Of a stretch of DNA of 64,000 nucleotides, positions 1 through 64,000 are shown piece after piece. Source of the stretch: Eledone cirrhosa (Eukaryota); NCBI GenBank assembly GCA_964016885.1, contig OZ024742.1, positions 279,186,001-279,250,000 on the forward strand. Reading direction: 5' to 3'. Each line of letters opens with the position of its first letter. Position 1 is the stretch's first letter. The notes below the pieces were generated by a model. The model had not been told where the DNA came from and did no database searches. It was given only the letters and a program-made list of their open reading frames with translations. Position numbers and translations under genes: made by a program.

Positions 1-35
1 TTGTACATTCAGCTTGCTTTATTGTCAAACTTCTT

Positions 36-2680
36 TTGATCAAGGCACTTATTAGTCATCACCCCAATGGCCATTTTAATAGCCAAACATCCCGGCAAAT
101 CGGGAAAAATCTACATATTCTACAGATTAATGTAGTGGGTATGACGAGAGAGAAATGCGACTACTTGGCTAAAATAGCAAACGATCTTAATATAAATGTA
201 ATATTAATACAGGAAACCTATATTTGTGATGGCGAGGGCTGCTCTAAGCTTCACACCAATGGGTACAAGCTCATTGCTGCAGTACTCCACTCGAAATACG
301 ATTTTGCCATTTATATCAGGATATCAGGCATGCTATTACAGCATTTTCTGTTCCTGGTGAGTGCTGCATGGATTACATATTTGTTACTACTGTGAAATTC
401 GGGGATCTCATCATCACTAACGTGTACAAGTGTAACCTCTTCTCCTATCCGGAGCACCCACTACCCGTCATGGGTTTATGCCACAGACAACGTAGCTGCG
501 GAACAGTTGGAGGCATGGGCTTCAGCTTGTGGTCACTATATTCTCCATGATGCCAAACAACATGGCGCTTTCCATTCTTGTCATTGGAAGGATTACAAAC
601 CAATCATCAGCTATCTCCCGAAATCAATCAATGGACGTCCTGTTCGGGTTTTTCACCAAATACTCCCTCATTTCCCTCAGAGCCAACACAGAACACCTAT
701 TAATCATATCGGCATGGTCATTCCTGTTATACAACAAGTCTGAGTGGAAATCATTCAGCTCAGTGGTACAGGAACAAATCATCAACTTGGAACCTATTCC
801 CAAGAACTATATTTCATCTTGTAAGATTCGGAAGGAATATACGAAGGAACACATCCCGCAAGGTTTTCTTCAATCTTACAACCCATGCTGGAGCCCAGAG
901 TCTGAAGAGCTTCGCAAGAGCTATAAGGACTCGGTTGATCCAGACATTGTTATGGAACACTTACACTCTCTTGACTCAGCTGGACGCACATGTTGGCATG
1001 AAACGGTGGAAGTGTTGGATTTCACTCAGTCTGGTAGGAAAGCATGGAATCTCCTGAGGCGACTTGGTGCAGCATCTCCCATTCAGTACCAGCTACCAAA
1101 AGTAACTGCTAATGCAGTTGCATCACGCCTACTTCTCAACTCCAGGGTACTTTCAACCAAGGTATCATGCCAAGAATTCTTTAAGAATTTTTCAGAAATC
1201 ACCCCACTTGCTAGACCTTACTCCTTAAGTGAGATAGATACAGACCTTTCATCCACTAAAGCAGGCATGGCAGCAGGGGTCGACAGCATCTATCCTGAAT
1301 TCCTTAAGAACCACGGTCCACTTGCCCAATACTGACTGGCTCCTTTCTTCACTGTCACAGACAACTGGAGTTATCCCGAATATCTGGAGAGAAGTCAAGA
1401 TCATCACCATCCTGAAACACGGGAAAACTGCAGACGAACCTGGATATCTCTTTTGTACATCTTACACATTATTTGAACGGTTCCTTCTGTTTAGGCTCTG
1501 CCTTTTAGTAAAAGCAACCATGCTTAGAGAGAAAGTGGGATTTACATAGCAAAGGCGTTGCACTGATCAAGTCCTCACCTTCACCACCTTCATCGAGGCT
1601 GAGTAGCAACGAGGTCTCAAGACAGGGGCTGCCCTGGTCAACATCTCTTCTGCATGCGATATGGTACGAAGACGCGCCTCCTGAAGGACTTTGGTATCAA
1701 GTGTCAGGAAACTGTGAACATCTTTGTCTCCAAACTCAGTAACAGAAGATTCAGAAGACTACTACTACAGGCGCCTTCGACCCAACCCAAGCAAGACCAC
1801 TGCAACAGCCTTCCTTCTCAGTAGCAGACAAGCCAGATTAGAACTCAAAGTCTTCTTCTGTGGTAGAAATGTCAAGAATGAACCATACCCTAAATATTTT
1901 GCTATAACTTTGGATCGCAGCCTGATCTACAGAGTTCATCTAAAGAGGGTTATCGGAACGCTCAGGATCAGGATAAATATCATCCACAAGTAAGCAGAAA
2001 AGAGCAGGTGGTCTGATGCACACACACACACCAAACTGCGTCGTTATAATGCTCATACTCAGTTGCAAACTACTGTTCACAGTTCTGGGCAGGAAGCTGC
2101 CACGCCAAGCAAGTTCACACCATCTTCAAATAGGCTATGAAAATAGTTTCTGGCATACTGACTCTACATTTACTCATATAGCTCCTTGTCACACGCGGCA
2201 TCAAGTTATGATCCACCAAGCAGCAATTTTACAAAATTCAAGACCGAAATACTCTTCTAGTAAGACCTAGAGAACCTTCCCAATATGCGCTTGAAATCAT
2301 GCAAACTATTCTTGGAAACAATGAAGTACCTCCAGGACAATAACGTTGAACTGGAGGATGAGTGGGAAAGATCGTGGAATGAGTCCAAATATGCCAACCG
2401 AGGCCTCGTCCAGGACCGCAGATCTAAACCCACCAACTTTGACCTTCTCAGAAAGCAAAGAGTGTCTCTTAATCAGATCCACACAACACATACCATGGCA
2501 GCCCATTATGCCCTTCGAGCGAAAGAGAGCTCAGTATGTAACCGTAGGAAAAAGACCAGGCAGTATTTCATGTTATTCGGAATTGCCCTCTTAGACGTTT
2601 TCACTGAGGCCTGCAGGCAAGACATAATGCTACAAATGACGCCTTTATCTGGCTCGCTGGTGCATATGTCATACGAGTAG
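36..2680 (+). mobile_element. Decayed non-LTR retrotransposon (APE endonuclease + RT), Ingi/Vingi-like
   Basis: Frameshifted ORF pieces: APE N-terminus LQINVVG..VILIQETY; RT region KAGMAAGVDSIYPEFLKN, WREVKIITILKHGK, PKYFAITLDRSL; C-terminal FDLLRKQRVSLNQIHT. Followed by (CAT)n. Clade call is from recalled motif resemblance. Confidence 0.85.
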
Positions 2681-2682
2681 AA

Positions 2683-2943
2683 TCATCTTCATCATCATGA
2701 TCGTCATCATCATCATCATCATCATCACCGTCATCGTCCTCATTTTCATCATCATCATCATCATCATCATTATCATTCTCATCATCATCATCATTCACAT
2801 CATCATAATCATCCTCATCATTTTCATCATCATCATAATCATCATCATCATAAGCAGCAGCAGCAGCATCCTCATCATTTTCATCATCATCTTCCTCATC
2901 ATCATCATCCTCAATAGAGTGACCATTCTCGTCATGGTCATCG
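2683..2943. repeat. (CAT)n microsatellite, imperfect
   Basis: Direct read; abuts the LINE 3' end. Confidence 0.95.
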
Positions 2944-3204
2944 TAAATGTGTATTGCTCTAAATCAAATGCATTAAAACAAGACTGCGATGAATCGTGAA
3001 TCTAGAAAAAAAAAAACAGAACAAATATGAAATAATGCAAACGTAAAAAAGGATGGTGTTGTTGCTTGCGTCATTATTGTTGTTGTTGTTGTTGCTATTT
3101 GATTAGTTTGTGGTAGACCTCCACATGTATTGCAGCGAACAGTTGCTGTTGAATAATGAAGCGTGAAGCTGTGACTGACATACATCTGATGTGTGAAACA
3201 TGGA

Positions 3205-3273
3205 ACGACAGAGAGAGGGAGAGAGGAAGAGAGAGGGGGAGGAGAGAGAGAGAGAACGAAAGGGAGAAAAAAA

Positions 3274-3345
<72 letters not shown>
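3205..3345. repeat. (GA)n/(GAAA)n microsatellite
   Basis: Direct read. Confidence 0.95.
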
Positions 3346-4202
3346 TTAAAACAAAATGAATGAGAGAAAGAAAAATGGAAAGAGGAAAAGACAAATAATA
3401 AAAACAAGAATAGGAAGAGGAGAGACACGTCGAAGGCCAAAAAAGAAGAAAAAGTGAAAGAAAGAAAAAAAACAAGAAATGCAATGAGTGAAAGGACATA
3501 AAATAAATTTAAAACATTAGAAAGCTAGAAACAGAGCAAGAAATAAAGGAAAAATGAACGGAAGGAGAGAGTTGGATGAAGAAAAGAGAGAGAAAATAGA
3601 CCATTAAAATGTCAAATGTCAAAAACTAACAAACAGAATTTTAATTATGTCCTGCCGGCGTTCATTATTTAATTAATCATCTACTCGGACACCCTAGTTC
3701 TTTCATTATCTAAAGCTATCATCATTATTCTTTTCCTCCTGAAGCTAAAGAATATAAGAATAAAGATGAACATTTTTCAACCCAACGAAATGAAACTCGT
3801 CATGGCCTTGCTTTGTCAAAAATATTTGTGTAACTTTAAATCTTTTGCAGTAGGCCGTGCACTTTGGTCAAGAGGAGAACGGGCAGGTGAAGAGATGCAG
3901 CAGCGAGAGGCAAATAAAAACTAATGGGTTATAGATATAAATTGTATATTTATAAGGAATGTTGATTAATTTTTATTGGGGGTCTTAACACAAGCCCGAA
4001 AAGAGTGGGAACAATCCTAACAAACATATGTATTTATAATAGGTTATGTACTCTATAATATGCATATATATTGTTATATTTGTGGAGGATCATATTGGTA
4101 TAATATTGCCAGCAATAATAATAAATAATATGACCAACGTTAAATATAACAATATTAGTTTCATCATACGATTTCATATCAAAAACCTTGCAAAAGAAAT
4201 TC

Positions 4203-5341
<1,139 letters not shown>

Positions 5342-5585
5342 GTAATAATAAATTTGAAGACTAAAATCCAAAGAGGGCTCAATAAGGATAAATATATATC
5401 AAATATATAAGAACCGTAGAGCACATATTTATTAAAATAACAGATTAAAGTTTAAGCAAAGAATCGCTGCTTTCACCATTAACGGGATCTTCTGAAACTA
5501 ATAAAGTCAATCTGTCAACGCAGAACTGGATATTTCAAAAAACGTTGCAACCGGAGGAAGACAGGAAGACGATACTTTGGTTCGT

Positions 5586-5984
5586 GGAAACGTTCGCTGG
5601 CTAAGAACGGGAAAAAAACGAATATAATACGTTATTAATAGGAGCGGTGAAAAGCAATTACGCGCAAAGACAGAACCTCGTTTATGGTATAAAAGAGGTC
5701 GTAGACTACGCGTTTGTATTTATTTATTTCTATTACTTCTGCATTGTATGTATTTACTTTTTTCTTAACTCTGTAGCGGAGATTCATTCGGTCTCCTAGT
5801 TAGAATTTAGTCTACGACTTCTGCTATACCATTTAGGTGGTTTTGTCTTTGCGTGCTATTGTTCTCCTCGCTCCACATATGACGTAGTATCTTCGTTTTT
5901 TCCTTCATTGCCAGAGAACGTCTCTATGTCCCACCTAAGAGAACATTAGTCTACGACCTCTTTTATACCATGAACGTGGTTCTG
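5586..5984. repeat. Diverged inverted repeat with an extra partial copy
   Basis: 5586-5708 is the imperfect reverse complement of 5808-5926; 5947-5984 is a near-perfect reverse complement of 5671-5708. Confidence 0.75.
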
Positions 5985-5996
5985 GTTTTTTTTTAT

Positions 5997-6520
5997 CCCC
6001 CTTTAATAAGGTGTAGGGGTTTAGGTGTGTTGAAAAAATGTTAATAGCAGTAATGAGTTGAGACAGCGAGTCGGGTTGGGTGGGGAGAAATGTAGCAAGC
6101 GCGGCCTGCCCCGGTCATTCTCGAAAAATTCCTTTATTCAAGGGAAAAAGCTTTTAGTATTCCTTTGTATCGAAAATGGTCATAGGCAAACCACACCTGC
6201 CAAGCTTGTAAACAATTATTTTTTTCTGAAGAATTTTTCTACGTCCATCCCAAAATTAGTCCTTTGTTCAAAACACACATATGTGCGTATATACGTACAT
6301 ACATGGGCATATGTAGAAATATCAATCACACACCCATGTACATATACATCCACATACATACATAAAAACATATAAAGACACATATAAAAACACATATACA
6401 CATACGTACACACACGAATATGTAGTCATACCTCCACATGGGTATATATATATATATATACACATACATATACACATATATACACACATAAAGATACATA
6501 ACTAAATATACATATATACG

Positions 6521-6554
<34 letters not shown>

Positions 6555-6613
6555 TACACACACATACACACACACGCACATATACACACATATATATATA
6601 TATAGAGGCATAT

Positions 6614-6647
<34 letters not shown>

Positions 6648-6704
6648 ACATAAACACATACAGACACATACACACATATACATATATATACACATATATA
6701 TATA

Positions 6705-6752
<48 letters not shown>

Positions 6753-6801
6753 TATACACATACACATACAAACACATACATTCACACATACATACATACA
6801 T

Positions 6802-6832
<31 letters not shown>

Positions 6833-6907
6833 CATATACATACATACATATACATATATACATATATATATATATATGTACACACAAACACATAAAGACA
6901 CATATAT

Positions 6908-7000
<93 letters not shown>

Positions 7001-7134
7001 TACATACGTACATACATATACACATACAGAAACATACATATACGTACACACATATATACATATATGAACATACATACGCACACACACATATAGATACATA
7101 CATATACATACACACACATATAAACATATATCTA

Positions 7135-7204
<70 letters not shown>

Positions 7205-9940
7205 CAAATATACACATACATACATATAGATATATATATATATACATACACACATATATATATATATATATGTATACACACACACATACATACATACACA
7301 CATCCATACATATATATACACACACACACATAGACACAACCACATACATATACACCCACACGTACATACATCCATACATACCTACACACATATATGTGTG
7401 TGTCTCACCGTTCACTCAGATATTCATGTGTACACATAAGGGGGAGGGGTTAGTGAAATAGAATTTTACCTCCGAGTGTTAATTCATTTTTTCGTGTTCA
7501 GTAGTGGTTTACATTTTTCAATGAAGAATTCTTCTTTATATCTGCCGAAATGTTCGTTATCCGACCATATCTTCAAGAAAGGGAAGATTGTGAATTTTCC
7601 CTTCCCGCATGATGCAAAGTGTGCGCTACATGTGGTATTTCTGACTGTGGGGTCTTTAATTTGTTGTTTATGTACCCGGACTCTATCATGTAGTCCCGTT
7701 CCGGTTTCCCCAATGTACTACTCTTTACACTGTGGACATGTTGCGCAATATATTAGGTTTTTCGTTTTGCAGTTCATGTTTGCATTGACCTTGACATTAT
7801 CATGGTTTTTGAAGGACAACTGTTTGCCCTCTTCGATGAGTTCACAGGTTTCACATCTAGGGTCCCCGCATTTCGTCACTTCCATTGATTTCATGTTGGT
7901 CGTAAATTTTGCCTTGGTAATTAGTTTTTTAAGAGTGCATTCATTTTGGTAGCTTGCTGTAGAATCGGGAGATACTGCTTAGCAGTTTTCACAATGTTGA
8001 CGTTCCCTGGGTTGTGAGTGATGACAAAAGAAATAGCAAGGTTTTTTTTTATGCTGTGGGTTTGGTTTTCTCAGTGTTGTTATTGGGATGTTCTTAGCCT
8101 TGGAGATGGCTGCGTTGATGAGTTTCATCGGGTATTCTTGTTTTTTAAGGAATTTTTTCAGGTCACATAATCTTTTTTCTTGTAGTACGGGGTGTGTTGC
8201 TCTAGTGCAGATGCGCCTTGCCATGTTGAAGGGAATGTTCCTTTTCGTATGTGAGGGGTGTGCTGACCGGAAATTTAAGTATTGGTGTGTGTCAGTGGGT
8301 TTGCAAAATAGGTCCGTTATGATATTTTCCCCTTCTTTAATGATGAGGATATCTAGAAAGGGCAGTTCCTTTCCGTTACATTCCATAGTGAATTGTATAG
8401 CTTCATGAAGCCTCTTTAAGATCGAATAACATTTTTGTAGGTCTGTTTGGCTTCTGTTCCAGAAGATGAAGCAGTCATCTAGGTAACGTTTCTAGTTTTT
8501 ATTAATGTAGAAGGCGAAGTCGTGACTGAATGTTATCTGTAGTTGGGAATATAATTTTGCCTCTAAGTGACCCATAACGAGCGTTGCATATGTAGGGGCC
8601 ACTTTGGTACCCATGGCTGTTCCTTTTATTTGTAGATAAAGTTCGTTGTCAAAAAGGAAGTGGTTGTTTTCCAATACTAATTCGAGTCCTTCCAAGATGA
8701 ATTCTTTGGGGAATCTTTCTGAAATGTGACTTGAGTATTTTGTAATCCAGAAGTCCACAGCTTCAATCCCTAGGTCGTGTGGGATGTTAGTGTACAGGCT
8801 TATTACATCAAAACTGACTAGGATTGTATCCTGGTGTACTTTTGGGGGTATATAGTTAAGGAATTCCATATCATCTCTGATGTAGCTTGGAACTGTTTTA
8901 CATAGGGGTTTGAGTATGATGTCTAATAGGTTGATTAGACGTTGTGTGCTTGAGGCTGGGCCAGCAATAATGGGCGTAATTTTAAGTCTGTCGGTTTTGG
9001 TGCTTCGATGTATGATGTATTTTTCCCTTTCACCAGTGATTCTTCCTCGTATTGTACACCCTGGAAGAATTCTCCTAAGCGTAATTTTCGACAGTATTCT
9101 TCTGTGTCTTTTATAACATCGGCTGTATCTGCTTTCGGAGTGGGAGTGAACTTCAGTCCATTTTCTAACAGTTGTATTTCTGGTTGTGTTAATTTCTTGG
9201 CTGATATATTGATTATTTTTGGTTCGATTGGTTCTTTCTCGTCAGGTGACACTTGAAAGGTGGTGCTTTTTTTCTTTTTTCTTTCATTTGGTGCGAGGCC
9301 CCTAGTCCTAAAAAATGGGTGCCATTTGGGATAGGGGTGTTTCTGCAATAAGACTAAATTCCTTAAAAAACAAGAATACCCGATGAAACTCATCAACGCA
9401 GCCATCTCCAAGGCTAAGAACATCCCAATAACAACACTGAGAAAACCAACCCACAACATAAAAAAGAAAACCCTGCTAGCTCTTTTGTCATCACTCACAA
9501 CCCAGGGAACGTCAACATTGTGAACACTGCTAAGCAGTATTTCCCGATTCTACAACAATCTACCAAAATGAATGCACTCTTAAAAAACACACAGATAATT
9601 TATAGCAGACGCCAAGCACCCAACCTTAAAAAACTAATTACCAAGGCAAAATTTACGACCAACATGGAATCAATGGAATCAATTGAAAAATTTAAACCAC
9701 TACTGAACACGAAAAAATGAATTAACACTCGGAGGTAAAATTCTATTTCACTACCCCCCCCCCCTCTTCTTATGTGTACACATGAATATCTGAGTGAACG
9801 GTGAGACACAAACATATATGTGTGTAGGCATGTATGGATGTATGTACGTGTGGGTATATATGAATGTGGGTGTGTGTATGTGTGTGTGTGTATATATATG
9901 TATGGATGTATATATGTATAAGTATGTATGTGTATATTTG

Positions 9941-10022
<82 letters not shown>

Positions 10023-10144
10023 TATATGTGTGTGTATGTATATGTATGTATCTATACGTGTGTGTGTGTATGTATGTGCATATATGTATATATGTGTGTA
10101 CGTATATGTATGTTTCTGTATGTGTATATGTATGTATGTATGTA

Positions 10145-10193
<49 letters not shown>

Positions 10194-10220
10194 CTGTCTT
10201 TATGTGTTTGTGTGTACATA

Positions 10221-10251
<31 letters not shown>

Positions 10252-10458
10252 ATATATGTATGTATATGTATATATATATGTATATATGTATGTATTTGTA
10301 TGTGTATGTATGTATGTGTGTATGTATGTGTTTGTATGTGTATGTGTATATATATATATAAATATATATATATGTGTACATATATGTATATGTGTGTATG
10401 TGTCTGTATGTGTTTATGTGTATATATATTTATATATGTACGTGTGTGTGTATGCCTC

Positions 10459-10497
<39 letters not shown>

Positions 10498-11145
10498 ATG
10501 CATGTATGTGTGAACGGATGTATACATACGGACATATGTATATATGTGTGTGTGTGCATGTGTGTGTACACGTGTGTGTGTGTGTATGTGTGTATGTATG
10601 TGTATATATGTATATTTAGTTATGTATCTTTATGTGTGTATATATGTGTATATGTATGTGTATATATATATATATATATATACCCATGTGGAGGTATGAC
10701 TACATATTCGTGTGTGTACGTATGTGTATATGTGTTTTTATATGTGTCTTTATATGTTTTTATGTATGTATGTGGATGTATATGTACATGGGTGTGTGAT
10801 TGATGGTGTGTGCCTATATATTCCTACATATGCCCATGTGTGTATGTACGTATATACGCACATATGTGTGTGTTGAACAAAGGACTAATTTTGGGATGGA
10901 CGTAGAAAAATTCTTCAGAAAAAAATAATTGTTTACAAGCTTGGCAGGTGCGGTTTGCCTATGACCATTTTCGATACAAAGGAATACTAAAAGCTTTTTC
11001 CATGAATAAAGGAATTTTTCGAGAATGACCGGGGCAGGCCACGCTTGCTACATTTCTCCCCACCCAACCCTACTCGCTGTCTCAACTCATTACTGTTATT
11101 AACATTTTTTCAACACACCTACAACCCTACACTTATTAAAGGGGG
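5997..11145 (-). mobile_element. Penelope-like element with a long inverted duplication of its 3' portion
   Basis: Arms 5997-8155 and 9356-11145 are reverse complements, including their microsatellite patchwork. The minus-strand RT lies in the spacer and left arm. Confidence 0.9.
7485..9300 (-). pseudogene. PLE RT + GIY-YIG ORF, disrupted
   Basis: KIINIS..LLENGLKFTPTP; LVSFDVISLYTNIP; GTAMGTKVAPTYA; RYLDDCFIF; LPFLDILI; KPTDTHQYL; NLIYCATCPQCKE*YIGETG. Contains stops and deletions. Confidence 0.92.
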
Positions 11146-11452
11146 AGAACCCCCCCCCCCCCACCGCACCACAAACATGTTAAATCCCTATATATAGAAC
11201 AACACACCACATACACATCAGTTTGACAAGCGCACCTCAGCGTGAAAGGTCTTTCTAAAAACGAAACAATACCTCCTACGTTAACCAAGAACTCCTAAGA
11301 CCTAACCAACAACCAACGACTTAATTTATAAAAAATAAAAAAAAATAAAAAAAATTTGCTTCTAATCCGGAAAAAAATTATTTTTGGATTTTGTGAAGAA
11401 AATAAATTTGTTGAAAGCACAACTGAAGCCATTTTTTCTTCTCCCTGTCTTA

Positions 11453-11558
<106 letters not shown>

Positions 11559-11838
11559 TAAAATATGTCTTTAGAATCACTAGATATAATATATACCATT
11601 TCCTCCCCCAATTAGCATAATTAACCATATAAAAAATCAATTAGACAAAGCTATAAGAATAAAAGCTCCTATGAAGAAATCTCCGAAAAATAACCGAAAG
11701 CAGCCCCTTCGCGGCGGCAACGATAGATTATTTATCTAACATGTCTACAGCATATAAAAATCGACCAGATACACAGTCAACCAAACAGAATTAGGTGTAA
11801 AAATTGAACTTAGAAGAATTGTGTACATACAAAATTAC

Positions 11839-11910
11839 CTCTATCATGGTTTCATCCGTATTTTAAGACATCCGATAACGGAATGTCTAGAATTTCGGAA
11901 TCATCAGGAG
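11839..11910 (-). ncRNA. Type I hammerhead-like motif with extended stem II
   Basis: Minus strand: CTC CTGATGA T TCCG..AGACATTCCG ttat CGGATGTCT..CGGA T GAAAC CATG ATA GAG; one stem III mismatch. Confidence 0.7.
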
Positions 11911-12152
11911 CGAACTCAACATTCGACATTTAATTTTTCAAAGTGATCGCGCCAAAAATAGATTCAAAAATGGCTAAGAATCGTGACGTGGCAGCGGTCA
12001 AGTTAGAAAGGATGTGATTAGTTGCATACAGCGGGTAGGCTTAATGCTAGAAAGCGCAGCCTAATACCGCCAAATTATATCCTAACGGGATATTACATAT
12101 AAAGGTTTACATACATATATATAAAAAGTCATATATATATATGTGTGTAAAC

Positions 12153-12250
<98 letters not shown>

Positions 12251-12251
12251 G

Positions 12252-12310
<59 letters not shown>

Positions 12311-12317
<7 letters not shown>

Positions 12318-12740
12318 TAAACGGAATAGAAAATGCTGACAAATTGCTCACAGTTGAAAAATGGTTTAGTTAGGAATAAAAGAGTATTAGTGATTGTATG
12401 GGTTAGTATTCAGTTGTGGTTTTAAGTTTTTAAGTTTTTACCGGTTGAGCATTTCTAAATGCTTTTCAAAAATAATTTTGAGATAGAGTGTCCTTGCTGT
12501 TTGCTCTGATCAGAGCAGAGCAAACAGCACGGACACTCTATCTCAAAATTATTTTTGAAAAGCATTTAGAAATGCGCAACCGGTAAAAACTTAAAAACTT
12601 AAAACGTCAACTTTAACCCATACAATCACTAATACTCTTTTATTCCTAATTAAACCATTTTTCAACTGTGAACAATTTGTCACCATTTTCTATTCCGTTT
12701 ACCAATATATAATAACTTGTGTGTTACACCTCTATTCTTT

Positions 12741-12741
<1 letters not shown>
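12311..12741. repeat. Fold-back palindrome, family A (PLE 3'-end derived), between (TA)n tracts
   Basis: Arms of about 195 bp; axis at 12509/12510 in CTGATCAG; unpaired tail 12711-12741. Confidence 0.93.
12552..12588 (+). ncRNA. Variant minimal hammerhead (U3-A8, A13C), family A
   Basis: TTT TTGAAAA GCATTT ag AAATGC GCAAC CG GTA AAA; mirror copy on the other arm. Confidence 0.55.
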
Positions 12742-12820
<79 letters not shown>

Positions 12821-13026
12821 AGAAAAACCACAGACCCTCCATCTCAACTCTACTTTTGAAAAGCAGAAGAACTGCGAAACCGGTAAAGGAACCAAATAAA
12901 TATATATATATTTAAAAAAAAAATAAGACTCCAGTTGCATTTTCGATTTCATACTTTCATTCGTGTAGGACACCTCGGTTATTTTTTCATTTTGTTAAAA
13001 AAAAAACAAAAAAACTTCACTTTCTA

Positions 13027-13775
<749 letters not shown>

Positions 13776-13980
13776 TGTATATTACTACATGCAATTATAA
13801 AGAAAATCGTGAAGAATAATATTTCTATAATAATAGGGAGAACTACCTTGCCTGTATTTCTCCTCTGTGTATATATGATATTTATATTGAGCTAATTATC
13901 TTACAGGTAATTGGATAATATAAAATAATGCCCTTATCTTATTTATAATTCTATATATAAGTATAACTATATATATATAT

Positions 13981-14070
13981 AGGAACTTCGACGGCTAATT
14001 CTCTACTACCCTAAGTATTGAGTACTTTGGTGCGTTACGGTCCACCTGGTTCCTTACCATATTTCCTTCG

Positions 14071-14072
<2 letters not shown>
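13981..14072 (-). repeat. Family C terminal fragment
   Basis: Reverse complement of 16109-16180 and 28838-28910. Confidence 0.75.
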
Positions 14073-14109
<37 letters not shown>

Positions 14110-14590
14110 TATGTATACGTACATACATATATGTATACAGACGTACAGTACTATGTATATACATACATACATGCAGACACATATATATATACGTACGTAT
14201 AGGTTTACCGAATATTTATTATAATTCTCGGTTTGTTTGTAAACAAACAGCCGTTAATATGCATAAGGAAAGTATATACTTTCAAACGTTCAATTGACTG
14301 GCAGGAGGGTATACGGTGCTGATGCCAGCTAATAAGCTACAAACTAGTTCATCGTTCCTTTGTCAGTGTTGAACAAATGGCAACGATGGTTGCCGAACAC
14401 TGTGTGGCTAATAATTCGGGGTGTTTGTTTACAAACAAACCGAGCATTATAATAAATGTTCGGTAAATCCATACGTACATATATATATGTGTGCATGTAT
14501 GTATATACATACTACTGTACGTCTGTATACATATATTTAAGTAACAGACGTACTAAGAGTGAGAAATGAAATTTCAATTTTTCCATTTAT
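14110..14590. repeat. Family B pLTR-like unit with a short inverted arm
   Basis: 14110-14249 is inverted relative to about 14423-14540; homologous to 26690-28008; degenerate HHR at 14314-14354. Confidence 0.85.
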
Positions 14591-15011
14591 ATATATACAT
14601 AAAGAATAATTGTATTTGTATCTTTGTGTTTGTCATTCAATTATTGTTAACATTAACATCTCTATACTCAGGTTCGAAACCGTCTATAGACATGGATTGG
14701 TCATCACATCCGGCATTCAATTAGTAACTTCGAGTGTCTTCTGCTGCATCAACTAACAGGAGGTTACTGCACGAGTCAAAGACCGAGTACCACATTCCAA
14801 AGAATCTTCACAAAAGAACTGAATGCAAAAGTGACTGCAATTCAGCAAAAAGCCAATCATAGAAACGCTTGAGCAGCTTTTATTTTATCTTCCTCATGAC
14901 ATTATGACATTATTTTAATATGGTTTATGTATGTGCATATATTTCTCTCATATTTCTCTGTGTAGTATTGTTTCATTTGAAATAATAAATATTGATTATA
15001 TATATACGCAT

Positions 15012-15065
<54 letters not shown>

Positions 15066-15066
<1 letters not shown>

Positions 15067-16084
15067 GAAAATGTTCGCTCTAAATGGCTGAATAAAATAA
15101 ATGTAATCTGAGTTTTTCGAATATTAATAATAACATTCGATTAGTTTGTAATAATGCAAACAAGCCTCAATTGTATAGCCATGTCAGTAGAATGAACCAT
15201 TCATTCTTGATCTGTTGTTGGCATGTGATCAGAACTGCAGACACTAATATTTCTGGGTACCACCCTTCATGAGTACAGCTCACTTTTCACCTGCCAAACA
15301 GTCAGAGCTAGTGAAAATATATGCTATTTTCTAAAATAGAGTGACTGATCGGCCTGATTTGCATGTTAGCAGAATGGCTGATCAGTCAAATCTGCATATT
15401 ACCAGATCCACTGATCATCCAGATTTGCATATCAGCAGACTGGCCAGTCAGTTTCCTGTATGCGAGCGATAAGTCACCGGCTTTGCCAAATTCAAATAAG
15501 AAAGAAAATGTTCGCTCTACATGGCTGAATACAATAAATGTAATCTGAGTTTTTAGAATATTAATAATAACATTCGATTCGTTTGCAATTATACAAACAA
15601 GCCTCAATTTTATAGCCATGTCAGCAGAATGAACCATTCATTCTTGCTCTTGTGTTGGCTTGTGAACAGAACTGCAGACACTAATGTTTCTGGGTATCTC
15701 CCTTCATCAGTACAGCTCACTGTTCACCTGCCAAACTGTCAGAGCTAGTGAAAATATATGCTATTTTCAAAAATACACAGTAAATTATCGGGTAATATGC
15801 AGATCTGACTGATCAGCCAGTCAGCTAATATGCAAATCAGGCCGATCAGTCTCTGTGTATTTTGAAAATAGCATATATTTTCCCTAGCTCTGACAGTTTG
15901 GCAGGTGAACAGTGCGCTGTACTGATGAAGGATTAGTGTCTGCAGTTCTTTTCGCACGCCAACACAGGTGCAAGAATGAAGGGTTCATTCTACTGACATG
16001 GCTATAAAATTGAGGCTTGTTTGCATAATTGCAAACGAATCGAATGTTATTATTAATATTCGAAAAACTCAGATTACATTTATT
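15066..16084. repeat. Partial tandem plus inverted pLTR-like repeat
   Basis: Direct copies start at 15066 and 15503; inverted copy at 15791-16084; flanked by (TA)n. Confidence 0.9.
15672..15715 (-). ncRNA. Type I minimal hammerhead ribozyme
   Basis: Minus strand: CTGTA CTGATGA A GGG agata CCC A GAAAC ATTAGT GTC TGCAG; all three stems pair. Confidence 0.8.
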
Positions 16085-16108
16085 ATATATATATATATAT
16101 ATATATAT

Positions 16109-16250
16109 AACGAAGGAATTGGGGTAAGGAACCAGATCGACCATAACGCACCAGAGTACTCAATACTTAGGGTAGTAGAGTGGGTAATAGGAAAAGGTAT
16201 GACCGCAACGGCGTATTGACAGAGCCGTTATAATGTCGAATAGAGTACAT
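16109..16250 (+). repeat. Family C fragment
   Basis: Matches 28838-28940. Confidence 0.75.
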
Positions 16251-16479
16251 TGCGTACAAAAAAATAAATGACTAGGGCCGATTCAACCTCTATATCTCAT
16301 TCTCACTTCCTCACTATCATTCTTTCTTTCTTTCTTTCTCCCCCCCCCCTCTCTATCTCTTTTCCCTCTCTTCCTTGAAGAAATTGCAATTTGGAAGGGA
16401 AAGGTAATATTGAACACGACAACAGCAACAACAGCAGCCTCAGTATAAAATAACAACGACGAAGTAATATGAGAAATCT

Positions 16480-16760
16480 CCCTACGTGAGGTATCTTGAC
16501 TAGGGTGGATTTGAACTTAGAACCTAAAAAACAAATAAAATACAGGCAAATATTTTTCCCAACGGGTTAATGATTTTGTCAATTCACGCAATAATATAAT
16601 AGACTGCAATAGTTCACTGGCATTTTTATAATCCGATCAGCCAGGAAGAAAAGCTAAACTGACTTCGGTGAAATTTGAACTGAGAACATAAATTGACAGA
16701 GCTAAATGCCACAAAGCATTTTGTTCGATGCTTTATCGCATCTGTCAATGAATCATACTG
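16480..16760 (-). mobile_element. Two degenerate SINE heads
   Basis: ggatttgaac / aaatttgaac (reverse-complement B box), similar to the units at 61645-62545. Confidence 0.55.
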
Positions 16761-18084
16761 AATGCAGTTTTTTAATCTAAAAAATATCACATAAAGAGTG
16801 ACGAATGGTACACGTGTATTGAATGCCGTGTCTTCTTTTTAATAACAAAAATCATATTAGCAGTAACAAATGGTATGCACCTGTTTTATGCTTGTATTTG
16901 GCTTGGATGTTGACCGTGTGTTCATGTGAAAGGGCAGAAGAATAACGAAGAGAAGATATTAAAGTGAATTACCAAGGAGATTCGATTGATTGTTCAATGT
17001 GTATGTGTATCTGGGTCTGTATATGCTTGTGTATTCTTATACGTTGCCATGTGTATGGTTGTATATCCGTATTATGGATCTGTATTTGTGTATGTTTATA
17101 AGTGAGTATGAACATCTATGTTTGTATATGCAGTTATGTTTGTGAGTATCTTTGTTTATAAATCTGCATGTGCATGTTTATATGTACGTATGTTTCTTAG
17201 TGTCTATACAATTTTGTGTGGGTACAATTATCTGTTTGTGTGCGCCTGCGTGTGTGCGTGTGTCTATATGCGTGTGTCCATGTGTATTTCTGAATATTTA
17301 TCAATTTGTTTGACTGTGCATTTGTTTGTTTATAAATGTACATTTGTGGGTGTGTGTATGTGTACTAGAGTGAATATGCACATGTGTGTGTCTTTATAAG
17401 TGAGTATGTGTACGTATTTGTATGTAAATGCATATTTCTGTCTGTATGTGTGTATTGATGTTTGCCTGCGCATTTGAGCACAATACGCACAGAATCGCAG
17501 TAAATACGGTTATAACAATTCGGTCAATCATTTGTCTTGGACTGATATCATTTCAGGGACCCTAAAGGAGGAAACGCAAGTGTTTGGAGCAAATGGCGTA
17601 TTACATTTAATCCGAAACCGTAACGACTGTGCCAATTTGTAACCCTTGTTTAATTATTTGCTTGTGTGTGTTTGTGTGTATATGTCTATGTGTGTGTAAG
17701 TGTGTGTGTGTATGCGTGCGCGCGCGCACGTGTGTGTATGTGTGTGTGAGTTTTCACCAGCATGCTTGCATTCCAACTAGTAAAAGAATAAAGGAATACA
17801 AGAATATAAGTCTCTCCTTTAGCAGAAGAATATATACTGTCCACAAATAAACTTCGTTTCAGTAACAACAATATCTCTCATATAGGAGCACAACAATGGA
17901 AATAACATCAAAAGCACATCATTAATAACAAATAAATTGCTTATTTCCCACTAGGGTGCAATATATACATTGTCTGTACGAGTAATAATCTAACGAAACA
18001 TATTTATGTGCTATTGTGATTCTTTGTTCATAAAATATTACATGTTTTTTTTATCTATTCCTATATTATCGATGCGGTGTTTTG

Positions 18085-19545
18085 TCAGACTTTTTATATC
18101 CCGTGTTCAGAACCCATCGTGGATAACTTTGCCTTTCGTCCTTCCGTGGTGGATAAAATAAAGTACGAGTGGAAGTATCGGTAGAGGGTCGGACAACATG
18201 CTTTGCAGCATAGAGTTACGACCCTTTAGTGTCTGAGTTCAAATCCCATCGAGGTTAACTTTGCCTTTCATCCTTACGGGATCGATAAAATGAAGTACCA
18301 GTCATGCACTGGAGTCGATTTAATTGACTTTCCCATCCCCCAAAATTGCTGGCCTTGTGCCTATATAAGGAACTCTTATTTTAAGAAGTGGGATTGGTAG
18401 TATCTTTATGGCTTCATAGAAATTATTTTTACATGTTGGGCGAAGCATCTGTTGCGGCATTTAGCGTTCTGAGCTCAATTCTCACTGAACTCAACTTTGC
18501 CAGTCATCATTTCTGGGTTATATAATAAAGTATCAGGCAAATTCTAAGCTCAGCTGAATCGTCTTTCCCATCTTTCAAATTGCTGGTCTTGATTACATAT
18601 TGGAAATGATTATTTTAAGGGCAGTCTTTTTGGCAGAATCGTTAGGACATAGGAAGAAATGCCTTGCGTTATTACATCTGAATTAACGCACTGACGTCGA
18701 TTAATCGACTTTCCCCTTCCCATAAAATTGCTGGTCTTGTTCCTATAGTATAAATCGTTATTACCTCTGAATTTTTCGTTATATTATGAGTTAAAATGGT
18801 ATCGATGACATTGTTGACAAGTATTCTTCCGGGGAGGGTAAAATAATGTACCATCAATTCCTCGGCTCGGTTTTATCCATTATTTCATCCATAGAAATGT
18901 TTGGTCTCTGCCTATGTATGCAAAACATATTATTAATTATTATTAAGCTGTTCAATGTCCTGGACCACTGTTGTATTAATTTTCATCCATTTGCATTCTG
19001 ATTTTTAATGTCATCGAGGTAAAGAGGTAAAGTCTTATTTTCATTATTCGGGGTTCGAGTGAATACAGTACCAGTAAAGTTCTAGGGTACTATAATCAAA
19101 TTCAATTGCTGGTCTTGTGCCTTTATGATAAATTATTATTTGGGTAAAATTCCATTGCGGCATTGTTCCGCTTCTTAATGTTTTGCTTTCAAATTCTGCC
19201 GAGTTCATGGCCTTTATCCTCCCGGCTCGATAAAATATGCACCAGTGATGAACTGGGCTTGATTAACTCAATTCATTCTTCCACCCAATTTCTGGATTTG
19301 TGCTTCTTTTATAAATCATTGCTAAAATAGGTTGGCGTAGGTTTAACAGAAGATTGTCAGTCAAAACATCTTGCAACATTTAATTATTCCTCTCTATGTT
19401 CTGATTTCAAATCCGACCATGGCCACAATTACATTTAATCATGAAGAGCTGTAAAGATAAAGTACAAGTAAAGAACTAGACCGGATTTAATCAAATTTCC
19501 CCGCCTCCAAAAATTGCTGGCCTTATGCCGAAATTAGAAATCATT
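18085..19545 (+). mobile_element. Tandem cluster of about 7 degenerate tRNA-derived SINEs (Meta-domain type)
   Basis: Repeated gttcaaatccc..actttgcctttcatcc..gataaaat..gtaccag..aaattgctggccttgtgcc. Confidence 0.8.
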
Positions 19546-20393
19546 AGTTATATTAAGAGTTATTTAACTTATGACACCAGGAATGCAATCCATCTTGAAA
19601 GTTTCTCAAGGAAGCCAATGTAAACATTGATAGAATTCAATAAACATTCACACAACTTCGTATTTGTTTCTCCGTCTCCTCGTTTACGTCAGATGTCGAT
19701 ATGTTTGAATAATGGCTTTAGGTAACCTAATTGAGCAGTCAGTAACTCAGTAACAATCTTAACCGTCGCAGTTTGCTTCTTCTGCAAGATATTATAATCA
19801 CTGTGCAGTGCTTCGTCAATTATTTATAGCTCATGCCATTGTTGTAATGAAAACTGTTGGTGGGTGTTGACTTCTTTACGTGTGAATGTTGAAGACATGT
19901 TTATAAGCTAACCTTCCATAGAGAGAAACTTGACATTGTGATGTCATATACTGAGATGAGTAAACGTTACAAAAAGAATCACAATATTTCTTCAAAAGAA
20001 GAAAGTAGGGTGCTCTTTGTATGTATGTATGTATGTATGTATGTATGTATGTATGTATGTATGTATGTATGTAGTAGTTAGGTATGTATGTAGGTAGGTT
20101 GGTAGTTATTCAGGTACGTATGTATATAATGTGTGTGTGTTTGTTTGTGTGCTTGTTCGAACACATCGATACTACTGTTTCAAAATTTTTGGGAAAGATT
20201 TTTCTTATTTCTTTATTAGTTCGAAACACTAGCCCTCTTAAATATGTGCGTAAGACCGTTTCGAATGTTACATAGCTCATATATATATACAGGGAGTGTA
20301 ACGCGAAGTTACTATAGGTTCACCCAGGTGAGCACTCGATGTTTAGGTTCACGTCAGTATCGAGGTGTAGAGCAAAACAGATTGTAATATAAT

Positions 20394-20690
20394 AATATAA
20401 GGACGATTTGTTAGGCTTTCATTACGGTTATTGATTGGTGAGGCGCGTTTCGCTATTGATCAGCTCAAGGTTCGATCTCTGTCGATTGGGCCTGACTCTG
20501 GAATCAAAAGCTCGTCGGATCTCTGTTGATGTAATGACAGATTCTGTCATTACTATAAGAGAGGTCCGACGAGCTCTTGATTCCAGAGTCGGGCCCGATC
20601 GACACAGATCGAACCTTGAGCTGATCAATAACGAAACGCGCCCCACTAACCAATAAATGTATTGAAGGCTTAACCAATAGTCCTTATATT
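20394..20690. repeat. Fold-back palindrome with a 1-nt loop
   Basis: Axis at 20542 (gtaatgacaga-t-tctgtcattac); arms about 148 bp; reciprocal ORFs on both strands. Confidence 0.93.
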
Positions 20691-20716
20691 GTATATATAT
20701 ATATATATATATGTGT

Positions 20717-21118
20717 AAAAGAATAGAGGTGTAACACACAAGTTATTATATATGGGTAAACAGAATAGAAAATGCTGACAAATTGTTCACAGTGAAAAAT
20801 AGTTTAATTAGGAATAAGTGAGAATTAGTAATAGTATTGGTTAGTATTCAGTTTTGGTTTTAAGTTTTACCGGTTGCGCATTTCTAATGCTTTTCAAAAA
20901 TAATTTTGAGATAGAGTGTCCGTGATGTTTGCTCAGATCAGAGCAAACATCACGGACGCTCTATCTCAAAATTATTTTTGAAAAGCATTAGAAATGCGCA
21001 ACCGGTAAAACTTAAAACCAAAACTGAATACTAACCAATACTATTACTAATTCTCACTTATTCCTAATTAAACTATTTTTCACTGTGAACAATTTGTCAG
21101 CATTTTGTTTTCCGATTA

Positions 21119-21125
<7 letters not shown>
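20717..21125. repeat. Fold-back palindrome, family A, second locus
   Basis: Axis 20937/20938, equivalent to that of 12311-12741; tail on the left (opposite orientation); variant HHR at 20975-21010 (+) with a mirror copy. Confidence 0.93.
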
Positions 21126-21181
<56 letters not shown>

Positions 21182-21361
21182 TATAAGGGAGAGGATTAGG
21201 AGTGTGTAACACTCCACTTATCCAATAGGCAGTATCCTCCAATTTTATTTTCTACACTCTATTTACTCTACTCTTTAAACTCCCCCCAACTTATGGCATC
21301 CCCATATATATTCTTCTGTCTTGGCTTTGTTATTGCTTGTGTAATATGTAATCACTCTTTA

Positions 21362-21407
21362 TGCTCTGATGAGTCCCACTTATAGTGTGGACGAAACACT
21401 GTTAGCA
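21362..21407 (+). ncRNA. Type I minimal hammerhead ribozyme
   Basis: TGCT CTGATGA GTCC cac ttata gtg t GGAC GAAAC ACT GTT AGCA; canonical core, GUU site. Confidence 0.85.
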
Positions 21408-21444
21408 AGTAAAGATATACCTATGCTCTAAGCGTTATTTGTTG

Positions 21445-21496
<52 letters not shown>

Positions 21497-21498
<2 letters not shown>

Positions 21499-21690
21499 TT
21501 AATATAGATGACATTGAACAGGACTAGAACTGTTTCATTCTTGAGAAATCATCGGGAATCTGATTGTCTCAATAAATGTGGTGGTATTTATATCTTTTCT
21601 GGTGGTAGGAGAGGGTGGGTAGTGGGATGGGTGGAGGTCATTGATTGAAAGGAAATGGAATTCATACCTATCCGTATTTTCTGCTTCTAC
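21497..21690 (-). repeat. Family E pLTR-like fragment with degenerate HHR
   Basis: Reverse complement of about 29380-29550. Confidence 0.8.
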
Positions 21691-21839
21691 AGCTGTATTT
21701 ATGTTGCTTGTGTATATGCGTATATTCTTGAGTACATGTATGTATGTATTTGTATGAGTGGCCGTTCGTTTGTATGCGTATGGTTGTGTGTATGTGCGTT
21801 CATATGTACCTGCATATGGGCATGTATGTGTATATTTGT

Positions 21840-22588
<749 letters not shown>

Positions 22589-22589
22589 G

Positions 22590-22960
22590 ATGGTGGATGG
22601 GTGCTACACGAGAATGCTGAGGATGGCTCTGAACATTAATCAGTATACACTGAGGATGAAAAACTCAGAGCTGTATGGGAGCATCCCAAAAGTCAGCTCA
22701 AAAGTGACACAGAGAAGACTGAGGTTGGCTGGACATGCTCACCGACATCCAGAGTTGACATTGCACTCAGTGCTCCTTTGGGAGCCCCTACATGGACACA
22801 CTAGAAGAGGAAGACCAAGGTTAACATATGTTGATGTCCTAAGGACAGACACTGGTCTGTTGGAGATGCAGGATATGGCAGCGATAATGAGGGACAGAGA
22901 CCGCTGGAGAGAACTTGTCCATGGATCTCGGGAATTTTACCCGCCTTAGATAGATAGATA
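22590..22960 (+). mobile_element. RTE/RTE-X LINE 3' fragment with (TAGA)n tail
   Basis: [46 protein letters not shown]. Confidence 0.85.
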
Positions 22961-22964
22961 TATA

Positions 22965-23016
<52 letters not shown>

Positions 23017-23019
<3 letters not shown>

Positions 23020-25125
23020 CTTTGAATAACTTTGAAATGTTTTGGCCAGTATTGGCCCAGGCCATGTCTAACTTAATAGCACCACCTGGCGAAGTCTTTC
23101 AATTCAGGATTTGGGCACCATGGCCCATTCGAGAAGAGAATTACTGTTTGCGGAGATATATCCGGGTGTGGGTGGTTTGTCCGGGATTACTTGGAGGAAT
23201 TTGTCCAAAGACTTCTTGAATTTTGAGTGGTCAGTTTCTGTTTTGACGTGTCCTGGTGTGATGTTGAAGAGAGCAGGGCCGATTGAGGTGAAATAATTGT
23301 GCCGTATTGTTGTTATGAGTTGCGATTTAGATTTTTGAATGGGACGGATAGCACGGGGCCCAAGCCTTGGGTGTATCTTGAAGGCGATGCCAACATCATT
23401 TGGGCAGTGATGATGGAACATTTTCCACATCATGCAGATAATATAACGCTCACGGGGACGTTGGAGTGAATAAAGTTTCAGGTTTTCCAATCGACCCCAG
23501 TAGTCAAGGTCTGACATGCCATCTATCTTTTTCGTGATTGCCCTTTGAGGAGCTTCAAGTTTCATGATACTTTGTTTCGTGTGGGGAGACCACAGTGGAC
23601 AACAGTATTCAAGGTGTGGTCGGGCGAAAGTAGAGAAGAGAAGGATAATGGTGCGGGAATCTCTCGACTGGAAGGTTCTGAGGATCCAGGAACACATTCT
23701 GCGGGCCATGTCAACTTTGCTGCTTATATGCGTGGTCCAGCTTATGTTGCTGTCCACGGTTACTCCCAAGTCTCTGATGTTGTTAGATGCCACGAGAGTT
23801 TCCCCGGAGGGAAGGGAGTACGGGAGTTTCAGAGCATCCTCTTTTCCAAAGTGGATCAGTTCGAATTTGTCCTCGTTCAGTAACATGTTGTTCTTTTCTG
23901 CCCATTGGGTAACAGCCAGTAGGTCTGACTGAAGGCTTATCCGGTCATCCACGCCATTGATGACCTTTTGGAGCTTGGAATCATCAGCGAAAATTTTAAT
24001 GTTGCTGTGTTTGATGATGTCAGTGATGTCATTAATATAGATGATGAAGAGAAGTGGGCCCAACACAGTGCCTTGTGGGACTCCACTACTGACTTTGGCT
24101 GGGCTTGATTTGACTCCCTCAACTACAACATGTTGGGTTCTGTTTGACAGGAAGCTCTTGATCCACTGCAGCAGCTTTCCAGTGACACCAATATTGGACA
24201 GCTTTCTCAGTAGAATGTTATGATCAACCCTGTCAAAGGCCTTGCTGAAATCAAGGTAGATAACATCAGTGTTGGAACCCTCTCCCAAGGCTCTCAAAAT
24301 GTCATCAAAGTGATGCAGTAGTTGCGTCAGGCAATCCCTTCCATTACGGAATCCATGCTGGTTGGAGTTCAGCATATTGTTACTCTCAAGGAAGTGGGTC
24401 ATTTGCGATCTCACCACTCGCTCAAATACCTTAATGATATGAGAGGTGAGTGAGATTGGACGGTAATTCACGGCAAGGGATTTGTTTCCCTTTTTGAAAA
24501 CTGGGACAACAGACTGGGATAGAAGGTTTTCTGGCACATATCCAGCATCTAGTGAGTTCCGCCACAGATTGGCAAGAGGAGAAGCAAGTTGGTGTTGACA
24601 CGCCTTCAGGACACAAGCAGGGAACCTATCGGGACCTACTGCTGAATTATGCTTGATTTCCTTTATTGCCGCCAAGACATCAGGGGCGCCAAACGTTATG
24701 TCCGATAAGGTGTAATGGGGAGTAACATCGCCGATACAGCCCAGATCGGCCATATCAGGATTGCTGAAAACAGAGCAGTATTGTTTCTGCAGTATCTCAC
24801 CCATGGTTTTAGCATTGTCTTGAAGAGTGCCATTTTCATCAATTAGAGGGCCAACAGTAGAGCCAGTGATTTTGTGTTTTTTTGCAAATGAAAAGAACAC
24901 TTTGGGATTGAGTTTGATCTTCTCAATGGCCCAGGCCTCTTCAGCTCTTCTCTGATTGTTGATGAGGGACATTATGTTGTTTTGGAGGTTATGTTTTTTA
25001 ATCTCTAGTGATGAAATGGCAGTCAAGTTGATGTGTTGCTGCTGACAGTATTTCAGCTTGTTGATTTTTTTGTTCGTTCTCTTAATTTTTCTGATGAGCG
25101 TTTTTCTATTTCTAGGGATTCTGCT

Positions 25126-25127
<2 letters not shown>
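23017..25127 (-). mobile_element. CR1-group LINE, 5'-truncated
   Basis: RT ORF plus a short 3' UTR ending in repeated TTCAAAGTTA; (TA)n on both sides. Confidence 0.9.
23104..25026 (-). CDS. LINE reverse transcriptase (ORF2 C-terminal part, 640 aa open; no endonuclease domain)
   Basis: NYRPISLTS, QHGFR, YLDFSKAFDRVDH, SGVPQGTVLGPLLF, FADD, RDLGV, RPHLEYC. Confidence 0.9.
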   Translation of the reverse strand: MTAISSLEIKKHNLQNNIMSLINNQRRAEEAWAIEKIKLNPKVFFSFAKKHKITGSTVGPLIDENGTLQDNAKTMGEILQKQYCSVFSNPDMADLGCIGDVTPHYTLSDITFGAPDVLAAIKEIKHNSAVGPDRFPACVLKACQHQLASPLANLWRNSLDAGYVPENLLSQSVVPVFKKGNKSLAVNYRPISLTSHIIKVFERVVRSQMTHFLESNNMLNSNQHGFRNGRDCLTQLLHHFDDILRALGEGSNTDVIYLDFSKAFDRVDHNILLRKLSNIGVTGKLLQWIKSFLSNRTQHVVVEGVKSSPAKVSSGVPQGTVLGPLLFIIYINDITDIIKHSNIKIFADDSKLQKVINGVDDRISLQSDLLAVTQWAEKNNMLLNEDKFELIHFGKEDALKLPYSLPSGETLVASNNIRDLGVTVDSNISWTTHISSKVDMARRMCSWILRTFQSRDSRTIILLFSTFARPHLEYCCPLWSPHTKQSIMKLEAPQRAITKKIDGMSDLDYWGRLENLKLYSLQRPRERYIICMMWKMFHHHCPNDVGIAFKIHPRLGPRAIRPIQKSKSQLITTIRHNYFTSIGPALFNITPGHVKTETDHSKFKKSLDKFLQVIPDKPPTPGYISANSNSLLEWAMVPKS

Positions 25128-26690
<1,563 letters not shown>

Positions 26691-26895
26691 AAGTATGTAT
26701 ACGTACATAAATATATGTATACAGACTTACAGTAGTATGTACATATATACATACATGCACACATATATATATGTACGTATGGATTTACCGAGCATTTATT
26801 ACAATGCTCGGTTTGTTTGTAAACAAACATCCCGAATTAAGCCGTACAGTGTTTAGCCGCCATCGTTGCCCTTTTGTTCAACACTGACAAAGGAA

Positions 26896-26936
26896 CGATG
26901 TACGAGTTTCAAGCTTATTAGCTATCGTCAGCACCG
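26896..26936 (-). ncRNA. Type I minimal hammerhead, family B
   Basis: Minus strand: CGGTG CTGACGA T AGC taataa GCT T GAAAC TC GTA CATCG. Confidence 0.8.
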
Positions 26937-27436
26937 TATACCTTCCAGTCAGATTATTGAACGTCTGAAAGTATATACTTTCCTTATGCATATTAAGGTC
27001 TGAGCAGCCTAACTTGCATATCGAGTGAGTTAATCGGCCGGGCGCACGGAAAGCGATAAATGGAAAAAAATGAAACGAAATTTCATTTCTCACTCTTAGT
27101 AGGGATGTTACCTAAATATAATTATTTGTAGGTACATACATATATGTATACAGACGTACAGTAGTATGTACATATATGCATACATGCACACTTATATATA
27201 TGTACGTATGGATTGACCGAGCCTTTAATATAATGCTCGGTTTGTTTGTAAACAAACATCCCGAATTAAGCCGTACAGTGTTTAGCAGCCATTGATGACC
27301 TTTTGTTCAACACTGACACAGGAACGATGCGCCGGCCGATTAACTCACTCGATATGCAAATTAGGCTGCGCAGCCGTTAATATGCATAAGGAAAGTATAT
27401 ACTTTCAGATGTTCAACCATCTGGCAGGAAGATATA

Positions 27437-27477
27437 CGGTGCTGACGATAGCTAATAAGCTTGAATCTAGTACATCT
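27437..27477 (+). ncRNA. Type I minimal hammerhead, family B (core substitution)
   Basis: CGGTG CTGACGA T AGC taataa GCT T GAATC TA GTA CATC. Confidence 0.65.
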
Positions 27478-28010
27478 TTCCTTTGTCAGTGTTGAACAAA
27501 AGGGCAACGATGGTTGCTAAACACTGTACGGCTTAATTCGGGATGTTTGTTTACAAACAAACCGAGCATTGTAATAAATGCTCGGTCAATCCATACGTAC
27601 ATATATATATGTGTGTATGTATGTATATATGTACATACTACTGTACGTCTGTATACATATATGTATGTACATATACATAGTTATATTTTTTAAGTAACAG
27701 CCGTACTATGAGTGAGAAGTGAAATCTCGTTTCATTTTTTCCATGTATCGTCCTCGGTGCGCCCGGCCGATTAACTCACTCGATATGCAAATTAGGCTGC
27801 TAAGCCGTTAATATACAAACAAACCGAGCATTATAATAAATGCTCGGTAAATCCTTACGTACATATATATATGTGTGCATGTATGTATATATGTACATAC
27901 TACTGTACGTCTGTATACATATATGTATGTACGTATACATAGTTATATTTAAGTAACAGCCGTACTAAAAGTCAGAAATGAAATTTCGTTTCATTTTTTC
28001 CATTTATATA

Positions 28011-28048
<38 letters not shown>

Positions 28049-28066
28049 AGAATATGGGTTTGAAAT

Positions 28067-28288
28067 TATTAGAAATGTAAGCTATCGCCGTATTTTGACT
28101 AAATAAATTAAAGAAAATATTTAGCCTGATAGTGGGGTTAAGTACCCTCGGAGAAATGTAAAAAGATGAGTATTGACGTACATGGGAGTCTTTTTCCATT
28201 CCTCCGAGGGTTCTTAACCCCACTATCAGGCTAAATAATTTCTTTAATTTCTTTAGTCAAAATACAGCGATAGCTTACATTTCTAATA
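28067..28288. repeat. Fold-back repeat related to 54031-54410
   Basis: Arms of about 95 bp around a roughly 26-nt spacer that matches the B-box-adjacent sequence at 54294-54320. Confidence 0.88.
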
Positions 28289-28361
28289 ATATATATATAT
28301 ATATATAAATATATATGACCGTGTGTGTGCGTGTGTGTATATATGTGTATATATGTGTATA

Positions 28362-28821
28362 CATGGTCGGGTCGTTTGCAACTAAACTGGCAACCCCACC
28401 AAAGTTTCTTGGTGAGGAGGGTGACTTTGGACATCCTGCAGGACTAAAAACAAAACCTGTCAAAGGGCAAAGGAGCTCTTAAGAGTCAATGGCCATCCAA
28501 AATCACCGGGAGAGATGACCCCTTAGCCTTTGTCAAGTCAGAATTCTAGGAGAAGGAAAACTCTGATATAACACCTGCAACCCTGATGGTATCCAATGAT
28601 GTTGACATGTTCTTCTTTTTGGTAAATATCATCTTGGTTAAGAGAGTGGGACTGGCTTTGTGCAGTGCCTTTGCTCACTATAAAAGCTTCACGGCACAGG
28701 CATTGCTTTATATCTGGAGATCTCTCTGCACTTGTCGTCACACTCGTTCAGTGCATCGCTAGGGGTTCTCCTACATGGATATAAAGTAGTGGCCGTACTC
28801 GAAAACGAGTTGGCAGCCACC
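28362..28821 (+). mobile_element. Non-autonomous repeat, same family as 40571-41817
   Basis: High similarity; 5'-truncated with an internal deletion. Confidence 0.85.
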
Positions 28822-28837
28822 ATATATATATATATAT

Positions 28838-29017
28838 AACGAAGGAATTGTGGTAAGGAACCAGATGGAGTATAACGCACCAAAGTACTCAATACTTAGT
28901 TAGGAGAGTGGGTAATAGGAACAAATATGACCCCGACGGCAGAGCTCAGCCATTTTGACGGCTATTTCAGAAATAGCCGTCGAAACGAATTGAGCTCTGT
29001 CGTCGGGGTCATATTTG
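28838..29017. repeat. Family C unit ending in a 96-nt hairpin
   Basis: 28922-29017 is palindromic with its axis at 28969. Confidence 0.88.
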
Positions 29018-29025
29018 CATATTTG

Positions 29026-29062
<37 letters not shown>

Positions 29063-29064
<2 letters not shown>

Positions 29065-29620
29065 TTAATATAGATGAGCCTCTACAGGACTAGAACAATA
29101 AGGACAGGCACCCAATATTTGAACTTGTTTATAGAATTCTCTCTGCCTTTGTCACTCACTCTAAGTAGAGCCTTAGAGAATTAGCCTTTAAGGAATTTCC
29201 CTTTTCTTTAAACCCATAAACCATGACTGACCCCCAACCATCTTATAGACACCTGAAATATAATCATTGCTGGCTTAAGTGAAGGAATAGGAGTGGCACA
29301 CCAATTTGAACTTGTTTATAGAATCCTTTCTGCCTTTGTCACTCTAAATATAAATTATAGCTTTAAATAATTATCTTTTAATGAATTCCCTTTTCTTTCA
29401 ACCAATGACCTCCATCCATCCCACTCCCCACCCTCTCCTACCACCAGAAAAGGTATAAATACCACCACATTTATTGAGACAATTAGATTCCTGATGATTT
29501 CTCAAGAATGAAACAGTTCTAGGCCTGTAGAATCTCATCTATATTAAAACTTGTATACTCTGCTATATATTGAGTACCTTACTTACTGTGGTTACCTCCG
29601 ATTCAACCCGGAATAACTTA

Positions 29621-29622
<2 letters not shown>
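29063..29622 (+). repeat. Family E pLTR-like unit with a short inverted 5' arm and an internal direct repeat
   Basis: 29063-29097 is inverted relative to about 29516-29548; direct repeat at about 29110 and 29300. Confidence 0.75.
29485..29535 (+). ncRNA. Type I hammerhead ribozyme, family E
   Basis: AGATTC CTGATGA T TTC tcaa GAA T GAA ACAG ttctaggc CTGT A GAATCT: 6-bp stem I, 4-bp stem III, GUA site. Confidence 0.82.
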
Positions 29623-29706
<84 letters not shown>

Positions 29707-30164
29707 TGTAAAGATGAAAGATGTGAACTTCATGACCAAAATGTTTGGATCAGCCATTCAAGCACGACAATTTCCCGTCAAAATTCACAAGTAGCCATCA
29801 GACCACATTATCAGTACATGACGAAATATTAGATAGCACTAAATTAATCAATAACACTGAAGTTCTATAAAGAATTCCATAAAAAATCAAACTGAACAAT
29901 TATATCTGAATCAGAATATAAAAGAAAAATTAGCACAAAGATACAGCATACGTAAAAACAATTATGATATCTGCTATGCTTCGGCCGTATAGACATTTTC
30001 AATCAGGTGTCTACAATTTCCTACCTGATAATCTATCACTAGCATCACTATTCGTAGTCTGAAAATGGGGACGTGACGGTGTCCTAACTTTGATACAAAC
30101 ATGAATTTAGGAATATTTTAAAACTAAGCATGATGTACTAATTCACCCACTTCTATTTGCATGT

Positions 30165-30408
30165 TTTTAGAAAGGCACTTCCTTCATTTCACGTTGCTCC
30201 AGTCCACTCACCTGTCAAAATTGAGTTGTACCTGTAATTCGAAGGGCCAGCCTTGTCAGATTTTGTGTCACGCCGAATCTCCCTGATAACTAGGTTAAGG
30301 GTACGCGTGTTTGTGGAATGCTCAGCCATTGAGCGTTAATTTCACGAACAGGCTGTTCCGTTGATCACATCAACTAGAACACTCGTCGTTGTAACCGACG
30401 GAGTGCCT
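30165..30408 (+). mobile_element. SINE body/3' fragment
   Basis: gttgctccagtccactca..gagttgtacctg..gtaaccgacggagtgcc; recalled resemblance to a cephalopod SINE. Confidence 0.55.
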
Positions 30409-31008
30409 TACATTTGTATGTTATTATTTATTATTTTATCTTTAAAAAAAAATTTTCCTTTTATGCTTTTAACATCTGAAATTCAGATTCTCATAAAAAA
30501 TGTTTCCTATATTTTATATCTCACCTCTATTTTACTAACAATCTGTATAACACTTCATCTTGAAAAAATATAAGTTCTCAAACTTACAGAGGGTCGTGTA
30601 ATATAAGATAGATTCTTTATTATACTTGTGAACTACACTTTGAATTTATTTCGGCTAAAACTCAATTATATACGGTATTATATTACATATTGGGTGAATT
30701 ATATATAATTTATCTATTTTGAGGTATTTACATGTTCGTTTCGGTAACTCACAAATCACATGATTTGATTGTCATTGTTGTCATAACGGTGGTTTGAAAT
30801 TCAATCATTCTGTATATTATATAAAAATGCATCTATTTTCTTAATGGAGGATAATACGTGAAAACCTATTATAGCATGGTATTCAGCTTGTTTGGGATCC
30901 CTATATGTGAATATGAGTGCGTGAAATCATAAAAATTCAAAAATTCCCGTGTTTAAATAATGAGATCGTGATACACTTATACTTCATATGTAAATATTTC
31001 TTTATGAG

Positions 31009-31040
<32 letters not shown>

Positions 31041-31309
31041 GTTGAGACGAGACCAATTCAGTTCGAAATGCCCATCGACGATTGTCCCCCTTTCTTCTGC
31101 TGGACACCACCAGGTGGTGATAGCTGGTGGTGTTTCTGCATAGCTACGGCTTTCTAAATGTTTATTTATATACATACCGTATTTCTTTAGCGATACGAAA
31201 TTCCAATACATATCTGTATACAGCTATGCTCGAAGCTAAATTCTAATTCTAGTAATTAAATATGTATATGATACAACACTGATTCTGTATTTCGTTATAT
31301 ATTAATACT

Positions 31310-31359
<50 letters not shown>

Positions 31360-31515
31360 TATATATATATGTCAAATCTCTTTCGTTACAAATTTTGTGA
31401 ACTCTTCAAGGAATACTTTTCTCACTTTGTGTCCCCACTTATTATACCATCTTGTATTTCAAATACAAAAATCAAGTGTACATACATATATATATATATA
31501 TGTGTATATATGTAT

Positions 31516-31603
<88 letters not shown>

Positions 31604-32134
31604 GTGTGTGTGAGTGGGGGGGGGGGGGTCGTGGGGTGATGACAAGTTTAGCAGAAACAACAAAACAAACATCACAGCATTTGAAAGGAATATATTAGTT
31701 TAACGCTTGAAATTGAAAAAGGAAGAAGGAGGGTGTTAAGGCTTCGCGCGCTACTCCTTCATCAGAAAAAAATTTATATATATATATATAATATGATTTG
31801 ACTGCTATTTCTAGTAGATGTGGTGATCATGTGTAGAGTTTCATTGTCTGGCTCAATTGAATATCGAAGCTTTAAATTTTCAGCCGGCGAAGCACAGGAA
31901 ACTATAAACGTTGGATTGGTCAATTGGTTAAGACTATGTCTTTTGATGTTGTATTTCACTTCCTTTATATTTTATCAATTTTTACTTGATCGGCTTTTTA
32001 TTTACTTTCTTATCGATCTGTGCTCGTCACATTTCCTCTTTCGATTTCTATTTTTTTTTTAATTTGTATTGCAAGCCATTATTAACTTTTGTCTTTAGCT
32101 TTACTTCAGCCACCAACTCCTAATTTGGGTCTTT

Positions 32135-32135
<1 letters not shown>

Positions 32136-32171
<36 letters not shown>

Positions 32172-32178
32172 CAGCAGC

Positions 32179-32225
<47 letters not shown>

Positions 32226-32340
32226 CAGCAGCAGCAGCAAGATTGCAACTGTAGTAGTAGTAATATTAGCAGGAGCAGCTGCAGCTGTAGTAGTAATTCT
32301 TGTTGTTGTTGTTATAGTTGTTTTTGCCGTTGTAGTATTA
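32136..32340. repeat. (TAG)n/(CAG)n microsatellite
   Basis: Direct read. Confidence 0.95.
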
Positions 32341-32462
32341 GAGTCGTCATGTGTGTGCGTATGCATATGTGTATGCATGTATTTATCAATGTATGTATGT
32401 ACGCATGCAAGTAATTCTGCATGTGCGTAGTGATATTTTATTCATCCCCTCTCTCTCTCTTA

Positions 32463-32682
32463 GGGCGGGGATTGGCAGTATCGGTAGAGTGTTGGACGCC
32501 ATGCGTTGCAGCATAGAGTTACGGCCCTTTATGATCTGAGTTCAAATCCCGCCGATGTTAACTTTGCCTTTCATCCTTACGGGATCGATAAAATAATATA
32601 CCAATCACGCACTGGAGTCGATTTAATCGACTTTACCCTCCACCCAAATTGCTGGCCCTGTGCCTATAGTAGAAATCACTTA
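32463..32682 (+). mobile_element. tRNA-derived SINE (Meta-domain type), near full length
   Basis: A-box-like tggcagtatcgg, B box gagttcaaatccc, gcctttcatcc..gataaaat core. Confidence 0.85.
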
Positions 32683-32685
32683 TTC

Positions 32686-32759
<74 letters not shown>

Positions 32760-32761
<2 letters not shown>

Positions 32762-35700
32762 GGAAAATTTGAACAGGAACAAAACAGAGAGGCAGTACAA
32801 CGAATGTTAATTAATTTCACGCTCTGGAGAGTGGGGTGGCGGTGGGGAACGACGTTTCGGGCATAAACCCTTCCTCAGGTGAGAAGTGTGTGGGAAGAGA
32901 GTTCAAAGGGTGTGTAGGGAGTGGTGGAGAGATATATAGCGAAAAAGGGGTGGGAGGAAACGGTGCGAATGAAATTAAAAATAAAAATAAAAATAAAGCA
33001 TGATCAAAATAAAATGAAATGAAATAAAAATAAATATAAAAGCATGATCAAAATAAACTGAAATTAAAAAGGGGTAAAACAGGTGGTGGAAGGGTGTGGG
33101 GTGTGTAGGGGTGGTGGCGGGTGGAGTGGGGAGAGGGAGACGGGGTGTCCGAGCGGGGAGGATGTGGTTGAAATCTTGGTAAACTCCTATGATGTTAGTA
33201 GATTCCACGGTGGTCAAGTTCCACATACGAGTATTCCATGAAGAGATGGTCGGAAGAGGAGAGATGTGGGGTGCGCGCGCAACAGGAAGTGGTCAAGGCG
33301 GTGGGAGTGCTGTGTGTCTGTTTGTGCTGGCAGGTGGTCAGAGGGCATAGCAGCAGTCGGGTGGAATGGTAAAGGGGCAAGGATGGGTAGGTGTGAAAGT
33401 TGGAGTGAGGAGGGTGTGTGTGTGTATTAGTAGAGGTGTTAGTGGGATGAGTGAGTGTGGAGAAAGGGTGTGGGTGGAGCGGGGAGAGAAGGGTGTGGGG
33501 GTCGATGGAGGGAGTGTGGTGTACTGGTGTGTATGTAGTTTGATGAAGGGGGTGTTAGTGGGTGTTAGTATACGGGAGGTGGGGAAAGGGTTGAATGCAG
33601 GTGTGAGTGGGGGTTAGTGGTGGTAGGGTGTGTAGAGTTGGTGGTGTACGAGGGGGTGTGGGTACGTGTGAGTGGGGTTGGGGGTTGTTAGTGATGTTAG
33701 TTGCGTGTGGGTGGGTGGTGTAAGTGGGTGCGTGTGTTCGTGTGCTTGGGGTCAGGGGGTGTTAGTGATGTTAGTTGCGGGGTGGTGGGATGGAGGTGTG
33801 GGGGTGAGGGTTAGTGGTGGTAGTAGGGTGTGTCTTTAGTGTGAGCGCGTGTATATATGTGCCGGTGGGTGTGTGCGTGTGATAAGGAGGGTGGAGGAGA
33901 AGAAGGGAGGGATGTCAGTATGTTAGTTGGGGAAGGGTGGTCGGATGAGGGGTGGAATGGAGGTGTTAGTATTGTTATATGTGGGGTGGGCGGTGAAAAG
34001 GAGGGGTGTGTTATTGGTGTTAGTTATGGATATGTGTGCGGGGAGAGGGGCGATCGAAGGCTAAAGGAATAAGGGTGGCGAGTTCAGGCCGGGGGGAGTG
34101 TGGGTCTGTAAGATGAAGATGGTTCTTTGTTCGACTCTGAGGAGATTGGCGGGTGTTCCGTGGCATTAGAGTAGGCCACAGACTGTGAGATGGCGTGCGG
34201 AATGTCCAGGGGCACCAAAGTGGCGGGCGATGGGGGAACTACCACCGAGATGAATATCCCGGAGGTGCTCAGTGAATCGGTCCGCCAGGCGACGTCCCGT
34301 CTACGAATTCCGTAGACTAGGTTTGGAGGAGGTGCAGCGGAAGGCATGCCGGACAGAGAGAGAGTGGTCGTTGGGACCCTGGAAGGTGGTGGTGTTGGTG
34401 ATGTGGGGTCAGGTGTTGCAGCGTGGCATAGAACAGGGAAAGGAACCGTGAGGGGGCGTGGGGGGGCTGTGGACGAGGAGGGTGCGGAGATTGCGTGCGC
34501 GTTTGAAGGAGGGGAGTGGTGGGGTTGGGAAGATGTGGGAGGTGGAGGGGTCGGACTGGAGGCGTCGGAAGGGTAAGGTGGAGGGTAAGGTGGAGTGGTG
34601 GTAGGTAATGGGGAAGGGGAGACGGTGGGTGGGTGTGCGGTGGCGTGGGGTGAGGGTGGTGGAGCGGTGGGCAGCACGGGCTGGGGTGAGAGCGCTGTGG
34701 ACGAGAGAGGGGGGATAACCTCTGCGGATGAAATGGCTGACTAGGGAAAGGGCCTGGCACTCGAAGTCAGCATCTCGGCTACAGAGGCGGCGGATCCTGA
34801 GGAGTTGGGAGTAGGGAATGGAGTGTTTAGTTTGGGTGGGGTGGGAAGAGGTGAAGTCGAGGTAAGAGTGGGAGTCGGTGGGTTTGAAGAAGGCGGAGGT
34901 GACGAGGGAGTGGTGGGAGGGGTCGAAGGCGACGGAGATCTGTAAGAAGTGGACGTGGGTGGTGGAGATAGAGGTGGTGAAGTGGAGGGACGGGTGGAAG
35001 GAGCAGAAGAAGGGGAGAAAGGAGTCGAGCTGTTCTCGGGTGAGGGTCGTGGCTCCGATACAGTCGTCAATTTAATGACCGTACAGTTCGGGCGTGGGGC
35101 CGGTGTACTGGGCAAAGATTTGGGCCTCAACATGGCCAACAAAAAGGTTGGCATATTTCGGGCCCATTCTTGTACCCATGGCTACATCCGTGACCTGTTG
35201 GTAAAACTCACCCGAGAAGGAGAAACAATTGAGGGTGAGGACCAGCTCGGCGAGGCGAAGGAGGGTGGGGGTGTAGGGAATGGTGGAGGGGCGAAGGTCG
35301 AGGTAGTGTTTGAGGGCGCGTAGGCCGTCGGCGTGGGGGATGACGGTATAGAGGTACTTGATGTCTAGGGTGAAGAGGAAGGGCTGTGGGACGGGTGGGT
35401 AGGTGAAGGAGTCGAAAAGCCGCAGGGCGTGGTTGGTGTCGAAGATGTGGGAGGGGAGGGTGGTGAAAAGGGGGGCGAGGATGGAGTCGAGAAAGGCGGA
35501 GATGAGTTCGGTGGGGGCAGTTGCAAGCGGAGACGATGGGGCGGCCGGGGTTGTCGGGTTTGTGGAGTTTGGGGAGAAAGTAGATGTTGAGGGTGCGGGG
35601 GATGTGGACGATGAGGTGGGAAGCGGTGGTGGGAGGGAGGAGGCGACAAGGTCTTGGAGGGTGGAGGAAACTTGTTGTTGGTAGAGGGGTGTGGGATCGG

Positions 35701-35808
35701 AGGGTAGAGGGCGGTAGAAGAGGGGGTTACAGAGCTGCCTGAGGGCTTCGCCCGTGTAGATATCCGCGCTCCACACCACCACGGCGCCTCCCTTGTCCGC
35801 CGGTTTGA

Positions 35809-35812
<4 letters not shown>
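32760..35812 (-). mobile_element. GC-rich Penelope-like element, 5'-truncated, decayed
   Basis: IIKPADKGGAVVVW; LFTLDIKYLYTVIP; VAMGTRMGPKYANLF; *IDDCIG; endonuclease region TNLVYGI..LQTHTPPGLN (ends near 34075); long C-rich 3' UTR; (TA)n on both sides. Confidence 0.9.
32849..32880 (-). ncRNA. Minimal hammerhead in the PLE 3' end
   Basis: Minus strand: AC CTGAGGA A GGGT ttat GCCC GAAAC GTC GT; same sense as the ORF; stem I only 2 bp. Confidence 0.72.
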
Positions 35813-35850
<38 letters not shown>

Positions 35851-36379
35851 ATGTGTGTGTGTGTGTTTATGTGTGTGTGTGTACATATACATTAGCTGAA
35901 GCACTAGCATTTGGCGTTAACACAGTGACTAAGCCAATGTACGTACCTACGAAATGATAACAGCTTAAAATAGGAAACTTATATAAACTTATTATACGTA
36001 AATATATTGTAAATACTTTCATATGCACCGGTACTCTGAATTCCGCTGTATTAATGCTGCTGCTAATCTCTCCATCTATCTATTCTACAAGGAATCCTAT
36101 TTCCTCTCACCGAGTGTACCCGAACATAATTTCTTGCTGATCTTTGAAAAACCACCATATTATTAACACATTTTCCTTGTTGAATTTATTGCTAATCAAT
36201 TTTTAAGCATTTTATATAGCTCAATAACCTCATCTGTTCCATCAAAAAACAGGCGTTACATATTTACCCGCCCCTTCATAGTATTTGACGTCATTTGACA
36301 TTATATATCCACCTTATATTGATGATATCTACTGCAAATATAAGTGTTCGCTAATATTTTGTATATATGTATGTATGTT

Positions 36380-39300
36380 CTTCTGGTTTTATAATTTCAC
36401 AAAGATTTACCAATAGAGAGAGAGAGCCGGTTTCTAACATAGACACATGACTCTTTCATTGGAATTTACACATCAACTAGGTAGATATGTATGTATGCAT
36501 GCATGTGTAGATATGGATGTTATTGTATGTGTGGATGTGTATGTTTTGAGTAGTATGTGTGCATGTGTATATGCTTTGTATCTGTACATGTGTATATGCA
36601 GTTATTAGATGCAACATTTTTGGAATGTTTTACATATTTTACTGTTCCATTAATGGATTGTACTTGTAGTTTCCTAACTAGTTGTGTTCTTTACGTTCCT
36701 GTGAAGCCTAGCTTCTCAATATTTGTATTGAGGCAGTTACTAACATATCCCAGTGCCCCAATAATCAGAGGCATAAATCTGAAGGTGTAATCAGGGTGGA
36801 GTATCTGCAGATTTCTCATCAGTTCTGCATAAATAAGCTCCTTTTCACTAATCTTTGATATTATATTGGCATCTGCTGGGCAGCTAATTTCCACTACAGC
36901 GCATGTTTTTTTCTCTCTGTCTCACATCATAACATCTGGTCTGTTATGCCTGCATTTTATTGGGGTTTTTACTGGAACATTCCACCAGTACTCTTTCATA
37001 TTATGTACATGGATGTCTTTCACATTGTTGTAGCTTTTAATGTGTTTATTATTGGGTCTATCTTTTTTACGAACTGCATTGTACAGTGTTTTTGCCACTA
37101 CATCATGCCTCATAGGTAAATAGTACCGCGATGACATGCGTGATATCCTCGATGTTAGTTCTGCAGAGTCTGCACTTGTTATCACATCTAGGTGTTTTGC
37201 ATGCATCCCTATCTCTTCTGTGAATCAGGTATTTCGTGCTAATCTCCTGTTCTTGGATTGCAAAAACGTATCTTCAAAGTGGGAGCCAATATAGTGGTTG
37301 TTGGTCCAAGATAGACTACTTCCTTATCTATATTACTCTCACTCTGGAGCTTCCTGGCAACATATCCATGCATGATTTTTTGCTGATAGGCATGCTGTTA
37401 TTCATCCATGAATTCACTGCGATACTGCTGAGCGACATCCCTGGGTGTGAGTTTTTGATTATCACACAGGGAATATCTCTCGAGAAGTTCCTTCCCAACT
37501 CTCAAGATCTTATCTGTTTCATGCAGATAGACTTGCTCGAGAAACGGGCTCCTACGCTTCGAGGTTCGTAGATGTTGTCGGAGAGATATGATGCGACATT
37601 CAAATGTTGTCTGGACTGATGTTAGGCCCCTGCCTCCCTGCTTACGTTTTAAGTAAAGGCGCTCTATGTCACTGTTGATGTGGACGTTTCCGGTGTTGTT
37701 CAGTATTTTTCGAGTTCCAACATCAACTGCTCGGATTTCGTCTATCGTCCAATTGAGTATTCCAAACGTTGGTGTTAGGAAAGGCACAGAAAACACATTG
37801 TGAGCCACTGTTTTGTTTTGCGCAGAAAGTTCCGATGACCAGATCTTTCTTAATTGGGTGTAGTATTCCCTGGTTATGCGTTCTTTATTACAGATACCAT
37901 TATAGGATATGTTTTCATCTATCCCCAGGTATCTGTAACAGTCCTCATCAGATATCGGTGAAACAGTTAGGCCATTAATGACAATGTTGCTAGATTGGGT
38001 TGTTATTTTTCCCCGCTTTACAGTCATGTATGAGCATTTATCTTGGCCAAACTCCATTCCTATATCTTTTGAGAACGTTGTAACCAGGTCAAGATTTTTT
38101 CTTCATCCCACCCATGTTCTTGGCATAGAGTTTCAGATCATCCACAAATAAATTATGGGTTAGATTCGTATTTCTGTCCTCCTGTGAGCCAATGATGAAT
38201 CCCTCACATTTCTTGAGCAGAAAGGACCATGGGTTTAATGACGAGATGAATAATATCACAGAGAGACTGTCCCCCTGAAATATACCCCTGCAATATTTTA
38301 TTTTATCAGTGAAAATGGAGTCCTCCCTCTCTGTCTTTAACCTTCGGATAGTAGCCCAAGAAGAAGACAGCTTCTCTATGGCTCTGACAATAATGTCTGG
38401 GACTTCAGCAAGTTGGAGGGCCTCTATCATCCAAGATCGAGGAACAGAATTGAAAGCTTTCCTGTAGTCCAGCCAGACTGTAGCCATATTCCTCCTAAGT
38501 TATCGCACCTCCGACATCGCAGTTTTGTTTATTAGGAGTTGTTCTGCACATCCCTAAACTCCTTTCTTTCCAGCTGCTTGTTCATCTGTGACAATGTTAT
38601 TATTTTCACAGTGATCTTGGAGGAATAGGTTGAGGCAGGCTGTATACATCTTATAAATCAGGTTCTGGCATGCCATGGTTCGGTAGTTTTTTGTCAAGTG
38701 GGTGTCTTTGTTCTTGGGGACCAGTAATGTTTGTGCTAATGTCAACCATTCTGGTATAAGTGTATCTCCCCATAAGAACTTGTTGGTAGAGGTCAGTAAG
38801 TTACCTCCGATAGAATATCAGTTTTTTGTACCAGTAGCCGACAATCATGTCTCTTCCTGGTGTTTTCTTATCTTGGAGTTTTCCTATCACAGTCTCACTT
38901 ATTTTGTATGTTTTTGTTGTAGTGTAGAGGCAATAGTTCTTTCGGATTTCTCTTAGCCACACTGCATCTTGGTTGAAATTATTCTTTTCACCCCATATTT
39001 TTCTCCAAAAGGAATCTATGTCTTTCAGTGACACTTATTATTTTCCCCTTCATATCTCTATAGACTGATGTTTGGTTTCCTCTGAATCTTTTATTAAGCA
39101 CTTTTCTCTCATCTACCTTCTTCAGGTGTCGGCGTTTTTCGCTAACAGCTCTCAATTATTGTTTGAGTGTGATCAGCTTATATTGGAGAGTTCTGGTTCT
39201 ACTGTTTCCAAACATCGTCTCTATTTTATTTTACACTCTTTGTTGGTGAGGAGTGATGTCTTTTGTGTTTGTTTGCATGTAAGAAGCATTGTCACATATC

Positions 39301-40435
39301 CTATGTTTTTTCGTCGGTCAGTAATCTTTTTTTCTATTTTAGTTATATATGATGGTATTTTTGGTGGCGTTTTGTTCTTGTCAATATCTCTGCTATCACA
39401 AAGATAATGCTTCACTGTCGTTGCTATTGCATATAAACAGGCGTTCATTTGCCAAAATGTTGGGGTTTTTATCCGTCGTAAATATTCATCCCCTCTTTGG
39501 TCAATAAAACGTAGTATTTCATTATTTGTTTTTTTTATTCAACATTGTCGTTTTAACACGTTCAGCAAGAGAGATATTTATACTTTAGTTAATTTCTCTC
39601 TGGAAGATTTCGTTGAGGGAAATTTTCAATTGTTTATACTTTTGATTATCATTATCGATAGTATTTTCCACAACAATCGAAGTAGACTCGGATGGTACAC
39701 GTGGTGTCACATTTATTCGATTATTATTATTATCGATAGTGTTTTCCCCAGCATTCGAGGTAGACTTAGATGGTACAGGTTGTGTCAAGTTTCTTACAGG
39801 CATAGTTGTTTCAAGGCGCTGTTCGACCTGGCTGCTAGGAAGTCTAGTAGCATGGCGACGTGTAGCACGTGTTGTTGATAAGATGTTTGTTGTTGGAGAC
39901 TTATAATTAATAATATTTATCTTATTTTACGTTCAACAAACGTGGCTTGTTGGCGTAATTGTTTCGCTGTGAAATAATTTAGCTCTGGGTGCATTTCGTC
40001 CCAGTCTAGCTTCATTCTATTCATATAGCCAATGGAGGGATTGTTTTTTGCCATTTCATAACAATTAAATAAATCATTATTAAGTTCGCAACTCCAAGAG
40101 AAATGCGATTTATTATTTCGGTTTCTTCTGTAGCTACAACTGAATAAAGTTTGATTACTTTCCTTGTTTTTTGTCTTCGGTACTTCCTTAATTTTTTTGT
40201 TGATGTTGTGTTCAGCCATGCTGTTTGTAGCAAATCCTTGTAAAATGAATTATGTATTTAGTCGGATATCTCTACGAATTCAAATAAAAGGTGTCTTCAG
40301 AAGGGATAGTTAGAAGAATAACCAGTTATTCAACCTGATTGTAGTTGTGGCATTACTGTCGGAGTTAGTATTCATCTTAAATTTAATAAATAGTCTCCCA
40401 CGCTAAAATATGCGACTGATCGCGTTGACTGTCTA
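36380..40435 (-). mobile_element. Near full-length decayed R4/Dong-like non-LTR element (RT + restriction-like endonuclease)
   Basis: N-terminal GYMNRMKLDWDEMHPE; VWLDYRKAFNSVP; GIFQGDSLS; LFVDDLKLYA; YRYLG; RHDVVAK; HNRPDVM; EISCP; KELIY. Many frameshifts; coding span about 40219-36605. Confidence 0.88.
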
Positions 40436-40570
<135 letters not shown>

Positions 40571-41817
40571 TCAGGTCACCAGTTGGTGCTACTGGTAACA
40601 TGTATCCCAGTACAACCTGTCTCATGGTCGGGTCGTTGGCGACTAAACTGGCAACCTCACCAAGGTTTCTTGGTGAGGAGGGTGACTTTGGACATCCTGC
40701 AGGACTAAAAACAAAACCTGTCAAAGGGCAAAGGAGCTCTTAAGAGTCAATGGCCATCCAAAATCACCGGGAGAGATGACCCCTTAGCCTTTGTCAAGGC
40801 AGAATTCTAGGAGAAGGAAAACTCTGATATAACACCTGCAACTCTGATGGTATCCAATGATGTTGACTTGTTCTTCTTTTTGATAAATATCATCTTGGTT
40901 AAGAGAGTGGGACTGGCTTTGTGCAGTGCCTTTGCTCACTATAAAAGCTTCACGGCACAGGCATTGCTTTATATCTGGAGATCTCTCTGCACTTATCATC
41001 ACATGGTACCAAGGGCGCAGCACTATGTGTCAATAATTGTCACAAGTGTAGTGTTTGTACCAGAGTTTTCAAGTCGCTGGCTGGACTAAAAAGTCACACT
41101 TGTTTAGCGCATCGGTAGGCGTTCTCCTACATGGATATAAAGTAGTGGCCGTACTCGAAAACGAATTGGCAGCCACCATGTATGTATGCATGTATGTATG
41201 TATGTATGTATGATATTGTCAGGTCACCAGTTGGTGCTACTGGTAACATGTATTCCAGTACAACGTGTCCCATGGTCGGGTCGTTGGCTACTAAACTAGC
41301 AACCCCACCAAGGTTTCTTGGTGAGGAGGGTGACTTTGGACATCTTGCAGGACTAAAAACAAAACCTGTCAAAGGGCAAAGGAGCTCTTAATAGTCAATG
41401 GCCATCCAAAATCACCGTGAGAGATGACCCCTTATCCTTTGTCAATGCAGAATTCTAGGAGAAGGAAAACTCTGATATAACACCTGCAACTCTGATGGTA
41501 TCCAATGATGTTGACTTGTTCTTCTTTTTGGTAAATATCATCTTGGTGGGACTGGCTTTGTGCAGTGCCTTTGCTCACTATAAAAGCTTCACGGCACAGG
41601 CATTGCTTTATATCTAGAGATCTCTCTGCACTTGTCGTCATATGGTACTATGGGCGCAGCACTATGTGTCACTAATTGTCACAAGTGTAGTGTTTGTACC
41701 AGAGTTTTCAAGTCGCTGGCTGGACTAAAAAGTCACACTTGTTCAGCGCATCAGTAGGGGTTCTCCTACATGGATATAAAGTAGTGGCCGTACTCGAAAA
41801 CGAGTTGGCAGCCACCA
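40571..41817 (+). mobile_element. Two tandem ~600-bp non-autonomous elements with (TATG)n tails, possibly RTE-derived
   Basis: Direct copies 40571-41177 and 41219-41817; ctaggagaaggaaaactctg resembles RTE 5' UTRs (recalled). Confidence 0.8.
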
Positions 41818-42333
41818 TGTATGTATGTATGTATGAATTCATGCATGCATCTATGTTTGTTTGTATGTTTGTATGTTTGTATGTATGTACGAATGTATGT
41901 GTGCATGCACGCATGAATGTATGTTTGTATGTATTTATGTGTATGTGTATATATAGGTTCATATTAATGTATGTATGCTCACATGCATGTATGTATCTAT
42001 ATTTTTATGTATGTATGTGTACGTATGTATCGATGTATGATTTGTATGTTGGTAGGTGGGTATTTCTGTCAGTAAATATATATGCTATTGTGTATATCTA
42101 TGTCTGTATGTGTATGACATATGAAATATCACATGACATGACAACTATATGTGAAACTAAAATTATGAAAAATAAATACTCTGATTTCTATAGAGATTTA
42201 TACAACAATGTTTCTTTTCTCTGTATTTTTCCGTTGTTCTTAAAAATCTTTAATAATGTTGCAGGTGTTAAAATTTGAACCACCAATATATATACATACA
42301 TATGCTCGCGCGCATGCACACACGCACACACAC

Positions 42334-43117
<784 letters not shown>

Positions 43118-43604
43118 CGTGTGTGTATGCGTGGATTTCGGTGTGTTTGTGTCTGTCTGAAGTCTAAAGTTGGAAAGGTAATTATTCTACCTATATTGGC
43201 GATGAAGCAATATTTCTGAAAGATTCTAAAGTTATTTATCATTCATATCTGACTCTCCTTAAATAGAATCTTAAATGCAGAATTTTTCTTCCCAGTATAT
43301 CTTTGCACTCAAAGATTCACAGTGCATCATTTGCCTATACGTTCGACCTTTATTTGTTTATTGTCTTCGTGATTGGATTTCACCAGCAGTGTGAACGACG
43401 TTAAAGGTACCCAAGAATTAGGCAGTGATATTATTTGGACAACGAATAAACTCTTTTAAAGTTGCACCTACCAAAATAAGCCCTGGTTCTAAGAAACGTA
43501 TCTTCCCATATTTTAAAGTCAAATTTCTTATTATGAAAGGTTTTTCTGTAAGTAAATTATGTTAAATTACTATCTCAGTGATCATATAAGTAATAATTGG
43601 TTCT

Positions 43605-44120
43605 CATTTAGGTAAAAAAAACAACAATTTTGGGAGAGAAGATTGTCGATTAAATCGACCCCAGTACATCACTCTTACTTTATTTTATCAACCACGTAAG
43701 GATGAAAGGCAGATCTAACCTTGGCGGGGTTTGGACTCTGAACATAAACGGATGTAACTCTATGCTGCAAAGCATGGTGTCCGACGCCTTACCTATACTG
43801 CCAATCATGTTCACGAAATGTTTATGTCTACTATCCAAGTAGAAAAAATGATATTAACTCAAGGCAAAACGCCAGATTAATAGCAATAGGCATTGCACCC
43901 GATGTCCTAAATATTTCACCAATCCATGAACTTAATTTACATTAATATTATATATTACCAACACACAGAATGTTGGAATAGATAATTGTTTCTACTTTAG
44001 GCACAAGGCCAGCAATCACCCAGTGCATTACTGGTACTTTATTTTATCGACCCCGTTGGAATAGATAATGCAAGATATTTTGTCCGACGTCCTAAATATT
44101 CAACCATTTCGGTGCCTATA
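43605..44120 (-). mobile_element. Two SINE copies (Meta-domain type)
   Basis: Reverse complement of 32463-32682 at 43605-43806 and, internally deleted, at 43985-44120. Confidence 0.75.
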
Positions 44121-44362
44121 TTCTTCTTGTTTCCGTTTATAGAATAAACGTTTTCATGTTTCTATGCGTAAAAATATATCTGGGTCGAGGTGTTAATCCG
44201 GTCGACGATTTAAGACCACTATTTAAGAGCAGAATGAACTGATTATATTTAATAATTATCTCTTTTAAAAGTCAAATAAAAACTATACCATTTTTAGTGG
44301 TGCTCTTTATAAGACGATCTTCTGCGGTTTCATTCACATTGGTCAAATGGAGGCTACAATAG

Positions 44363-44556
44363 CAGACCTGCCAACCCCCAAAAATACAATCAGGGAGTAA
44401 TATAAGAACAAGTGCTCCAAAAAGGAGAGAAATGAGGAAAAATGGGAAAATTTTACATAATGAAAGCTATACCCATTTTCACAAAAGAAGACACTCTCAA
44501 CCACCCCAAAGTGATTGGGAGATCTCCCTACCGGACGGGGAGTGTTGACAGGTCTG
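44363..44556. mobile_element. MITE, 13-bp TIR, 6-bp TSD (hAT-like)
   Basis: caatag|CAGACCTGCCAAC...GTTGACAGGTCTG|caatag; TIR match 12/13. Confidence 0.75.
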
Positions 44557-45251
44557 CAATAGAATATACCTCCTCAAATTACCGGGAAGTACAACTAAGC
44601 CCAAAATTATGTGGTTCAGAAGAAAACTCCTTAACCATTTAGCCATGCTTACACGTTTAACTCAAATACAGAAACACTTGTTTGCCTTGCAAGTATCTTA
44701 AATATATAGCGAAGCGTACAATCATACAGATTCTAATCTATTTGTATTCTATATTTCAACTGATTAAATTTCTCTAAGTAATTGAACTACTATGAAAGAT
44801 ATAATGATGTTAAATACGTTTTTATCTATTTCTAACCATTTTCAACTATTTTGCCTATTCCCCCACACACTTACTGCAATCGTAGATCAGAAAAACTTGT
44901 ATCGAAATTTATATATTTATTTAATAGAAAAATATATCTATCAGTTTCCATCGTTCCGATTACAGTTTTATTATTTTACTATCAGCAATGATTAAAGAAC
45001 CAGATATCAAAGAGACATTGTTCAAAGAGTAGTTGGAAAATAGATTCCTTTGATTCCGTTAAACCATTCCATTTTTCAGCGTCATTGAGCCAGACATAAG
45101 CAGTCGGTATGTCGATTCCAGAGAGTTTAGTTACTGGGAATATATTAGGGAACGGTTCAATAAGTGCTGAAAGTTAAGTAAATAATAGTTTATAAAATCG
45201 TTTAGGGATATTAAACGTACATATATATATATATACACACATACATTCACA

Positions 45252-45355
<104 letters not shown>

Positions 45356-45697
45356 ATTATTTATGATAGGTTGTTTATTAATGAGTAGAACTCGTGGTTC
45401 GGGTTGGTAAAGGATGATATAAGAAATGAATGAAAGCTCTTCACTTTATGTAAATCATCCATCGTAGATGTGGTATCCAGTGGATGGTGCGGGAACGAAG
45501 AAAACTAGTAATTAAAACAAAAACAGAAGTCTGGACTGCAAAATTTACTTTAGAAAATTAATTCACCGAATGTCCAGTTCAGAATCCTTATATATATATA
45601 TATATATATCTATAAGGATTCAGAACTTTTATATATAAGACTCAGAATATATATATATACATATGTATGTATGTACGTACGTACGTGCGTGTGTATA

Positions 45698-45814
<117 letters not shown>

Positions 45815-45865
45815 ATACGTATATATATATATATGTGTGTGCATACGTATATATATATATATATA

Positions 45866-46207
45866 TATTATAAAGATAACGAAAAACCGTGATGCATCTG
45901 GACTTTGTTTATTTCGTGTTACAAATGTTTCGCCGGCATGTAGCTCGAGTCGTGGTCCTTGTATGGATCTGGCTGATTCTACTTCTGCGGGTTCTTTTAG
46001 ACACGGGTGTTATGTCCGGAGCAAATGTTATCAAATTTAGTGATAACATTTGCTCCGGACATAACACCCGTGTCTGAAAGAACTCGCAGAAGTAGAATCA
46101 GCCAGATCCATATAAGGACCATGACTCGAGCTACATGCCGGCGAAACATTTGTAACACGAAATAAACAAAGTCCAGATGCATCACTAATTTCGTTTTCTT
46201 TATAATA
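45866..46207. repeat. Fold-back palindrome, 7-nt loop
   Basis: Loop 46034-46040; arms about 165 bp. Confidence 0.93.
46069..46159 (+). ncRNA. Hammerhead-like motif with long stem II and an extra core nucleotide
   Basis: CGTGT CTGAAAGA [~60 nt] GAAAC ATTT GTA ACACG; perfect 5-bp stem I; mirror copy on the left arm. Confidence 0.55.
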
Positions 46208-46306
46208 TCTACACTCTACTCTGATGAATATCGAGTGCTAATTCTGGCATACCGCCCACGGAAGCACCATAGCTACCACTATACACAAATATATATATAT
46301 ATATAG

Positions 46307-46838
46307 AGAGAGAAAATTGAGGTTGGTAATGGCACATGGAATATATAAGAGACAGAATACTTTTTTGTGAAAAAAGCATATAATTTTATAAGGTAAGGAA
46401 ATAATAAAGGGTATAAAAAATGACCGGTTTCGATGAGTCTGCAAAAGCCATCTTTTCAAATGTTGATTTATATTAAGAAAAATTAATAATACGAAGAGTT
46501 AAAATTTGAGATTTGAAATTTCAAGTATAAAATTCATTGCTGTGTCCCTTTCTGGTAGTGACACTACCAGAAAGGGACACAGCAGTCAACTTGTTGCTAC
46601 CTAGATGAAAACTACTATGAAATCCCACAATGAATTTTATACTTGAATTTTCAAATCTCAAATTTTAACTCTTCGTATTATTAATTTTTCTTAATATTAA
46701 TCAATATTTGAAAAGATGGCTTTTATATTTTTTATACCCTTTATTATTTCCTTACCTTATAAAATTATATGTTTTTTCACAAAAAAGTATTCTGTCTCTT
46801 ATATATTCCATGTGCCATTACCAATCTCAAGTTTCTCT
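46307..46838. repeat. Fold-back palindrome with arm-specific indels
   Basis: Axis 46561 (tctggtagtg-a-cactaccaga); the right arm has about 44 extra nt and lacks the HHR 3' half. Confidence 0.92.
46417..46464 (-). ncRNA. Variant minimal hammerhead (U3-A8)
   Basis: Minus strand: AT TTGAAAA GATG gcttttgcagact CATC GAAAC CG GTC AT. Confidence 0.68.
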
Positions 46839-47416
46839 ATAACCTTCGTTTTGTGTAGAAAATTACACTTTTCATATATATATATATATATATATGAAAT
46901 ATATGAAAAATAATCGAAAAATACACTCCCCTGACCATGAAAATGTCGAAGTACATGAAATACTTGACATCCCTTCGCTGTGCATCTCCAATACTTTTAA
47001 CACTTTTAATGCTTGCACTATTTTTAATGCTTATAACATTTCTCCACACACAGACTATATCAATCACATAAAGAATTTGCCACCAGATCTACCAACCTAA
47101 CACTCTTGTTTACCTACCTATGTGCCTCTACCACACATATCTCTCTGCCACACTATATAAACAAGACGCACATGCGTGCCACACATATAACATTTGCACT
47201 ATATAACCGCTTATCTTCATGTTGTATTTTAACCTGTATTTTTGATTTTTGATTGTACCTCTTAATATAAATGTAATCTCGAAGTGTGTACTGCCACTCT
47301 AAATTCTGTAATGAATGTTGACCCACAATGTTTGAATATGTATCAATGTTTGAATATGTATCGGTATGTCTCTCGGCTGAAAACGAGGTCATATAACTGT
47401 CCATGCATTAATAAAT

Positions 47417-47463
47417 TGCTCCGAAGAATCCAAACCTCGGTTTGGAGGAAACAGCTGTAAGCA
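47417..47463 (+). ncRNA. Type I hammerhead (U4C change)
   Basis: TGCT CCGAAGA A TCCAAACC tc GGTTTGGA G GAAAC AGCT GTA AGCA; palindromic stem III ACAGCTGT. Confidence 0.75.
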
Positions 47464-47664
47464 CAATAATGTTTTGAACAGTTCTTTGATTCTTATATTT
47501 CATATAACTGCTCTGTAAATCATCTGATGTTTTTACATTGAGCTACTTAACTTACTGGTAATAAGGTAGTAATACATTACTGCCTACCACTATTTAGGGT
47601 GTGTGTAAAATACTTATAACTGCATAACGTTTTGTATTTACATAACCATAGATAGTATAACTAA

Positions 47665-47738
<74 letters not shown>

Positions 47739-47743
<5 letters not shown>

Positions 47744-48418
47744 TTGGAGTTCTGAAATAGCAATATATATATGAATGTATATATAATGTATTTTGCAATA
47801 CACTTTATGCTTAATTAAAAGCATTTTGAAGACCGTATGCTATTGTTTTAGAGTAGTGACAAACTCACTTATTTTAATCTCAGCAAACAAGGGGAGATAA
47901 GCCGATAAGGCCTTGTTTCGCATTTATTGATGCTTATCAAGGCTAACTACTCCCTCCTGTCTACTGAGATCACTGATGTTATATTCTTATAGAATTTTGT
48001 GAGTTTGTCACTACTCTAAAACAATACCATACGGTCTTCAAAATGCGTTTAATTAAGCATAAAGTGTATTGCAAAATACATTATATATACATTCATATAT
48101 ATATTGCTATTTCAGAGCTCCAATTCTAATTTTTAATTTCTGCCTGACCCGCAACCGCTCTGTATAATCAGTTCCTGATTATTTACTAGAATTCTATAAG
48201 AATATAACATCAGTGATCTCAGTTGACAGGAGGGAGTAGTTAGCCTTGATAAGCATCAATAAATGCGGGACAAGGGCTTGTCGGCTCATCTCCCCTTGTT
48301 TGCTGAGATTAAAGTAAGTGAGTTTGTCACTACTCTAAAACAATAGCATACGGTCTTCAAAATGCTTTTAATTAAGCATAAAGTGTATTGCAAAATACAT
48401 TATATATACATTCATATA
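47739..48418. repeat. Inverted plus partial tandem pLTR-like structure
   Basis: 47739-47997 is inverted relative to 48001-48130 (tail) and 48190-48418; flanked by (TA)n. Confidence 0.92.
47900..47944 (-). ncRNA. Variant hammerhead (U3-A8); mirror copy at 48242-48286 (+)
   Basis: Two-copy consensus AGCC TTGATAA GCAT caataa ATGC GAAAC AAGGCCTT GTC GGCT; each copy carries different lesions. Confidence 0.75.
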
Positions 48419-48421
48419 CAT

Positions 48422-48532
<111 letters not shown>

Positions 48533-48559
48533 TAAATATATAAATATATATATACATAA

Positions 48560-48590
<31 letters not shown>

Positions 48591-48654
48591 GTGAAAAATT
48601 GAACGGGAACAAAACAGAGAGGCAGTACGAACAAAGGTTTATTAGTTTCACGCT
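48591..48654 (-). repeat. Solo 3' tail of the 32760-35812 PLE family
   Basis: Matches 32761-32824; embedded in (TA)n. Confidence 0.8.
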
Positions 48655-49316
48655 ATATATATAAATATATATATATGTACGTTCATATAAGTATGCACGC
48701 ACGTACTTGCATACACACGTGATATGCAGCAAATGAATTTGTTTGTATTATATACTTGAATACACGAGAAATACATTTTCATCGAAGAAGTCATTTAATA
48801 ATCTTGTCGATTCACACAATATCCACCACATTCTCCTATATTAAATGTAATATCTCCAAAGGTGAATATCAGCATTTAATATCAATATTATAACACGCTG
48901 CACAGTTAATTTGTTTTGAAGACTCAAGAATGTCTATGTTTCATAAATGGATATTTATTGTATCACTTATCCAAGAGAACGTCTCATGAACAGTTAAGTA
49001 TGAATGCATGTATGTATGTATGTATGTACGTATGTATGTATGTTTCTCTTTCATTTAATTTCGAGTACGTTTGTGACCGGCCACCTTCCGGATGGCAAGA
49101 TTTTAAAAGAAAAGAAATTGTCATCCTTTGAATCGCAAGAATGTTTTGCAAATCTTGACGGTGCCATCTATCACGGCCATTTGCAGTCTATGAATTACGG
49201 AGCTGCGCTCTTTGTCCACAATTCAAAGTTTAGTCATATTTTGGTCCAAGCGGGTTGGTATATAACCTGTAGCTCCAATAATAATGTTTATAAAGCTAAA
49301 GGTGGTCTTGGATGTT

Positions 49317-49389
<73 letters not shown>

Positions 49390-49489
49390 TATTCTGTATC
49401 TATGTGCTCTTGATATGTGCATGTATGTAGGTATACATGGTTGACTAGGTATTTATATAAGTATGAATGTATGTAAGTATTTATGTTGG

Positions 49490-50118
49490 TCATGCTTGAG
49501 TGATACTGGTAACATGTAACCCAGTACAACCTACCGCATGGTCGGGTCGTCGGCGACTAAACTGGCAACTCCACCAAGTTTAGTTGGTGAGGAGGGTGAG
49601 TTTGCACACTCTGTGGGACAAAAAATAAAAGCTGACAAAGTGCGGAAGAAATCATAAAAGTCAACGGCCATGCAAAAATGTGTAAATATGTATATACATG
49701 TATGCACGTGTATATATGTATGTATATGTATATATGTAGATGCATGTGTGCATCTGTATGTATATGCGCTGGGCCATAGAAATAGTTAGGCTGGACACCC
49801 GATCACGCGGTTAAACCACTGGGAGTGAAGGGCCCCTAGCGTTTGTCAGGGCAATCTTCTAGGAGAAGGCAACTCAGAAAACTGTGATAACTCCGACATA
49901 AAACCTGCCGTTCTGTAGTTACCGATGATGTTGATCTTTTCTTCTTTTTCGGGTTATATCTACTCTCGCTCAGAGAGTGGGATAGGCTCAGTGCACAGTC
50001 TTTCTGCACTTTAAAAAAAATCTTCACGCACAGGCATTGTACGATAGAATTAACTAAAAATTATTAATAATGGTATATCGTGCAATGGCCATACACGATA
50101 ACGAGCGGGCAGCCATAA
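49490..50118 (+). mobile_element. Older, fragmented relative of 40571-41817
   Basis: ctggtaacatgtaacccagtacaacc..ggcgactaaactggcaac; ctaggagaaggcaactc; another fragment at 51263-51447. Confidence 0.7.
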
Positions 50119-51076
50119 TGTATGTATATATGTAAATAGGTATGTGTGTATGTATATATGAATGTATGTACGTACGTATATATTCAAGTGTTTCTCCTAT
50201 GGACAAGGAGATAGACAACCATCCAGCAACGATATTTTTTCCATAGGAATTTCGTCAATATTAAGTAATTTATTGTATGCATATATCTATAAATAATCGT
50301 ATGTTGACTTGCATTTATGTATACTTGATTAGCTACATGTATTAACAAAGTTATATTTTAGACAAGACTGTTCTAGACATTTTTAAATGAGTGAACGAGC
50401 TTATACGTAAGTATATCCATTCTCAAGATCTCATGGATGTGCTGCAGTGGGCTTATATGTCAAATATCGAGAATATGATTATGAAACAGCATCTCGGTCG
50501 GACATGTCATATAGTACACCTAAATGACAGCAGGATCTCCAAGGTAGTCTTGCACTTAAACGCCTAAAGAAGCGGTTGACAAACATTGATTGCGATCATG
50601 CAATTTTGACTGACACATAAAACATAAGGTTGAACATAAGGAGTTACTGCCCGACGGCGACAGTATACTAGGCTAACTTGTAACTCCAAATCTCTATATA
50701 AACATACATAGTTGTCTTGATTATGAAAACGTATCCGATTTATTTATGTACAATTAACAAATGACAGCCCTACTGTCAAATGAAATATATTTGGTTCGTT
50801 ATGAAAAACTATGCTTCTATTTTGCTCTGTGAACATGTTATAGATAGCTCAGTAGCTGTTTAGAATGCCAGCCAGCTATTTAAAGGGACAATAATCTCTC
50901 ATTAGTGATATTTACTGAAGCAGTACGGATTTAAGAGTAGTTTAGCGCCTATAAACATTTTGCGTACTGAACATTTGCTGGGGATGTTCAGTTGCATATA
51001 GTGCGAACTTAATTGATCGTAATCGGTTGTGAGTAGTTCTAAGATAGCGTTGTGCATAATTGGGGTGCATATGAAA

Positions 51077-51169
<93 letters not shown>

Positions 51170-52037
51170 TATATATATATACATATATATGAAATATAAA
51201 AGGAGACAAGAGAATAAACAAGACATGAAGTGAAGAAATATATTAGGTTAAAGCTTGGTTATGTCAGGCCGCTCGAGTGCTACTGGTAGCATGTAACCCA
51301 GTAAAACCTCACGCATGGTCGGGTCCTCGGCGACTAAACCGGTACCTCATTAAGTTTTCTTGGTGAGGAAGCTGATTTGGACACCCGGCAGGACAAAAAA
51401 CAAAACCTGACAAAGTGCGGAAGAACTCATAAAAGTCAGCGGCCATCTAAAAAAAAAAAAAAAAATCCTCCCAAATCAATGGGTGGCAGTAGTTCCAGTT
51501 GCGAGCATGGAAAGACTGGTGTAGTGGTTCTGAGAACAATGCGGCTTTGCAGATGATCAACAATGAAAATTGACAATGGATAGGTACTCCCGCTCGAGTT
51601 AGAAGAGAATTATTGACCTTCAGGAAAAGCAGCGACCCCTGATTATAATTCAGCAACCGAAACAAATAGGAAATACACCGAATCCAATGCTCCAAGGGTG
51701 GCCCTAGTTCTTCTTATTTGCGAGTGTAAGCTCAGCCAGATTAGATTAGGTAGATTGGTATAATAGGAAAATAATCATAACGCTTCGAACATTATTCCTT
51801 CATCGGAAGATAGAATGCGAAAAAAGATATGATAGAATGACAGAGAGTGAAAAGAGGAAGAAACGGATTTATATATATATATATATATTGAGTGAATGAT
51901 GTTAGGTTTCTATAGTGTCTATATTATTTGATGTGTGCTGTATATAGAAATATAATTGTGAGGCAGGAGATATGTAACCAAGATTTTGGATCTGTAGATT
52001 CAACATAAAAACATATAAATAATGAGTAAATCTGCTC

Positions 52038-52077
<40 letters not shown>

Positions 52078-52339
52078 GTGTGTGTGTTTGTGTGTGTGTG
52101 CGTCGGGGGTGGGTGTAAAAAGTAAAAGTGGAAACAACACGGAAGTATATCTAAAGCAACTTTTTTCGTTTTAATTTTTTCCTTAATCCGACAGAGTAAA
52201 AGTGTTTTAAAAAAGGGGTTTTATAAAATATTAACGGTTTCGATGAGTAAATTGATCGTATAAAATATTAAGTAAAAAGAAAGTCAAATTCAAAGATTAA
52301 AAGTTGAAAAATTGGAAGTGGAAGTTGAAAAACTTCTCC

Positions 52340-52815
52340 ATTCGATTTGAAAGATGAAAAAATAAAAATAAATCCTGGAAACACGCAAAATCATCAAAGT
52401 TAAAAGGCAGCTCAAAACATTCCAACACATTCTCACTGGAACAAAAATACATAAACAACTACGGTGATAAAATGCGGAAGACAGAAATTGTGACACATGT
52501 CTATACATAACGGATTGGCGTGATTTCATGCTTAAAGAGGGCCAAACATTTACAATAAAAGCGAATTTCACCTGCAACAGAGAAAACTTAATTTACGTAA
52601 TCACATTCAACAACATTAGATAGGATAGATGGGTGTGTTTTTACGCAAGAGAATGATCAAACACCACTAAGTAATCAGTGAAGAAAACACTAGGAAAACC
52701 CCCGTATGTAGCCACATTCCAGGTTGTGCAGGAATGAACTTACCCAATTTTAAAATGTTCTCTCTTTACAAATGCTTAGCCTCTTTCACACAAACACAGA
52801 GGATAAATAAAGAAT
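52340..52815 (+). mobile_element. PLE GIY-YIG fragment, decayed
   Basis: Hand translation FTIKANFTCNRENLIYVITF at about 52549-52608. Confidence 0.7.
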
Positions 52816-52829
52816 ATTTATACAAGTCG

Positions 52830-53900
52830 GTTAGAATTCCCGAGATCCATCGGCGAGTTCTCCCTTGCATTTGTTGTCTTTTATCATCGTTGCTACAACC
52901 TGCGTCTCACGTAGACCAGTGTCTGTTCTGAGAGCATCAACTTATGCCATCGTCGATCTCCCTCTTCCAGCGTGTCCGAGTAGGGACTCACAGGACCACT
53001 GAGTGCAGTGTCAGCTCTGAATGTCGGTAAGCATGTCCAGCTAAACTCATTCTACTCTACGTCACTTTCGAACTAAGTTCTTCATCCTCGCTGCATACTG
53101 TTCAGAGTCATCCTTATCCCTCTTGCTTAGCACCCATCCACCATCTGTGTATATATGTATATATGTATATATATGTGTGTGTGTGTATGTATATATGTGT
53201 ATATCAGTGTCCAAGTACCAGATCAGTACAGTAGCACAGTCTTCACTGTAGTGACGAAGAGACGGATCTTCAAGTCTCTATGAAAGTTCGACTCCCACAC
53301 CTAACTTGAATTGTGACACGCCGCCTAGACTTTGCTATTCCTGTCGACTACATGCTCCTCTATATTCCTAACCTTTGCTCCCCAATAGAGGAAGTCTTCA
53401 CGCAAATCTAGCGCTCCCCGCTCTCATTCATAATCTTCTCTGGCTCCTTGGTATTCTCCACTAGATACTTCGTCTTACTCTCATTCATTCTCATCCCAAC
53501 TCTCATCGACACAATCTCCAGCTTTCGCAACAACTCCTCTGACTCTTTCACTGTGTCTGTCACCGGAGCTAGCTCCTCAGCAAATTCATCATGTGATATG
53601 TTTTAAGCCTTAACTCACCTGCTCTGTGCCGGAGTTACAATAGTCCACTGCGATAGTGAAAAGGTAGGGAGCCAATATATCGCTCTGGAGCACTCCAGCC
53701 AGTATCGTAATGAAATCCACCATTCCATCAGGTGTGATGACTTGGGCTCTAGTGTTGGGGTAGAGCAGGGATATCAGGTCCTCTATCTTCTTCGAGATTC
53801 CATAAGTCTGTAAGATCATCATAAGGCAGTATCTATCCACAGAATCAAAGGCCTTCTTGAAGTCAATGAAAACCATCACAGGAGAAAGGTTCTTTTGCTC
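52830..53900 (-). mobile_element. RTE-like LINE RT fragment, decayed
   Basis: VFIDFKKAFDSVDR..GVLQSDILAPYLFTIAVDY. Confidence 0.8.
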
Positions 53901-53923
53901 CAGTTCCCCCTAGAATTCTCCCC

Positions 53924-53954
<31 letters not shown>

Positions 53955-54030
53955 TGTATGTATGTATGTATGTATGTATGTATGTATGTATGTATGTATG
54001 TATATATATACAGTATATATATATATATAT

Positions 54031-54410
54031 GAAATTGAGTTAGAAATAGTAGCATTTGCTGCATTTGACTAAAGAAAATGAGCCAGATAATGGGGTTTAA
54101 CACTCTCTAAATGATAAAGGATCAGAACATAGGAGTGGAACCCTCATTTCTGGTTATCCAGACCAATTTGCTACCATTACACCAAATTAGAAACTATATA
54201 TATTAATCGTGAGAATAATATGAATGGGAAGGGATGGGTGATGCATTGGTGTAATTGTAGCGTATTGTTCTCGACAACCAAATATGTGGATTCGACTCCC
54301 ATGTACATCAATACTCATCCTTTTACATTTAGAGGGTTTTAACCCCCACTATCAGGCTAATTTTCTTTAGTCAAAATGAGGTAAAAGCTTCTATTTCTAA
54401 CTCAATTCCA
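54031..54410. mobile_element. Divergent inverted pair of tRNA-headed SINE-like units
   Basis: 54031-54184 is inverted relative to 54247-54410; the right unit has ggtgtaattgtagc (A-box-like) and ggattcgactccc (B-box-like). Confidence 0.7.
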
Positions 54411-54688
54411 AATTTCGCTCGCCCTCTTCCATATATATATATATCAATATTTCTTACAGTGAAAAGTTTCCCAGTCTGAGTGAGAAGGGTTCGTGAAGCT
54501 GGCTTTTTAAAAAACTATCAAAACTGGAAATGAGTAAAAATGATAAACAAGATTTTGCAATGTATGTGGGATACGAATTGATTTAACAGCAAAACATTTT
54601 AGCTGCATTAGACCTGTCCTAGTTTTTCACCTTTTTCATATTTCTGCATCTTTGGCTTCGCTTTCCATTTTCATGTTCATATATACAC

Positions 54689-54777
<89 letters not shown>

Positions 54778-54809
54778 CATATATATATATATAATTCAAG
54801 AAATAAGAG

Positions 54810-55290
54810 TAACATGGGTGGCTGTACAATAAGGGCTTTATTCACAGTGCTGACAATTGTTTCGTTGATCTGGTCGTTCTAGAGCTCACTAATCGCTTGG
54901 TGTTGCATCAATCCATCTCCAATATTTGTTTACAACCAGTCAATACATCAGAGTACGTTGATATGAAGATGATACGCAAGGCATGGCTTTTATAGGAGTA
55001 TGGTGTTAGACCAGAACAATAACATCAGTCACAAACTAACTAGATATTGAATAATTAAAACAATAACATCAATAAAAGTAAGAAATAGTGATAAAACAAG
55101 CATGATAAACAAACAGATATGATACAGATGTATTAAGTGACATGCGAAATCTACCATAGGTTAGATTAGAGGTAGTAGTCAAGGGATGAGTTAGATGAAG
55201 GGATAAATAATAAAATGTACTTAGAGTCAGGGTTTGGAATCTACACTTTAAGTGCAATTATGAGAGATTTAGATACAAGTGAGCTTTCGG
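54810..55290 (-). repeat. Family D pLTR-like repeat; diverged second copy at about 59215-59680
   Basis: Shared aataagggctttattcaca..tgctgacaattgtttc..atctccaata..taataacatcaata. Confidence 0.75.
54847..54956 (-). ncRNA. Hammerhead-like motif with ~80-nt stem II; second copy at 59243-59351
   Basis: Two-copy consensus GCT CTGATGA [TTGA CTGG...CCAG ATCAAC] GAAAC AATT GTC AGC; each copy has one core change. Confidence 0.6.
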
Positions 55291-55319
55291 TCTGACACCC
55301 TACCAACAATAAAACGGAG

Positions 55320-57140
55320 ATCCTAAAATGTTCAGTGGTACACAAAGAACAATTCTTTGTGCCACTTTCGTATCTAAAATAGACCAATCGATTGAGTACG
55401 GGATGTTTTTATCTTTGAATTCCCACACCCTATTTGCGAGAGCCGTTGCTGTTCTTTTATCAGAGTGTTTAAAAGAAGCGACATGTGCATAAAACCTGGT
55501 TTTGAACCTGTGCCGAGTCATGCCAACATATCGTTCACTCCTGGCTGGCTGGTTATTAACAAAGGTGTCACTTTGGCCTCATATACAACGGATTTGGTAT
55601 TACATTTGCCCTGTAATGGGCATTCATCCGCCTTCCTGCAACTGCATCCTGGACTTATTCTCGTACGATTAAAATTAGTTATTTTAGACTTCATTGATGG
55701 GCAGCAAGAGTAACTGATTTTAACTAAATTTCTATTAATTATCTAATAATATCTATGATTAGGAGGAAAATGTTTGTCTAAGAGGTCAAGGAATTTCCTT
55801 CCTACATTAGTTTTGACCGTTAGAGAGATGGGGAGGGGGTAAGCCAAATAATTTTCCTTTTTCTATTATTGTGATTAGTTTTAGGGGGAGGAGTAGGTAA
55901 ATATTTAATATGTTCTTAAACCCGCTGTTATTAAGGGCCTTATTATAATAAGGGGCGGCTTTGTTAAAAATGTCTAGAGACGAAGATATGGTAGAAATCC
56001 TACGGCTAATATTGGGAATGAGATTTTTTAAAACTATAGGGGGATGGCAAAACTCTTTGTGTATATATCTAAGATTTTCGTTAGGTTTATGATAAGGTTT
56101 AAAAGAGGCAGTAAGTAGATCAAGATTAATGTCAAGAAAGTTAGCATTGGTAAGGTTCGTATCTATAGTAATTTTAAGGTTTAGATTAGCAAAAAGATTT
56201 GATTAAATCTTTACAGAATTTATCAAGGGTATGGCCGTAGGTGGTATGAGAAACTTCCAATCCGTCGTCACGGTATAAACCGATATTATGGGAAGGAAAT
56301 CTCTCTTTAAGGGTGTGAATAATGAATAATCCTACTTAGTCACACACATCCGCACTGTCATATGAACGCATTGCAACATCAAAAGAGTTTTCAGGGTTTG
56401 ACTTTTTAACCCAAATACTTTCATTAGTAAAGAGTAGAGTTTTACTAGCATGAAAGATAATGTCTTCTTCTAATGTAGAAATATTAATGAAGGGTCTTGC
56501 AAAATCTAAGGCTTTAGTTAATAAGGAAACAGTAATAGAGGTGTAAAAATCAACAATATCAAATTGGGTAAATCTACACTTATTTTCTCCTTGTATTAAA
56601 CCAAGAAATTACAGAGGATGTATTTAACCATTGAGATAAGTCAGTCTTAGTTCTAATTTGGAGAATCATTTTTCTTAAGATTTTTTTACTTGCAAAGCCA
56701 ACTTCGGATTTAGACGGTTTAATCAGTCTACAGCTAGGTCGATTAGTAAAGTCTAATGTATGGTCTTTAAGGGTAATATATGCTTTACGTTTAGCTAGGA
56801 TTTCAATCCGGTTGTATATTTTTAAAACACTAGCTAGTACTTTAGCTTCTTTATTAATAGTATTGTAGGTGTTATTATTAGTTAATTGATATTTGTTGGT
56901 GATACTATTAGTTAAAAGTTGGTTATACAAAATACTATTTTCTTCAAAGAGATTTTTAGGTTTATCGGAAAGAACAAAAGTGTTTGTAGAATTTTTAAAA
57001 TTAGAAATATCGTTAGAAAGTTTAGTTTGAAAATTATTATTGTACTTACGAAATTTGATATCACTAATTAAATTAACAAGGTCTAATTCGAAGTTGGCCA
57101 TGTCTTTAATTCTATGTGAGTATTTACGGGATTTTATGTC
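55320..57140 (-). mobile_element. Naiad-type Penelope-like element, decayed
   Basis: CRLIKPSKSEVG; FTQFDIVDFYTSI; FDVAMRSYDSADVC; IGLYRDDGL; GCSCRKADECPLQGKC..VVYEAKV..YVGMT..FKTRFYAH; CSLCTTE. Subclade call is from recalled motifs. Confidence 0.88.
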
Positions 57141-57763
57141 AAAACAATCATATATGTATATATATACTACATGCATATTGTGTACATGTACGTATGTATG
57201 TTTGTATATATATATATTGCAAGGGTTTTGATATGAAATCGTGTGTCGAAACAAATAGTTATACTTGGGAAGGGTCCTATAGTTGTAATAATATTGCCAG
57301 AATTAATAATAGAACACACTCACTGTTTGGTTTGTTTTCGCTTCTGTATCTTTTATATCAGTTAATTCATTCGGTCCTCAATCTACAAAAACGTCTTCTA
57401 CAAAACGTGAAAGCCACTTCAACTTGCCTGAACTCCAAGACCGAGATCTACAGATGTTTTCCTCACCTGAAACCACATCTGATCTGTAACTGGATTGACA
57501 TTCCTACGATGATTCAACCACCCTGAACTTCTTATCTGCCCTCTACGCCTTACATCCACTACGATTTTTATTACTTTCTGAACTCACTATCTCAACTCAT
57601 TTATATTTATATTCTTTTTCTCCATTACCTCCCCTTTTATTTAAACTTTTTCCTATGTCATTTATTTTCCTTCTTCCTCCTACTTTCTACCTTACCCTTT
57701 ACATACCCACCTTTTTATTTATAGATATTTATAGATATATTATTTCTGTGTGTATATATGTGT

Positions 57764-57842
<79 letters not shown>

Positions 57843-57853
57843 GTATGTATATA

Positions 57854-57898
<45 letters not shown>

Positions 57899-58295
57899 TT
57901 GTATGTGTATTCTTAGTTATATGTATGGGTCTATATGTGTGTGTATATATAATTGCCTCAAAGACGGCTTGAGGTCTGCCGTCAGGATCATACTTTTTCC
58001 TATATGTATATATATGTACATATATATATGTATATATGTGTGTATTTGTATGGTTTTGTGTGTGTGCGTGTGTGTGTGTGTGTATATGTGTATGTATATG
58101 CATAATTACATACAGAGTGATTTAATGTTTATTTTCATTGATTATTTGCTCCAGGAACTTTTTGAGTGCTCTAAATCAGCTATAAACATTTATACCTCTA
58201 TCTATTTTTTTTTTTTTTTTTTTGTCGTATTCCCAACTATTTGTTTACCTCTTCCACCTTTTTATTTTTATATATATATAATATTTCTGTATGTT

Positions 58296-58347
<52 letters not shown>

Positions 58348-58357
58348 TAAATATAAA

Positions 58358-58478
58358 TGAGATTATACATGACTAGAACTGTTTCATTCCTTAGAAATCA
58401 TCAGGAATCTGTTTTATACTCTGCTATGTATTGAGTACCTTACTTACTGTGGTTACCTCCGATTCAAACCGGAATAAC
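58358..58478. repeat. Family E fragment: inverted HHR segment joined to a direct tail
   Basis: 58358-58410 is the reverse complement of about 29485-29537; 58415-58477 matches 29555-29617. Confidence 0.75.
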
Positions 58479-58511
58479 GTATATATATATATATATATAT
58501 ATATATTTTAA

Positions 58512-58880
58512 AAAAATAGAGGCGTAACACACGAGTTGTGATATATTAGCAAAAGAAAAAGAAAATGCTGACAAATTTTTCCCAGTGAAAAATAGTTTAA
58601 TTAGCAATAAGTATAAATTACTAATAAGTATTGGTTAGGATTCAGTTTTATTTTTAAGATTTTACCGGTTGCGCATTTCTAATTCTTTTCAAAAATAATT
58701 TTGAGATAGAGCGCTCGTGATGTTTGCTCTAATCTGATCAGTTTTGGAAATTCTTCCTGTTTTATGTGAAAAATGTGGCTCCAGAGGTATTAAGATTTGG
58801 TTGGTTTGAATGTCACGTGAATGAGTACTATAAATTTTGCGCCAATTCGTGTTGCAAAGATTCTTGTAGTCAAAACAATT
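58512..58880 (-). mobile_element. Linear (non-palindromic) family A copy continuing into a PLE endonuclease C-terminus
   Basis: Matches 20717-20940, then continues past CTGATCAG into frameshifted FDYK..NWRK..HIQTN.PNLN-like sequence. Confidence 0.75.
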
Positions 58881-58899
58881 TATATATATATATATACAC

Positions 58900-58934
<35 letters not shown>

Positions 58935-58935
58935 C

Positions 58936-59019
<84 letters not shown>

Positions 59020-59743
59020 GGGATAACAAGTTATCGTTATGGCAGTCCACTTAGATATAGTCCAGTTGGAGTAGTTCTTGTAGTGGATAGTATTATCGTG
59101 TGGCTTAGTTTGGCTCAACAAGACGTTTCCACAGTGATGCAGCGAGTTCGCGGTGATTTCTATGTAGTTTATACTTGGAGCAATAATAATTCATGAAAGA
59201 AGATTGACATGGTTCGCTATAAAATAAGGGCTTTATTCACATTGCTGACAATTGTTTCTTTTATCTGGTAGGTCTAGAATTCGCTATACACCTGATTATG
59301 CGCCAATCGATCTCCAATACTTTGTTCATAACCAATCTTTTTCATCGGAGCGGGTGAAATGAAGAAAATACATAACGCATGGTTTTTATATAAGTGTGGT
59401 ATTAAACAAAACAATAATATCAACGATAACATAAAATAACTAGATAGCAGACAATTAAAATAATAACATCAATATAAGTAAGATATAGAGTATAATGGAG
59501 AATCTAGCATGTTAAACCAACTGATATGATACAGATATATGGAATTGACATGTGAAAACTGCTGTAGGGTAAATTAGATATAGTAATGGGGCAGCGAATA
59601 GATAACAGTTACCACAAAGATGTACTTGGAGACAGAATTTATGAGGTATCTACTCTGCTGTAGGCATTCTAGCAATAAACCGGAGATTTACTTTTTATTT
59701 TTTTACTATTTGACAGATAGTGTATCATAGTGTATATATATAT

Positions 59744-60111
59744 ATATACGATATTAACAAATGGAAACTATATTTATAAAACCATATCTATTTTATTATA
59801 CATATTTCAAGGATACCATGTTAAATTATGGTATGCTTTCATCAGACAAAATACAATATATACCAGTTTTATAAATAAATATTGACATACCTTTCAAAAT
59901 GCAACCGTTACTTTTGGAAGACACCCCATATGTCTTCCAAAAGTAACGGTTGCATTTTGAAAGGGTATGTCAATATTTATTTATAAGACAGGTATATATT
60001 GTATTTTGTCTGATGAAAGCATACCATAATTTAACATGGTATCCTTGAAATATGTATAATAAAATAGATATGGTTTTATAAATATAGTTTCCATTTGTTA
60101 ATATCGTATAT
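59744..60111. repeat. Near-perfect fold-back palindrome, 7-nt loop
   Basis: Loop 59924-59930; arms about 180 bp with very few mismatches. Confidence 0.95.
60002..60066 (+). ncRNA. Type I hammerhead; mirror copy at about 59788-59852 (-)
   Basis: TATTTTGT CTGATGA AAG c ATACCAT aatttaac ATGGTAT c CTT GAA ATA tg TAT A ATAAAATA; AUA site. Confidence 0.78.
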
Positions 60112-60193
60112 TTACTCCAAATACTTGTCGAGTGCTTTATATCATTTATAAAAATATTTGGTTGTTGTATCCCAACAATTTATTTAGAACTTT

Positions 60194-60266
<73 letters not shown>

Positions 60267-60699
60267 TATTTACCCATAGGCTTGTATCTATACAAATATA
60301 TCTATGTATATCAACATTCATTGAAAATAATGTCGATTTTGCTGCGATGCACGAGGAATGCATTTCTATAATACAATGTTGCCCATTTTCTGGTTTTGAC
60401 TGTTATAATTTCACTCACCTGTTTTGTTGTACAATTCAACGCATTTAATTGATTGTCAGCATCATAGAATTACATATATTCATCATTTTAATTCATCAAC
60501 GTATAAAGATGTATACGTGCAAGCCTGGTCCTCCCATACACTTCCATACACCTCACACTCACATATGTATATATATTTATATATATATATAAATATATAT
60601 ATGTATATCTATATATATATATATAAATATATATATATACATATTTACACACACACACGCGCGCGCGCGCGCACACACACACACACACATACACACACA

Positions 60700-60756
<57 letters not shown>

Positions 60757-61644
60757 CCAGTGTTTGGCTTTACATTTATTTCCTGTTTTACACACGATTA
60801 AGTGGTATGGAAGGTTGGTCTTTATTAAGTCCCTTTGAAGTGTATTCACCGTGATAGTGCTGTTGGTTGGCTGTCAAATGATTTGTAGAAGTTATATGGC
60901 ATGAGTAAAGGGGAAAATATGTATATATTGGTGGATTATTGATGATGTTATTATATCATTGTGTGTGGGACACGAAAGGAGTGAAAGAAAACAGAGACAA
61001 AGCAGGGGATATGATAGTGTGCATATCATGTAGACAGATAAAAACACATTCATTTAGACAAATATACATATTGAAATGGAATCGCTTGGTTTTATCTATG
61101 AGTATTCAGGTATTTGATCAATTGATCTCCTTGCTAGTTGAAATATCGTGCAAGAATACCTGGCGTTGTTTTTCACGGACACGTACACTCCTAATATAAT
61201 AAAAGTACACTTAACCATGGTGATACAATGAGGGATCGAACCTAAAGCGTACGTTGGTACTAGTGACGTTGTTGCTGCTGTTGCTATTGTTGTTTTCACT
61301 GTTTATCACCTCCGTACTCTATGTTTGTTGAGTGTTTGTAGCCACATCGTTGTTAACACATGCGTTTTTAAGGAAAGACAGAATGAAAGAGAGAGAGAAT
61401 ATTTTGACGTCATATTTTTGTTGTTGTTTGACTTTGTTAAAACAAATGTTTTTTTTTGTGATTTCTGCCCTTTTTTCGGCCCTCTACAACGAGGATGGAT
61501 TTCTTAAGTTACCAAAATAAAAGTGAAACTCCTCTTGGAACCCCAAATGTGTTTAAACCGGTAAGTAGTTGCCTTCCTTCGGAACGACCTTAATACACGT
61601 GTTACCGTTTTGAAATCCAATAACGGATTCTGATTTAGACACAC

Positions 61645-62050
61645 GGCCAATCATTTTGGAGGAAGGGGAAAGTCGATTACATTGACCCCGGTACATTACT
61701 GGCGTCTTATTCATCGACCTCGTGAGGTTGAAAGGCAAAGCTAACCTCGGGTAAATTTTAACTCAGATCGTAAACGGACGTAATTCTCTGCCACCACGCA
61801 GGGTGTCCGACGCTCTAACCATACGGCCAACACCCCAGCCTTTATAGTAATAATTGTTTCTGCTTTTGGCACAGGGCCAGCAATAACCCAGTACATTACT
61901 GGAACTTTATTTTATCGACCCCGTAAGAATGAAAGGCAAAGTTAACCTTGGATGGAATTGAACTCAGATCGTAAAGGGACGTAACTATAGTTGTAAGCAT
62001 GACGTTTGACACTCTACCGATACTGCCAATCCACCACCCTTTATTATTAT

Positions 62051-62096
<46 letters not shown>

Positions 62097-62545
62097 GTTT
62101 TGTAATTTAGGAACAAGGCCTGTAATTTGAATGAGGAAGGGAAAAGTCGATTAAATCTACCCAGTGCATTACTGGTACATTATTTGATCGACTCCGTAAG
62201 GATGAAAGCCAAAGCCACCATCGGCGGGATTTGAAAGCATAACGCAAAGGGCCGTAACTCTCTGCCGCCAAGCAGGGTCTCTGATGCTCTACCGATACTG
62301 CTAATCCACGACCCTTTATAATAATAATGGTTTCTTATATAGGCACAAGGCTTGTAATTTGGGGGTAGGGGAAAATCGAATAAATCGACACCAGTACCTT
62401 ATTGGTAATTTATTTTATCGACCCCCTAACGATGAAAGCCAAACTATCCTCGGCGGGATTTGAACTCTTAACGTAAAGAGCCGTAACTCTCTGTCACCAA
62501 GCAGGGTGTCTGACGTTCTACCGATACTGCCAATCCCCCACCAGT
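61645..62545 (-). mobile_element. Tandem array of 4 SINEs (Meta-domain type) separated by (TAA)n
   Basis: Units of about 200 bp, each a reverse complement of 32463-32682. Confidence 0.85.
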
Positions 62546-62586
<41 letters not shown>

Positions 62587-63029
62587 GGATAATAACAGAA
62601 GCGACAAGAAGGACAACACTTTGCATTAACAATTGCAGGAAATATAAATTAGTGTAAAAAACACAGACTAATCGAAGAGTTTTCTAGACATTGCTCTTAT
62701 AGATAAGCCCCAAGCTGATCACTGATCAATTATGTCTTTGATTGATTGTCATGCTGTTTCCGGTGATAAAATATATCACTTCTGGGAATGAGTTAGTAGG
62801 ATGATGTAAGTTTACTCAAATAGTATGTAAGTGACTCTGAAGCTGTGATTAGTGAGCAAACAGACATCTACTGGTTCCTCCCTCCACACACACAGTCTCC
62901 CCCCTCTCTCTCTATATATATACATATATATACACTATCGACAGTCGATCGACTTTCATCAAATCGGACTGAGGAAACAACGTTTCCATCGGTCTTTCCA
63001 ATTGCTAATACTATCTATCGGTTGCAACT

Positions 63030-63157
63030 CCAGGTAGAAGGAACAACATGAAATAAAGTGTCTTGCTCAAGGACATAACGCATGGCCTGGTCCGGGAATC
63101 GAACTCACAACATCAAAATTGCGAATCCAATTCTCTAACCACTCAGCCACGCGCCTT
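63030..63157 (-). mobile_element. tRNA-derived SINE 5' part
   Basis: Minus strand: ggcgcg TGGCTGAGTGG..GTTCGATTCCC..tgtccttgagcaagac. Confidence 0.8.
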
Positions 63158-63167
63158 CACATATACA

Positions 63168-63230
<63 letters not shown>

Positions 63231-63968
63231 TATTTTTATTTTTAATATTTTTAATATTTTTATTTTTAATATTTTTTTGTTTTTTATTTTTTTATTTTTA
63301 ATATTTATTTGTTTTTTATTTTTTTATTTTTTTGTTTCTGATATTTTTATTGATATATTGATATCTGTTCTCTATTTATGCTTGAACGATAATCATGTAG
63401 AGTAAAGACAAGAATAGTATTGTTAAAATTAATGTAGACTCTATATATATTTGTGTGTATGTACACATATATGTATACTAGAATTTTTATAGCACAATGA
63501 GAATGTTTTCGTCTGAAATAGGAATTTGCAGAGTTGATCACGTAAATTCACATGGATGTCTATAGTATCGAATCTGGGAAAACCTTCTATTTAACTCAAC
63601 TCTGATATAAACCTAGGAATTTTAAACTAGACATATGATCATCATTATTTTTCACACATTATTGATACGTGTCTCATTCTGAATACTGATATTTACATTA
63701 TAATGCCTGATTTATACGAATTGATATTTTTACATTGATGAAACATAATGTTTTAAATCTGCCTCGTTTATGTCTGGATATTTTTCTTTTCTCTCTATGT
63801 AACGGCTGTTTTCTCTCCTAACCACATATATCTCTCTCTACATTAATACTAGAGCTAAATAAATAAATAAATAAATAAATAAATATATCATTGATACGTC
63901 ATTCAACTGGTGCCCAACTACCTATTTTCTTTCTCTCTATCTCTATCTATATCTATCTCTCTATATTT

Positions 63969-64000
<32 letters not shown>

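What the first reader, a model, noticed from the sequence alone, without database searches (positions are those of the whole stretch)
58512..58880. Linear relative reveals the origin of the family A palindrome
Seen: this copy has the tail and one arm, then passes through CTGATCAG (58734-58741) into sequence resembling a GIY-YIG C-terminus on the minus strand. Inference: the arm is a PLE 3' UTR/pLTR, and a built-in 8-bp palindrome near the ORF end lets the nascent cDNA self-prime and fold back.
Basis: partly seen in the sequence, partly recalled or inferred. Interest (0 to 1): 0.7.

Follow-up and report, generated by a model that had tools for sequence, protein, structure and literature searches.

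The report
Penelope stub; palindrome axis misassigned
This stretch is the non-coding tail end of an abundant Penelope-like jumping gene, and the related mirror-image copies do not fold at the 8-base palindrome it carries but 2-5 bases short of it, at a spot where copies often end, likely because two copies made from the two cut DNA ends run to the start of the element's RNA and are joined head to head.

Summary
The linear copy is real: 58507-58880 is a 5'-truncated end (tail plus pLTR/3'UTR) of a ~4.95-kb Penelope-like element (RT + C-terminal GIY-YIG) lying between (TA)n runs. (1) 58740-58880 is non-coding: the GIY-YIG stop lies 958-1,283 nt away in 5 long copies. (2) CTGATCAG is not the fold axis: 380 linear copies carry it, 0 palindromes fold at its centre, among 1,072 head-to-head junctions. 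The window's family A palindromes come from sister subfamilies mostly lacking it (3,688 copies); their CTGATCAG is created by the junction. Axes sit at 58732/33 or 58735, a hot spot where 48 of 100 arms end, 14 without a mirror. The longer arm is tailed or tail-less about equally (19:16), which disfavours snap-back and favours twin priming to a likely RNA start, joined by 0-4 nt pairing. Inverted pLTRs, tails and self-priming are published; this scan already proposed twin priming for other families in this genome.

The parts
58480..58506 (.). (TA)n target run on the element's 3' side
58507..58540 (-). PLE 'tail' (about 30-34 nt; edges blurred by TA-like bases); in the full element it lies just upstream of the ORF start
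   Evidence: 19 of 30 top relatives start at query position 30 or later, i.e. lack it; L035 5' pLTR, tail, then ATG 30 nt on
58541..58736 (-). pLTR segment that forms the arm of the family A palindromes; likely the first ~195 nt of the element's RNA
   Evidence: RNA start is inferred
58730..58741 (-). 5'-end hot spot: 48 of 100 sampled arms end here; palindrome axes map to 58732/58733 (GATC type) and 58735 (TAATC-N-GATTA type)
58734..58741 (.). CTGATCAG 8-mer: real, a minority subfamily variant (380 vs 3,688 exact linear copies), not used as fold axis (0 matches)
58742..58880 (-). non-coding 3'UTR/pLTR upstream of the hot spot, with CACGTG (58814), an E2F-like site (58835) and CCAAT (58842); likely promoter; not GIY-YIG coding
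   Evidence: motif names recalled, promoter role inferred
58881..59018 (.). (TA)n run at the 5' truncation point
20716..21127 (.). family A palindrome A2, tail on left arm, axis 20937/20938, junction with one unpaired position; arms 98-99% identical to linear copies lacking the 8-mer
12309..12743 (.). family A palindrome A1, tail on right arm, axis 12509/12510; its CTGATCAG (12506-12513) is a junction product and a 5-nt duplication in the right arm mimics register with 58734-58741

Best explanation
58507-58880 is a 5'-truncated, non-coding terminal piece of an abundant endonuclease-bearing Penelope-like retrotransposon inserted in (TA)n, and the related palindromes are likely made by twin priming: both cut target ends would prime reverse transcription, one at the tailed and one at the tail-less start site, and both cDNAs would run off at a likely RNA 5' end (58734-58736) and be joined head to head. 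SHOWN: element anatomy (4.95 kb, RT, CxxC linker, C-terminal GIY-YIG, ~1.3-kb 3'UTR, direct 5' pLTR + tail before the ATG); two 3' end points ~30 nt apart; one tail per inverted pair; the end hot spot; axis positions; non-use of the 8-mer. INFERRED: that the hot spot is the transcription start (upstream promoter-like motifs, occasional extra C); that both target ends prime; that joining uses whatever 0-4 nt pairing the ends offer (GATC overlap in TGATC subfamilies, a 1-nt spacer in TAATC subfamilies). The copy in this finding is a single cDNA from a longer read-through RNA that passed the hot spot and stopped 145 nt further on (inferred).
For: Full element: (GIY-YIG PF01541 E 6e-7, RVT_1 PF00078 E 8e-9). 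Hot spot: 48 of 100 arms end within 12 nt after the arm motif, 0 in the next 30 nt, 3 in the 12 after that (the 48 come from 37 insertions); 14 of them have no mirror arm (hand count). Junctions, first 50 of 1,072 listed (hand count): 21 spacer-less GATC overlaps, 7 with one unpaired T, 4 with TGATCTG plus G/T, 7 TAATC-N-GATTA, 5 with an extra C, 6 other, 0 at the 8-mer centre. A spacer-less GATC overlap cannot form as a hairpin of one strand, and a linear source with that register is rare (4 matches, 3 linear). In the finding's own subfamily 7 of 10 listed head-to-head pairs have a 1-nt spacer and 0 of 10 the 6-nt spacer an 8-mer fold would give, although 8 of 13 linear copies among 30 loci carry the intact 8-mer. 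Polarity: longer arm tailed 19, tail-less 16 of 35 asymmetric one-tailed short palindromes (48 examined; p=0.74); 27 of 29 long inverted pairs have exactly one tail and in at least 6 (L208-L211, L213, L042) the shorter arm holds a tail that the longer arm lacks. The one stable cDNA hairpin (-3.7 to -4.2 kcal/mol) predicts a junction found 0 times in the loci held. In vitro a PLE protein cuts and extends both strands and starts at two sites that bound the tail (PMC11167929).
Against: No RNA data place the 5' end; the hot spot could be an RT stop or a processed end, and lone arms end at several positions (+4 to +9), not one. TAATC-T-GATTA junctions coincide with a real 13-nt odd palindrome in GATTAG-type parents, and TGATCTGA junctions can be drawn as a 2-bp hairpin, so some junctions fit snap-back. 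Long pairs lean to the tailed arm being longer (18:9 by script; 15:11 with 3 unclear when I re-read). Tail removal from either end by the endonuclease (suggested in PMC8557442) would also randomise polarity. Arm-versus-arm identity did not discriminate (own arm closest in 16, tied in 5, of 40). Samples are the first-listed matches on contig C1 or copies picked by likeness, not random draws.
Confidence: 0.62

Rival explanations
1. Snap-back self-priming near the template end: one cDNA reaches the hot spot, folds on a short imperfect repeat (GA with TC around GATC, or CTAATC-T-GATTAG) and copies itself; the tail is then trimmed from either end during integration.
For: Published inference for PLE junction palindromes (PMC3846280, Discussion). 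7 of 50 junctions coincide with the 13-nt odd palindrome of GATTAG-type parents and 11 of 50 fit a 1-2 bp fold. Arms of one palindrome carry the same subfamily marks.
Against: 21 of 50 junctions are zero-loop overlaps; no such fold appears in the predicted cDNA structures; shorter arms carry a tail the longer arm lacks; palindromes with arm marks that go with the GATCAG parent in 33 of 34 linear copies still join at TAATC-N-GATTA or next to it (L229-L231, L242, L250); 14 lone arms end at the same spot.
Confidence: 0.25
2. One reading: the perfect 8-mer CTGATCAG near the ORF end is the built-in fold point of family A.
For: The 8-mer exists here and in 380 linear copies; perfect palindromes show CTGATCAG at their centre (17 of 50 exact); 3 linear copies have the one-unit register.
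Against: 0 palindromes with the predicted junction; true parents lack the 8-mer; it is ~1 kb from the ORF end; hairpin +1.5 kcal/mol.
Confidence: 0.04
3. The palindromes are a self-propagating non-autonomous (MITE-like) family from one old fold-back.
For: 1,072 junctions with a common centre and near-constant size.
Against: Junctions differ among copies (6 classes in 50); junction polarity relative to the tail is random; both arms track the several linear subfamilies.
Confidence: 0.06
4. Long-read fold-back assembly artefact or later recombination between two inserted copies.
For: Perfect palindromes are a known read artefact (recalled).
Against: One-sided tails, a fixed position in the element and TA flanks; contigs of separate public runs bridge the 20937/20938 junction type with 31 or more letters each side (records 3 and 21; one sample, family copies rather than this locus).
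Confidence: 0.03

Closest known systems
Canonical EN+ Penelope-like elements with an inverted 5'-truncated pLTR and one-sided tail (Adineta vaga Pen families, PMC3846280; scheme in PMC8557442)
   Same: Single RT + C-terminal GIY-YIG ORF, direct pLTR, adjacent inverted truncated copy, 30-40-nt tail on one end, palindrome at the inverted junction, microsatellite targets.
   Different: Thousands of copies; about a thousand ORF-less 410-bp palindromes with one shared centre; here the junction palindrome is mostly a product of joining, not a parental feature; no hammerhead found by Rfam or a core pattern.
Neptune/Nematis clades of PLEs (PMC8557442)
   Same: [quoted passage not shown]
   Different: Clade not fixed by a tree; 3'UTR ~1.3 kb with (CA)n runs.
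PAc (Poseidon of Anolis carolinensis) in vitro, PMC11167929
   Same: Two start sites bounding the tail; cutting and extension of both strands would supply both primers.
   Different: Here the tail lies just before the ATG rather than 111+ nt inside the ORF, and both ends abut TA-like bases of the element, so short pairing with the target is possible, whereas PAc starts at a site not homologous to the cut DNA.
L1 twin priming (Ostertag and Kazazian 2001, seen only as described in PMC2246262)
   Same: Both sides of the break prime on the RNA and give an inversion.
   Different: In L1 the second primer lands internally (recalled), so arms do not overlap; here both would start at the element's 3' end, giving true mirror arms.

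Membership tests
EN+ Penelope-like element | Reverse transcriptase domain in the parent element | tested here: met
   RVT_1 E 8.3e-9 on a 289-aa piece of L035
EN+ Penelope-like element | C-terminal GIY-YIG endonuclease | tested here: met
   PF01541 E 6.2e-7 on the last 211 aa of L046; order RT then EN
EN+ Penelope-like element | pLTR from partial tandem arrangement | tested here: met
   L035 carries a 266-nt direct repeat of its 3' end before the ATG; L219 similar
EN+ Penelope-like element | 30-40-nt tail on one end; adjacent inverted truncated copy | tested here: met
   27 of 29 long inverted pairs have one tail; 40 of 48 short palindromes
EN+ Penelope-like element | Hammerhead ribozyme in the pLTR (typical, not universal) | tested here: inconclusive
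   No hammerhead among Rfam matches on L035; canonical core pattern absent from the pLTR of 4 long copies and from this copy; variant descriptors not run
EN+ Penelope-like element | Target-site duplication | not testable with these tools
   Both flanks are (TA)n
Neptune/Nematis clade | CX2-5CxxC linker and CCHH residues in the endonuclease | tested here: met
   Read by eye in the translations of L032, L042, L046; feature definition from PMC8557442
Neptune/Nematis clade | RT phylogeny with reference elements | not tested
   No reference sequences fetched
Naiad/Chlamys PLEs | N-terminal GIY-YIG | tested here: not met
   Endonuclease is C-terminal
GIY-YIG coding sequence (claim for 58740-58880) | Protein homology and kept reading frame | tested here: not met
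   blastx E >= 0.98; stop codon 958-1,283 nt away; frame-breaking length variants
Self-priming at a parental palindrome (CTGATCAG) | Parent carries the palindrome and junctions centre on it | tested here: not met
Twin priming | Each arm holds sequence the other lacks; no fixed first arm | tested here: met
   not unique to this model if tails are trimmed afterwards
Twin priming | Both target ends prime; cDNAs end at the RNA 5' end | not testable with these tools
   Needs capped-RNA mapping and an in vitro reaction

The most novel reading that the evidence does not exclude
Head-to-head PLE palindromes are made by two target-primed cDNAs, one from each of the two tail-bounding start sites, that both run to the capped 5' end of a pLTR-initiated RNA and are joined; the 'junction palindromes' cited in print as signs of self-priming are products of that join. 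This family gives a natural control: the subfamily with the strongest potential self-pairing (the perfect 8-mer, -9.3 kcal/mol as a dimer) never uses it because it lies just beyond the RNA start.
Probability: 0.5. Interest if true: 0.55.

Novelty: new member of a known kind. Interest (0 to 1): 0.27.

Why it matters
The locus itself is an ordinary dead transposon stub. Its value is as a test case: how Penelope-like elements make their inverted ends is still listed as open (PMC8557442, PMC11167929), and the published reading is self-priming at junction palindromes (PMC3846280). With about 7,500 arms, 1,072 junctions and subfamilies that differ in the bases at the axis, this family shows that position, not a perfect parental palindrome, fixes the fold point, and it names the RNA, the two start sites and the expected products for an in vitro test.

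Tried and rejected
GIY-YIG reading of 58740-58880: rejected. Parentage by the decayed PLE at ~54794-57150: no DNA match to family A in the window self-comparison; a different element. Hammerhead at the axis: none found. Register-shifted linear parent: only 4 matches. Snap-back on the stable cDNA hairpin: predicted junction absent from the loci held. Arm-versus-arm identity as a test of shared template: uninformative. RNA evidence: no RNA holder listed, so the RNA start was not tested; only contigs were laid. Look-up of earlier notes by sequence: nothing. The long-pair polarity script mis-scored at least four loci (L007, L049, L219, L222) against the coordinates, so both counts are given. Paper searches listed no paper applying twin priming to PLE palindromes; subscription papers such as Arkhipova 2006 are outside the library, and no supplements were read.

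Full report
Observation. The window lies in a 3.0-Gb genome (G000:C3:279186001-279250000). 58512-58740 aligns to both arms of two palindromes in the window, 12309-12743 (A1) and 20716-21127 (A2), and carries the ~30-nt extension found on one arm of each. CTGATCAG is at 58734-58741, and the copy runs on to 58880, with (TA)n on both sides. These parts of the finding are real.

What the copy is. The 40 best-scored genomic relatives of 58690-58880 are 96-97% identical, and most continue past 58880. Of 19 oriented 10-kb loci, four share more than 4 kb (L032, L035, L042, L046). [quoted passage not shown] L035 has a 266-nt direct repeat of its own 3' end, then the tail, then an ATG 30 nt on: a pLTR-ORF-pLTR unit of about 4.95 kb. 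An arm motif has 7,509 exact matches genome-wide, reversed control 0.

58740-58880 is not coding. The GIY-YIG stop lies 958-1,283 nt from the 8-mer in 5 of 6 long copies checked (the sixth had no match to the stop pattern). blastx of the segment gives best E 0.98 against 74 ORF pieces of its own element and 1.7 against the neighbouring PLE; Pfam finds nothing in the one open frame scanned. The homologous segment is 75-152 nt long among 97 copies, with main classes of 93, 111-112 and 148 nt. It carries CACGTG, an E2F-like site and CCAAT 80-110 nt upstream of the axis; the first two occur only twice in the 4.9-kb element, both times in this region. I read this as a promoter (inference; motif names recalled).

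The 8-mer is not the axis. A2's centre (20937/20938) aligns to 58732/58733, 5 nt short of the 8-mer's centre. The parent has a 5-nt tandem, T[AG]ATC-TGAT[CT], which lets an alignment slip; A1 has a 5-nt duplication in its right arm that makes the slipped register look natural. Against 121 linear arms, A2's arms are 98-99% identical to copies reading T[GA]ATCTGATTAG (7 of the top 8 for each arm) and 90-91% to this copy; A1's arms are 95-98% identical to such copies (8 of 8) and 79-81% to this copy. Genome-wide exact counts: 3,688 linear copies without the 8-mer, 380 with it (patterns differ slightly in length), 4 with the one-unit register (3 linear), 1,072 head-to-head junctions, and 0 with the junction that a fold at the 8-mer predicts. 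The CTGATCAG seen at the centre of perfect palindromes is CTGATC from the parent plus AG from the mirror arm. In the finding's own subfamily, 7 of 10 listed pairs have a 1-nt spacer after TAATC and none the 6-nt spacer of an 8-mer fold. A forced hairpin on the 8-mer costs +1.5 kcal/mol.

The axis is an end hot spot. I fetched all 100 listed matches. 48 end within 12 nt after the arm motif (58730-58741), 0 in the next 30 nt, 3 in the 12 after that, and 49 run on. The 48 come from 37 insertions; 14 are lone arms ending in (TA)n or unrelated DNA (hand count). So cDNAs stop here whether or not a mirror arm follows. The first 50 junctions listed, classed by hand: 21 spacer-less GATC overlaps (17 exact, 4 with one change), 7 with one unpaired T, 4 TGATCTG plus G or T, 7 TAATC-N-GATTA, 5 with an extra C after T[GA]ATC, 6 other. 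The extra C would fit copying of a cap (inference; lead from notes e1-10352193 and e1-9849436).

Snap-back or two primers. In target-primed snap-back the first arm must be the longer one and the second cannot hold sequence that the first lacks. Among 48 short palindromes, 40 have one tail; of the 35 that are also asymmetric, the longer arm is tailed in 19 and tail-less in 16 (p=0.74; 6 had no tail, 2 were flagged on both sides, one of them from flanking DNA; 18 of the 48 were picked by likeness to A2). Among 29 long inverted pairs, 27 have exactly one tail; the tailed arm is longer in 18 and shorter in 9 by script, 15 and 11 with 3 unclear on re-reading. In L208-L211, L213 and L042 the tail-less arm is longer by hundreds to thousands of bases, so each arm has sequence the other lacks. 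Zero-loop GATC overlaps need two strands (dimer -3.9 kcal/mol; TGATCTGA ends -5.9). The only stable cDNA hairpin predicts a junction seen 0 times in the loci held. Against this: TAATC-T-GATTA junctions match a real odd palindrome in GATTAG-type parents, T-T junctions can be drawn as a 2-bp hairpin, later trimming of tails would randomise polarity, and no RNA data locate the start. I put twin priming at about 0.6 and snap-back at 0.25. I took the twin-priming idea from earlier notes of this scan and tested it here.

Comparison with print. PMC3846280 (abstract, first part of Results, passages and the whole Discussion read) describes inverted pLTRs, a 31-bp one-sided tail and junction palindromes, and infers self-priming. 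PMC11167929 (parts 1-2 of 4, covering the main text) shows cutting and extension of both strands and two RT start sites bounding the tail. PMC8557442 (passages) gives the clade features, the (TA)n bias, and lists formation of inverted structures as unresolved. PMC4209133 (passages) notes hammerhead pairs on opposite strands 100-700 bp apart. L1 twin priming was seen only as summarised in PMC2246262. Searches listed no paper that applies twin priming to PLE palindromes; much older PLE literature is outside the library.

Verdict. The remaining interest is the evidence on mechanism, which this scan has already reached in other families of the same genome. Interest 0.27.

Noticed in passing
window 58507 and 58541-58546; L035 5' pLTR: Both 3' end points of the family abut TA-like bases inside the element, so a few bases of pairing with the nicked (TA)n target may guide initiation, unlike the non-homologous start reported for PAc.
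   Followed up: partly
window 54794-57150, minus strand: A second, unrelated decayed PLE with RT and GIY-YIG motifs; its end resembles 59189-59585 at 76%.
   Followed up: partly
window 59749-60196: Family J palindrome with a one-sided extension of about 85-90 nt, longer than the usual 30-40-nt tail, and a CCCC-containing centre absent from its linear parent.
   Followed up: partly
window 20401-20683: Family B palindrome next to A2; axis at an arm-end hot spot with 1 nt overlap and no parental palindrome.
   Followed up: partly
window 15534-16083, 28067-28288, 28930-29009, 45873-46200, 46309-46838, 47792-48075, 54033-54407: Seven more palindromes of unrelated sequence; at least two (28930-29009, 46309-46838) have a 1-nt centre, too short for a hairpin loop.
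   Followed up: no
L033 (G000:C6:50676000-50685999), L140, L237: Family A ends joined to RT-coding DNA: in L033 a tail fragment is followed by RT sequence of a different PLE; in L140 and L237 an arm switches into RT-coding sequence.
   Followed up: no
L043, L040, L210: Long inverted pairs with internal jumps or extra inverted pieces between the arms, suggesting repeated template switches.
   Followed up: no
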